This document shows, in pieces, positions 1 through 64,000 of a DNA stretch of 64,000 nucleotides. The first letter of the stretch is position 1. Each line of letters begins with the position of its first letter. Source of the stretch: Hydrolagus affinis (Eukaryota); contig JAAILG010000079.1 in the NCBI GenBank assembly GCA_012026655.1, forward strand, positions 62,001 through 126,000, in the 5' to 3' direction. A program made the translations under genes and the position numbers. The notes beneath the pieces were generated by a model. That model saw only the letters and a list, made by a program, of their open reading frames with translations, made no database searches and was not told the origin of the DNA.

Positions 1-1100
1 TATAAAGTAATGACTACAACAATCCACTATCTCATCTTTTCCAACATTGGCAAAACAACAAGCAGGGAGGGAGTTTGCACTGACCTGGAAGAGACATTCT
101 GCGCTGCTCCATTGACTGAGTGTAATTGTAAAGGGCAACTCAGTGCTCTTCCATTGCAAACGATGCTTCCTGCACTGACTAAGAAACACATACATGACTC
201 TTCCACTGAATCAATTCCACAAACTCCTCATGAGGCTAGGCTTGCATTTTTATTGGACACCCTTGACTCAATTACTTACCTGTTGATCCTACTTAAAATC
301 AGCAGTCCAAGCTTGCTATGTTTTTAATCGGACACCCTATTGTCCTGTAAGTCAAGAATCAGCCACAACCTCCTCTGCTGTCTCAGGAAAATCCAACTTT
401 AAAGTATGTTGCTGAGAGAATACTTAGTTTGTATCTGGTTCCTGTTACCCTGTGATTACCCAATTACCTAATCATAATAAAATTGGTCTTTCACTTATTT
501 ATTTGTGCACAAATTGGCTGCCACATTCGCCTCCAAATAATCAATTAACTTGATCCTATGGAAAAAAAAGTGATACCATTACGCTCCGTTAGCACACTAC
601 TGGTAAAGTAGCTGAACTTGAGGAGTTCATTTTCCATCAACTTTTACCTTTATAAACCTAACCCTAGGCATGTTCAAGCTTTGTAGTGCTATTAATGGAA
701 GAAACTCAAAGATGCAAGTTCTTGAATGCAAAACTTAATAAAATAAAGGTTTAAAAATAAAACAGCATAAAGAAGGGAAACTCACAGAGACAAAACCACA
801 GCTCTATTCACCAACCCCAAATTATCTTTGCCTGACAGACAGGCAGAGTAACATTCAGAAACAGATCCATGATTAATTATGGCCTTGCCTAGTTTTGGTG
901 TAGCAGTGATCTTCCTTTAAACCTCTAATTCTCAAATGGCACTACATTGCTGCATTGGGAAACTTGCATTTGAATAAATATTACTTCTAAACCAGGAATC
1001 AGCTTTTAATCTAATATTTTTTTAAAAAGTACTTCACAGTGGCCAACAAGCCAGTGGCTGTGGCAGATGACATTTATTCCATTGGCTTCTACATACTGGA

Positions 1101-1409
1101 AATAATAATAATAATCCTTGCATTTGATATAGCACTTTTTCACTTCTTGTAGTCGTCTCAAAGTGCTTCATAGAATATATTGTAAAGTGAATTGACTGCA
1201 TATATACTGTATGTAATTGGTAGCCAATTACGCACATAAAGGTCCCACAAACAATCATGGATTGAAATGACCGATTCATGTATTTGTTTAGGGCTTATTA
1301 TTAGAAATGTGGAGTAAGGAAACTTGCCCAAGGTTTCACCCTGCTTGGAATTGAACCCGGGACTCTCGCTTGTATGGGGAGTGCCCTAACCACTGAGCTA
1401 CAGGACCCC
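1101..1409 (-). mobile_element. tRNA-derived SINE, full length
   Basis: A/B boxes (TAGCTCAGTGG, GGTTCAATTCC), shared core, (TTA)n tail; many similar copies in the window. Confidence 0.88.
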
Positions 1410-1720
1410 ACGATCTACAGAAGCCGCTCCTCGGTAACTCAGCCATTTGAGAGCAAGGTTCAGACCAAAGATATTGGAGTTCAATCCCAGTGGATTAACT
1501 TGGCCTGTCACCCTTTCCAAGTTTTAAATACGTCAAATAAATAAGAGTCTCCCCTGGCTCTGTGGAGTAAAGCCACCCATGGTTTACATTTATCCATATT
1601 GTTGGAGGCAAACCCTGAACTCTGTCTGCTCAATTCCTAACCTAATCAGTAAAATGGAAATGTAGTCCTGTATTCCCTACGTTTAGACCTGCTATTGAAA
1701 TCTGAATCTGAATGAAAGAT

Positions 1721-1910
1721 TAATAATAATAATAATCCTTGCGTTTGATATAGCGCTTTTCACATCTTCTAGACATCTCAAAGCGCTTCACAGAATATAC
1801 CGTAAAGTGAATTGACTGTCTGGCAGCCAATCGCACACAGCAGTGTTCCACAAACAGTCGTAGAATGAAATGACCAAATTATTATTGTATTTTTTGAGGG
1901 ATTATTAAAA
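1721..1910 (-). mobile_element. Same SINE family, 3' part
   Basis: Matches the 3' half of the 48950-49272 copy. Confidence 0.8.
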
Positions 1911-4079
1911 CACACAATTTCAACACAATAAAGATGAGAAGATGCAGCGACTGTTGATGACATTGTAAGTGTTTGAGATAACATTCCATTTGGTGGAAAC
2001 ACAATAATCCCCCTGGAGTCCCCTTAAAACGGGGAAAGGCAGGCTGGAGATTGAGTGGTGCATTGGGTTTGTACTCAGCCCTTTGACTGCTGGCCTCTGA
2101 GGTTTGAATCCAACTGGAGACTGATGTGTTGATAGTCTGTGAAGGTCCCTACCTGAGCTTGGACAGCCTCGACCTAGTTTATGAGTAATCTTTTCTCCCT
2201 GAACGAAAAGAACACATCGCACGAATAGGTTTGAAGCTAAGGCACAATGTTGGGAGAGAAGAGGCAGTTTCACACCAACCGTGTGGCTACATTACACACA
2301 TAACTACACCTATTCTGTGTGTTTGATCCTGATACTGAGTTTAGCTATTGAGGTTAATTGGAACAACGAATGCTTTCTTGACAGAAAGTACTGCAGGGAG
2401 TCAGTTTAATTTGATCACTGAGTGTGTCTGACATGTTCGACCACTCTTTTACCCAAGTAAGGTTTCGATCTGCTAGCATTTCAGTGTGTACCATCTGAGA
2501 AAACTACCACTCTGGCAGCAATAATAAATTTGAAATCAGTGTAATGGCCATTATTTTACTGCAAGTGTTGTCAGTTCCTCTCAATACTTCTTGACATACT
2601 AGCTTTACAAATAACGATTCATTCATTATTAAGTTGAACATGTCAGCTTAACACATTCACATTAATGTTCACTGACTCCTCAATTACTAATCATGCTGTG
2701 ATTATATTGCAGTGCTGCAAACTCTTCCTTCTATTAGCAGTCCTGCTACAATAATACAGTGGCCAGTATAGCCTGCAGAGGCAGAGACATGTTTCCTCCT
2801 CACATATACTTCAGTGATGCTAACACAGAAAAGGATCAGCCCTTCGAGCCTATCCCGCCATTTAATTAGATCATGGCAACCAATATTATTTTTAGAACCA
2901 GAAGCCTAATGTCCGTGAGCAGAAAATAAAATTGCAATTGATGACTTTGAAAACACTTGTGAGTTTGTGCGTTTGGAATCGTTTCTGTGTTGCGACTGGT
3001 GATGTGGATTCTATCAAACTTGTCAATCCACAAAATCATTAGCCTATGGATATGTAAAGTTTTTTTTTCTATTTGAACCGACTCTAATTCCCGCCATTGT
3101 AAACATGTGATCAATTCAAAACCTAAAATAAACAATGGGACATAGTAACCTAAGGTTAAGAAGTTTGCTAGAACAATCAATGACCAGGTTAAAATCCACA
3201 TTGATATGACCATCTTAGAGTTCAGAAATGTCCTCAGATCAGGAGGTTGTGACCTTCACATGAAAAGCTAATGGGAGTAACCTACCGGAACCCGAAACAG
3301 TGTCAGGCCAACTTAGTACTGTATATGGCCTTCAGTATGGCTTTATATGATGTAACAAGTTTGTGTGATGAGATGTGATTGTGAAAGGCGCTCTATAAAT
3401 GTAATTTTGTTGTTGTGGTTGTGTAATTCAGGAATACCATTAAGAAATATCACTACATTTTAATGACCACCATTCCATTTAACAAAGTTAAATGCCATTG
3501 TATGGGAAATATAGAATTAAACGCAAACTGTCACAGGAAAGACATGGAATGGGAAACAGCATTTATATTGCACTTTTTTAAAAAAAAAGTGTGCACTCTG
3601 GGATCTTTTAATGCTAATCTAGGAAATTACAATACTCTTTCACGAGTAATTCAGTGGAGAAACTCAAATGAAATACAATAAAACAGTCACTGTGCTTGTC
3701 TGTGTTATGGTCTGTATAAAATTTTCTGTGAAAAGACCACCATTTTTTTTTTCTGCACCAAGTTTTAATGATCACCATTCCATAAACAAGGTGTACTTTT
3801 ATACCCTGTGTTATTTCATGTGAGCTCCCTCCCATCCACTCTCTTGGGATAATTGGCTGCCATCTAGAAAATTGCTTGACCCATTAAATTCACTGGGTTG
3901 TCTTAGCTTCAAATATTCCATGTTTCAGCAATACACTGTGGAAGAAATTTTTAGCGGTATGATGCAATGTAAAATCAAACAGGTGAATTGTCATTTGCTG
4001 ATGTACAGCAAGAAAAGTCTATCTTGGCATTTATCCCCCTGTATTGCAAATGCAGCAATATTACTTCACTGACAGAATG

Positions 4080-5435
4080 TATCAGTTTTAAGTTGAGACG
4101 CACCTCGAATATTGTATGCAGTTTTGGATCTCCTTATTTAAGAGAGGATGTACAGTACTCGCCTTGGATGGGGTGCAACATAGATTCACTAGGTTGGTGC
4201 CTGGGATGAGTTATGAGAATAGGTTGAGCAATCTAGGCCTATATTCTCTAGAATATAGAAGAATTAGAAGTGATCTTATAGAAAGCTATAAGATTATTAA
4301 GGGGCACGACAGAGTACATGGTGGGAGACGGTTTCCTCCTGGTTGGAGAAACTATAACGAGGGGTCACAGTTTTATAATAATAATAATAATAATCCTTGC
4401 ATTTGATATAGCGCTTTCCACATCTTATCAACGTCCCAAAGCGCTTCACAGAATATACTGTAAAGTGAAATTGACTGTATATATTTGTGGGCAAATCGTG
4501 GCAGCCAACTGCTCACAGCAGTGTCCCACACACAGTTGTGGATTGAAATGACCAATTTTATTATTGGGTTTTTTGGAGGGATTATTATTAGGCGTGTGGA
4601 GTAAGGAAACTTGCCCAAGGTTTTGCCCTGACCTGCCTGGATTCGAACACAGGTGTCCCCAGCTTGCAAGACAAGTGCTCCAACCATTGAGCCACAGGAG
4701 CTCCTTTTAAACTTAGGGGTCAGTCAGCCCTTTCACACTGAGTTGAGGAAAACCTTCTTAGTGAATTTATGGAATGCTCTTCCCCAAATCAATCAATAAT
4801 TACATTTGTATAGCGCCTTTCACGTCGGGAGGACATCCCAAGGCGCTGAACAGTCAGGTAGGGATCAAAGCGGGGGTTGGGGGTGGGGGGAGGGTTTGTG
4901 GGACGGAGTATGAAAATGTACTGTATATTTGTGGGCAAAACGCGGCAGCCAAATTGTACACAGCAGTGTCCCACAAACAGTCATGGAAGTGGGGTTAAGG
5001 GAGACGGGGGGGAAAGATGGAGAGAGGACGGGTCTGGGTAGGGGGAAGGAGAGCAAGAAAATCGACTATATATTTGTGGGCGAAACGGGGCAGCCAAATT
5101 GCGCACAGCAGTGTCCCACAAACAGTCAAGGAAGTGGGGTCAGAGGAGAAAGGGGGAAAAGAGGGTAAGGGGGGAGAGGGAGGGAAAGGTGGGGTTTGAT
5201 ATATTTTGAATAAACAGGTCTGTTTTGATTAAACAAAGGGCTGAAGATGCTCAGTCCTTGAACATATTCAAGACTGAGATTGATAGATTTCTTGTGGATA
5301 AAGGGATTAAGGGATATGGGGATAAGGTGTGTAGGTGGAGTTAGAATAGAAGATCAGCCATGATCTTATTGAATGGCGGGGCAGACTCGAGGGGTCGAAT
5401 GGCCTACTCCTGCTCCTAATTCTTATGTTCTTATA
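4080..5435 (+). mobile_element. CR1 LINE 3' fragment interrupted by two insertions (4375-4704 and about 4790-5237)
   Basis: VQHRFTRLVPGM..LGLYSLEYRRIRSDLIE; CR1 sequence resumes at 4705-4787 and 5238-5435 and ends in (TTCTTATG)n. Confidence 0.88.
4375..4704 (-). mobile_element. tRNA-derived SINE, full length, inserted in CR1 with TTTTA duplication
   Basis: GGAGCTCCTGTGGCTCAATGG head, (TTA)n tail, flanked by TTTTA on both sides. Confidence 0.9.
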
Positions 5436-6689
5436 GATGGAAATCAAGAAGACTTTTTTCTACAAAGAAAAAGGAAATAATTTAAGACATATTTGCTGAT
5501 GATTCTTTGACTTTGGTGGAGAACCATTCTGTTCCGCTGTTAGTCAGTAATATATCGAATTCGCTATGGAATATTGTAATTTTCACCCCCTACAAGTGGG
5601 TACAGGTGGCAAAAAATCAGTATCCCATTTAAAGAGAATTTTATTACTTATAATGTACTTAATTAATAAAGGCTGCATTCATTGCCATCTTTGCCCCTTT
5701 ACCAGAGTGACATAATTGAGATTAAGTTTTCCAGAAACTCTTTGTAGGATACTTGTAGACACCTGCACTTTGAAGAATATCCTTTGAAGTCATATTGGTT
5801 TGAAATATTTATTCAGACACTGAATTTCACTTACAATGAATAGGCTAAATGCATAATTTAACACATTTTTGGAATATTACTGTGTATCAATCAGCATGTT
5901 TCCTATAATATCCTGGGCATACAAACACTCTGGAAGTATCTTCACTGAAGAATTTCCGTGCGTTCTTTGTTGACACTTTTTTGTCAGTAAGACAGTAGAT
6001 TCGTTTTTGGTTGTTTAAAGCCAAGAGAAATCAGCTGCAACAATGAAATGCTGGAAAAAGCGCAGGAATGTTTTGGAGTTAGGCTAGACAGGGGAATTTT
6101 CATTCAACAAATTATACAGATATATCTTGCTTGGTTTTCTGAATTGCTAAAAAAAAATCATGATACATACAGCATTCAAGCGTCTAAATGACAGTTTACG
6201 GAGATGGCAGTACTTACTGGTGACATTTCTGGTGAGCATCGCGCACCTTTCTCTGCTACACGCTGTTAGTTATTTCTCCACTAGACTGGTTGGTGGGTTT
6301 GCTCCCAAAATGAAATGCAATCTCACACTTTTCACCAGATTACACTTGAAAATGATGTGAAGGAAGCTTCCCATTTTGAACAGTTCTTCACGAATGTGCT
6401 GTGCGTCAATTCCGAATTGCCTTTTTTAAAAACAAAAAAAAACAAAGAGATGACTGTTTTCATAATCCACAGTCTTAGACAGCTAAAATTAGCTTATTTT
6501 TATCCAGCGCTACCTCCTAAAAAAAGAACTTAGGACAGTCATGTAAAATAATTGATACATCTTATGACGCAATAGAGGAACAAACAATATATTCCTTTTC
6601 AACGGGAAAAGACTATAGGGAATCAATTTGCATGCTGTTCTTCAGATTTTTCATGTTTTGTTGGTAACTCACAAGAATAGGTAAAACCA

Positions 6690-7155
6690 CCACCTCTGAG
6701 TCAGAAGGTTGTGATTTGAAACCACACAGTGGGTTCCCCATGCTCGGATCCGGACCCACAACTGTTCAGCACCTTGGGACGTCCTCCCGCTGAGAAAGGT
6801 GCTCTACAAATGTAATTTTGTTATTAAGGTCACTCCAATGCTGTGCTGGGGGAGTGCTGCATTGTTAGAGGAGCTGTTCTTTGCATGAGTCGTTAAACCA
6901 GTGTGCCTGGTCGGGAGGACAATGTATCCCAAAGGACTATTCAAAAGGAGAAGTAAGTTTCTCTTGAGTGTCCTGATCAATAATCCCTGAGATAAAATTC
7001 ATCATTCACTTCATGGCTCTTTACAGAGCATTATTCTACCCAAATAGACTGTCGTCTTCGCCTACAAATATACTACGCTGTCACTACACTTGACAGTAAA
7101 ATTCAGTGAGGTGCTTAAAGATGTTTTTATGATGTGATAAGACGTAATATCAAAT
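6690..7155 (+). mobile_element. Older DeuSINE-type SINE with nested L2 tail
   Basis: CCTCTGAGTCAGAAGGTTGTG head, GGGAGTGCTGCATTGTT Deu-like core; reverse match to 28870-29127. Confidence 0.65.
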
Positions 7156-7376
7156 GCAAAGAGTTTTCAATAGGATTATGTAGAATGCAATTTAGACAGG
7201 AGTATTTATGGAATAGTACTATAGCAAGAATACATGTCACAGAAGTCTGCCATCTGTACCCTTACTTCTCTTGATAACCAATTTTATTCTTAGCTAGACA
7301 TTCATTCAGCTGTTCCAGAACACTCATGTTTTATTTCAAACAAATTATTTCAGTTAAAGCTATATGGATTAATGCA

Positions 7377-7746
7377 GAGTCCTACAGCTCAGTGTTTAGA
7401 GCACTCGCATTGCAAGTGAGAGACCTGGGCTCAATTCCTCGCAGGTCAGGGTGAAACCTTGGGCAAGTTTCCTTATTCCACACCTACAACAAAAAAAAAC
7501 AATAAAATTACATTTATAGAGCTCCTTTCAAATTGGGAGGACATCCCAAGGCCTTAATAATAATCCTGCCAAAAAAAAATTGGCCATTTCAATCCACGAC
7601 TGTTTGTGGGACACTGCTGTGCACAATTGCCTGCCGTGTTTCGCCCACAAATATACAGTCAACTCACTTTGCAGTATATTCTGCTTCGCTTCGAGAAGAT
7701 GTGAAAAACTCTATGTCAAATGCAAGGATTATTATTAATATTATTA
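7377..7746 (+). mobile_element. tRNA-derived SINE with a nested short L2 tail
   Basis: A/B box head and core; extra L2-tail segment at about 7487-7555. Confidence 0.85.
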
Positions 7747-10700
7747 TGTTGGAATTTGGAGGAATATCAATGTTTGGAATCATTATAAATCAATTTTTTG
7801 TCAGGTACTGATAAATGGCTGTATTTCTTTCAGTCAACCGAAAAATTGTCAACAACCTTTACATTAGCTCTGCAATTATAAGTGCTGATTGCAGGATGAC
7901 TGACCACAAGGGATTTGGTGCTAAAATCCAATTGTTTATATTTATTCATCGGGTGCAATATGAGTGGAAAGTTTGAAATATTAACCATTGTTTACTGGAA
8001 CACTTATCAATGAACCATGTTGAGATATGATCATATTATCATTTGAACTGTTGAAATATCATGGTGCTATGTACTGGTGCACAATGATTTCTGTGTATGG
8101 TGGCACGGGTGGGTTGGGGAATGATCATAGCAAGTTGTATGTGAAGAAACAGGTTTGAATAGTACAAATGTGGAATGGATTTATCTGGAGTTTCTATGCG
8201 ATTTGCCCTAGGAGATCTTGCAATTTTTACTTATGAAAGAACTGAATAACCTTTTCTTACTCAAATATGTCTTATCTCTCCAATAACAGACTATCCCTTT
8301 CTATTCAAACTAGGTTAAAACCTTTATTTAAAAAAAATCTGATACCATGTTCAGAATTTCCCATTTATAATATTTGAATCATTAATTAATGTATATGTAA
8401 TACATGAATAAGGTGCAAAAATTGTTTAGTTTTTATCTTTAAAGATTTGTAATTTTGCCAAAGCTATGGATGCTGATTTTATGTGTAGAATACGATTGAA
8501 CAGCTTAACGATTTAATTACTTAAGAATTCGTAAAGGATGTGATCAATTTGTGTTTCTCAAACTATTTCATTCTGTGTAACTTCAGCTTGGTTTGAAAAT
8601 ATTTTCAATGCAAACGATCAGCTGTACCCGTAAGCTGCAAAGATGTTATGTACAACAGTGAGTGAGTTGTTTGTTCCTGTATTTTACTGTGTATAGCCAA
8701 TATAATATAGGATTCACAATATACCACCTACCTAAAGGAAGACAAATCAAATAGTCATTCAAGTGGTATTCTACTCAATGTGCTCTATGCTGTGAATTTA
8801 TCCTTTAGGGCAACATGATCCATTCTGCTCTGTTCAATACATTTTATGAATTTGGCCCTGGGTGTTTATAAATGACTAATGGAATTCTAAATACATAATT
8901 TTCTTTTACATTTCTAATGTTATTTATAACTTAGAATTGCATAACAGTAAGTGTACAGGGACACATTAGTGAATCTTATCAAATGGAGCTGAAGACCACA
9001 GCAAATAATTTGCCAAATGGAGTGCAGGGGCCAGAATAACCCTCAAGAAATGTCTCAGAATTTATTTTCTCGACTGAGGATTGTGTCTGCGTTTGTGGTG
9101 GCCTGCTTCTTTAAATAAAAAGTCTATACATCCGAAGCATAAAATATGTCTGACCATACATACTGCCATTTTACATATCACTAAGTGTGGTCCGATGGTA
9201 ATTTGTAGGTGCATGTATTAGCAACTGACATTTAAAGAACAACATTCTGAACAGATAATTGGAGTTAGTGGGGTCCAATCAAGTTCCCAGAGAAATATGT
9301 TTTTCATAATAAGAATCCTTGCATTTGATACAGTACTTTATCACGTCGTTGAAATGTTTATTGTGAATTGCATAATTATAGGGAAATGGATATAATGGAA
9401 TGGATTGGATGTTTCCTAGGGAATGCAGGCTGGATTTTGGTTGTGGTACATCCATTTTAACAAATAAAAAAGCTCCACAAATATACATCCTGCTGGCTTG
9501 TGACTATTCAGTGGGCAATATGTTAATTTTGATTAATCTTCATATCCTTTTCTGCAGAGAGTGGCACATGTTAAGAATGATTTGGATAGGAAATATATGA
9601 AAAACGTGAAAGGCGCTATACAAGTGTAATTTTGCTGTTGTATAATTTATTGTGTCTTGAGAAACTTATCAACTGTCTGCTAAAATTCAAGGATTTTGAC
9701 TGATCAGAATGATGTGCAGTGATCCAGCTGTAATACCATAACAGCCTGTAACAATACACATTAAACTCTTTCAGCAGTGAGGTACGCGATTTGAGTATTG
9801 AGCAGACATTGAGCAAACAATGACAAATGTTATGTATTTGTAAAAGTTTTCTAAACTTCTCAAAACAGGTATGTTAGAACCGTGTCCAAACACTGAGAGG
9901 GCAATAAAGCAATGAGGATGCTGAGCTGCATTGCCAGATTCAAAGACCCAGAAATCATGATACTCTATTATGATACATATTTCTCTTTATGGTTGGACTA
10001 AAATTAATTCAGCCTTTCACACTTGAGTTACAATAATTTCAACCCTATTTCATACCAAAATTGGACAAACACTGTTACGATGATTCAAATCGTTTTGTTT
10101 AAAAATACTGTCCAATGACATTTCTTTTCCTATTATTCCCCTTCTCCTGAGGGTATGATTCATGCTGGATGACAGTTCCATGGGTACAAACACAGTGTCC
10201 ATGTGACTGTTCTTTATGTTTGACCCCAGACAGTGACTGCCAGCTCAATGTTGAGAACTGAAAAGCTGAGTCTGATTGACTAGACTTACGGATCATAGAA
10301 ACCGAAAACCATCCAAGCTGGACACCCAGAGGTTTTTTATTTTACTAAAATAAATGTATTCCATCAGAGCCTGAATCCCTAAGCTAGAAGTCCAATGTTG
10401 TGTACATGGTTTCATGGACAATTTGATTGAGAACAGTATCAATGGGTTGACCTGCAGCACATCCATGTACATGTGATGTGTTCAATATTGATTTTATCGT
10501 TTAATTTACCCCAGTATTTATCGAATAGGATTGTGAACCTGACTGATACTTCCCCTCCCCAGCTCAGTGGCCAAACGTTATGACCTTATTGAGATTAATT
10601 AGCCTTCTCGGGAAAACTAAAAATAGGTTTTTGTTTTGAAAAAAATGTCACTTCAAATTTTCCATGCTTGACACGACATTTGATGACAGCCTCGACCCAA

Positions 10701-11237
10701 AAGAAACTGATAGAGATGGGTGAACTAAATGATGATGTTTGGAGAGTAAACGCATTTCTTTGAATACAAGTGATATTATAAAAGTAACCACATTTCGTTG
10801 GTCAATATTTATCCACACAACCAACGAGTGTCAGAGCAATCTGTGAAATAAATCTGCAGTCTCCAGATCTTTGGACTGCCTGTGACACTTTTTGGTGCCT
10901 TCTGTCTCTCATCAAGGAGGACACCAGTTAGCTGTTGGCCCAGATAATATTTAAATGCTATTCCAAGCTTTAGTAGTGTGAAACAATCTTTATAATCCCC
11001 ATAGGGAATAGGCATTTAGTGTGTCAGCCTGATAAATGGGGTAGCATGTATGGTGCATTAGAACATAACGTGGAACCATTTTAAGTTGTCGCAACAAACA
11101 GATGTAATAACAGATAGTGATGCACCATACTCAGTGATCCATTAAAACTCTTATGGACTGGTGCAGAATGCTGCCTGTAAAAAATTCTCAAAACTCAAAT
11201 TTGTCTGCTGTCATTTTGGGAAATTCAGGCAAGGTGA

Positions 11238-11541
11238 TAATAATAATAATAATAATAATAATCCTTGCATTTTGAGATAGCATTTTTCACATCTTATGGA
11301 CGTCTCAAAGCACTTCACAGAATATACTGTAAAGTGAATTGACTATATATTTGTGGGCGAAACATAGCAGCCAATCTTACAAACAGTCATGGATTGAAAT
11401 GACCAATTTTATTATTGTGGTTTTTTTGGAGGATTATTAGGCATGTGGAATAAGGAAACCTTCGCCCTGATCTGTCTGGATTTGAACACAGATCTCACGC
11501 TTGTAAGGCAAGTGCTCTACCCACTGAGCTACAGGAGCTCC
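11238..11541 (-). mobile_element. tRNA-derived SINE, full length
   Basis: Head GGAGCTCCTGTAGCTCAGTGG and (TTA)n tail. Confidence 0.88.
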
Positions 11542-14500
11542 AGATGCCATCACATCAAGTATCATAGTTCCCCCCAACCCCATTGCTTCACATTGTATTG
11601 CAGTTTTATACAGTTGTATCAATCGCTCAAGTTTATAGAATCTTGTGTTGTATATGTACAGGTTGCAAAGCCTTCCCACGACTCCTTTTCTCCTTGCATC
11701 AGAATTATATTGTTTAAGGATTTGTGAAATGTTGCTGTGACATGCCTCCCGGCATGCAGGGCGCCATATTGTTGCACAAGTTGTTGTTATGATCATACTG
11801 TATAAACTGTTCAGTAGCTTCATGTATTGTACTATAGTTCCAGATACTGAGTCTGTAATGGAAACCATGTTCGTTACAGGAAGAGACTAGCATTGTTCCT
11901 TAGAAATACTATATCCTGAATGGGTAGAACATTGATTTTCTTGGCAATTACTCAGTTGCTTTGTCACACATCTCTGACTGTGCCACAAAAACATATAAAG
12001 GAAACCTATGCCATATTCCCAGACCCTGACATTCTTTAACTCTTGATTAAAGCTTCAGGCAGATATTATGCATCAAAAGTCCATTTGTTCCACATAAAAT
12101 TGCATGGTTTTCCTCAGGTTTTTAGTGAGTCAATAGCAGTTGGAGCTGCTACGCTCAAGCAATGCAATGTCACTTATATTCACAGATCAAAACATGTAAC
12201 AAAATGCGACAGAATGTGGCTAAGAATAGGCTGATTTCTCTAAAGCAGCGAGTTTCAGTCTCAATGTAAAGCATCGCATTTTATCAATCTGCCTATCAAT
12301 AAAACTATATCCAGATCCACAAATGCATTACAGAAAGCAAAATTACTGAATATTGGGTCCAAACCACTGGGTGGGGGGGGGGGGGGTGGCAGGGAAACGG
12401 AAGAATCAATCCCCCATTGCTTTGGAACAATGGCTGCACCTGAAGATTTTCAGACTCAATTTGCTGTTTCTGATTTTGTAGTGTAATTTCAGCACAGATA
12501 TAAATAGGATAGCAGCTTAACTCACGTGGAATGCCGCAAAACAGTACTCAAATGTTGGGTCCGGATCCAAAAAAATATTGGGCTCATTGACATGCAGCAG
12601 GATTCCAAGATAGCAATGAAACAAATGCAAATGTGCTTTACAACCAAACCAATGTGCTGCGTTCAAAGAAGGTCCAAACCTGGTTGAAAGTTAAAGAACG
12701 GTTCGGATTCCATTCTTTATTTTCAGAATCCAGGCAATAAAAGTAATGGGTTTTAACTAAAGTATTGGATTAGGAATACCGCAATTTCTTATCTTCCCCA
12801 ACTGAACACCTCCTTATTTTATTTTATTCTATTCCTTAAAGCATCTCCCATAAAAAATATACACTCCTGCTGTTCGAAACAAAAGCATGTGTAAAATTGG
12901 GAAAAGCATCTTTGAACAAATGTACATAGATGTGGACGTATGGCCATCAATACTGTGCCAGTCTCATTTCTTCAGTAGAACCATTATATTGTTTTAAATA
13001 TGGCATCTGCTTACATCTGGAGATTTTATAAATCGTCCACTTTAAACAGTATTTAAAATGAAAGCAATATGCAGCAAAGAATGACTGCAATAACAAATTG
13101 ACTGGTGCTTTGAAAATACACCAAACAATATGTCTGAAATAGATGTGAGATGGCGTGATTTCTTAAATGCTTTTAATCAAGTTTACATGTTCGACTCGTA
13201 TTGGAATAGTTTATTTTCCCAGTTGCTGGATTTTCACTAATCTGAAAGCAGTGAGGACAGATAAGGTGGGTGTGAGTTACTGTGATCTGAGATGGCCTTT
13301 AATTAACTTATGTTCTGTGTAACTGAACAGGATGGATGCATTCTTGCCTGATTTACAATAAACACTTTAGTGCTTTTGGGTGTTTAAATAATTTTCACAT
13401 TATTCAACTTAATTTGTTTCATGACATTTCCACAACTTGAAATCAATGGTAATGGATACAATAAATGGGTGAAGATTTAAAAAGAGATATTACGAAGCCT
13501 ATCAATATGTTTTCCACATTCAAGTCAATGTGTCCTCACTGACATCTTAAAAATACACAGGGCATTGAGGTGAGGCCAAATTCTATATTTACCAATCTTA
13601 CAAAGCAGCGTGATTTCCTCTGGGTGCACTGTTCTAAATTTAGCAAATGTGATAATGATTCACACTATTCTGGGTGCAATGTCATAAAAAGCACTGAAAC
13701 ATCGAGCTCCTGGATGTGTCCTCAGGCAAGCTGTTGTCTCTTCAGATGCTTCATCAAAAAGGGTTGTGTTCGGAGGGAGGGGGAAGGATAGTGGTGGTGG
13801 GGGGATGGTAGGAAGACGAGAGAAATAAATAAATCGTAGCATTTCTGGGATACAAAAGACATTGGTGCTGCAGTCTAACAGCCAAGGGTATCTTCTTCCC
13901 AATGTATACTAACAAGATGGAAATATCCACTTAACTGCTATTTCCACACTGATCTTCCTTGCTGAGGCAAACATAGTAAAATTAATTAACCGTCACTCAA
14001 GCTGCCACTTAGAGCGACAGGTCACTGTGAAGCAGTGCTGGGTCTGAATCGGAATGGAGTAGGGGAGAGATTCAACATCAATAATCAATCAGAAGAATAT
14101 GTAACCAAGTGATAAACTAGTATTTTTTTCAATGGCCAGGAATTTGGTAACAGTTTATCCCACAAACTTCCAATGGCCTAACAAACAAGTGTCTGTGACA
14201 CAATATACAAAGATAAGTCACTAACAAGTGTGACACCAAAATTGAGTTTTGTGAATAAAATACGTTGTACAACTTGGGCCTTCTTTCCCTAAGTTGTACA
14301 ACATTATAATTGGTCATAACATTAAAAAGGTCATAACCTCTTTTGCACTTTAAAATAATCATATTACAGATTTGACATAGTACACTTCAGTAATGGATGG
14401 TTCAAAGCTTTTAAAGCAAAGTGTGCCCATGTTTTAAGAATCTCAATACATAACCAGGGTTGACTTACACCACCAATGCTTAGCTGTTGAAATGAAAAAT

Positions 14501-14549
14501 GAGGTGTTAGTGAGGTGTTGATTCTGCTGGATGGAAGATTAAACTATTG

Positions 14550-14940
14550 GCTACCGTCCATGCAGAGTTGGAGAGGCTGGGGAGTCTCGGGGGAGGGGGA
14601 AATACACGAGGCCGGCGAGGGAGGGAAGATACACGAGACTGGGGAGTGAGTGTCTGGAGGCCGAGGGGGAGGGAGATACTTGGAGGAGGCGTCTCGGAAC
14701 CGGGGAGGGAGGATACTCGAGGCCAGGGGAATGTTCGGGGCCGCGGGGCCAGACGCTCCGTTACCTGCAGCTTCTCTTTTTTTTTTTACTGTCTGACAAA
14801 ACGGCCGCTCACGTGACCTCTTCAAATCCGTGCCGCCATCTTGTCTCGGTGACGCCATGCCGCAGCCTGCCAACCCCCCCCCCTCCATGTGCTTTTGTTC
14901 TGATTGGCCAGAGTGGTCGCGTTAGGACCATGAAAATGTT
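14550..14940 (-). promoter_or_regulatory. CpG-island promoter with non-coding first exon (about 14765-14870) and 5' splice donor, transcribed leftward; possibly ATP2B1 by synteny
   Basis: CpG-dense; CCAATCAG at about 14900-14907 (minus); YY1 consensus CAAGATGGCGGC at 14832-14843 (minus); E-box CACGTGAC 14810-14817; donor CTGCAG|GTAACG at 14765/14764. Gene identity is inferred from synteny only. Confidence 0.65.
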
Positions 14941-15109
14941 GTTTGGGAACCGCCAAATCAGTGGCCGCTGTCCGGGAGCCGGGGTGGTCACGTCAGTGAG
15001 GTTTATTTAACTGGAAATGAGTAAGGAAATATGCGGGACTGACTCTGACTGGTCGCCTGTGGGGGGTGGTCGCGCCACTGAGGTGGTCGCCAACCTAGGT
15101 TCCACTGTA
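14910..15109. mobile_element. One terminus of a Tc1/mariner-pogo-type DNA transposon or MITE with subterminal GTGGTCGC repeats
   Basis: Ends ...AGGTTCCACTG|TA (TIR-like plus TA target); six GTGGTCGC-like repeats at about 14913, 14961, 14984, 15049, 15066, 15083; no partner TIR found. Confidence 0.55.
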
Positions 15110-16294
15110 TATCAATATTAAGTGTATAGTATTAGGAACACTGAGCAACTATGTGGGACAATTATGGCTGCCTCTGAGTCTGGTATTATGTATGGTTAAA
15201 GAAGAGATATTGAAGGGGTATTGGTATTGATTTGGAAGATACAGGATATGTGTATCTTGTTGATTTTTATTGGTATCTGGGGGATGTGAAGGTCACCAGG
15301 TTTTGCTTGGACAGTGTCCTGTGGGATCGTACTGAGATGGGGTGAAGGTTACATTTGCATATCTCTTCAAAGATAGCAATGGCACAAAGGAGGTTAAGCT
15401 TGTGCAGTATAAGACGTGTCCACAGTTGGTGGTTTTGAACTCCTGGCCTTGTAGTGGTGGGATTTCCTTCTGTATATTTCTGGTCCTTTATCAAGTAGTG
15501 AGGTCTCAGTCATTAGCAGCACTCGGAGAGTTAGGTCACTCACTGGAAGCAGGGATTATTCCCATTAAGCACAGTGACGGGTTTCCGCATGTGTCAGATA
15601 CCTGGCTGACCAAAAAAACATTAGATGTTCACATGATGGCTTGAGTAATAACTGTGTAATTCCCTTTAGTGAAACCATGTAAACATCAAAATGTTCACTG
15701 TACATTGAAAAGTTTTGAAATCAACTGAATGCATTGAGTAACAACATTACCGCCAAGCTCAGTGCTGATATAAGGTGTGTTTCTTATGCATGTAATAGGC
15801 GGAGCAGACTAATGCTTGATGCCTATGACACGCTGGTCTCCTAATCTTATCCATCAGGGGCTAGGTACTGTACTCAACAAGATTAATACTGTATTCACAT
15901 TAGAGTTGGTGGATTTTTATAATACCTGTTACATAAAAGGATCCTTCAACGAAATATACATTATTATTTTCTTTCTGATTTACTTTTACTGGGTTCTCCC
16001 ATGGAGTTTGTTTGACAACCAAACAGATAGCATCCCTGAGAGCTAGGAGGCATTCTTGTTCGTAGCTGAATATTTGGGGCTGGGAATTCAGCACAAAGCT
16101 GCACAGAATGCAGGCTGTGCTGTTGTCTGCCGACTGGAGCGCTTCCAAATGCTGCTGATTAAACTCAGAAACTGATGAGAATATTTGGGGATTAGTAAAG
16201 GCAAATATACAGTAGGAACAAAGATAGACAAAGGCATGGAAAATCACAATGCTTACTGAAAGACAGAGATAAAACTGCAACAATGTAAATAATT

Positions 16295-17012
16295 AACAAC
16301 AACAACAAAAATTACACTTGTACAGCACCTTTTACATCAGGAGCAGTTACTGTCAGACCCGAGCTGAGGACGGAGGGGTGGGGGGAGATCAGGAGTTGCC
16401 AATGGGTCCATCAAAGAGGAGTCTTAAGGCGAAACTTGAAGGAGGCCAGGGAGAGGGTGAGGCGCAGGGACTGCAGGATGGAGTTCCAGAGGTTGGGGGC
16501 AGAGTGGCTGAAGGCTTACCCACCAGAGCCTGCTGAGCGGAGGGGGGGGCAGATTCATAAGGGGATAGGAGGTCACGGATGTAGGATGGGGAATGGTTGT
16601 GGGCTTTAAATGTGAGGACCAGGATCTTGAATTGGATCCTCTGGATGATGGAGAGCCAATGGAGTTGGGCGAGGATGGGGGAGATGGGGTCATGGAGTTT
16701 GGAACAATAAAGGACTCAAGCCGCAGAGTTCAGGATTATCTGCAGCCTGTGGAGGGAGGAATTGGAAAGGCCGACCAGCAGGGCGTTTTCACAATCAAGC
16801 CGGGATGTAATGAAGACGTTGATGAGGGTTTCAGTGGCTTTGGGGGTGAGGTAGCGGTGAAGTCGGGCAATGTTGCGGAGATGAGGAAAGGCAGAGCGAG
16901 AGTTATTGCTTGGATGTGGGGAAGGAAAGACGGTTGAGGGTCGAACAAGACACCTAGGTTGCTGAGGTTTGGTGAGATCGAGTATGCAGCCATGGAGGTC
17001 GATGCTGCCAGC
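16295..17012 (-). mobile_element. L2 LINE 3' fragment with (TTG)n tail
   Basis: HLRNIARLHRYLTPKATETLINVFITSRLDC motif; tail aacaacaacaaaattaca. Confidence 0.88.
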
Positions 17013-17159
17013 GCCTGATATTATCTTTACACTAGAACACATCTACAGTCAAATGTACAAAGAAAAAGCTTGTACCTTTCAGCTGGTTTGATGCATTGCT
17101 AACGTGTGGGAAAAGTGTTAATTTATCCTATCCCACAGGAATACATAGCCCACAAGATA

Positions 17160-18128
17160 ACAATAAACAACAACAATTTGGATTTCCATAGCGCCCTCCA
17201 CGCCAGATGGCGTCTCAGAGCGTTTCCCAATAACGGCGCCCGAGGCCGAGCTAGTGAGAGAGGGAAAGTGACCATAGGCGCAGTCGAACAGAAAGGACAT
17301 TAAGTGCGGCCTGAAAATGGAAAAGGAGGGGGTGACGCGAAGGGATTGAGGGAGGGAGTTCCAGACCTTCGTGGCTGAAGGCACAGTCGCGACTGTGGAG
17401 CGGAGGATTCGGGGAACAAGGAGGAGGCCACATCCAGGAGAGTGGAGGCAGCAGGTGAGGAGAGAGGCAGGGGGGTTGCAGAGGAGTGGAGAGATTTAAA
17501 CACGAGAGTGAGGATCTTGAAGTTGATCCACTCTGACTGGGAGCCAGTGAAGTCTGGCAAGGACTGAGGTAATCGGGAAGCGAAGTTTGGATCGGGTGAG
17601 AATGCGAGCGGTGGAGTTCTGAATGAACTGAATTTTGTGAATGGTGTTGGAGAGGAAACTGGCGAGGATGGCATTGGGAGTAGTCCAGCTGACAGGTGAC
17701 AAAGGTATGGACCAGGATTTCGGCAGCTTTAGAGGTGAGATATTGGCGGAGACGGACAATATAGAAGAGATGGAAGAAGGCAGTGCTGGTGAGGGACCAG
17801 ATGTGGTGGGAGTAGGTTAATTGGGGGTCGAACCTGACGCCTAGGTTGCGTACAGGTTCGGAATGTTTTAGGGGAATGTCGGGTAGGTGGAGGAGGTGAG
17901 AGGTATGGGACTGAAGACATTGACGAGAGCCAAAGAGTATGGCTGCCGTCTTGTCAACGTTTAGTGGCAGAAAGTTTGCGCTCATCCAGCTCTTGATGTC
18001 TGACAGGCAGACTGACAGAACATCAGAGGACTGGAATCGCAATTTGAGGTGGAAAAGTAGAGTTGGGTGTCATCCGCAAACATGTAGAAGTTTACCCCAT
18101 GTCTGTGGATGACAACACCATGAGGGAA
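17160..18128 (-). mobile_element. L2 LINE 3' fragment
   Basis: DIKSWMSANFLPLNVDKT, VRNLGVRFD, LHWLPV motifs; (TTG)n tail. Confidence 0.9.
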
Positions 18129-18279
18129 CATGTAGTTAATAGCAAGTCAATTCATTTTACAGAATATTCTGTGAAGTTCTTTGAGATGTTTCTAAGTTGT
18201 GATAAGACGCTATATTCAAATGCAAGGATTATTGTTTACCTATGGCATACGTTTGATCTAAATACATATGAAAGCTCAC

Positions 18280-18643
18280 ATACTCAATTTCAAGATCCTT
18301 GCTCTTGTTTTCAAATCCCTCCACTCCTCTGCACCCCACTACTTCTCTGACCTCCTCTCTCCTCACAACAGCACTCGTAGCCTTCACTCTACCGGGTCTG
18401 GCCTCCTCCTTGTCCCCCCAATCCTCTGTTCCATCGTCGATGGCCGTGTCTTCAGCCACTACGCCCCAAGGCTCTGGAACTCCCTACCTCTATCCCTTTG
18501 CCTCTTTTCCTATTTTCGGGTTATGGCTAAAGACTTTTCTTTTCGACCGCGCTTTTTCCCCCTCCCCTCGCTTGGACCCATGATCCATTATTGTGAAACG
18601 CTCTGAGTGGAGGGAGCTATATAAATCCAAGTTGTTGTTGTTA
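18280..18643 (+). mobile_element. L2 LINE 3' end
   Basis: FKILALVFKSLH..APRLWNSLP; tail gctatataaatccaagttgttgttg. Confidence 0.85.
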
Positions 18644-19254
18644 TTTGCATTCTTGTATTGTCCAATAAAAGAAAGTGTATCTACAGCACAATCTAGCAAT
18701 CAAGATCTGAAATTCAAATAGCTCATGAATTAGCCACATTATTGGCTCAAGTGGGTAAGGAAGTGCCTGATCTACTATTAATTGGAATCCAAGAGCTTTG
18801 GGCTTTCACAGGTGCATTATCTAAACTGGGTTGTTTGTTTATGTAAAATTATTAAGGAGTTGGTTAATGAATGACTTTAAAACAGGCCGTTCAAAAGCTT
18901 TGACTTGAATACGGTGAAGAGAATCTAGTACATTGAGACTCCAAACTTGCAGAGTTTGTAGTTCATGTGTGTAAATCACCAAGATGTACAGCAAATCACT
19001 GTCAAACATGTTGCATGGAATATGGAACAGTAAGGTATTAAACTGCAGCACAGTTTATGTTTAGTATGACAGATACTAAAAATCAAGCTAAGGAACTCAG
19101 ATCCCCATATCCCAAGGGGGATATTGCACTGCTCATTGTAAATGTAAATGTCAAAACCAATAACTACTTAATTTTAACTAGCTTTTCTTATACATTTCCG
19201 TGCCTCACCTGTAATATTTTAATTCAGGAGAAACCAATCTAATTTGTATTTTCT

Positions 19255-19474
19255 GAAAATCGCCAATTCCTGTATCAGCCACTATGCCCCGAAGCTCTAG
19301 AACTCCCATCCTCACTTCCTTCGTCTCGCTCCCTCTCTTCATAGTTTCAGGTCTTGGTTGAAGACCTTTGTTTTCGACTGCGCTTTCAGTCACCTTTTAC
19401 CCCCTGCCCTGGCCCTGGGATCTGTTAATAAGCACTCCGTCATGGAGGGCGCTATATAAATCAAAGTTGTTGTT
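19255..19474 (+). mobile_element. L2 LINE 3' end
   Basis: Similar to 18450-18643; ends ggcgctatataaatcaaagttgttgtt. Confidence 0.75.
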
Positions 19475-21501
19475 AACTTGAAATTCATCTACTTAAAATC
19501 TTACTGTTGTGTATAATCAGACATGAAATTTAATTCTCATCAGAAATACATCAGTGTCCAGTTGAATACATGGCTTGATAGGTAACTGCCCATACTTAGC
19601 TGGAATGACTCAGAAATACATACAGAGATTGCACCTTTCTTGTATTTCCAGGCAATTGTTAAATTCTAAACAACATGACGCCTATTGATTCAATATAATG
19701 AATGAAAGAGATTCACAAAAAATATTGTTTGAACAAGAGAGATAAGTTGGCCTGAAGCACAAAGGACTATGTACTGATGTAACACTGATGCGTTAGGCCT
19801 TTCATGTCAAGCACTATGATGATTCAGTATTCCTCACTAATCCAAATGCCAAAATATAAATTAAAATATACATCAGTGTGATTCAACATTCTAGACCAAA
19901 GGGGCAGCGTTGCAATGCAACAAATTTTCTATTTACACTCCTATCAGGAACTGACCAGTAAATCAACTGATGAGTAACATTGGAGTTACAATTCAAAGCA
20001 AAACATCAAAAGATGTAAGGATCAGGGTAGTTGTTCTGTTCTGGTTAACACAAGAGAATGCCATTGCTTTCAACTTAAGTTCTTGAACAGACATTACATG
20101 TGTAAAGTGTTAATTACCACTGGTTATATTATCACATCAAACTATGCCATTTTTCACTCTAAGCATTCTTAACCCTCAGATGTCAGAGATAAAATCTTTA
20201 GCAGGAAGGTCAACTTAGCTTATGAAAACATACCAAGGGATTCTCACAGTTGAGAAGAGCCGGAGTTCATCACATTAACTCAAGCTGAAATCAAATGCTG
20301 AGCCTAGATTATATTAATGCAAAATATCTAATTTTTTTCTTCTAATTTTATTGAAATTCTACTGTCTTTCCAATGTCTATTTTAGTACTTACCTACATTG
20401 ATAAGTAGTTGGTCAAATTAATGCACAAAATTCAAGAATGGCTGTTACTCAGAAACAATGACCTCCTAATGAAGGTAACTGAAACCATTGAAAGACGAAT
20501 GTGGAAAAATTCTATTTATTCATATTGCTTTTGGCAATATCAGCCACTAATGGGGTATCCCATTAAAGACATTCATCAACAAAGTTGCTACATATAACAC
20601 TGAACAGAATTTTTACCCCCTAGCTTACATATAGAGCAGATGTGGTACGTTACCATTTACATCTGGCATCACAAATTAATTTTTTAACTGAGTTTCAATC
20701 AAAAACAAGTCAAAACCAGTCTGTGCTGCAGCAGATATAACATCTGTACCAAGCAAATTTGTTACAGGTAATCAATAGATGATGCTGTGCAGAGCAGATG
20801 GCTTATGGCTATTCCAGGAAATCTGCTGATTCAAATTGTCCAATAGTCTGAATGGTAATATGACAATTTTATGACTAAACTGTCAGAATTTTAATAGGAT
20901 CTCTTGTGAAAACATGATGCCTAAATGTTACATTAGCCAGATCTAGCACCTTTAAGCCATGAAGGCCTTGATTCTCTGTGATTTTTAATTAGATTTATTA
21001 TCTGATTGACTGAAAGTCTTTAAAGTCTTTAAGATGTACAGATGAAGCAGTTAACTGTAGTGGTTAAAATCACAAGGAATCATTTAGTGTATTGAGGAAA
21101 TCCCTTTAGAAACTAAACTGTAACCTTTTTCTTAAATGTTCATATGAAAAGGGCTGAACTGACAACCTCAGGAAAGAAAATATAAAAATATAAATATAAC
21201 CCATAATATCAGGGTTTGGGATTACTTTAAATCCCTGGCTATGCAAAGGTGTTAATTCAACTGAGTGCCTGGATTTGATGGGAGTTTGGAATAACACATT
21301 TGACAGGAAGGAAAAAGTACATTCACACTAGCTGTATTTGTTGTTGTGTGTTTTATTATTTTACTTATTTATATGGAGTTTCAAAAAAGCTGAAAGAAAG
21401 TACACTTTCTAGAGGTTATTTGCTCCCAAAACATTAAATATTGCAGCTGTGCATTAATTTTTGTATTGCAAATGTTATTTAATAGTGTGCAATACAGTAT
21501 A

Positions 21502-22825
21502 CAGGTAGACCCCGTTTACCAAACGCCCGGTCACCGAGGGTTTGTATTTGTACCTCCTATGTGCTTAGCGAAGGCTGCATTTGCTATAGCGAAAGTTTAA
21601 ATCTCGCGCGCTTCTTGTCTCCCGGTCTACATACACTTACTTCAGTATACCACCTAAACACCCATTAGCAACATCGCCAACCCCATCGAAGAAAAGGAAG
21701 TCCATCACGTAGGAAATGAAGATGGATCGAAGACCAGAACGAATGCCATTGCCCCCTCTCCGCTAGTATAATCCAAGAGAAGGCCCATACAGTATGGGAG
21801 AAGCTTAAGCGGCAGGATGCTAGGCAACCACATGACGCTACTCGGAAAAAGCTAGCGGAGACTTTTGCTGCTAGCAATGGATGGCTTGATCGTTTTCCAA
21901 AGCGATACAAGCTCCATTCTATCAAGATGTGCGGGGAAGCTGCTAGTGCGGATGTTGCTGCTGCCGAACATTATCCAGATGAACTTAGAAAAATCATTAA
22001 GGAGGGAGGTTATACACCGCAACAAATTTTCAACTTCGATGAAACAGGGCTTAATTGGAAGAAGTTACCTGAGAAGACCTACATCTCCATAAATGAGAAA
22101 TCGGCCCCTGGAAAGCTTACAACTGAAGAAATTTAGGATTTAACAAAGGAACAGACAGCTGAGGCTGATGATTTATTTGAGGAGCCTAAGATTCTTAGTT
22201 TGAACGTTTTGAAAGCTTTTCTTTCGAAAACAGATGAAGCAATTCATATTTGCAAAGACAACAATCCTGAAATGGATCGTAGCATTAAGGTTGCCTGTGG
22301 CATCAAGCAAACTATTCATTGTTATCAAGAATTGTATGAAGAAAAGAAGAAAAACTGTTGACAGTCTTCTATCGACAGTTTCTTTAAGCCGACATCGTCC
22401 AAAAAACCAGAACCAAGTACGTCTGGTGATTATACAGAATCTATTGCTTTCTCACCAGATTCTCCCAATTCTCCAGCCTCCTCCTCCTCCCCCTCCTCCT
22501 CCAGCAACAATTAAAACAAAGACCTCCTCCCTACTCCTCACCTCATTACGGGAAGTAAGGGAACTTTCATTTTGTTACTGTATTCTGTTTAAAATTTACT
22601 AAATAAAATACTGTTCAGCTAAACAAAACAAACATTTTCATCTTGTATTCTTTCATCGTTTCATTTTGTAATTAAAGTATTGCAGCCTTCAATAGCAGTT
22701 CTACCTACCTTATGCCTTCGCTGGTACATCTAACAAATGTTAGGAACGAAACAGATTTTTTTCACATACGGAAACACAGTAGGGACCTCCCACTTGCTTT
22801 ACAAGGAGTAAGCGGGGTCTACCTG
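21502..22825 (+). mobile_element. Tigger/pogo DNA transposon, internally deleted, defective transposase
   Basis: TIRs TA|CAGGTAGACCCCGTTTAC ... GTAAGCGGGGTCTACCTG; the frame encodes CENP-B-type HTH (FAASNGWLDRF) and GEAASAD...QIFNFDETGLNWKKLPEKTYIS, then jumps to the C-terminus (QSSIDSFFK), with stops. Confidence 0.9.
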
Positions 22826-25648
22826 AAGCAGTATGGAGAGCTTCAAGAAAAGTTTTTTAATATACATAAGAGTATCAAACTTTAATGGCAAACATGATTG
22901 GCAAAGGGATGATGTGAGTCAATACTGCAGGCTTTCTTTTGAAACATTTTTAAAAGATTATTATTTTTAGCAATACAAATGGTATGCATTTATAGGTCAG
23001 ATGTTACCTGTATTGCCAAGGTTTGAACGAATTAAACAGGTTCCAGGCTTGCACTGATTTGTATTGAGTAGGAACAGCATCTCAGATGGAGTGGCAATAG
23101 AGGTGTTAAAATTGGCCTCAGTATCCTTGGTTAGGGAGGAAAAACTATCTACTTAATCGCCATCCAGTCATCTGTGCTAGAATATCTATGTGTCAACTGG
23201 ATAATAATCTGCCTCAGAAATGCCCCCATTCCCATATGTGCAATCAAATATAAATTAATGATTGCATTTGAAATAAGCCAAAGCACTTTATAGGCAATAG
23301 TTAAAATGTTGTTGGCTTTGAATATGTAGGAAAACAAAGCAAGCAATTTGCAAGCAATAACATCCTGCAAACAGAAATGAGACGAATGACCAATTTATGT
23401 GAAGAATTGTTAACCAGGAAGCCAAGAGGAATTAATTTCTTTTTTCAAATAGTGCTATCAAATCTTAATGTTCAAGCACTCTGAGACGCTACCCTGCTTG
23501 GAGGGGGCAATATAACTGCAAACTGTAGTTGATGCCCAACTGAACAGACTGTTGGGACCTCAGAAGTATAAAGGAGATAACTTGTCAGATTTGGAATCAG
23601 CCCATGAAGTCATGAAGCACTGTTCAAAGGGATAAATCACCGAAGCAGAATAATGGCATTGGCATATTCTCCAACTTGGATCAGCTGTTTGTTTCTGATT
23701 TATTTTCATTCTTATGTGTTGTAAAAGATAATGCAAAGGGCCAGTGCTTGCTGCCCATTAGGAAAGCAAGCTCATTTTCCAGATTTACGTTAACTAAAAA
23801 GTGGTATGTGGCAGTCAGGGAGGGCAATGTCAACACATTTTGTACTTGGATTTTCATAAATCAAAGGGGTTGTTTATCTACGTCTTTCCACCTATTAATC
23901 TGGGCACAGGCAACTTCTTGGGTGTTGACTTCATGGAAAATTCAGTGTCAATGATCATTGTGGCAAGATAATACTGAAGAGTGAAATTGTCCTGCTCAAT
24001 TCAATTTAAGTGGAATTATAGGAATGCTGTTTAATTATGAAGCAGTTTATGTGGTTATTGAGTATATGTAATGAATCTTAACGTCCCTCTAATAGAAATC
24101 AGAAAATGTGTATGAATCCCTTATTTATTGGTTCTCCAATGAGCTAATGGTTAAAACACTGTTCAGTAGAGCTCTGTTACAAAGTCAGAAGCTGTAGGTT
24201 ATATTCCCAATTTGGGCAATGAATTAACTAATCCTATCCAGAGCAGCAGGTGGAATTTTGGAATTCCACCTGGTCAGGGAGAGAGAAATCTACCAACATC
24301 CTCTCTAACCAATGACATCCACTAGAAGACAGGGATGAGTAGATGTTTCTCAGGTGAGATGTTCTCCACAGTCAAACGGTCTCCTGACACAATGTCCAAT
24401 CTTAGATATGGAGGTCAAACCACTGTAAAAAGTACTGGAGGGCTGCCTGTGCTTTTGAAACTGTGTGTGTTGGGGGTGGGGACAATTTATATAAGAATTA
24501 TCACAGAACACATTTTTCATCACTAAATTTCAGTGAGTTATAAAAACCAATTTCTGTAAAGTGAAAGGGGGCCATTGCTTATCATCCGAATTCAAAGCGA
24601 ATTACAGAAATACACAGGGAAATTTTATTATCAGCCCAACTGCAATATAGGATGAATTGTTCCTGATATGATAAAGCCTAGAAACTACTCAAAGGAAACT
24701 AAATGGTTTCTCTTCAATATCAATGATTAATAGCTGCACAATAATGAGTCACACAATTTTAAAAGATGGAGTCTGTTTATGAAAGTGAGAAATGCTTTTA
24801 TGGTGTATGAAAACATCACTGGCATCACAAATATTATTGCCATATGAATGGAAACCTTTGAAATGTTTGTGTCATTAGATTTGTACACATCTCACATAGA
24901 GGTAGGTCAAATGAAATCCATGAAAGTGATGAGTTCATCATACAAAAAAAATCTGTCAAATGATCATATTTATTACAAGAAATAAAATGCTCATCAGTTA
25001 ACATTGCTGGTCCTTTCTCTGTAAAAGTAAAAGGAATGATGAAAAGTACAGTGCTTTGGGATGTCCTCCTGACTTAAAAGGTGCTATACAAATGTAATTT
25101 TGTTGTTGTTTAAATTGTAGATTTTGATGAAACTCAATGGATTTCTCCACTAAAATAATTCAGATACGAAGTTTAAATGAGCAAAACGTCAAGCACAAAG
25201 TCAACCAACAGTAAAGGCAGTGGGAGGTTTAATAATGACTTAGGAATACAATAGAGTGGAAGCCTTCCAAAGTTAACCAAGAGAAATAATTTAAGAAAAC
25301 CATTTTCAAGTCCTCATTCAGATGTAATAGAACAGGAAGCAGCAAAACACAATCTCATGATTTGTGTGGCTCCAAACTCTTCTTTCTATCTGATAACCTA
25401 TTACAATACCTGGTCACATCTGTTGTTTGAGCATTGCTGGCAGGGGAAAACTGAAAAGTAGCCAACTAGTAAGATGAAATGGACCAGTTCCACGTCTCAT
25501 TTTAAAGGATTAAAGATACAGAGCATTGTTCATGTCTCAGTCTTTATGCAGTGGCAAACTTAAAGAAAAATGTTGGTCATATTAGGGAATGCGGCAGTGA
25601 TAGGGAAGGCCCTTCACCATAAATTATTGCCCCCACCCAACAATATTA

Positions 25649-26357
25649 CAGTAGACGCCCGTTTATCCATTACTCAATGCAGCGGCACTTCCATATAACC
25701 AGCACGCCAAAAAAAAAGTCCCCATTCGATAAACCGAATCAGTTGGAGCATTTGTAAATGCATAAATAATAACATAATAACAGAATATTGTATTGGTACT
25801 TATTGTTAAAACTACTCTCTTGCACTTTTTACCTTTGCTGGTAGATGCTGCGCTTGAAGCCATGATGCTGCGGTTGAGGTTTATGGTCCAGCGATTCTTT
25901 TTAAAATAGAGCGGGTGAAAAAAAGTGCGTATGACTTTAAAGTTATACTAGTGGCAAGCCAACAACGCAAGCCAATAACCCACATTGTCGCGCAGGTGCA
26001 GTATTTTGGTTTGCCGCTAGTAATCTAGGGCTTCGGCTCGCAGCTAGTAAAGTCGTGCGACTTTAAAATCGCGCTGCCGGTTTTTTCACCCGCTTGGCTT
26101 CATTTAAAAAAGAATCGCTGGACTGTAAACCTCAATCAGTAATGGTGAGAAGCGCAAGAGAGTAGTTTTAACAATAAGTACCAATATAATATTCTGTTAT
26201 TATCTGTTATTACTTAGTCTGGTGTGTATGGTGTGTGTTAAAAGAACTTAAATTTTTTTGTAGTGGGTTTTCGGCCGCAGGCCGCCCGAATATCTGGCAG
26301 GCTCTTTAACCGGCATTGGCCAGGTCCCGCGCGTGCCAGATAAACGGGCTTCTACTG
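25649..26357. mobile_element. Tigger/pogo-derived MITE with internal inverted duplication
   Basis: TA|CAGTAGACGCCCGTTTATC ... GATAAACGGGCTTCTACTG|TA; internal arms about 25770-25930 and 26080-26210 are inverted copies; contains the transposase start MASSAASTSKGKKCKRVVLTIS. Confidence 0.88.
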
Positions 26358-28683
26358 TACTATTATTCTGAACAGTGTGTGCATCCTATGCATACATAAG
26401 AACACACAGCAACCAAACAGCGCTGTGGCTCCAGATTCCAATCACCACATGGTGTAAAGGAAGTGGATTCAGTTAGACAATGATTCCCTGGTACTCTTTA
26501 AGAGAAAGAACATTGTATTCTCTATTATGAACCAGTGGAGAATGCAATGTTCTTGCTTTGCAAAGTACATATTATTCAATAATAGCTGGAGAATCATACC
26601 CAGTTTGTACAGTTAACAGGGCAAATGTCGGGTAGAGAAGACACTATCTCCTCAAGGCAACAATACAGGCTATACAATGCTGTTAGAAGTAAATCTAAGG
26701 AGTACTTTTTTTCTTTCCAGCTTGTGTGTCTGTCCTGTTTATATGAGATTGCTTGACAATGTGGAACTGGAACACACAAAACTGTATATCTTTCCCACCG
26801 ACTCATTAAAATAGATCATTCTGGAGCTATCCACCTACCTTTATTAACACCCCCAAGTTCTTATCTCCTAAATTGGATTGTCATTCTCCTTGGAACTTGG
26901 TACATTTTTACCCATACACAATCATGTCAATATTAACCGTCACCATATACATTGGACACTTTGCTTAGCCTGTTGAAGTAGATCAAATAACTTTTTGGAA
27001 GGATAAGTCATCAAGTTCAATTTAGACCGGGGTGATAATTGGTAGGTTGGTAAAACTCCATGTAAGTAATTATAAAAATGTTAATAGTTCTCCTGTCAAT
27101 ACAGTGAAACTCAATGGACCTTTATCTGGAAAAGATCATTCTTTTCATTGGCTGATTGCTTTTTTTTCCAACATTATACTCCCCAATAGCCCTGGAATAA
27201 GAGCATTAAACAATGCAACTTTGCAGGTTGTGGGAAAGGGATGACCTCAGAAATGGGTAACAATTGAATTGTAATGCTTATAAAAGAACACATTGGTTGG
27301 AACAAACTTGTTTCACAACTAGCAGTGCATTAAAGGAGAATAATAATAACACTAATACTTGCATTTGATATGGGGCCATATCACGTCATCAAGATATCTC
27401 AAAACGCTGACTGGGAGCCTGCCCAGTCCTTGGGAATGGGGCCAAGGAAGGTGGAGGGATAAGGCCTGAGAGGATTACTTCATTTGAAACAATTCTTTTG
27501 GCAATATGAGTAAACACATGCAATGAAAAAGTATTTTGGATAAATTCTTGAAGCTTATTTAAATAAGGTAAAATGTTGGCATCATCTTTTCTGCAATTCA
27601 TTAGTAAACCTCAAATTACAAACCAGAGGTTCTTTTCTCTCCTCCCCTCCCTACATACAACAGAGCACCTGTTTGTTGGTGTCACATAAGAGACAGCAGG
27701 AAGAAAGGATGTTGTCTGTCAGTGGGAGATGAGAATTATTCAGCAGTGCCTGCTGTCTTACCAAAAGAATCAATGAGACAAGCACTTAACACAGTTGAAG
27801 GTCACCTTTCATAGTGTTGTATGTATACACATGGCTGCTGTGCAGCTACTGAGCCATCTGCGCAGAATCTGTCATTAAACAGCAAACAAGAGGCCTCCCA
27901 GAGATTCAAAGGAAATGCTGACAGTCTGGAACATATGCATGGAAATATTAGCCATGTAGGCGGTTATTTAGTCTACATGGGAACTGACTCTGAACATGCA
28001 AGTAGCCAGAATGAACCCTGATATCTTAACATTTTCACAATTCAACATTTGGAATGCTGGATGCGAAAAGTCACCTCGACCTGAATGAATTACTTTGAAC
28101 ATCGTGTGCAAACGTAATCCACTTACGTCCTGTAAAGCAGTCATTCTCGAATGGGTATTTCTGGTAATATGATGTGAATGTTGCCCGCGTGTGAACAGAA
28201 AAATAAGGCTGTGCTGTCTTTCCAAAGCTTTTCAATGAAAACTCCATGGCACAACTTTGAGTGGAGTTGATCGGTTAGGCATCTGTTATCTTGTTGTGCA
28301 TGTTTCAGTACACTTGATCCATCTGAAAACATGGCTTTGCAAATAGATCAAGATATTCCTCAGGTGCATGTTAAGATGTACAAAACAGCATGCTGTATAT
28401 TATGCACAATGGTTTAATTTTAAAATTGTTCAGATCAACTTCCTGTTATTTTGTCATGTCTGGGCAAAACACTAGAAACGAAAATTAAAAGACACATGTT
28501 CATCACATTGATATTTTCTGCAAAGTTTCTGTCGTGTTGAATTCCTGCCACTAGTTTTGTGAAACTTTAATAAAGTATATAAAAAGTGCTTACAAACCGT
28601 AAATAATGCTGTGGAGAATGGACCTAATTTTAAAGCTGTGTTGAGATCCTTGCTATCATTCCATACAACAGGTGTTAATCATT

Positions 28684-29127
28684 AATAATAATAATAATCC
28701 TTGCATTTGTTGTTGGGCCTGATTATGTTAGAAAATTATGTCTCAAAAGCATTTCCCTGAAAGATACTGTAAAATTAAGTGTTTGTATTTGTAGGCAAAC
28801 ATGGCAGTACAATTCTGCACAGCAATGTCCCACAAACAGCCATCAAACAAGTAACCAAATGTTATTTAGGGCATTGTTGGGCCAGGACACTGGGAGAAAC
28901 TCCCTCCTCTTTTTAAATAATATAATGAGATCTTTAACATCCACTAGATTGGGCAGATAAGGCCCCAGCTTAATGTCTTATCATAGGACGTCCTCTCCGA
29001 CAATGAAACACTGCTCTCCCACTGCTGCATTGGAGTGCCGGTTTAGATAAGACTGTGTGAGTTCAAGCTCTAACATGGGATTTGAACCCACAACCTTCTG
29101 ACTCATAAAGAACTACCAATGAGCCAA
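28684..29127 (-). mobile_element. Older DeuSINE-type (SacSINE1/AmnSINE1-like) SINE
   Basis: GGCCAGGACACTGGGAGAAACTCCC...TTTGAACCCACAACCTTCTGACTC resembles the shark SacSINE1/Deu domain (recalled). Confidence 0.7.
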
Positions 29128-32100
29128 ACTGATAAATTATTAAACATCATTCGGAATACTATGGTGGGGGCAGGGTACAAAAAGAGGGTGGTTCTGCTTA
29201 ATGTATTGTCTTAAGCAGGATCTGCAAACCAAGAACAAGGCTCATTTTGGAATTGGATTAATATCTAATTCTCCACTGAATGGGGATCCACAACTGTGTA
29301 ATGGAGCATCTGCTCAAATGCAGTTTATAAAATTCAAACCATCGACCTTTACACCTATTAAAAACATCGGCTTTGCAAAAACTTCAGACCTCAATACGAT
29401 GAGGAACTATAAACAGTACATGTTACTTGACCCAATCACTGCTTATTCCATATACTCTGCCCAGACATTTACACACCAGTCCTTTTAAGGAAATGCTGTA
29501 CAAAGAATCGCTCAGCGGAAGTGTTGACGTTAAGTCAAATGATACATTCATTTTGGACATTAAAGGACAGTGCCACTGACCGGAGCGGTTTGGTTACGAC
29601 CAGCTTCTAATCTCAGGGTTCCTCTGCTAAACTACGATGCTGGCCACTGTCATTGAAGTCTGCTGCGCTGGATGCAATCATCTGTTACAAAACATTTTCA
29701 AAAGCTATTTTATGTTTTTATTAAAAAATAAATTAAGCTGTCATCACCCGAACAGCGACAATGCATGATGCAGCAAGCAAGCTAGCAGGCATGAGGTGCT
29801 GTCATGGCAACACAACCTCTCGTTTTTATCCAATCATAATGTTCCAGCAGTTAACCATAATTGACTGCAGATTTATTAATGTTTCGTCTTGTGGGAACGT
29901 AATTCTCGGTTAATACTACATCTGAGACCGGACTTCACAAGCTTTTTTTCATATTGGTATCTCCCAAACCATGGCAAGTGAAAACAGTCAACTTGTTCAA
30001 GCTCTTCACAACTTAGCAACTGTGTGATCATTGTGCCAGTTATTTCAGAGAGAGTTCTTAGAAACACAGTTTCCCAGGGCAAACGCATAGCTTGGCAGTC
30101 ACACCATACCCACAGCAGCTGAGAGTTTCAAACAGGACTTTACATCATCTTTGTCATACAATTGGCAGCTATATGAGCATTCTAGTCATATTCAGGAGTG
30201 ATGTGTACCCTTTTCCATGGTAAATACACAATCACATTAGAAGGGGACAATTCATAGAAGCAACCACTGTCCAATACATAGACAATCACACTGTTTGGAA
30301 GAGGTACGTTATCTTGTAAAGCAGGTGAGGTGGTCACAGATCAGCTGCTACTTTGTCAGCCAGTGTTTATGGGGCTCAAATTACTTTACTTGCAGAATGC
30401 CTAGATGGGATGTAATACTAACAAATGGGATTTCGTCCCATTGATTTTCATAATGATTTATTGCATCCATTTTTGTCTATTCAGACACTTATCTCCTTCT
30501 CATTCATCTCTCGTTTCCGCTTAGTTAATATTGCCAGTGGTTTGTTGTGATTTAAAAAAAAGACAAGATTCGAGCAGTACAGGAACATACTCAGTAGAAT
30601 TACAACACTCGCTTCATTAGACATAGCAGAAGCATCAAATACAATTGTTGTATTTTCCAACTGAATTATCATGCATTCTATTATCGATCCATTCCTCACC
30701 ACAGCACCAAGACACATCAAGTGAAAGACAGTTCAAATCAATACAAACTGATTTATAGATTTGAACATATCCAACCAATTGTCCTGAGTTCAAGTAACCA
30801 GAGTATTTGGCACCAGTTTGGAAGTTTTACAGTCCATACTTAATACATAAAATTGTTCTGAATGTGCAAGTCAGATATAGGCTTGCCTTGTCTCCGATTT
30901 TCTTTATCACCTCTTTTCGCCTGAAGGTGAGAGACTCGTGCAGTTATACAATTCCTGGTTAAGGGTCTGAGGGAGGGAGTTCACCAAAACAAGTTAAATC
31001 TTTCTGGCTGTAGCTCACACATTAAACTGTATTTTTAAGCTAGAGGGCAACTCAGTGCAAACCCAATGAGAACTAAAATGTTTCCGAGAACCAGTTAACA
31101 GTATAAAAATTGCACCAAAATATTTTTCAAATTATTACCAGTGAAGAAGTAAGCTCATGAGTTGAAGCCTAATGGATCTCTGTACAATGTCAAATGTATT
31201 TAAATATCAACAACACTTTGGGTTTGTTTATGTGACAAGATTTTCAAAACAAAACTTAAGTGCTTAAATCCAATTGAGGGACAACTGTTATGATATTTTA
31301 GGGGGGGAAAACAGCTTTTTCCATTGAGGCTTCCAAACCCATTGTGTTCAGTCTGAGAAACCGGCCAATAAAGTCTGGCTTTATCTTCAATTACAATCAG
31401 CTATTGCTGAGGAAATGCATTAGCTTGAATTCCAGCTGATTAAGAGAGGAAAGGGAAAATGGCTATGCAGATACGCAATGCTGCTGTTGCAGATTGGAAG
31501 AACCTTCTGTTGCATACAAATAAGAGTGTAGTAATTACTGAAGTTATACAAGATACAATTCCTTTTCCCTTTGAGCTTGAAACACAGCATCATCTAGTGA
31601 ACAGAAAAAGTACTGCAAGCTACATAACCAGCAAATAGCAGTTACCACTAATCAGATGAAAAAAAACCTTTAAATCACACTGCATCCATTGAGAGTGGAG
31701 CAGAGCACCCTCCCTCTCCATACTTGTTTTTTGTTGAACGGATTACAGCAGGGGTTTCCAAACTTTCTGGTCTCAAACCTCTCCCATGACATAAGACATC
31801 CAGCCTGAGGACCCCTATACAATACATAACATTTAAAAAGAATTAAAGAAAGTACTTTTTTAAAAAAAAATGCTTACAATGTTATTGTAGATATAACACT
31901 AATTCTGGATTTTGAATGTCTGATGGGTAAGGCTTATCTCAACGGCTATAGACACCATCTAACCCCAGTTGGTCAGATTTCAGTGAGGACATGAAAACAT
32001 AAGAAATGCTGGATGAATAAATGCAAGTTGTTACTGTTGCTGTAATGCTGTTTCAGGTTTAATCATGGCAGTTTGCCTCATCTGAAACCAGCACATTGAT

Positions 32101-32232
32101 TTGAAGTTAGTTTGATAATTTGATCTCTGTAATATCTAGATATGGAATTCACTCCTCTTACACTGTGGAATGGATTGTGCTGATCTGGGGAAAATCTACA
32201 CAGCCAGTGATTTCTGAACCACTATAGAATTA

Positions 32233-32800
32233 ACAATAACAGCAAAATGACATTTTTTTATAGCACCTTTCACATCGGGAGGATGTCCCAAGGCACTGGA
32301 CAATCAGGGTTTCGGACCCAAGCTGCAGGTTGGAATCAGGGAAGGCAGGGGTGTTGTGGATAAGGTGGGTGACTGAAGACATGGTCAAAGTGGAGGGTCT
32401 TGAATGAGATAAAGGAGGAACGTGGAGGAGGTTGGAGTTGGAACGAGGATGGAGTTCCAGAGGATGGGGGCAGAGTGGCTGAAGGCCTGCCTGCCAATGG
32501 TGGGGCGGGCGAGGCGAGGGACATGAAGCCAGCAGGAGCCTGCTGAGTGGAGGAAACAGGCATATTGGTAGGAAGGAACAAGACCATGGAGGACCAGAAT
32601 GCGTGTATGAGGGTCTCAGCAGTCTGTGGCGTGAGACAGTGGCAGAGCAGGGTGATGTTGCAGAGGTGGAGGAATGCAGAGCGGGTCATGGCACTAATGT
32701 GGGGTAGAAAGGATAGTTGAGGGTCAAACAAGACGCCCAGATTCCTGACCGGCTCAGTGGGGTGCAGTGTGCATCCTTGGATGGTGATGATGTCAGTGCC
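32233..32800 (-). mobile_element. L2 LINE fragment with internal deletion
   Basis: FDPQLSFLPHISAMTRSAFLHLCNI motif and L2 tail. Confidence 0.82.
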
Positions 32801-33899
32801 TGAGGTGTGAAGGGAGAGAAGATAGTAGTCAAGAAATAGCAGCTATCTCCAAACAGTTTTCACCAGTGGCGCAAGCAAAAAGCACCTCTTAAGTTAATAT
32901 TCTACTTTTCTATGGGACAACAGTACTCCTTCTCGTACCTTGAAGCACCACAAGCAATAAGATAAATGAGTCTATCACTGGCTCTTAGTTAAGATAAGAC
33001 ATTAGATTCAGCTATAAAAGTTAAACAGCTTAACAATCAGAAATGAACCACTGTATCTTGGTAAATGATTCAAACCCATTTTCCACTGGTGGTAACTGAA
33101 GCAAAACAGACAAAGCCCAGTAAAACATAAGCTATGCTTCAGAAAGCAATAGCAACTTGCATTAGTAAAATAAAATAAAAAGAGAAACATATGATCTTTC
33201 AAAATATCTGGACTAAAATTGCTACAGAAAAATAATGCTACATCTATTATTTTGTTGTGGTTGGCAGAGCCTTTGCAAAATAAGTAGGCTTGAAATATCT
33301 TGTAATTTGGCTTCAGCCATTTCTATCAGTAATGGTGTCAACACTCATCAGAACTATGTGACTTCATTTTATACATGAATTATCCTTGTGGGTGAAATTT
33401 GAAAATCTACACAAATAGCAGAGTTCCTGCAGATAATATACTTGCATACTATATATACCCAGATGATTTGTGTACACTGTCGCAAAGTTTTTGCAAATAA
33501 AAAGTATTCAGTTTATAATCATATATTTTCCTACTAAAATTATACAATAAGTCATCAGAAGCTTACTATCACATTGTATTCATCACAAGGTCTCAGTCCT
33601 TAAAGAGAGGTGTTGTTATAGAAGTAATCACTGGAGAGGCCATCCAATTTGGAGGGTTTTAACAAAGACAAGAAACGAAAAATCCCAGAGAAAGACACTA
33701 ACCTGTTAGAATCTTCCACAAGTCCACCTTCCTCATTCTTCCTGGAAAACATTAAGAGGAATTTCAGCCACAGGGATCAGAAGGTGTCAAATCTCAATTG
33801 ACTATGAATTGTTTGTTTTCAAAATATATTCTAAAAGAATTTGCTTACCCAGAAAACTGTAATTGTACTTGTTTAAAGTAACATTTAATTGTACTTGTG

Positions 33900-34440
33900 G
33901 CCTCATATCCGCACTATGACCGATGCAGCCTTTTACCACCTCCGTAACATCGCCAGACTCCACCACTAACTACCTCACCCCCCATGCTGCCGAAGCACTC
34001 ATCCACGCATTCATTACATCTAGGCTCGATTATGGGAACTCTCTCCTCGTCGGCCTTCCCAGCTCTTCCCTTCACAAGCTGCAGATTATTCAGAACTCTG
34101 CAGCTCGTGTTCTCTCCCGCACTAGGCTCCGTGACCACATCACTCCCACCCTCGCCCATCTCCACTGGCTCCCCATTCCCCAGAGGATCGAATTCAAGAT
34201 CCTTGTCCTCACCTTTAAGGTCATTCACGGTCTTGCCTCCGCCTATATCTCTGACCCACTATCTTCCTATTAGCCTGCCCGTCCCCTCCATTCAGCCGGC
34301 TCTGGCCTGCTCCACGTCCTCCGTCCTAACCACCCTACCATTGGTGGCCGGGCTTTCAGCCTCTCTGCTCCCACACTATGGAACTCCATCCTGCAATCCC
34401 TTCGCCTTCTTCCTCCCTTTCCTCCTTCAAGACTCACCCA
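33900..34440 (+). mobile_element. L2 LINE fragment
   Basis: LIHAFITSRLDYGNSLL..QNSAAR..LHWLPIPQRIEFKIL. Confidence 0.9.
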
Positions 34441-34754
34441 CCGATGGTGGTGCAGTGTAAGGATGTGATGCAGGACAGTGTTCACTGAGAAGAGGAAGCA
34501 GCTGGGTTGCTGGCCAGAGCAATACACACGCTGTGCATATTTCTAGGGATCTGAACTCAGCAACAACAACAACTTTGATTTATATAGCGCCCTCCACGCC
34601 GGTCGGCGTCTCAGAGCGCTTCAAACTCAACTACCAACTGGATCTCCTGTTTCCCCCTCTGTAGGTTCTGTCCTATTTTTAAGTACATGTGCTATTGTTA
34701 TTTCCTGTATGCAGTATCATGCATATTTCTGTTTTGAACTTCTGTCAATTGTAG

Positions 34755-35110
34755 AGTAATGTAGCTCAGTAGATAAAGCACTCGCCTCGCAAGCGAGAGA
34801 CTTGGGTTTGCTTCCCAGAAGGGCAAAATGTTGGGCAAGTTTCCTACTCCAAATGTCTCTATTTATCTAGAAGTAGGTGGGAACCTGATTGTTAGTCGAT
34901 TGGCGAATCCCTTTTCCGGAGGTAATAATTCTAAAAAAAAAATTGGTCAATCAATCCACGACTGTTTGCGAGATACGGCTGTGTGCAATTGCCTGCCACA
35001 TTTCGCCCACAAAATATAGTTAATTTAATTTACAATATATTCTGTCAACTGCTTTGAGACACCTCAAAGATACGATAAGGCACTTTATCAAATGCAAAGA
35101 TTATTATTAT
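34755..35110 (+). mobile_element. tRNA-derived SINE (longer variant)
   Basis: A/B boxes, core, tail; extra segment (gttagtcgattgg) shared with 38700-39023. Confidence 0.8.
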
Positions 35111-36082
35111 AAGATCTTATAAAGATCTTGATGTCACATGCAATACAATATCAAGATCTTCCTAAGACCTTACACTGTCTGTGAATCCTGATCATTATTG
35201 TTGACAAGGAACAGGAGTCATAGCAGAGACTCAATATGCACACAATTGTTATCTCCTTTGACCTAGTTCCTTTACCAACAACTCTGCTTCCTTCCCATTA
35301 GACAATTTTGAATCAATGTCCTTTGTAAAGGAGCTTCTCATGTGGTACTTTTTCAAATGCTATCCATCCTGAACCCACCACGTTGGCTGTCATTTGATAA
35401 ATGTTTATACAATTGTGATTTGATTTCCTTGCTGTTGGTTGATTTTATTTTTCCATTATTGAGGTCAGTCAAGTGGGTCTGTAGTTGGTAGATGGGTAGC
35501 AAAGGCACACCAGGTGCTGGTACAGAGACACTAAGCCTCTTCAATGGAGGAAAGAATGCATCTGCAAATGCGTTCTACAAGTTTAAAATACTGGGGTGAA
35601 ATGAACTGCAGCTCCACCTTGTGCTCAAATTGAAATATATCATGCTGGGGTTTTGGATTTTTTTTATAAACAGTGTATCAAGTTTATTCTTAAATGTCCT
35701 AGACATTTTCAGAAATGCCAGATGACAATCTGGAAGGACGTTATTGAATGTCTAGGCAAATATTTACAATTACAGAAAGTTCTACAAAATTTATTCCAAG
35801 GCAATTTTAACAGCTCTACATTCAATGTTTTTCTTTCTGTAAATTGGCAGAGTAAATTGGCAAAGCTTTCTTCTTTACCGACTTTGCGAATGGTCATTTC
35901 TTCAACATCATGTATGTTTTACATAAATTTCAGGTCCTCATTTTCATTTACTGTAGATTGCTGAAAATGAGACATAACCATGTCCAGATATAGATTAATG
36001 TGAATGTAAAAAGCACTATTTCAAAAGCAAGGATTATAATTCTGTCCCAAGCGCTACAAATCTATGGAAGGTGTCCAGCTGT

Positions 36083-36484
36083 AACAACAAAATTACATAA
36101 AGAGAGCGCCTTTCACGTTGGGAGGATGTCTCAACGCGCTGAACAATCAGGTCGGGACCCAAGTGGTGGGGGGGAGGTAGGGGGGAAGGGTTGGGGTAGG
36201 GGGAAGGAAAGTAGGAGAGGGGGAAGAGTTAGAAGGGGAGCAGAAGGCACGGTCAAAGAGGAAGGTCTTCAGACCGGCTTTGAAGGAGGAAAGAGACGAA
36301 GGGATTGCAGGATGGAGTTCCAGTGTGGGAGCAGAGAGGCTGAAAGCCCAGCCACCGATGGTGGGGCGGTTAGGACGGTGGACGCAGAGCAGGCCAGGAG
36401 GGGACGGGGTGGCTGATAGGGAGACAGCAGATCGAAGAGATAGGCGGGGGCAAGACTGTGAATGGCCTTGAAGGTGAGGACGAT
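36083..36484 (-). mobile_element. L2 LINE 3' end
   Basis: FKAGLKTFLFDRAF motif and tail. Confidence 0.82.
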
Positions 36485-36834
36485 GGTATAATGCAATGAA
36501 TAAATGGGTATTGGATGTTTCTGGCTGGTAACCAATTACATTTGATGTAACAAGAGTTGAGATAAGGACCACTATATTTGTGTTCAGAATTTGTGGACAG
36601 ACAATGTCCTTTACAGTATATTCTGTGAAGTGCTTTGAGACTTCTCGAAGACGTGATAAGGTGCTATTTCAAATGCAAGGATTATTATTACTAAATTCAA
36701 TATCTGAAGCAAATGGAAATATTAAGATTTAAATTGCTGCTGTGTGATAGTATATATTCTGAAACATTTCAGATTTAGAAATTTGCCTGTGAAATAAAAT
36801 AAGCGGGTCTTATCTTCAAACCAGGAATAAAATA

Positions 36835-37108
36835 GGCGAAACACGGCAGCCAATTGCGCACAGCAGTGTCCCATAAACAGTCGTGGATTGAAAATGACCA
36901 ATTTTTATTACTGTTTTTTCAAAGTGCTCTGAGACCCTGTTCTGCATGAACGGTGCTTTATAAATCCAAGTTGTTGTTTTTTGGAGGGATTATTATTAGG
37001 AGTATGAAGTAGGGAAACTTGCCCAAGGTTTCGCCCAGATCTGCCTGGATTCGAACACAGGTCTCACACTTCTAAGGCGAGTGCTCTAACCACTGAGCCA
37101 CAGGAACG
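36835..37108 (-). mobile_element. tRNA-derived SINE with nested L2 tail
   Basis: Head at 37108; L2 tail inserted at about 36920-36980. Confidence 0.8.
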
Positions 37109-37109
37109 C

Positions 37110-37285
37110 CACGATGGATGACAAGGCAAGGAAGGGGGCAAGGTGGAGGGACTCTAGAATGGAATTCCAAAGGGTGGCAGCAGAGAGGCTGAAGGCCTGA
37201 CTACCAATTATGGGGCAGGCTGGACGGGGGCCGTGGAGAAGGCCAAAGATCGCTGAGAGGAAGCGGGCAGGTCGATATGGAGTAC
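37110..37285 (-). mobile_element. L2 LINE fragment
   Basis: GSQAFSLSAATLWNSI motif. Confidence 0.7.
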
Positions 37286-38699
37286 ACATTCTCACACCCA
37301 CAAACTCTAGTTGAAGCTGACATCACTATTGGTCTCTACGTGACTTTTCTTTCCTTTTAAGTAAGGGCCATAAACATGGATTGGTAGCATAAGAGTGGAT
37401 TACTAGATTAGGTTGTGGTTGAAAAAGAAATTGCAAAAGTTTGGATTACGAGCACAGATGGTGGAATAAGAAACGGCAAGAGTTTTTTTTAAAATAAAAG
37501 GATTTAGCAAATTTCAATCAACTCAAAAAATGGAGAAACTTCTTATGGGATACTGGATGAGTTTACCAGATAGAGAATAAAATAATTTCTAGCATCTGCA
37601 GTATTTTGCATTTTTATTAGAGAATAAAATTATCCTTATGTTTGATATGGTGGCTTCCAAATCAGGATGTCTTACTGCAAAGTGTAGTGCCTGTATTTTG
37701 CAAGTGAAACACTACTGATCATCTATATAAAATAGTGATCCTGCTAAATTAGTTGTCAATATGACTGCAATGATCCACAGATTAATTTATATAGGGGCAG
37801 AATATTGTTTCAAGCGCTCTGAGGTGCTACCCACAGGTGAAGGGCACTATCCATGCAAGTTGTTGTTTTCGGATGCAACATGCAGTGGAGCAAGCATACT
37901 CAAAATCTTGGTGTTAAAGTGTGATGTGAATGAATACAACAACAATCCAACTCTCAACATTTAGTCATTCAAAACCTTGTACCCCATACCCAAAAACATG
38001 CCACCAACACAGCCAAATTAACCCAGTTTTGAATTCAAACATACCAACATGGCAGGGGCCATTATAGAAAGGCACTAAAAATGACAACTCAGATTCACAC
38101 GTTTATATATGACAATTTTTCCTTTATTTGTGAAAGAAAGTTTGACTGCCCTTTCCACATTCAGTGGTTTGAAAGGACTACAGTTTTGAAATTCCTGCAC
38201 TTTTGATTTCCTAAGACAGGCAGGTAACTTGGCTGAACAAGTGAAACAGTAGCCAGCTGATTGTACTCATATTCTTCCAAGTTTGAACAATTTAGATCTG
38301 CAATCTGTATTCTGGAGTTTAATCTATGTACTGAGCTTGAGACAGTAAGGTATGATTGAATAATTATTAGCTTGAGAAAAAAATGTAAACAATATTTCCC
38401 ACAAAGAAACTATAGATTAAAGCTTCTATATGGCATCGATTTTATATCTGGTTTAAGCAATTCAATAGCAGAACACAAAGTTTATCAATCAGGAGGTAAA
38501 TGCAGCATTACTTCAGTGCAATTTAAACAAAGAATTAACATACATTGCCACCTGAGCAAGCTATGACCAAATTACTGGCTGCAGATGGTTAGAGGATAGT
38601 AAATAACTGGTGGGCTGGTTTATTTTGATTTCTCCAAATTTTCCTTAATTAATAATAATAATAATAAAGGTGTCCCCTCTTGCATGTCTCAAATGATAG

Positions 38700-39023
38700 C
38701 AAAACTGAAGAGGACCTAGATTCAATTCCCAGGTGGGACAAAACCTTAGGCAAGTTTCCTTGCTCCACAACGCCTCTGTTTACCTAGCAGTAAGTAGAAA
38801 ACCGGTTGTTAGTCGATTGGTGGATCACTTCTGGAGTAATTATCCCTCAAACAAACTGTGGTCACTCACTCCATGACTGTTTGTGGGACACAGGTGTGCA
38901 CAATTGGCTGCTGCGTTTCACCCAAAAACATACAGTCAATCCATTTTGCAATATTCTGTAAATATTCTTTGATCGTCTCAATGACGTGATGAGGTGCTAG
39001 ATCAAATGCAAGGATTATTATTA
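38700..39023 (+). mobile_element. tRNA-derived SINE (longer variant)
   Basis: B box, core and tail. Confidence 0.78.
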
Positions 39024-40636
39024 CATAATTACACATTTTTCCTTCTGGAATTTACCCATCAGTATATTTATGATTTAAAGAAACTGTAAAGGATTATGTC
39101 CTTATTGTATACTTTTAACAAATGCTCCATTTTGGCAACAAGATTTCACTTCATAATCCAATATAAATTTTCACAGCTTTTTTGCTATAACATGCTCCTC
39201 TGTGCCAGTGGGCACAATTACCTGGAAATCACACCAGCTGCCGACTGCTGCGTGGACTCCAGATCACGGACAGTCAGCAGGCTCGCAACCATTGTTCATG
39301 GCCGTGGACTGCAACAGCCTGGCTAGGGTAAACAGCCATCCGTAGATAGGTATCTTGTGCCTTTCAGGAGGTCCCATTGCTGTGAGACAAGAAGATAAGT
39401 AAGCATCGATTTGCAAAATATGTGATGTTACACTAAAAGTAGGTATACAACAATTAAAGAGACAATAAATATCTCCTTGTTGCCCTACAGTAGGTAAGAA
39501 TATTCTCAAAATACAATATAAAGTTGGGAGCACTCAACTCCCCATTATCCAGCCTATGTTATAGGGATCACATGTAAGACTGACTACCATCCTTCCATAT
39601 ACACGTAAAAGCATTTAGAGACATTTAAAACATGAATCTACAAAGTATAAAAACACGGATTACAAATTCTGATTAGGGATTTTTTTTTAACAAGTACTAT
39701 TGAAAACTTGATGAAAAATCACCAGTCTCCAGGATGGTAGTGGAGCTGCAGATTTATCATCAAGGTTTCTCCAATTAGCTTCCTGTTTTAGTTTCATACA
39801 CTTGCTTATAACTCAGCAAATTATCATTGGAAATATATGCTTAACATCACATAACAGATTGCTAACTGGCATGAACTCCCTCATTGCAAATTGGATGTCA
39901 TTCTGAACACAATATGGGACAGAAATTTTTATCTCTCATCCAAATCTCATCACTTCTACCAGTGCTATCACTCAGCTAGGCTTTCAGCTAAGTCCCAGTG
40001 TAGGTTTTAAACCACATCTAATGACTCTCACCAAGTAAAGTAAGAATGGACACAGAAACGAAAAAACAAATATGAAAGTGTGGGCATATCCATTAAATGG
40101 AAAGATCAAATTTTCTCTGCTCATGGTTGTGGCTCCAATTAAGTTGGGATTAGGAAGTCATCCCCACATCCAAAATACTAATTCTAAACACAATTTTGAA
40201 ACATTTCCCAAATAGGGTTTGAAATGAGTTGGAAAAGGTTTTAGGAAAGAAATTATTATAATTAATTATTAGCATTGGGAGTGTGGAAGGTATCACTTTG
40301 GCATATCCAATGGCAAAATCAATCACTTAAAAGAAATTTAAATGCAGATCTCAAATTTCTCAATATCAAAGCCAGGAATTCTGAAATGCTTTTCCATCTC
40401 TGTTCTCATAAATCAACAAACATCCGTAGCTGCACATAAAACATCTAAAGAAACTTATGACATAACATTACTGCTCAGATAAAGAATGGGGAAGAACAAA
40501 TAAAGCAACCTCAAAAGTTGAATTTTGAATAAAGTTTACTTTATACATAATATTCAACTTTTATGAACCTAGCTTACAAGCTTTCTGGTGGTATCTATAT
40601 ACTTGTACTCCTCCATAAGAATTTTTGACAACTGTT

Positions 40637-40690
40637 TTTATTCATCATGTACAGATAAAGACAGAAACTTATAAATCTGACAGGTTTATT
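40637..40690 (-). terminator. Candidate polyadenylation signals for the CCER1-like gene
   Basis: AATAAA on minus strand at 40685-40690 and 40637-40642, about 140-200 nt after the stop codon. Confidence 0.4.
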
Positions 40691-40832
40691 TTACAGGATT
40701 AGTTAGTTCTGTGTCCTACACAAACAGAAACATCATTGCTTTCTGACAGACCTGGTGAAATTCAGAGTTCTGACTGGAACGGGACATTGGATAGAATTCA
40801 CAAGTCTATGCTTTCAAATGGCGAGTCTTTAA

Positions 40833-41408
40833 TCAGACCCCAGGACTTGAATTATTTTCCAACCTATTGTACAAATCTTCAAAGTTCCTCTTTAGAAACG
40901 TCTCTGTTCTGTCTAAATCTTTCTCAGACGAACAATAGTGTTCAGAAGCACTTTGTGACAAATGTCCATGCTCACCCTGCTTGAGAGATTCCGTGTTTGC
41001 TTGCTCAAAGCTTCCTCGAGAGTATTCGAAGTAAGACAGATAGTCCAACATACTGTCACCCTCCCAATATTTGGGGCATTGTGCAGCAGCTTGCCTTTTG
41101 AGTTCTTGGTACTTTTCATGCATTAGGAACTGGGTGGTGTTCTTTGGTGCTCTCATACCTGGTGCCCTTTTACCATTCAAATTAACAGGCCTCAGCAAGG
41201 CTCCGAGGTCAGGGCAGTTGGATCTTCCTCTCCCATACCTGCCCCACTGCTGCTGCTGGTGCTGCTGCTGCTGGGGATGATGATGTTGTTGTTTCCTGTT
41301 CCTCCATTTTTTCTGGTGAGCACAGCAGCCCTGGGATCGGCAGGCTCGGGGTTTCTTCTGATGAGGGTGCCGTTTGCAGCTTTGATTTATGACGACGTTA
41401 CCCTCCAT
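40833..41408 (-). CDS. CCER1: CCER1-like (coiled-coil glutamate-rich protein 1 family), intronless, 191 aa, HEXIM-like motifs
   Basis: Open frame from ATG at 41408 to TGA at 40833. It contains LLRPVNLNGKRAPGMRAPKNTTQFLMHEKY, matching the conserved CCER1 core (PVN..RAPGMRAPxNTTQFLM, recalled). It lies just 3' of EPYC on the same strand, as in other vertebrates. The ORF-track start at 41537 is not an ATG. Confidence 0.85.
   Translation of the reverse strand: MEGNVVINQSCKRHPHQKKPRACRSQGCCAHQKKWRNRKQQHHHPQQQQHQQQQWGRYGRGRSNCPDLGALLRPVNLNGKRAPGMRAPKNTTQFLMHEKYQELKRQAAAQCPKYWEGDSMLDYLSYFEYSRGSFEQANTESLKQGEHGHLSQSASEHYCSSEKDLDRTETFLKRNFEDLYNRLENNSSPGV
41247..41291 (-). repeat. CAG/CAA/CAT-rich tract encoding QQHHHPQQQQHQQQQ
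   Basis: Seen directly within the CCER1-like CDS. Confidence 0.85.
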
Positions 41409-41959
41409 TAATCTTCCCCACCCCCACCCCCACCTCGACAAAAAAAAACACAGCCTGACCTCAAAACTGTAAGTAGGTAGACGGATGGGTTGTCCAGCAA
41501 AACACAGCACCAGCTGGGCCCCGGCCGTCCGAGCCAACCACCTCTTTCTTATTTCCTTCCAATAACCAAGGTGGGAGTTTATTAACAGGGACTCGGGACA
41601 AAACCGAGGGAGCTCCGGAGTGGGGGGGGGGGGGGGGACGACGACGACGGGACTATGAACAGGTTAGCAGGTGCCTTGGGCTTCTCTCTCGCTGGTTTCC
41701 CGGGCCGTGAGGCCCCCTCTTCGCCGCCTCCTTAACTTTATAACTCTCGTTAAAAAAAATGGTTTTACGGGTCTTCGAAAGGAGCTGGAACACGGTCACG
41801 GCATGAGGGCGTCAGATGGAGAGAGTGAGAAAACCTCCCCACAACTGGGCCTGTCACCCTTCACTCTCGTTAACAGACGGTAGGGTGGGTACATAGACCC
41901 TATTACTAGCGTTTGACAACAAGAGTCTGTCAGTCTGCAGCACCTGACTCTTTCTGATC

Positions 41960-42190
41960 GGTGCCAACTGACGCTGTGGGCCTCTGGAAACGTCCTTTAT
42001 ATAGAGCCCCAGCTCGCAACCCGTGGCTAGGCCGTTGCCACAGTAACCGTTGCCGGCTGGGCTGCTGTCCGGGCAACGACCATTCAGTGCGCGCCTTACC
42101 CCAGCACGTGACTGACAGCACAAACGTGCCCGGATGATAGCTACAGTTGAAGTGGAATGTGTCATGTGACTGCCTGGGTGTCACGTGAAC
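41960..42190 (-). promoter_or_regulatory. Promoter of the CCER1-like gene (TATA box, X-boxes, E-boxes, CpG-rich)
   Basis: TATATAAA on minus strand at 41996-42003; RFX X-box-like GTTGCCACAGTAAC 42034-42047 and GCTGTCCGGGCAAC 42064-42077; CACGTGAC 42105-42112, GTCATGTGAC 42161-42170, GTCACGTG 42180-42187; CpG-rich 41500-42200. Confidence 0.65.
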
Positions 42191-42319
42191 AGTTTGTTTA
42201 TGTGTTTCCCCCCCTTCCCCGGCTGCAGTAGGACTTGGGTCTTCAAATCAGTGGAGAAATTGCTGGCAACTGAAGGGGAGGGGCGTTAGAATTCCTTAAA
42301 ATGTTCCTATTGATGATGT

Positions 42320-42637
42320 GGAGTTCTGTAGCTCAGTAGTTAGAGCACTCGCCTTACAAGCGAGAGACCTGGGTTCAATTCCAGGCAGGTCAGAGCGAAA
42401 TCTTGGGCCAAATTTCCTTACTCCACAAGCCTAATAATAATCCCTCCAAAATAACAATAATAAAATGCTCATTTCAATCCACAACTGTTTATGGGACACT
42501 GCTGGCTGTGCACGATTGGCTGTCGTGTTTCACCTACATATATACAGTCAATTCACATTACAGTGTATTCTGTGAAGCACTTTTGAGAAGTCTAAAAGAC
42601 GTGAAAAGCGCTATATCAAATACAAGGAATATTATTA
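42320..42637 (+). mobile_element. tRNA-derived SINE, full length, just upstream of the CCER1-like promoter
   Basis: TAGCTCAGTAGTTAGAGCACTCGCCTTACAAGCGAG...GGTTCAATTCC head (Val TAC-like loop), core, tail. Confidence 0.9.
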
Positions 42638-44064
42638 AAGTGGGTTAGGCTGTTTGTGGGATGGTCTATTTCCGAATTCTCCTCAGGTGATATGAAAAAG
42701 ACAATAAAAAAGAATAATTGCAACAACAATAACTTACACTTATAAAGCACCCTCCCAGCCGGGTAGCGTCTCAGAGCGCTCAATGTTTGACTCTGAGCCT
42801 GGGGTGGTGGAGGGTTAATATGAGGGCACCAATCTCTATTCCATTTCAAATGGCTTCAAAAGTGCTGGGATACTGTATTTTCACAGCATTAGATGCCCCC
42901 AGTGACTGTTATTGGATTCAATAATCTTCCTTGCATTTCCTTACATTTGAACGCCTTTCACATCAGGAGGATGTCTCAAAGTGCTTCACAGTATTTTCTG
43001 CAACGTGCAGTGACTATATAGGTGAAGCTGTAGATGTATTTTGTGTTGTTAATATGTTAAGAACAACAATAACAGCAAAATTACCCATTTATAGAGCGCC
43101 CTTCAAGGCTGGAGGACCTCCCAAGGTGCTGAAATGTGGATTTACTGAGAAGAAGATTAATTTGATTTTGATTAATGTTCACCTGATGTGAAAAGCGCTA
43201 ATCAAATGTGATTTTGTTGTTGTAATCTCTTGTAAGAAATTTGGGGCTATCACTAGACAGTTATTCTATCAAAATAATGCACTAAAGAATAAGCAGGAAA
43301 ATTTGTATTGTATTATGTTACTGTATCTGTCACCTGATTTAAATCCAGAACTGAAAAGGGTGGGTACCAGTCCATTCTGGAAACTATGGAATCACTTATC
43401 CACAACACAAACCAGTTTATTGTATTAATAATCCTTACATTTGATGCAGCATCATTTACTTCAGGGTTGCATCTAAAGATTTTACTGTGAGGTGTAATTA
43501 CTTTATGTGTTGTTTTTATGATCAAATTGCCTTTTACCTATTAGGCTGCAATAATATTTCTTCTGCAATATGCATTTGATATCTTAACATTCCCAATATG
43601 CTGTGCAACTAAAGGGTAGGATGTCTTTTTATACCAAGGTTTCAAATATCCTGCTGTTAGGAGACAAGTAAAAGCCATATGGATCAGGTGGGGAGAGGAA
43701 GTAATAGATTGTTTCTCTATTCTCTGCTTCACATATTCCAATTTTCTGTGCAATCCTTGCTTCTTTTAGACCCTTCTTACGTATTTAAATGGATTCTCCC
43801 ATTTTCCCCCCATTTCATTCCTCTACCCTTTTCCAGACTTCCCATCGTTGAACGATAGGCTTCTTGCTGATTCTGGCATTTGGGGGTGGACTGTTACCAT
43901 ACCATAAAACTATGTCATTCTGCTATTTAGTACAGTTCTTTCTTATTCCTTCGGGAAAGAGAGCATTGTAAGTCTCCCGAACAGTCATGCGATTTTTTTC
44001 CTTCCTACGAATTTTCAAGGAATGATATGACATTTTAATGGGATTAGAGTATCAGTTGATGGCA

Positions 44065-46660
44065 CTCTGGGTGAGGAGATGTGAATGGACTCGTTGAGCC
44101 AAAGAGCCAAAGAGTATGGCCTCCGTCTTGTCAACATTCAGCTGCAAGAAATGTGCGCTCATCCAGCTCCTGAAGCCTGACAGACAGACTGACAGAACAT
44201 CAGTGGGCTGGGGGTCGCAAAGTGAAGTGGAGAAATAGAATTGGGTGTCATCCGCGTACATGTGGAAGTGTACCCCATGTCTGCGGATGACATCCCCAAG
44301 AGGGAGCGTATAGATGAGGAAGAGGAGGGGGCCAAGGATGGATCCCTGGGGTACCCCACAGGTAACTGGGTAAGAGCGGGAGGAAAAGCCATTTATGGAG
44401 ATGTACTGCTGGCAGTTTGTGAGGTAGGACTTGAACCAGGTGAGTGCGATCCCACTGAGGTCGATGACGGAGGACAGGCGGTAGAGGAGGATGGTGTGGT
44501 CGACTGTGTCGAACACAGCGGACAGGTCCAGGAGGATAAGGAGACAGAGGTCACAGATAGAGAGGACGTCGTTTATGACTTTCACGAGCGCAGTCTCTGT
44601 ACTGTGGGCAGGGAGGAAACCAGACTGGAGGGATTCGAAGAGGGAGTGGGAGGAGAGGTGGGCGCGGAGTTGGTTTGCAACAACGCGTTCCAGTGCCTTT
44701 GAAAGGAAGGGCAGGTTAGAGATAGGGCGGTAGTGGCTGGGGTTTGAGGGATCTAGGGAGGGTTTCTTAAGGAGGGGGGTGATGGCAGCAGTTTTGAAGG
44801 GGACAGGGACTGATTCCCTGGAGAGGGACTGGTTGATGATATCAGCCAGCAGTGGGCAAAGGAGGGGGAGGTGGGTGAGCAGTAGGTTGATGGGAATGGG
44901 GTCGAGGCAGCAGGTTGATGGCTTCAAGGAGGTGAGAGTGCGTGAGAGGGAGGAAAGAGAGACTGGGGAGAAGGAGTGTAGGAAGGGGGTCGAGGTGGGA
45001 GTTGATGACAGGAAGGGTGAGGGGCATGGGATAGGGGTAGAGGGTGACGAGAGGCAGGAGGATGAGGCTGCCTGGCGGATATTTTGGATTTTTGAGGAAA
45101 AGAAATCCATGATCTCCTCGCACTTCGCATTTGAAGTGGAGATTGAGGAGGCCTGAGGGGATGCATGGAGGAGGTGGTGGGTGGTGGAAAAGAGGACTGG
45201 GATTGTTTGCCTCCAGGAAAATGTTGGAGTAGTAGACCGTTTTCGCTCGACGCAAAGAACGGCGGCAGCTGTGGAGATGCTCGAGCCACAGTTGGTGGTG
45301 AACCGTGAGGCCAGTTTTCTGCCATCTGAGCTCGAGCAGCCGGGTTTGGGATTTAAGGGAGCGGAGATGAGCATTGTACCAGGGGGAGTGGGTGGGTTTC
45401 GAGATAGATCTGGATTTATGGAGGACGAGAGAGTAGAAAGTGGAGGAGAGGCGATCATGGAGCAGCTGGACAGCTACTTCAGGATCACTGTGGGTGGAAG
45501 ACCAGAGGGGTAGGAGGTCGGAGGATGTGAGGGCCTCTGTGAGTGTCTCAGGGGGGAGACTTTTCCAAGGGCAGAAAAGTACAGTTGAGGGCTTGGTGGA
45601 GGAGAGAGAGATGGAAGAGGAGAAGGAGAGAAGAAAGTGGTCTGAGATGGCCTTATCCGAGATGCTGAGTTCGGAAATGTCAAGGCCGTGGGTGATAATG
45701 AGGTCAAGAGGTGGCCACGATTGTGGGTCGGTGAGTCGATGTGGAGGGTGAGGTTTAGAGAGGAGAGGAGGGCAGTGAAGTCGGAAGAGTTGGTGCAGGG
45801 GGAGTTTAGGTGAAGGTTGAAATTGCCTATGATGAGCAGACGTTCAGAGCAGAGGGACTGGGAGGAGAGAAGAGTGGAGATATCGGGAGGAAAGAGCCAG
45901 GGGGTTTAGGAGGACGATAGAATAGAAGGATTTTTAAGGAAAGAGAAGGATAGTAGAGCATGAGATGTTCGAAGGAGGGGAAGCAGCCGGAGAAATAGGG
46001 GGAGAGACCAAGGGAGGCGTTGGAGATGATGGCCACCCCGCCGCTGCGTTGGTTGGGGCAGGGGGTGTGGTGGAAGGTGTAGCCTGGAGGGGAGGCTCGA
46101 CCAGAGGCACGGGGTCATTGGGGGAGAGCCAGGTTTCTGTAAGCCCAATAATATCAATGTTCTCATCCAGGATGAGGTCATAGATAGTGAGGGCTTTGTT
46201 GGAAAGGGAATGGATGTTCTGGAGGGCAGTGCGGATGGGTTTGCTGAATGGGGGAGGAGAGAGTGGTGCAGAGAGGATCTGAGGGTGTGTAGGAGAGGTG
46301 GGTCTGGGGAGAGAGGAGGGAGGGGAAGTGGGGAGGGTACGTATGGCAGAGGGGGAAGTAGTGCTTGCCTTGGGTGGAGAGAGTGGATGATGGGACAGTT
46401 GAGGCGGCTGCTCTGGGACACCCAGCGCCTGGTGCCACGATGGGCCCGGCGGAGGATCCCCAGACTGGAGCAGAGGGAAGCGGTGATGGGGGCCAGGAGG
46501 GAGAGTAGGCGGGTGGGGGGCGGGGGAGGAGGGAGAGTAGGACAGAGTTAGAATAGCGGATAGAGGGAGGTGGTGGGAGAGACATCGAGGGGGGTGGGAA
46601 GAGAGACATTTAGGGTGGTGGGGGAGGCTCGGTTCGGGGCAGCAGCCAAAACGCGCACGC
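44065..46660 (-). mobile_element. L2-clade LINE ORF2 (APE endonuclease + reverse transcriptase), frameshifted, no 3' tail
   Basis: QNIHSLSNK..IIGLTETWL (endonuclease); YRPISNLPFLSKALE, LLDLSAVFDTVDH, GVPQGSILGPLLF, YADDTQ (RT); multiple frameshifts. Confidence 0.93.
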
Positions 46661-48949
46661 ACAGACCAGGACTGAGCGATCAGTGGGTCAAAATCAGCCC
46701 CCAGGCTGTGTGACCGGGCGGGGGGGTGGGGGGGAAATGGGCTGATTGTGACATCGCTTGTTAGATTTTCCCTGCTGGGTCTTGCTTATTTTCAGTCTCC
46801 ACGCTGCTCTTTTATGCCCAGTGCTCGGACAGGGCTCCTCCCCCCTCTCTCCTGTCTCTGCTATCATGGAAATGTTTGTACAAAGTCTGGTAATCATTCC
46901 TTTCTCTTGAGAGGACTTTACACTCATTCCTCTTTTGGCTGATCCACCAATGGATTGCTAGGGGAGGACTATACAGTCGGAGTTTGTGACCTTCAGATGG
47001 AATATTAAACTGAGGTCTTTCTGCTTGTTGGGGCGGATGATAAAGTTCCCATATTACCATTTGAAAGAGAAGGGAGTTTCTTCTGGCGTTCTGGTATTAT
47101 TAGTTCGAATTGAGACCCCAAATATATGATTTCAGCATTATTTGCAATGTGCAGGTTGACATATGTGCAAAACACTGACCTTATTTTTGTTATTAAAGAC
47201 CTGGTTTTGTGACTGACTTATTTAGAATTCTAAAAAATGTGTGTGGAAAGCTCCCAAGTACAATAGTTCATGGGAAGATCTGAAAGTTTACAATGGCTCA
47301 TAGGGAGTGAATACAGTGTGCTTCAAACAGGCTGTGAATAAATATACAGTCAATTCACTATACAGTATATTCTGTGAAGCGCTTTGATACGTCTAGAAGA
47401 CGTGAAAAGCGTTACAACAAATGTAAGAATTATTATTTTACCAATAACATCCAAACTGTCACATGACCCAGCCAGATACAGTGCAAAACAAAACTACTGG
47501 TGTAAATATTGCTGATGATTTATTCGGTGCAAAAAATTCTTTAGATTGTACAACCTTGCCTGTGGGTGCCAGATTGAGAACTGCTGTTTACATATGATCA
47601 GGGATTTACAAAGCACCTGCCCTTGAAAATCTAAATGATATCACTTTGGAGCACACCTCGGAACACTCCTTAACAAACGGGTACAAACTATCTTAATCAA
47701 TTAGGAGACTATTACCAGTTATGTGTTAAATGTGTATTGAGTGTTACAGGTAGAATGTAGCTGTATTGATTTTTTAAAAATCTCTGAAAGTGGTACTTTG
47801 AGTAGAAAGTACTCAATGGAAAGCAAGATGACCAGACTATGGAGAAAGTCGTGAGATCAAATGGGCCAAATGGCCTGATTCATCTGTGTTTCTCTTGTGA
47901 TAAATCTTATGATCAATTAAACTTTCCTTATACTGTGTATATCAGCTGCAATTTTGAGGGCCTCTATTACTCAAAAAACACTCGTTTTCTTCCACAAAGC
48001 AATCCGTATTTATCAAATCCATCTTACATTCACATTAAAAATGTATTTACTTCCTATTAAAATATATAAACTAATTCCAGAGGTCAGTTACCGAGGTGCC
48101 ACTTATCAGAACTACAGTTCAGAAGAACTCCCTGCAGGTGGTGGTGTTGTCATAAAAACCAGAACCTTAAATCCATTATTCACTAGTAGCTGTAAAGTTG
48201 TTTAGAAAATTACAGAACAATAATAATAACTCTTGCATTTGATAAAAACACTTTTCACATTTTCTAGATGACTCAAAGCGCTTCACAGAATATGTAAAGT
48301 GAAGTGACTGTCTATTTCATGGGTGAAACGCGGCAGCCTATTGTGTAAAGTCCTGATCGAAAATAATCTACAGTGTTAGTATAATGTGATGTGCCAAGGG
48401 TGATTGGATGTACTTCGCTCAGAGAAGGGAGAATGAGTCAATCATACTACTCTCATGCACCTCCTTATGGTGAGTTTAAATTCGCAGAAGCACATCTCTA
48501 TAAATTACATTTATAGAAGCACGCTCTATAAATGTAATTTGTTGTTGTTGTTGTTGTTATTAATAGAAGAATGCTGGATATGCTGAAAATCACTTTTAAA
48601 ATTCCTACTTTTGCACAAAATTTGTTTTTGCTTAGGTGGAGGATGTTCTTGTGATTAGAATGTGTTTGACGTGTCAAAGTGCTTACATTTACATTACAGA
48701 TATTAACTGTCAGGGTGAGAATGCCTTGTTTGATGATAGTTAGCGCTGAATTTCACTATGCTTTATGCTAATTTTAAGCTTTATATTGTAGACTTGCAAA
48801 CACTAAACTACACCTAAAACACTCAGTACCATTTATTTTGGATTGCTACACATAACAGCGGGAAAATTGCTATATTTGTCCGGGTTGATTTGAAATTCAA
48901 GTAGAAGAGGTGAAAGGATAGCATTCTAACTGAATGTGTCATTCATTAT

Positions 48950-49272
48950 GGAGCTCCTGTAGCTCAGTGATTAGAGCAATCACCTTACAAGCGTGAGATC
49001 TGTGTTCGAATCCAGGCAAATCAGGGCGAAACCTTGGGCAAGTTTCCTTACTCCACACGCCTAATAATAATCCGTCCAAACAAAATCCACAAAAATAAAA
49101 ATGGGTTATTTTCAATCCATGACTGTTTGTGGGACACTGTTGTGCGCAATTGGCTGCCACGTTTCACCTACAAATATACAGTCAATTCACTTTAAAGTAT
49201 ATTCTGTGAAGCGCTTTGAAATGTCGATAAGATGTGAAAAGCGCTATATCAAAAGCAACTATTATTATTATT
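48950..49272 (+). mobile_element. tRNA-derived SINE, full length
   Basis: GGAGCTCCTGTAGCTCAGTG head, GTTCGAATCC B box, (TTA)n tail. Confidence 0.9.
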
Positions 49273-51010
49273 AACTTCTGGTATTGTGAGAAATAAAGTG
49301 ATTTGCGAATAATAACTCAAACATACCCAGGTGTTCAAACTGACCATCTAAAGTTAGTTTTTGGGGTCAATTTGAACATGGCAAGAGAGTTCAGTGGCTT
49401 GAAGATTTATGATAAACTGGTTCCATTATTCTGTTGTTTCCCTTGTAGATGTCAGGTCAAACAGACAAACATTTCGCAATGCTATCAGGTGTCAATGCCA
49501 ACTTACTAAATAACCTCATGGGTACACTATTCCATTTTGAAAATTCGGCAAAAGAAAAGATTTTCAGAATATTTTTCTACACAATTTTCTGGAACAAAAG
49601 TTTGTTGAAAATGACTGAATATGGATAGAAGATGGAATCATTGTTCTTCTGTACTTAATTTGAAAAAATTAAACATCAGTATTTCGATCTCCAGAAGTTA
49701 GCTACATGGCTGCAGTTATTGAAATTCATGGGAAGTTCAAATAGAAAACATCTTAACGCAAAGTGGAAAATGTTGATCCTGTATTATTTTTGGAAATAGG
49801 AATGTTAAATACTGTAATATGAACATGGGGTTGATTTGAAATTCAATGAAATTTGATGACTGATATCCTACAGCCAGGTTTATAGACATAATGATAAAAG
49901 CCATAAAGGGATTTTATTCTGTATTTATTTGTGAAATGAAAAGAGTTAGGCTATTGTTGCCTCACTGCTATGAATTCAAAATATAATGATGGGAAACAAC
50001 TAAGTGAAGTCTAAAGGTTAAACATTTCTTAATGTTTTAATTTATATCAATATATGACGCCACTACATTTAATATTTTAAAGTGTGTTATACATTCGTAA
50101 ACATATGTATGAAAATTCTACCTGGGTCTACATTCCTCTATATAGCATTTTAAAGCATCCAGAATTTGCCAAATTATTTTTTTTAAAACTTGATTTTGAA
50201 GGCGTTTTTCTTTTAAGGACTACAGAAAATTGTGTTCAAAGTTGAGACTGAGTTCAACAATTAGCCAACTGCTCTAAAATGCTACGTAAATAGAGTATAT
50301 CTAGATTAAGATAGAATTTTGTTTCTGGGATTTTAGAGGTTTAAATAACAGTCACATTTATATTTCTGAAAATATCATATAAAGAAATGTCAATAACCGA
50401 AGCATGTGAAAATCAGTTGTCTATTTTTCCCATTACTGAGTTCATGTAGAGTTAATGCCTTTGTTTTACCGATTGGCTATCAGTAATCATTTTGCCTTCC
50501 CAGACCTGTTGCGTATATGAGCTTTTCTTTTAAATATTAAGAGACTTTTAAAATAAACTATGAATGAAATATTTATTGGTGCTCCAAGTACAATTATATA
50601 TAATGGTTACAAGGCAAGTTGAAATACTGTAACTGGGTCTACTAATAGACCCATTAATGATACAAAATGCTGCAAAGCCCTGAAAAAGCAACATAAATTG
50701 CTCTGTTTTATTGAAGCAAGATCATGATAACTTAAACCATGAAATAAGTTGAAATTATTTGATGGAGCATATAGCTTAACAAGTAATTTATTGATCAAAT
50801 CACATTTATTTTAAATTGGCAAAATCAGTACACAATTGATTCCAGAGCATTTGCTTAAAACATTTACAACTTTTATTTTTGTTTCGCTTAGTTACTTAAC
50901 ATTTCAATTGTAATTATTGTGAACCATTTCTTTTATTTACGAGTTTAGTAAATGCAAGGGTCAATTTTTGGATGTATCTTGAAACATCCAAATGAGAACT
51001 CCTTCTATTA

Positions 51011-51182
51011 CAGTCGAACCTGTTCAAGTAACCAACTCTGTTCATCAACCACCCCTGTTACCAATTACCTGGAACAGCCCTTTCAGGAAGCGTTCACACA
51101 ATAACAAACTCAATGGCCATCTTTTTATCAAAGGCCAATTTATCCCATTCGCCTGAGAGGTTGTTGAAGACATGTTTGAATG
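51011..51182. mobile_element. Old Tc1/pogo-type MITE 3' of the EPYC stop codon
   Basis: TA|CAGTCGAACCTGT ... ACATGTTTGAATG|TA degenerate TIRs with TA duplications; decayed ACCAC subterminal repeats. Confidence 0.55.
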
Positions 51183-51493
51183 TAACTAGAAGTGTATCAC
51201 ACACATTATTCTGACTAGAGAAAAAAACGTACCCCAAAAATAGATTGAGTTGGAGCAGCAATCCTAAAAGTCTGTATCAGTAATTGGATTTCTTTAATTA
51301 ATAAATCTGCTAAGAAATGACACAAAATCGACCCTGCTGTGTGCATGCTTGCCTGCAGTCGTATTTTGATGAGTCTGCCAATGTATCCTTTAAAGAAGGG
51401 GATTTGCCTTAAATAAAATGTAAGCATATAATAAAAGGCTTTTGATTGTCGTCATGTGGTTTTTGAATGAATTGTAAACAAAATACAGATTTT

Positions 51494-51661
51494 TTAATAA
51501 TTTCCAACAGGCACATGAAGAAGACAGATGTAGGCTTGAGGTGTTTTGCTTAGATTAATAGGATTTCCATCCAGTCGAATGTCCTGCAGAGGCTTGCGAA
51601 CATAGTTTATGTCCTTTGAATTACAGAAAGTGTCATCATTGATGTGCTGAATGTTGTTGTT
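51494..51661 (-). CDS. EPYC: Epiphycan, last coding exon (NNNIQHINDDTFCNSKDINYVRKPLQDIRLDGNPINLSKTPQAYICLLHVPVGNY*)
   Basis: Acceptor tttccAG, phase 0, stop TAA at 51494-51496; IRLDGNPINLSKTPQAY is diagnostic of EPYC. Confidence 0.95.
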   Translation of the reverse strand, partial: NNNIQHINDDTFCNSKDINYVRKPLQDIRLDGNPINLSKTPQAYICLLHVPVGNY

Positions 51662-52664
51662 CTGGAAACATAAAAACATTTTAAATGTATACACTTGTGT
51701 TATATAACACAGCTAAAAAGAAACAAACAGACCATGAAACGAATTGTCTCAAAAAAGGCTAAAATAGTTTTTCAAAATGAAAGGATCAAAATAAATACTT
51801 GCTTTAATTTTTGTGTTTATTGGTTTGCTGATTTATTGTTCCTGGCCCTGTAGATCATTATCGGAGCTGTGTTTTTAATATTCTGTATATTCTTTTATGT
51901 ATCATGTGAAGTTAAATTTGGTCGCCGTAGCAAGAAAGTTCATTCATTTCAAGAGTTCACTTGTGAAAACTATATGGCACGAGCCAAGAAAGAAAATCTA
52001 AGAGAATCTTGATAATTTTACTTTTCCCACATCAGCCAATCTTACTAATTCAATGCTAGTTTTGTACAGCGAGTCCATCTTCACTAGGAACTGGATTGAA
52101 GCTGTCACAAATCTTCAATTAAAATCCTTATTGGCCAACAGCCAAGAAAAGATTAAGATGTATTTTTCCACCATTATATGAAACATTCAAGAACATTTCT
52201 GTATTTAATCTCCCATCAGAGCTGTATTTTGGTACAATAAACACTTAATATTTTCAGTTGACGAACGTACTGAGTAGTAAGTACTCAAATAAGTCCAGAA
52301 CAAGATTATCCTTGGGAGTGCAATCTGCAATCAATCTTGGCAATTGACAATTGGCATCGTGGACAAAAATCCTCTTGAACAGAGAGAGACATTTTGTTTT
52401 TGCATTGCCTCTCTCTCTATTGTTTCTCTTTGCATTGTATCTCTACATTGTTTCTCTCTGCAATTTCTCTCTTCATGTGCTTTGTCATTTGCTTCCACCT
52501 AATCCAAATTTATAGGTTTCTAAATAAACATGTCCAAACTGTCCAATTACTGTGGCATTTGTCCACAGTAAATATTTCTCTTTTTGGTGAGGGGGTAAAT
52601 TGGGTGTTACTAAGTTATGCACATACTAACTGCACATACAGTTTCTGAATAATCTGCCTTTTAC

Positions 52665-52760
52665 CTGTAGGTGAACTGAACGAAGACCTTCCGGTAGAGG
52701 AAGAGGGACATAGTCCAATTCATTGTCAGACAGAAACAAGTAAGCAAGGTTGGCCATGTC
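52665..52760 (-). CDS. EPYC: Epiphycan exon (DMANLAYLFLSDNELDYVPLPLPEGLRSVHLQ), 96 nt
   Basis: AG/GT boundaries, phase 0-0, LRR sequence homologous to EPYC DMYDLHHLYLTDNNLDHIPLPLPENLRALHLQ. Confidence 0.93.
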
Positions 52761-53365
52761 CTGTTAAATAGAAGAAATGAAAAAAAGGAGAAACAAACAT
52801 TGATCAATTACTGCATCTACTTTTCAGGACTCAAGTAATGCAGCCAGACATACATTAAAGGATACCTACAAGTGCAAAATGGATTAAAAATAACACAGGA
52901 CTTTTTAGTTAATATTCAAGTCTAGGGTTTCTAACCCTTTCTTTAGCTCCTGGTTTCATAAAATAACTTTGCTCCAGGAAACATTCGCATAAAGGCTAAT
53001 GATAAAATCAACCTTTTTATCTCACTTAATAAGAAACAACATTCTGATGGATTAACAATGAAACAGCTAGAGTAAAAGTGAAGCTGTTTGGTAAAGCATT
53101 GCTTTTGTTGGTAGTAATGGCAGTTCTGATCTTTATATAAAAAAAGAAAAGAGCAATGAACAAAGGGATTGCATGAAAAAAAGTAAAAACAAATCTGTGA
53201 ATAATATTTGAATATAGTCCTCATATAACAACAAAATTATATTTGTATAGCGCCTTTCATGTTGGGTAGACGTCCCAAGGTGCTATACATATGCAATTCA
53301 TAATTGCCAAACAAATATCAATGTTGTAAGACCAATGCTAACTCTAATGTTGTAACACCTCTTAC

Positions 53366-53568
53366 TTTGAATGTCTCTTTCTTTATTCCTTTGCTGTGCA
53401 GTTTGTTGTGACTTGCATCAATGCTGATCATAGTACTGGGGAGCTCTGGGATCTGCACAATCTCGTTCGAAGCTACAGTCAGTTCCACCAGTTCAGGCAG
53501 CAGCCTGAAGGAATCTTCATCAATGGAAGAAATTTTATTGCCGGTCAAATCAATCCTCTTTAAATTAT
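53366..53568 (-). CDS. EPYC: Epiphycan LRR exon (NLKRIDLTGNKISSIDEDSFRLLPEL...KGIKKETFK), 203 nt
   Basis: Acceptor ttttAG, donor GTAAG; phase 1-0 consistent with the neighbouring exons; leucine-rich repeats. Confidence 0.95.
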
Positions 53569-54520
53569 CTAAAATGAAAGTAAAAACATAATTAAATCAC
53601 ATTGGGGAATAAACGTTAGATCATTTCTCCATGGAATAGTTACAAATTTCTAGTCCAGTGGTGTAGTGCAGTTAGCTCTTTAACATCCTGCGGCAATACA
53701 ATACTAATTTGTATACAATAAACAAGGCCATTCAAGTCTGGAGGCTGTCCCAAGATGGTTAACAATACTGGTTTGGCATCTTATCTAGGGGTAGGACCTG
53801 TGGGCGATGTGGAGGGAAATTATGACATAAAGCAAGATCAAAGAGAGAGGTCTTGAGGCAGACCTTGATTGAGATAATGGAGGGAGCAAATTGGAGGGTC
53901 CCTGGAATGTTGTGTCAGAGTGGGAACAGATAGGATGAAAGCAACCCGGGTGAGTGTGGCAGGGTCATGAAGCAGCCTCATGACTGAATGAATGGAGTAG
54001 CTGGGTCTGTAGGGTTTGAGGAAGTTGCAAAATCAGCCCCAAATTGGGTAAGTATGTGTACGTGCATTACAAATGATGTAATTTGGGAGAAATTCTACCT
54101 GGGTCTCGATTCCCTCTATTTATGTAGCATTTTAGAGCATTCAGAATTTGGTAAATTGTTGAATTCAAATCAACTTGGAAATAATTTTTTCTGTAGTTAT
54201 TAAAAGGGCTTTAAGAAAATTGGCTTCAAAATTAAGATTGCATATAAATAATTTGCCAAATTCTAGATGCTCTGACATGTTACATAAATAGAGTAAATCT
54301 AGACTTGGGTAGAATTTCTACTTCACATTATCTAGTTACCAGAACATTATATAAAAATCACAGAACAATGTCTCCATTGAAATAATTCTCAAGGTGAAAT
54401 TGAAAAGATTTTCCTTATTGTCAGCTAACTATAAATCTTGTTATTGAGAAAGATGAATGATGATGCAGTACACTTCATTTAAAATTCTTTTAAAAAAAAC
54501 TCAAGCCAACAGTTTCATAC

Positions 54521-54679
54521 TTAGTCCTGCAAAGTCTTGTTTGCTTATCTTAGTGAGCTTGTTAAAACGTGCGTAGAAATGAGTGGTGTCCTTAGGAAGA
54601 GGAGGTATGCTTTCGATGTCTGTATCATCACAGTAGACGGAGCCACCCAGACATGTACACATGAGGCATGTTGGAAGCC
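54521..54679 (-). CDS. EPYC: Epiphycan exon with N-terminal cysteine cluster (LPTCLMCTCLGGSVYCDDTDIESIPPLPKDTTHFYARFNKLTKISKQDFAGL), 159 nt
   Basis: CX2CXCX6C class III SLRP signature; acceptor tttcAG, donor GTATG; phase 1-1. Confidence 0.95.
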
Positions 54680-56266
54680 CTGAAATGTGGGAAAACAATT
54701 CATTATTGTGTTAAAGAAATGACTTTATGATTAGACTATAACTTTTCCACTTATGATATTGGTTTGTAAAAACATGATTGCAACTCATCTTGTGCGGTAT
54801 TCTGTGAGTAGCACATCCAACTATAAATTGTCTGTAAAAGCATTACATAGTTTTCATAATGATATCCTCTCATGGCACCCAAAGAACAAAAGCCAATGAT
54901 TTTGAAAAACTCCACTAAATTACTTCTTCAAACTTTTCTTCTCCACAGTTCCAACTTCTCAAGTCTCTCTGTATTATTACAGGTTGTCATTCCTCACATC
55001 ACTGTATCAACCTCCTTTGCACCCTATCCATGAACCAACTGTCTTTATTCATACTGTTTCATATACTGTTTTCAACCTTCTGGGAGAGAAAACATATATA
55101 TCTGAGGCTTGAAATTCCAATTATTCTTAGCCAGTATGACAATTTTGTCTTATAATTTAAGATTATGGAATGCAATGTGGAAAGTAGTCTAATTATTTCT
55201 ATGATTTGCAAAGGACAGTTTCATCCTTGTCTTGTGGTACCTGGTGTGTGTCAGACTGTGGAAGGAAAAAGCAGTCCAAAAATATCAGAAAAGAATGAAG
55301 GTGTAGGAAGTTGGAAGAAGAAAATAGCAATATTTTCACTAAGTATTAAAAATGAGAAATACAACTTTTCGACAGACTCTCATTGGCCTCCACAATGGAA
55401 TTTCCTGACTATTCTATTATTCTAAGATGGGTATTTAAATATGGAACCATAAGCGGATTTCTCTAAAACAACATCCTCTGAAATATCATTTCAAATGTTT
55501 ATTAACTTTTTCAAATCTGGCAGATGGCTGCTTCTGTTCCAACAAAATATTAATACTGTATTTCTGGCTTTCCTTTTCTGCCTGCATACTACTTCCATGG
55601 GTCTAAACTATTTCAAACTAACTTTAGTTAAGTTTAAGTCAACTCATGAGGTGAAAAATTATTGTTTCTTTTCTAAATGGCAGTATTTTACGAATACCAA
55701 GAATACTATCTGTGCAACATCTGTAAATTCATTTATTGGTCAGTTTTTACTGCTCATATCCAATTTTAGTCTCCATTGCAATATTCTAACACGGACAGTA
55801 AGTATAAATATAAATTTTTGTGCCATGTGAAATATTCAGTTTGAACGCTACAGAGACATTCAGTCTGAAACTTTTATGTAATTTAAAACATTTGTATACT
55901 TTTTGTCTGCTGTGGTTGGAGCACAGACACCAGAAAGTCACACTATAGGTGGAGCATTCTGCAGGAATGAATCTTTCAGCAGCCAAAATTGTAATGGAGG
56001 GCTTACAAAGGGATTCTGTCTGCTCCAGTAAATAACCTGTCACTCAGAAGTTGTACGACATTAAATTGCTGCTACAAATAACTAACTTATTTGTAAGCAA
56101 GTTGCCTTTACATATGTATATATATATATATATACATAAAAATATATAAAGAAATCATATTGATGATTTTGTAGTATACTGTTAACATATGGCCTGTCTC
56201 CAAAATTTCAACAAATGCAAATAATTCCAGGTACTGAATAGAATGCCGACTGTTAGCTGTACAAAC

Positions 56267-56408
56267 CTTCCTTTGATTCAGGGCCAAGAAGACCAGGCAC
56301 ACTTGGTGCACCGGGATCCAAAGGTTCATGGGGTATCAGCTCCTCATAATCATCTTCTTCGATAAGAAACGCGCTGTTCCCACCAGGTGCCAATGTGCCA
56401 ATCTCAAT
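56267..56408 (-). CDS. EPYC: Epiphycan N-terminal acidic exon (IEIGTLAPGGNSAFLIEEDDYEELIPHEPLDPGAPSVPGLLGPESKE), 142 nt
   Basis: Acceptor catAG, donor GTTTG; phase 0-1 joins in frame to the next exon; IEIGT... and GLLGP match EPYC IEIAT...GVLGP. Not in the ORF track. Confidence 0.88.
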
Positions 56409-57792
56409 CTATGTCAAGCAGAATGGACATAAGCAGAAAGTCATTTCATATAAATCTGGATTTTGTGCATTTAGTTGCATTGCAAAGGAGGTATCAATTA
56501 AATAGAAGTGCAGTACTGTACAGTACTGTATTTCCAGTTGCATCTCTGTACCACATTCTACCACATGAGGGCAGTACCATATAATAACCTTATTAGCCTT
56601 TTGGTTATTCTGAAATGATTTGAACAAGTATAGTTAATTGCCAACCTGGGTGAATTTACTAAGAATCTTGATGTTGCTAAATTGATCTAAGGATTAATGC
56701 TACATTTTACACCCAGACTGACGGAGTGGAAATATCTGCCTATTTTCTGTAAGGGTTCTGCACAATGTTTCTTAATCTAGAATCTGGTGGCGTTGTTCAC
56801 AGAATAAAATACTCCACACAGCTTTCATTTGGTACTAAATTGGTAACCTTAAAAACAAGAAAACACGAGCAAGGTCACACCAAAGTGCTTCCACAGACCA
56901 TTAGATTCTTAGCCTCAAGGAAATATCAGCTGTCATCCAGAACAACAACAAAATTATATTTGTATAGATAGTGCCTTTCACGTCGGGAGGACGTCCCAAG
57001 GCACTGAAAAGGAGGAGAGACGCCAACCAAATGCATTGAAAAAGTAAATATTTACTTGAAATGGTCAAGTGATCCATTTATACTGCACTTTTAGCAGCGA
57101 TAAAACATGGATTAAATGAATTCTAAACTTGCAGTAGCTATATGGCTTTAAAGGCAGTGATTCAATTCAGAGCTCTGCTAAAACCTGGATGTGGTTTGTA
57201 GCATTGATTTCATTACATTGGCTGCAGATGATATCTGGTTACACCACAGTCAATTTCTACAAACTTTTAGACCAATATATTAATTGTTCTGTGGATCCTG
57301 TGTTTTATCACAAGTCACAAGGATTTCTCATAAACAATCGCATTTTTAATGTATTCTGACTTCAGATTATTAGACATTATCAAAGTGCATTGGCAAATAC
57401 TGCACATGTGTTCAAACTAGTAACAACAAAATCTCAAATCCAGATTCTAATGTTATTATTTATTTAACTGATAGTAATAATACAAATTTCTAATAAAGCT
57501 TATGTTTGATAGAGCCTGCCATGTCGGGAGGACATCTGAAAGCTCTTCGTAGGATATACTGTGAAGTGTAGTGACTATCTTGTGGGCTAACATGTTGCTC
57601 TTTATATTTTCTACTTTTCTTTGTTTGTTTAATCCATTTTCTAATGCTTCCTGCTGTCAAACTCCCTCCTGCAGAAGGAATGATGGGAGTGTCTTGATCT
57701 CTCAGCTATGGTATGTCTTCTGTCAATACTCCTTTGTGAAGGACAGGGTTGGTGAGTATTCTCCACATATTGAGTTCCCTTAAAACAATATT

Positions 57793-58905
57793 AACATAAG
57801 AACATAAGAATTAGGAGCAGGAGTAGGCCATTCGGCCCCTCGAGCCTGCCCCGCCATTTGATAAGATCATGGCTGATCTTCTGACCTAACTCTAATTACC
57901 TGCCCTATCCCCATATCCTCTAATCCCTCTATATTTTAAAAATCTATCAGTCTCAGTCTTGAAAATGTTCAAGGACTGAACATCTACAGCCTTCTGGGGT
58001 AGTGAATTCCATAAATTTACCACCCTTTGAGTGTAGAAATGTTTCCTCAACTCTGTTCTAAAAGACTGACCCATAATTTTAAGATTATGACCCCTGGTTA
58101 TAGATTCTCCTACCAGGGGAAACAGTCCCTCACTGTCTACTTTATCCAGCCCTTTAAGAATCTTATATGTTTCAATAAGATCTCCCCTAATTCTTCTGTA
58201 CTCTAGAGAATACAGCCCTAATCTATTCAACCTATCCTCATAGGTCAGTCCCCTCTTTCCAGGAACTAACCTAGTGAATCTACGCTGCTCCCCCTCTAAG
58301 GCAAGTATGTCCTTTATTAAGGAGACCAAAACTGCACACAATACTCTAGATGCGGTCTCACCAAGGCCCTTTATAGTTGCAGCAAGACTTCCCTACTCTT
58401 GTACTCTAAATCTTTTGCAATGAACGCTAACATACCGTTTGCCTTCTTAGTTGCTTGCTGCACCTGCAAACTAACTTTTTGAGACTGGTGTACAAGGACA
58501 CCCAAATCCCTTTGTACATTAACACTATCTAACCTCTCCCTGTCCAGAAGATCATTTGCTTTTTTATTTTTGCTACCTAGGTGAATAATTTCACACTTCC
58601 CCACATTATATTCCATCTGCCACCTATTTGCCCACTCCCCTAGCCTATTTATATGTTGCAATCTTATTGCATCATCCTCACAGCTGACTCTCCTACCTAG
58701 TTTAGTGTCATCCATGAATTTAGACACATTACATTCAATGTCCTCGTGTAGATCATTGATGTAAATTGTAAAAAGCTGAGTCCCAAGCACTGATCCTTGT
58801 GGCACTCCACTAGTTACATCCTGCCAATTCGAGAATGACCGTTTATCCCTACTCTCTGTTTTCTACCTGTTAGCCACTCTTCTATCCATGTTAATATGTT
58901 CCCAT
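57793..58905 (-). mobile_element. CR1 LINE 3' fragment (RT C-terminal part + tail) in EPYC intron
   Basis: PQGSVLG..KFMDDTKLG, QRRFTRLVPG..LYSLEYRRIRGDLIE; (TTCTTATG)n tail. Confidence 0.93.
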
Positions 58906-59046
58906 TAATGTGTTCCCATTAAATATTGCATTAGATCTACTTTTGAAATGCTGTTAGTGTACATCAGCATGACATATCTCATTACCAGATCACTTAATAA
59001 AGATTCCTATTTAAAAATATTATATTTTGGACACCAATGTTAAGGG

Positions 59047-59769
59047 GTGATGGAACAGAGAGACCTGGGGATTTGTATTAGTGACTCTTTGAAGGTGGCA
59101 GGACATGTAGACAAAGCCGTTAAGAAGGCATATGGGATACTAGGCTTTATAAATAGGGGTATAGAGTACAAAAGTCAGGAAGTGCTGACTAACCTCCATA
59201 AAACTTTGGTTAGGCCTCAGCTGGAGTACTGTGTCCAATTCTGGTCACCACACTACAGAAAGGATGTTAAGGCATTGGAAAGGGTGCAAAAAAGGTTTAC
59301 TAGAATGGTACCAGGATTGAGGGACTTCAGTTATGGGGAAAGGCTAGATAGGCTAGGTTTATTCTCTTTAGAACAGAGAAGGTTGAGAGGAGACCTAATA
59401 GAGGTTTATAAAATCATGAGGGGATTCGACAGGGTAAATAAGGAAAAACTGTTTCCACTGGTGGGTGAATCAGTAACTCGTGGTCACAGATTTAAAATAG
59501 TTTCAAAATGAAGCAGAGGGGAGCTGAGGAGAAATTTTTTCACTCAGCAGGTTATTTGAATCTGGAATACATTTCCTGAAGAGGTGGTGGAGGCCGATTT
59601 GATAACAGCTTTTAAAAGAGAATTAGATCTTTATTTAGGGAGAACAGGTCTGTTTGGTTATGGGAAAGAGAGCTGGGCAGTGGGATTGAGTTGCTCTTTT
59701 CAAAGAGCCGGCACAGACTAGATGAGCCGAATAGCCTTCTTTTGTGCCGTAAAATTCTATGTTTCTATG
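59047..59769 (+). mobile_element. CR1 LINE 3' fragment (second subfamily)
   Basis: RPQLEYCVQFWSPHYRKDVKALERVQKRFTRM; tail ttctatgtttctatg. Confidence 0.93.
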
Positions 59770-59969
59770 AATGTCAGAGTTAGGTTTCTAAAACTTGTCG
59801 TCCATTTGGATTATTGTGTTGAATTTTCAGGATTACAAAATTAGATTTAATGGGTCACATTTTAATGTTGGTTCAGGAATTAAGTTGTATCCTGGCTGCA
59901 ACTTGTGCTTTACAAACTTGATGCTACAGACTGCATTTACAAATTCTGCCAGGAACACATCAGCACTGT

Positions 59970-60493
59970 ACAACAACACAACAACAAAATTACATTTATA
60001 GAGCACTTTCATGTTGGGAGGATGTTCCAAGGCACTGAACAGTCAGATCGGGACCCAAGCACAGGAGAGGGGCAGGATAGGTGGGATGGAGAGAGGTGGG
60101 ATGGAGAGAGGTGGGAAGGCGGCAGAAGGCACGATTGAAAAGGAGGGTCTTGAGACCAGCCTTGATGAAGGGTCGAAGTGAGGTGGAGGGACTGTGAGAT
60201 GGAGTTCCAGAGTGTGGGGGCAGTGAAGCTGAAAGCCCGGACACCGATGGTAAGGCGGGTTGGGCAGGAGACGTGGAGCAGCCCATTGAACGGAGGTGGG
60301 AGGCAGGTTGATAGGGAGTCAGCAGGTCGGAGAAATAGGAAGGGGAAAGGCCATGAATGGCCTTGAAAGCGAGGACGAAGATCTTGAATTTGATCCTCTG
60401 GGGGATGGGGTGCCAATGGAATCGGGCAAGGGTGGGAGTGATGGGTTGCAGAGCCTAGTGTGGGAGAGGACACAAGCTGCAGAGTTCTGGATG
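59970..60493 (-). mobile_element. L2 LINE 3' end in EPYC intron
   Basis: GVRAFSFTAPTLWNSI motif and tail. Confidence 0.85.
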
Positions 60494-63311
60494 ATACTAC
60501 TTTACTGTAGTTTATATTTATTCCACTGACCGCTTAGACATCTATTTTCTAGGTATTTTCTGTTTCAATACAAATGTCAAGTATCCACTAAATACTCACC
60601 ACATTTGGAAGAATACACCCAACAAGCAAAGGAGACCTCCTCCTCTCTGTATAGTATGCATATTACATTCTTAACAGTTCAATAAAGTAGCACTTTATGA
60701 CATAACATAATACCTTTTCATTGGACACTGACAAGTCTCGATTGCCAAATCCTGGCGGTGGCAATTCTACGTCAATAACATTGAAAATGTTTATCTTTTG
60801 AATATTCTAATGTGTGTATATTAATCATTGTCACTCAGACATGTTTCTGATATTTTGTTTTCTGTCAGTTTAGCCTGGTTGACTTGGATATGTATGGGTT
60901 TTCATGGTGATGGGTTTGCATGTGTGTCAGACATCTGGTTGACCAAAATAAACCTGAGCAGTAATTCTTTGATCAATCATCATCATTATTATGTTAATTA
61001 TATTGTATTCATATAATTCTTTCATACTAAGCTTCATGCTGAAGCACTCCAGGACACTGCCATGCGTGGAGGGCACTATATAAATGCAAGTTGTTGTTGA
61101 AGTTATTAGATATGACTTTGTTCAACTTCTAAGTATGTAATATGCATAATATACTGTGAGTATGCTTATCACCCACAAAATATATACAGTCACACCACTT
61201 TACGAGTGCAAGCAATATTAAATTATCATTATATTTTCCAAAACCAAAGCCCATTGTTCAGCTATCTGTTTGAAGTAGATGGTAAAGTCTGGTGTGGTTT
61301 AGAAAGTGGTAAATGATGGAGTGGCCGGCCCATCAGGCAGCAGGCTGGAAGCAAATGATTTCACCAAAGATTGGTCACATTGTAAGTTGGTAAATAGCTC
61401 GCAAATTGAACTTCTAATTACAAAAATTAGTCATGCATTCTTACTAGTCAGATAATCCACATCCAGGAAACACGTATTGACTCGAGGAAAATTGGCTTTC
61501 CTTCCAAACAAATTTGATACAAAATGCAAATCGTCTTTTGTTTTGATCCATGTAGTAGTCATACTACAAGAACAACATTATCGTTCATTCCAGGACCTCA
61601 AATGGATCTGGATGAAGCAGTGGTTTGCCATTCGTGGAATGACTAATAGGATCACAAAGTTCCTTATGGGAATCTTGCAGGTAACTGGCACTAAACCATT
61701 GCTGATTGCGGCGATCACTGTTGCAAAGTAGCTCACTGGGTATCTGAGAGCCGGAGTCACTTAGTGACTCTGTGATAATATTTGTGAGTCCTGCTGTAAT
61801 CAACTGCTTTTTTCATCTGAATATGCAGTCTACTTATTAATAAAAGAAAATTCAGGGATTACTGACCTTCTTCATGTCACAAGGAATTTGATATCACATG
61901 ATTAGCCATCAGATGATTTATTGTTAAAATAGTAAATCTGCCTCAGCTGGTATTCAGCGCCTTGGGACGTCCTTCTGACGTGAAAGGCACTAAACAATTG
62001 TAATTGTGTTGTTGTTGTATGTTCAGGCACAGCCAATGGTTATTAGGGAAGAAACTTGCAGCAGGTGAACAAATTGCTATGGGTAAGGGCAATGACATCT
62101 TGAACTTTCATAGAGAAAACTGTTCATGAAGGAAAGTGAAACTAAATATTCATTTTGCAAAACAAATTTGTCTAAGAATACAAACAGCTAAATGAAACAT
62201 ATCTCCATTCATAGTGTAGCATAGGTGTCAGAGTGTAAACAGACAATGGGAGCCAGTCTACCTGTACAATAGTGAAAATCAAATTAGGAAATGTTTGGAA
62301 AAAAATCCTCCTTGGCTGAATGGAAGCTAAATCTGCAATTAAGCTAGATGTTGCTCTTGTTATTGAAACATCAATTGCATCAATGAACATACTGTATGAG
62401 ACAACAGTTTGGCTACATTCAGTGTAATAGGTAAAGGAAATAAAGCATTTTGGTAAGCACACAGGGAGGTGGTTGGATCGTGTAAGCAAATTCAGGAGGG
62501 AATTAAATAGTTATAGTATTTGGCAAGGAATTGGTTGCCAAAGAGATATGTAATGCAGGATTTTTTTTTGAACTCTTGGACAATCCAAATGGAGTGCAAT
62601 TACCTTTTCTGATCCTGTGCAATCCCATAAATTTATATTGCCATAGCTTATTGTAAAAGATACAATGCTGGGGAACTGCGGTTTCTGATGAGTGATGTGG
62701 ATTGAGCAATGCCATACTGAGTTACATTGGCAGTAATAGGAGAGGTTTATTTTTCATCAAAAGACTTGAACTCTGACATGTATTCTATTTATATCAGAAA
62801 TGTACAATAAATTTATATAAAAACACTTCAAAATGATTTTAGTGTTAATATGCAGCCCTTTTCTGTGAGTCACGTTGATATAAACCACTAAAGTGATTCA
62901 TGCAGTGAGTTTACGTGATATGGACCTGTTTGTTTTCTTGACCTTAGTTTCAAGGTGGAGGTAGGAAGGTAAGGTTATACTAAACCCAGGGAAGGTCAGG
63001 ACAATTCCATTTTGTGGCTGGATATTTTTGAGGAAATATGTAGAACTTTCAAATGCGTTCATTAAACTTTCAAACATAAAGTAAGGCTGAATAACTTTCC
63101 AAACATCCTTTTCCTAGAGTTGCTATGAATCAGTAAGGTTTCAGAAAATGGTAATGTGCGGTATTTGGTTTGGCAGGATTTCTCTGCCACTTCATTTATA
63201 AATGAGGTGTTTGACGATTGAATTGCTTATCTTTTGGTTGGTTTGCATTCCCAAGGTTTCCTGTCATCATTTGCATCATATTACTGTGTGTGTTTTTTTT
63301 AATGGTCTTGT

Positions 63312-63349
63312 ATCCTAAATGTGCTCTATTATAGTAGCACATTTAGGAT
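63312..63349. repeat. Perfect 14-bp inverted repeat (hairpin)
   Basis: ATCCTAAATGTGCT-ctattatagt-AGCACATTTAGGAT. Confidence 0.85.
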
Positions 63350-64000
63350 TTGGGAAATTGTACATAAAGGAATGTCATGTTTCAGTACCTGTTTTGGTCA
63401 TGCAGTTGGTTTATGCTTCTTGTATGTTGTGTATAGTTATGTGAAGATCTGTACACTGTTAATAAAATTTCCAGGCTTGTATTTGTGATGAATGGTTGTG
63501 TGTCTTTTGATTTTAAACTAATCCTTTGTTGTTCTACTTTGTATTTGAGAATTGATGTCCATTCTCTCTAACATAATTAGTTTGCACAGTGTATGATTTC
63601 TTGTCCTGTTTCTTATATCCTGTCTTATTTTATTAGCTTTATAGGAGAACATGTCTTTTTCCATGTGTGTGTGTGTGTGTCTGTCTACTTATATGAAATG
63701 AGGATCTGCTCATATTGGCATCAATGTGATCTCAGTCAGTGCTTTTTAAATCAAGCCTGCCTTTGTGTTTTTGAATGCTGTCAGAATTATAGTGTGTATT
63801 TAATGAGAAACTGTGTACAGAATATGAAACAAAGGCAGCATCAAATTCATTTTTTGATGGTTGGGATGTTTTTGATGGTTGGAATGTTTTTGAAGCAATA
63901 TGTTCGTGTGTCCTTTTTGATGCATGCAGTGTCATTTTTGATGTGACTGATGTCATTATTATAATAATCCTTTGCTTTCCATGTCTTCTAGACATCTCTA

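What the first reader, a model, noticed from the sequence alone, without database searches (positions are those of the whole stretch)
40833..41408. CCER1-like protein looks like a truncated HEXIM paralog (possible 7SK/P-TEFb regulator)
Seen in the sequence: a basic region (KRHPHQKKPR...KKWRNRK), then APKNTTQFLM (aa 87-96, P88-M96 at 41121-41147), an acidic/Ser linker, then FLKRNFEDLYNRL (F171-Y180 at 40869-40898), ending shortly after. Known: HEXIM1/2 have, in the same order, an Arg/Lys-rich 7SK-binding region, APYNTTQFLM (the CDK9-inhibiting PYNT motif), an acidic region and FLQRDFSETYERY, followed by a coiled coil that binds cyclin T. Inference: CCER1 derives from HEXIM, and this compact cartilaginous-fish version shows the ancestral layout. 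It has PKNT in place of PYNT, lacks the C-terminal coiled coil, and lacks the long Glu-rich tract of mammalian CCER1. It could act as a germ-line 7SK binder, a decoy or a modulator of P-TEFb.
Basis: partly seen in the sequence, partly recalled or inferred. Interest (0 to 1): 0.8.

Follow-up and report, generated by a model that had tools for sequence, protein, structure and literature searches.

The report
CCER1-like gene carrying HEXIM motifs
An expressed gene of a chimaera-type fish encodes a small CCER1-family protein that keeps, in the same order, two short sequence blocks by which HEXIM proteins hold the transcription kinase P-TEFb, which suggests that the male-fertility gene family CCER1 descends from HEXIM.

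Summary
Window 40833-41408 (-) is an intact 191-codon ORF with the stated motifs at the stated coordinates. PolyA RNA reads cover it on the matching strand. It is 84% identical to a Callorhinchus protein.

It belongs to the CCER1 / wu:fb55g09 family: Pfam CCER1 scores 49.2 bits against a cut-off of 27.

Descent from HEXIM is supported, not proven:
- Pfam HEXIM aligns aa 86-186 to profile 37-118 at E 1e-5, but 26.2 bits is under the cut-off of 29.
- 37 of 68 scanned relatives hit HEXIM at E <= 0.01.
- A lamprey member passes the HEXIM cut-off.
- An HMM of the CCER1 C-terminal block alone finds FLQKDFSETYE in a frog HEXIM1-like protein; 0 of 20,000 shuffles reached its score.

Against: CCER1 profiles retrieved no HEXIM protein with the PYNT motif. 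The C-terminal half alone hits nothing in Pfam. The Tyr of PYNT is absent in 113 of 113 members. There is no HEXIM-type basic motif and no coiled coil.

P-TEFb or 7SK binding is untested. Five literature searches found no paper linking the families or naming a third HEXIM. The scan holds a similar first-reader note on another piece of this genome (s1-906262).

The parts
40833..41408 (-). Coding sequence of the unspliced isoform: 191 aa plus TGA stop (CCER1 / wu:fb55g09-family protein)
   Evidence: ORF and translation. Pfam CCER1 E 7.8e-13, 49.2 bits. 84% identity to Callorhinchus P0001. Continuous polyA RNA read cover.
41292..41375 (-). Basic, Cys/His-containing N-terminal region (aa 12-39, KRHPHQKK...KKWRNRK)
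   Evidence: Sequence. A basic region is present in all relatives but poorly aligned. No tool aligned it to the HEXIM basic region.
41247..41291 (-). Gln/His low-complexity run (aa 40-54), a CAG-type repeat
   Evidence: Sequence. Read laying skipped 41241-41300 as a repeat.
41106..41198 (-). Family core LLRPVNLNGKRAPGMRAPKNTTQFLMHEKYQ (aa 71-101). It contains the HEXIM-like inhibitory-domain motif.
   Evidence: 18 invariant columns in A1. hhalign to frog HEXIM-like proteins: probability 93.7%, E 2e-7 over 30 columns. tblastn with frog HEXIM1-like P0050 hits here at E 1e-6. Predicted helix 91-110, pLDDT 73-81.
41121..41147 (-). PKNTTQFLM (aa 88-96), counterpart of HEXIM1 202-PYNTTQFLM-210 with Lys for Tyr
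   Evidence: HEXIM motif from PMC12901311. The residue after Pro is R81/K15/H11/E4/L1/P1 and never Y in 113 family proteins.
41004..41060 (-). Middle block GDSMLDYLSYFEYSRGSFE (aa 117-135), conserved with teleost DMDSYLGVLENARGAL and lamprey
   Evidence: Alignment A1. Predicted helix 120-140.
40854..40940 (-). C-terminal block HYCSSEKDLDRTETFLKRNFEDLYNRLEN (aa 157-185)
   Evidence: Conserved in 25 short-form relatives. Predicted helix 162-185, pLDDT 71-84. The Pfam HEXIM alignment reaches aa 186 = profile 118.
40860..40898 (-). FLKRNFEDLYNRL (aa 171-183), counterpart of HEXIM1 FLQRDFSETYERY (first helix of the cyclin-T-binding domain)
   Evidence: The HMM of the CCER1 C-terminal block scores frog HEXIM1-like P0122 at 9.7 bits on FLQKDFSETYE; 0 of 20,000 shuffles reach that. 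Best of 2,159 other six-frame peptides of the window is 8.5 bits. The HEXIM1 motif is printed from 2gd7_A.
40975..40976 (-). Internal 5' splice site AGG|GTGAGC (exon ends at 40976) inside codon 145. Using it removes the C-terminal HEXIM-like block.
   Evidence: 7 reads of RNA run X4 leave the window sequence at 40976 and continue with letters that match 39350-39379 exactly. Sequence checked. Shark isoforms P0003/P0004 join at the same place.
41158..41159 (-). Second internal 5' splice site CAG|GTATGA (exon ends at 41159), same phase. Using it removes PKNTTQFLM as well.
   Evidence: One contig of run X1 (another organism; that it is RNA is a guess) leaves at 41159 and continues with the same 30 letters. 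Sequence checked.
39264..39379 (-). Alternative last coding exon: acceptor ...ttgtctcacag|C at 39380/39379. It encodes (A)MGPPERHKIPIYGWLFTLARLLQSTAMNNGCEPADCP plus stop.
   Evidence: The same tail (GPPERHK[KR]PVYR[WR]LLP) ends the shark proteins P0003, P0004 and P0030.
41409..41640 (-). 5' untranslated region (at least). Transcripts run on beyond 41640.
   Evidence: RNA depth 10-25 up to 41632, with loose ends that continue upstream. Only 40560-41640 was laid.
41150..42350 (.). CpG-island-like, G+C-rich stretch over the 5' part of the gene and its presumed promoter
   Evidence: GC 52-58% against 30-40% around it. CpG observed/expected 0.57 against 0.24 in 38001-41000.
40637..40690 (-). Two AATAAA signals (40685-40690 and 40637-40642) for the unspliced mRNA
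   Evidence: Sequence. RNA depth falls from about 10 to about 2 across 40744-40634.

Best explanation
This is an expressed gene of the vertebrate CCER1 / wu:fb55g09 family in a holocephalan (chimaera-type) genome. Its main, unspliced mRNA encodes a largely disordered 191-aa nuclear-type protein. The protein has a basic N-terminus, an invariant core (LRPVN..G.RAPGMRAP[K/R]NT[T/N]QF[L/I]M) and a helical C-terminal block (SE.D...[S/T]E.F[L/M].[R/K][D/N]F..[L/F][Y/C]), and it ends shortly after that block.

The family most likely descends from a HEXIM gene by duplication early in vertebrates, since a lamprey member exists. It keeps two HEXIM segments: the CDK9-directed inhibitory-domain motif, and the first helix of the cyclin-T-binding domain (the SETYER region). 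It has lost three things: the Tyr of PYNT, the HEXIM-type bipartite Arg-rich 7SK-binding motif, and the dimerising coiled coil.

Inferred and not shown: the two retained blocks still dock on P-TEFb (CDK9/cyclin T) or a close CDK/cyclin pair as a monomer and without 7SK. The protein would then modulate the kinase, or compete with HEXIM for it, and would not sequester it. In cartilaginous fishes, conserved alternative splicing yields isoforms without the cyclin-T-helix block, or without both blocks.
For: Gene and family:
- Intact ORF.
- Pfam CCER1 49.2 bits against a cut-off of 27.
- Orthologues in Callorhinchus (84% identity), sharks, coelacanth, teleosts and amphibians, with 18 invariant core columns.
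- PolyA RNA cover with strand bias consistent with the minus strand. Of 5 differences in the ORF, 3 are synonymous, 1 keeps the stop and 1 changes a residue.

HEXIM link:
- Pfam HEXIM E 1e-5, aa 86-186 against profile 37-118.
- 37 of 68 scanned members hit HEXIM at E <= 0.01.
- Lamprey P0037 scores 35.3 bits on HEXIM, above the cut-off, while the CCER1 profile finds it at E 1.3e-14.
- Amia P0048 aligns aa 98-174 to HEXIM profile 36-112.
- The frog HEXIM1-like P0050 was retrieved by the CCER1 profile from 1.84 billion representatives at E 3.7e-4.
- hhalign gives 93.7% probability and also pairs RA.GMR with QRAS.M across a 10-residue gap, a gap that P0050 itself carries.
- C-terminal block test: 9.7 bits on FLQKDFSETYE of P0122; 0 of 20,000 shuffles and 0 of 2,159 other window peptides were as good; P0122 is the best non-family protein among all stored ones.
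- The C-terminal block is predicted helical, and the matching HEXIM1 residues open the solved cyclin-T-binding domain.

Function of the family: mouse CCER1 is nuclear, sits in euchromatin, and its loss lowers Tnp1/2 and Prm1/2 transcripts (passages of PMC10713660).
Against: - The Pfam HEXIM score (26.2 bits) is below the curated cut-off of 29.
- The C-terminal 91 aa alone give no Pfam hit.
- hhalign aligned only 30 columns and not the C-terminal block; my HEXIM side was only three atypical frog proteins.
- Pairwise BLASTP finds only the 9-residue core (E 0.026).
- CCER1 profiles found no HEXIM protein with the PYNT motif among 1.84 billion representatives (38 hits), none in the 5.8-billion collection (66 hits) and none in the PDB (0 hits at E <= 10).
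- The Atlas gave no usable hit.
- 0 of 113 family members keep the Tyr of PYNT. A PYNT-to-PNND mutant abolishes HEXIM-based inhibition (passage of PMC6245832).
- The cyclin-T-binding coiled coil and the KHRR-type motif are absent.
- The Tyr/Arg of the SETYER-like part are kept only in cartilaginous fishes and lamprey: 9 Y, 21 C and 2 F among the 32 members with the hexamer.
- The tree does not resolve where the HEXIM-like rows join.
- No interaction data exist. The CCER1 paper does not mention CDK9, P-TEFb or 7SK.
Confidence: 0.72

Rival explanations
1. Common descent with HEXIM is real, but the function has moved away from P-TEFb. The retained blocks now serve another role, such as docking on a different kinase or partner, nuclear import, or self-association in condensates. 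CCER1 then affects spermatid chromatin by phase separation alone, as published.
For: The Tyr of PYNT is replaced in 113 of 113 members. There is no coiled coil and no HEXIM-type basic motif. The published mouse work explains CCER1 by condensate formation and histone marks without any P-TEFb link. The SETYER-like Tyr is Cys in 21 of 32 members.
Against: The core N, T, Q, F and M residues are invariant or nearly so from lamprey to mammals, which points to a conserved specific partner. Both retained blocks are the ones that HEXIM papers name as contacting P-TEFb. Loss of CCER1 lowers specific transcripts.
Confidence: 0.4
2. There is no common descent. CCER1 and HEXIM share short linear motifs by convergence or chance, and the Pfam cross-hits are driven by one 7-9 residue string.
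For: Most of the score sits in AP.NTTQFLM: 16.5 of 26.2 bits, and only the core in BLASTP. No standard search joined the two families. Both proteins are disordered and of low complexity, where short matches arise easily.
Against: A second, separate block matches at the expected place and in the expected order, with empirical P below 5e-5. The residues upstream of the motif also pair. A lamprey member passes the HEXIM cut-off. The genes of the family are single-coding-exon (for mouse and human; here); that HEXIM genes are intronless too is recalled, not tested.
Confidence: 0.15
3. The ORF is not a functional gene (a pseudogene or a chance ORF).
For: None beyond its small size and low-complexity N-terminus.
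Against: 84% identity to Callorhinchus and conservation across vertebrates. Strand-specific polyA RNA cover, mostly synonymous differences and a preserved stop. A CpG-island-like 5' region.
Confidence: 0.02

Closest known systems
HEXIM1 / HEXIM2 (Pfam PF15313), the 7SK-dependent inhibitors of P-TEFb
   Same: Same order of a basic region, then [RA..M.]..AP.NTTQFLM, then an acidic/Ser-rich linker, then F-L-x-R-[D/N]-F-x-x-x-Y-x-R in a helix.
   Different: Lys/Arg/His in place of the Tyr of PYNT. A 10-residue shorter spacer before the motif. No KHRR..PS..KKKR-type basic motif and no WKPY.KLTWEEKK segment. The protein ends 8 residues after the block, so it has no cyclin-T-binding or dimerising coiled coil. 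Its Pfam score is below the family cut-off.
Mammalian CCER1 (C12orf12; Pfam PF15482), a germ-line intrinsically disordered protein needed for the histone-to-protamine transition (PMC10713660)
   Same: Same invariant core LRPVN..G.RAPGMRAP.NTTQF. A related middle block (D.LY.F[LV].[ND]PSL). A C-terminal remnant ...LFM.QD[FI]N. at the very end. Single coding exon.
   Different: Mammalian proteins are about 400 aa, with a long extra N-terminal part and a long Glu-rich tract between the core and the C-terminal remnant. Their C-terminal block no longer scores on the fish-based model (at most -0.8 bits). One-to-one orthology of the window gene with mammalian CCER1 is unresolved.
Teleost and shark 'uncharacterized protein wu:fb55g09' / ccer1
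   Same: Same length class (about 180-260 aa), same core with HEKYQ after the motif, same middle and C-terminal blocks.
   Different: Teleosts have NTNQ for NTTQ and Cys for the Tyr of the C-terminal block.
Lamprey LOC133351804 (P0037; transcripts P0060-P0062, about 200 aa)
   Same: LRPRNVNG...GLRAPHNTTQFLM...TEDFMERDFAAVYRE, ending 10 residues after the hexamer. The CCER1 profile finds it at E 1.3e-14.
   Different: Pfam calls it HEXIM (35.3 bits) and not CCER1. It has His after the Pro.
Frog short 'HEXIM1-like' proteins (P0122 Rana, P0123, P0050 Ranitomeya)
   Same: P0050 carries GMRAPHNTTQFLM with the same 10-residue gap as CCER1. P0122 carries FLQKDFSETYEKYH.
   Different: They keep the HEXIM basic motif and WKPYNKLTWEEKK, and P0122/P0123 keep the coiled coil; 2gd7_A matches at E 2.4e-25. 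They are true HEXIM derivatives, not CCER1 members.

Membership tests
CCER1 (Pfam PF15482; CCER1 / wu:fb55g09 family) | Score at or above the Pfam gathering cut-off (27 bits) | tested here: met
   49.2 bits, E 7.8e-13, aa 48-107 against profile 132-201 of 215.
CCER1 (Pfam PF15482; CCER1 / wu:fb55g09 family) | Invariant core LRPVN..G.RAPGMRAP.NT.QF[LI]M.{3}YQ | tested here: met
   All 18 invariant columns of A1 are present in the window protein. The core is found in 113 of 117 family proteins on hand.
CCER1 (Pfam PF15482; CCER1 / wu:fb55g09 family) | Single coding exon | tested here: met
   Uninterrupted ORF with continuous RNA cover; mouse and human genes are single-exon. In addition, alternative splicing from two internal donors to a downstream exon occurs here.
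CCER1 (Pfam PF15482; CCER1 / wu:fb55g09 family) | Long Glu-rich tract / predicted coiled coil of mammalian CCER1 | tested here: not met
   Absent from the 191-aa protein; present in the mammalian proteins P0084, P0086 and P0067. It is a mammalian addition and is not shared by fish members.
CCER1 (Pfam PF15482; CCER1 / wu:fb55g09 family) | Germ-line (spermatid) expression | not testable with these tools
   PolyA RNA reads exist, but sample and tissue are coded.
CCER1 (Pfam PF15482; CCER1 / wu:fb55g09 family) | One-to-one orthology with mammalian CCER1 | tested here: inconclusive
   In the tree of 41 rows, cartilaginous fishes form their own clade (100/100) in an unresolved fork with a teleost+lamprey group, an Amia/Arapaima group and the HEXIM-like rows.
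HEXIM (Pfam PF15313) | Score at or above the Pfam gathering cut-off (29 bits) | tested here: not met
   26.2 bits, E 1e-5. Lamprey P0037 does pass, at 35.3 bits.
HEXIM (Pfam PF15313) | Bipartite Arg/Lys-rich 7SK-binding motif (KKKHRRR-PS-KKKRHWK type) | tested here: not met
   A basic region is present, but it has no KHRR..PS..KKKR pattern and no tool aligned it. The motif definition comes from PMC10083321.
HEXIM (Pfam PF15313) | PYNT motif within PYNTTQFLM (CDK9 inhibitory domain) | tested here: not met
   The window has PKNTTQFLM: 8 of 9 residues are kept but the Tyr is Lys. No family member has Tyr (0 of 113).
HEXIM (Pfam PF15313) | Acidic region after the motif | tested here: inconclusive
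   An acidic/Ser-rich linker is present (aa 117-170), but it is low-complexity and has no specific alignment.
HEXIM (Pfam PF15313) | FLQRDFSETYER(Y) helix at the start of the cyclin-T-binding domain | tested here: met
   FLKRNFEDLYNRL, with F, L, R, F, Y and R kept. Pfam aligns it to profile positions up to 118. The C-terminal block HMM matches P0122 with 0 of 20,000 shuffles as good. It is predicted helical.
HEXIM (Pfam PF15313) | C-terminal dimeric coiled coil that binds cyclin T | tested here: not met
   The ORF stops 8 residues after the block. 30 of 32 members with the hexamer end 8-17 residues after it.
HEXIM (Pfam PF15313) | 7SK-dependent binding and inhibition of P-TEFb | not testable with these tools
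   This needs co-IP, RIP or EMSA and a kinase assay.

The most novel reading that the evidence does not exclude
The CCER1 family is a third, so far unrecognised branch of the HEXIM family in vertebrates. It would be a monomeric, 7SK-independent protein that still docks on CDK9/cyclin T through the P[K/R]NTTQF[L/I]M core and the FMxRDF helix. Because the inhibitory Tyr is replaced and the coiled coil is lost, it would not shut the kinase off. Instead it would compete with HEXIM and hold active P-TEFb, in mammals inside CCER1 condensates, to drive the last burst of transcription (Tnp, Prm) in spermatids. In cartilaginous fishes, alternative splicing would switch the cyclin-T helix, or both blocks, on and off.
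Probability: 0.25. Interest if true: 0.85.

Novelty: new variant of a known kind. Interest (0 to 1): 0.64.

Why it matters
CCER1 is needed for male fertility in mice, and loss-of-function variants are linked to azoospermia in men. Its mechanism is described only as phase separation (PMC10713660).

HEXIM1/2 are the central brakes on P-TEFb, and the passages I read describe only two paralogues in mammals. If CCER1 is a HEXIM derivative that keeps the two P-TEFb-contacting blocks, two things follow:
- The fertility phenotype gets a concrete, testable molecular hypothesis: control of CDK9 availability in spermatids.
- The HEXIM field gets a natural "minimal" variant with Tyr changed to Lys/Arg, no coiled coil and no 7SK-binding motif, which could be used to separate binding from inhibition.

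I found no paper that holds both CCER1 and HEXIM, C12orf12 and HEXIM1, or CCER1 and CDK9, and none with 'HEXIM3'. The compact fish forms make the relation visible because they lack the mammalian additions.

Tried and rejected
1. I tried several routes to get standard (PYNT-bearing) HEXIM sequences for a proper profile-profile test and a rooted tree. All failed.
- The CCER1 profile A1 against 1.84 billion representatives gave 38 hits, none with PYNT.
- The mixed alignment A2 against the 5.8-billion collection gave 66 hits, all CCER1-type, unnamed or without Pfam.
- P0050 alone gave 4 hits, only frog short HEXIM1-like proteins, because of the length window.
- The Atlas returns no sequences.
As a result the HEXIM side of my hhalign rests on three atypical frog proteins, and the tree cannot place the root.

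2. Searching the PDB with the CCER1 profile gave 0 hits at E <= 10.

3. Pfam on the C-terminal 91 aa and on the last 55 aa alone gave no family. The C-terminal similarity is therefore not significant by itself in a 24,736-model search. It shows only in context (+9.7 bits) and in the directed test.

4. AlphaFold2 gave a low-confidence, mostly disordered model (mean pLDDT 58.9). I did not run fold searches on it because they would be meaningless.

5. The Rfam scan of the window found only tRNA-like hits, no 7SK or other RNA of interest.

6. I looked for a second copy or a HEXIM gene in the window by tblastn and found none.

7. I rejected a chance ORF or pseudogene on the evidence.

8. I rejected reading the lamprey name 'PAK4-inhibitor INKA2-like' as a property of the family. 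P0055 and P0058 are a neighbouring gene that one fused gene model (P0059) pulled into the same cluster.

9. Kobbi et al. 2016 (PMC5111705) is not held; I know it only from a reference list. I opened no supplements. Supplementary Figs 1-2 of PMC12901311 (HEXIM alignments) may bear on which HEXIM residues are conserved.

Recalled, from no call: that HEXIM genes are intronless; the human map positions of HEXIM1/2; the single-residue role of Tyr203.
Full report
**What is there**

On the minus strand, window 40833-41408 is an uninterrupted ORF of 191 codons plus TGA. The start MEGNVV matches the start of the closest relatives.
- basic region, aa 12-39 (41292-41375);
- a Gln/His repeat, aa 40-54;
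- the core LLRPVNLNGKRAPGMRAPKNTTQFLMHEKYQ, aa 71-101 (41106-41198), with PKNTTQFLM at 41121-41147;
- a middle block, aa 117-135;
- an acidic/Ser-rich stretch;
- HYCSSEKDLDRTETFLKRNFEDLYNRLEN, aa 157-185, with FLKRNFEDLYNRL at 40860-40898.

The protein ends 8 residues later.

**It is a real, expressed gene**

The best relative is a Callorhinchus milii protein (84% identity). Next come shark proteins named 'wu:fb55g09' or 'CCER1-like', then coelacanth, teleost and amphibian proteins. So the window comes from a holocephalan.

One polyA RNA run (X4) gave 218 reads on 40560-41640, and a sister run (X3) gave 19. Nearly all have the first mate on the + strand, which fits an RNA from the minus strand in the usual stranded library. 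Cover is continuous from about 40700 to beyond 41630, apart from a skipped CAG repeat.

The reads differ from the window at five ORF positions. Three are synonymous, one turns TGA into TAA, and one gives Q9E.

The 5' part of the gene lies in a G+C-rich stretch with CpG observed/expected 0.57, against 0.24 in 38001-41000. Two AATAAA signals lie at 40685-40690 and 40637-40642, where RNA depth falls. Tissue and species of the runs are coded, so germ-line expression could not be checked.

**Family**

Pfam places the protein in CCER1 (PF15482): 49.2 bits against a cut-off of 27. In an 18-sequence alignment, L72, R73, P74, N76, G79, G84, M85, R86, A87, P88, N90, T91, Q93, F94, L95, M96, Y100 and Q101 are invariant.

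Mammalian CCER1 proteins (about 400 aa) share this core. They add a long N-terminal part and a long Glu-rich tract, and they end in ...LFM.QD[FI]N., which looks like a worn copy of the fish FM.RDF block.

A tree of 41 rows puts the cartilaginous-fish proteins in one clade (100/100). It leaves their relation to tetrapod CCER1, to a teleost+lamprey group and to an Amia/Arapaima group unresolved. I therefore call the gene a CCER1-family member and do not claim one-to-one orthology with mammalian CCER1. Two first-reader notes of this scan point to further CCER1-like loci in the same genome; I could not see them.

**The link to HEXIM: evidence for**

(a) Pfam HEXIM (PF15313) aligns aa 86-186 of the window protein to profile positions 37-118 of 142, E 1e-5, 26.2 bits. 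The first 100 residues alone give 16.5 bits. The part after the motif therefore adds about 10 bits, and the span ends where FLKRNFEDLYNRLEN would lie on FLQRDFSETYERYH.

(b) Of 68 proteins scanned one by one, 60 hit CCER1 and 37 hit HEXIM at E <= 0.01. Two of the 68 (P0055, P0058) later proved to be an INKA2-like neighbour gene and not family members.

(c) There are bridging sequences:
- The lamprey protein P0037 is found by the CCER1 profile at E 1.3e-14 but is scored by Pfam as HEXIM at 35.3 bits, above the cut-off, with no CCER1 hit.
- Amia P0048 aligns aa 98-174 to HEXIM profile 36-112.
- The CCER1 profile also pulled a frog 'HEXIM1-like' protein (P0050) out of 1.84 billion representatives at E 3.7e-4. 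P0050 has a HEXIM basic motif, WKPYNKLTWEEKK and GMRAPHNTTQFLM.

(d) hhalign of 25 short CCER1 forms against three frog HEXIM-like proteins gives probability 93.7% and E 2e-7 over 30 columns. It pairs G.RAPGMR with SQRAS.M across a 10-residue gap, and P0050 itself carries that gap.

(e) A test that leaves the NTTQFLM motif out altogether. I built an HMM from the C-terminal block of the 25 CCER1 forms. It scores the frog HEXIM1-like P0122 at 9.7 bits, exactly on FLQKDFSETYE.
- None of 20,000 shuffles of P0122 reaches that score (maximum 9.1).
- None of the 2,159 other six-frame peptides of the window does either (best 8.5).
- Among all stored proteins, P0122 is the best hit outside the family.
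- P0122 is a true HEXIM: it matches the HEXIM1 cyclin-T-binding domain 2gd7_A at E 2.4e-25, and that alignment prints SEFLQRDFSETYERYH for HEXIM1.

(f) Conservation in orthologues. 113 of 117 family proteins carry the core. 32 (all non-tetrapod) carry F[LM].[RKQ][DN]F downstream of it. 30 of those 32 end 8-17 residues after the hexamer. The residue four places after the second Phe is Y in 9, C in 21 and F in 2.

(g) AlphaFold2 predicts a mostly disordered protein (mean pLDDT 58.9) with helices at 91-110, 120-140 and 162-185. The C-terminal block is therefore helical, like the segment that opens the solved HEXIM1 domain.

**The link to HEXIM: evidence against**

- The Pfam HEXIM score is under the curated cut-off.
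- The C-terminal 91 residues alone hit nothing in Pfam.
- hhalign did not extend to the C-terminal block.
- BLASTP against P0122 finds only APKNTTQFL (E 0.026; lamprey E 0.003).
- No HEXIM protein with the PYNT motif came up with CCER1 profiles in either large database or in the PDB. The Atlas gave no usable hit.
- The basic region has no HEXIM-type signature.
- I could not obtain standard HEXIM sequences (see Tried and rejected), so the decisive masked profile-profile test and a rooted tree are still to be done.

My estimate is about 0.8 for common descent of the core-to-C-terminal segment and about 0.15 for convergence or chance.

**What the HEXIM literature says about the shared blocks (passages only)**

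- PYNTTQFLM (202-210) binds and inactivates CDK9. It lies between the basic and acidic regions, and the coiled coil (254-359) binds cyclin T1 (PMC12901311; PMC10083321).
- PYNT and SETYER (SDVYER in flies) are 'required to bind and inhibit' P-TEFb (PMC3384314).
- A PYNT-to-PNND change abolishes inhibition by a HEXIM1-Tat chimera (PMC6245832).

In the CCER1 family the residue after Pro is R (81), K (15), H (11), E (4), L (1) or P (1), and never Y. The family thus keeps most of both contact blocks. It lacks the Tyr, the RNA-binding signature and the dimerising, cyclin-binding coiled coil.

**Mechanism**

Shown: an expressed, conserved, disordered small protein of the CCER1 family with two HEXIM-like blocks in HEXIM order.

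Inferred: descent from HEXIM early in vertebrates.

Inferred with less confidence (about 0.35): the blocks still dock on CDK9/cyclin T or a close relative, as a monomer and without 7SK, so that the protein modulates the kinase or competes for it and does not sequester it. This would fit the mouse data that nuclear, euchromatic CCER1 is needed for normal Tnp1/2 and Prm1/2 transcript levels (PMC10713660). That paper never mentions CDK9, P-TEFb or 7SK.

The main rival is that the blocks now serve another partner, or only condensate formation.

**An unexpected feature of the locus**

- Seven X4 reads leave the window sequence at 40976, and one X1 contig (another organism) leaves at 41159. Both continue with the same 30 letters, which match 39350-39379 exactly and only there.
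- Both break points are good 5' splice sites: AGG|GTGAGC and CAG|GTATGA. They are 183 bases apart, so they are in the same phase.
- The target is preceded by a pyrimidine tract and CAG.
- The downstream exon encodes (A)MGPPERHKIPIYGWLFTLARLLQSTAMNNGCEPADCP plus stop.
- The shark proteins P0003, P0004 and P0030 end in the same tail, joined at the same place.

The alternative splicing is therefore conserved between chimaeras and sharks. It yields isoforms without the C-terminal HEXIM-like block or, from the upstream donor, without the PKNTTQFLM core as well. I read the isoforms exon by exon and did not build the joined sequences. From the depths (7 spliced reads against depth 18-24 nearby; cover of 14-19 over 40856-40929), the unspliced form appears to be the major one in run X4.

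**Novelty**

The gene family is known and named. The relation to HEXIM is visible in databases only as overlapping Pfam hits on single proteins, for example Callorhinchus P0001.

Full-text searches found no paper holding CCER1 and HEXIM, C12orf12 and HEXIM1, or CCER1 and CDK9, and none with 'HEXIM3'. The one paper with 'fb55g09' is unrelated. These searches cover only the held library.

I class it as a new variant of a known kind (a HEXIM-derived branch with a changed inhibitory motif and no coiled coil), with moderate-to-high interest because it gives the fertility gene CCER1 a testable molecular hypothesis.

Noticed in passing
window 39264-39379, 40975-40976, 41158-41159 (minus strand): The 'single-exon' gene is alternatively spliced from two in-phase internal donors to a downstream exon. 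That exon encodes a different tail (MGPPERHK...), and the same tail ends three annotated shark proteins (P0003, P0004, P0030).
   Followed up: partly
window 42323-42392 (+): A tRNA-Val(TAC)-like sequence (Rfam 52.5 bits; ARAGORN agrees) lies about 0.7 kb upstream of the last place laid with RNA, at the edge of the G+C-rich stretch. It may be a true tRNA gene or the head of a SINE. Four weaker tRNA-like hits lie elsewhere in the window.
   Followed up: partly
window 41420-41427 (5' UTR, G-run repeat ggtgggggtgggggtgggg on the minus strand): About half of the RNA reads of X4 (11-13 of 19-21) lack 1+4+2 letters here. This is a length difference in a short G-rich repeat just upstream of the ATG, either between individuals or between species.
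   Followed up: no
P0059 (Lampetra fluviatilis gene model), P0055/P0058: In lampreys the CCER1-like gene lies next to an INKA2-like (FAM212) gene. One fused gene model joins them, which put both proteins into one 90% cluster and lends the misleading name 'PAK4-inhibitor INKA2-like'.
   Followed up: partly
P0122, P0123, P0050 (frogs): Anuran genomes carry short 'HEXIM1-like' proteins (106-177 aa) with the acidic region deleted. In P0122, PYNTT runs straight into FLQKDFSETYEKYH. P0050 has a 10-residue deletion that creates a CCER1-like GMRAPHNTTQFLM.
   Followed up: partly
P0048 (Amia), P0120 (Arapaima), P0045: A second ray-finned-fish group with NTTQYLM[NH][IL]VY[RQ]D forms its own clade (97/99) apart from the teleost wu:fb55g09 group. 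This hints at two paralogues in ray-finned fishes. A first-reader note (s1-906537) proposes a CCER1 ohnolog elsewhere in this genome.
   Followed up: partly
window 44052-45458 (-), 57892-58805 (-), 59047-59511 (+), 17251-18042 (-): These are long ORFs that look like fragments of reverse transcriptases of LINE-type retroelements (for example ...FHMYADDTQFY...). The gene sits among repeats, and no other host gene was recognised in the 64 kb. They were not scanned against Pfam.
   Followed up: no
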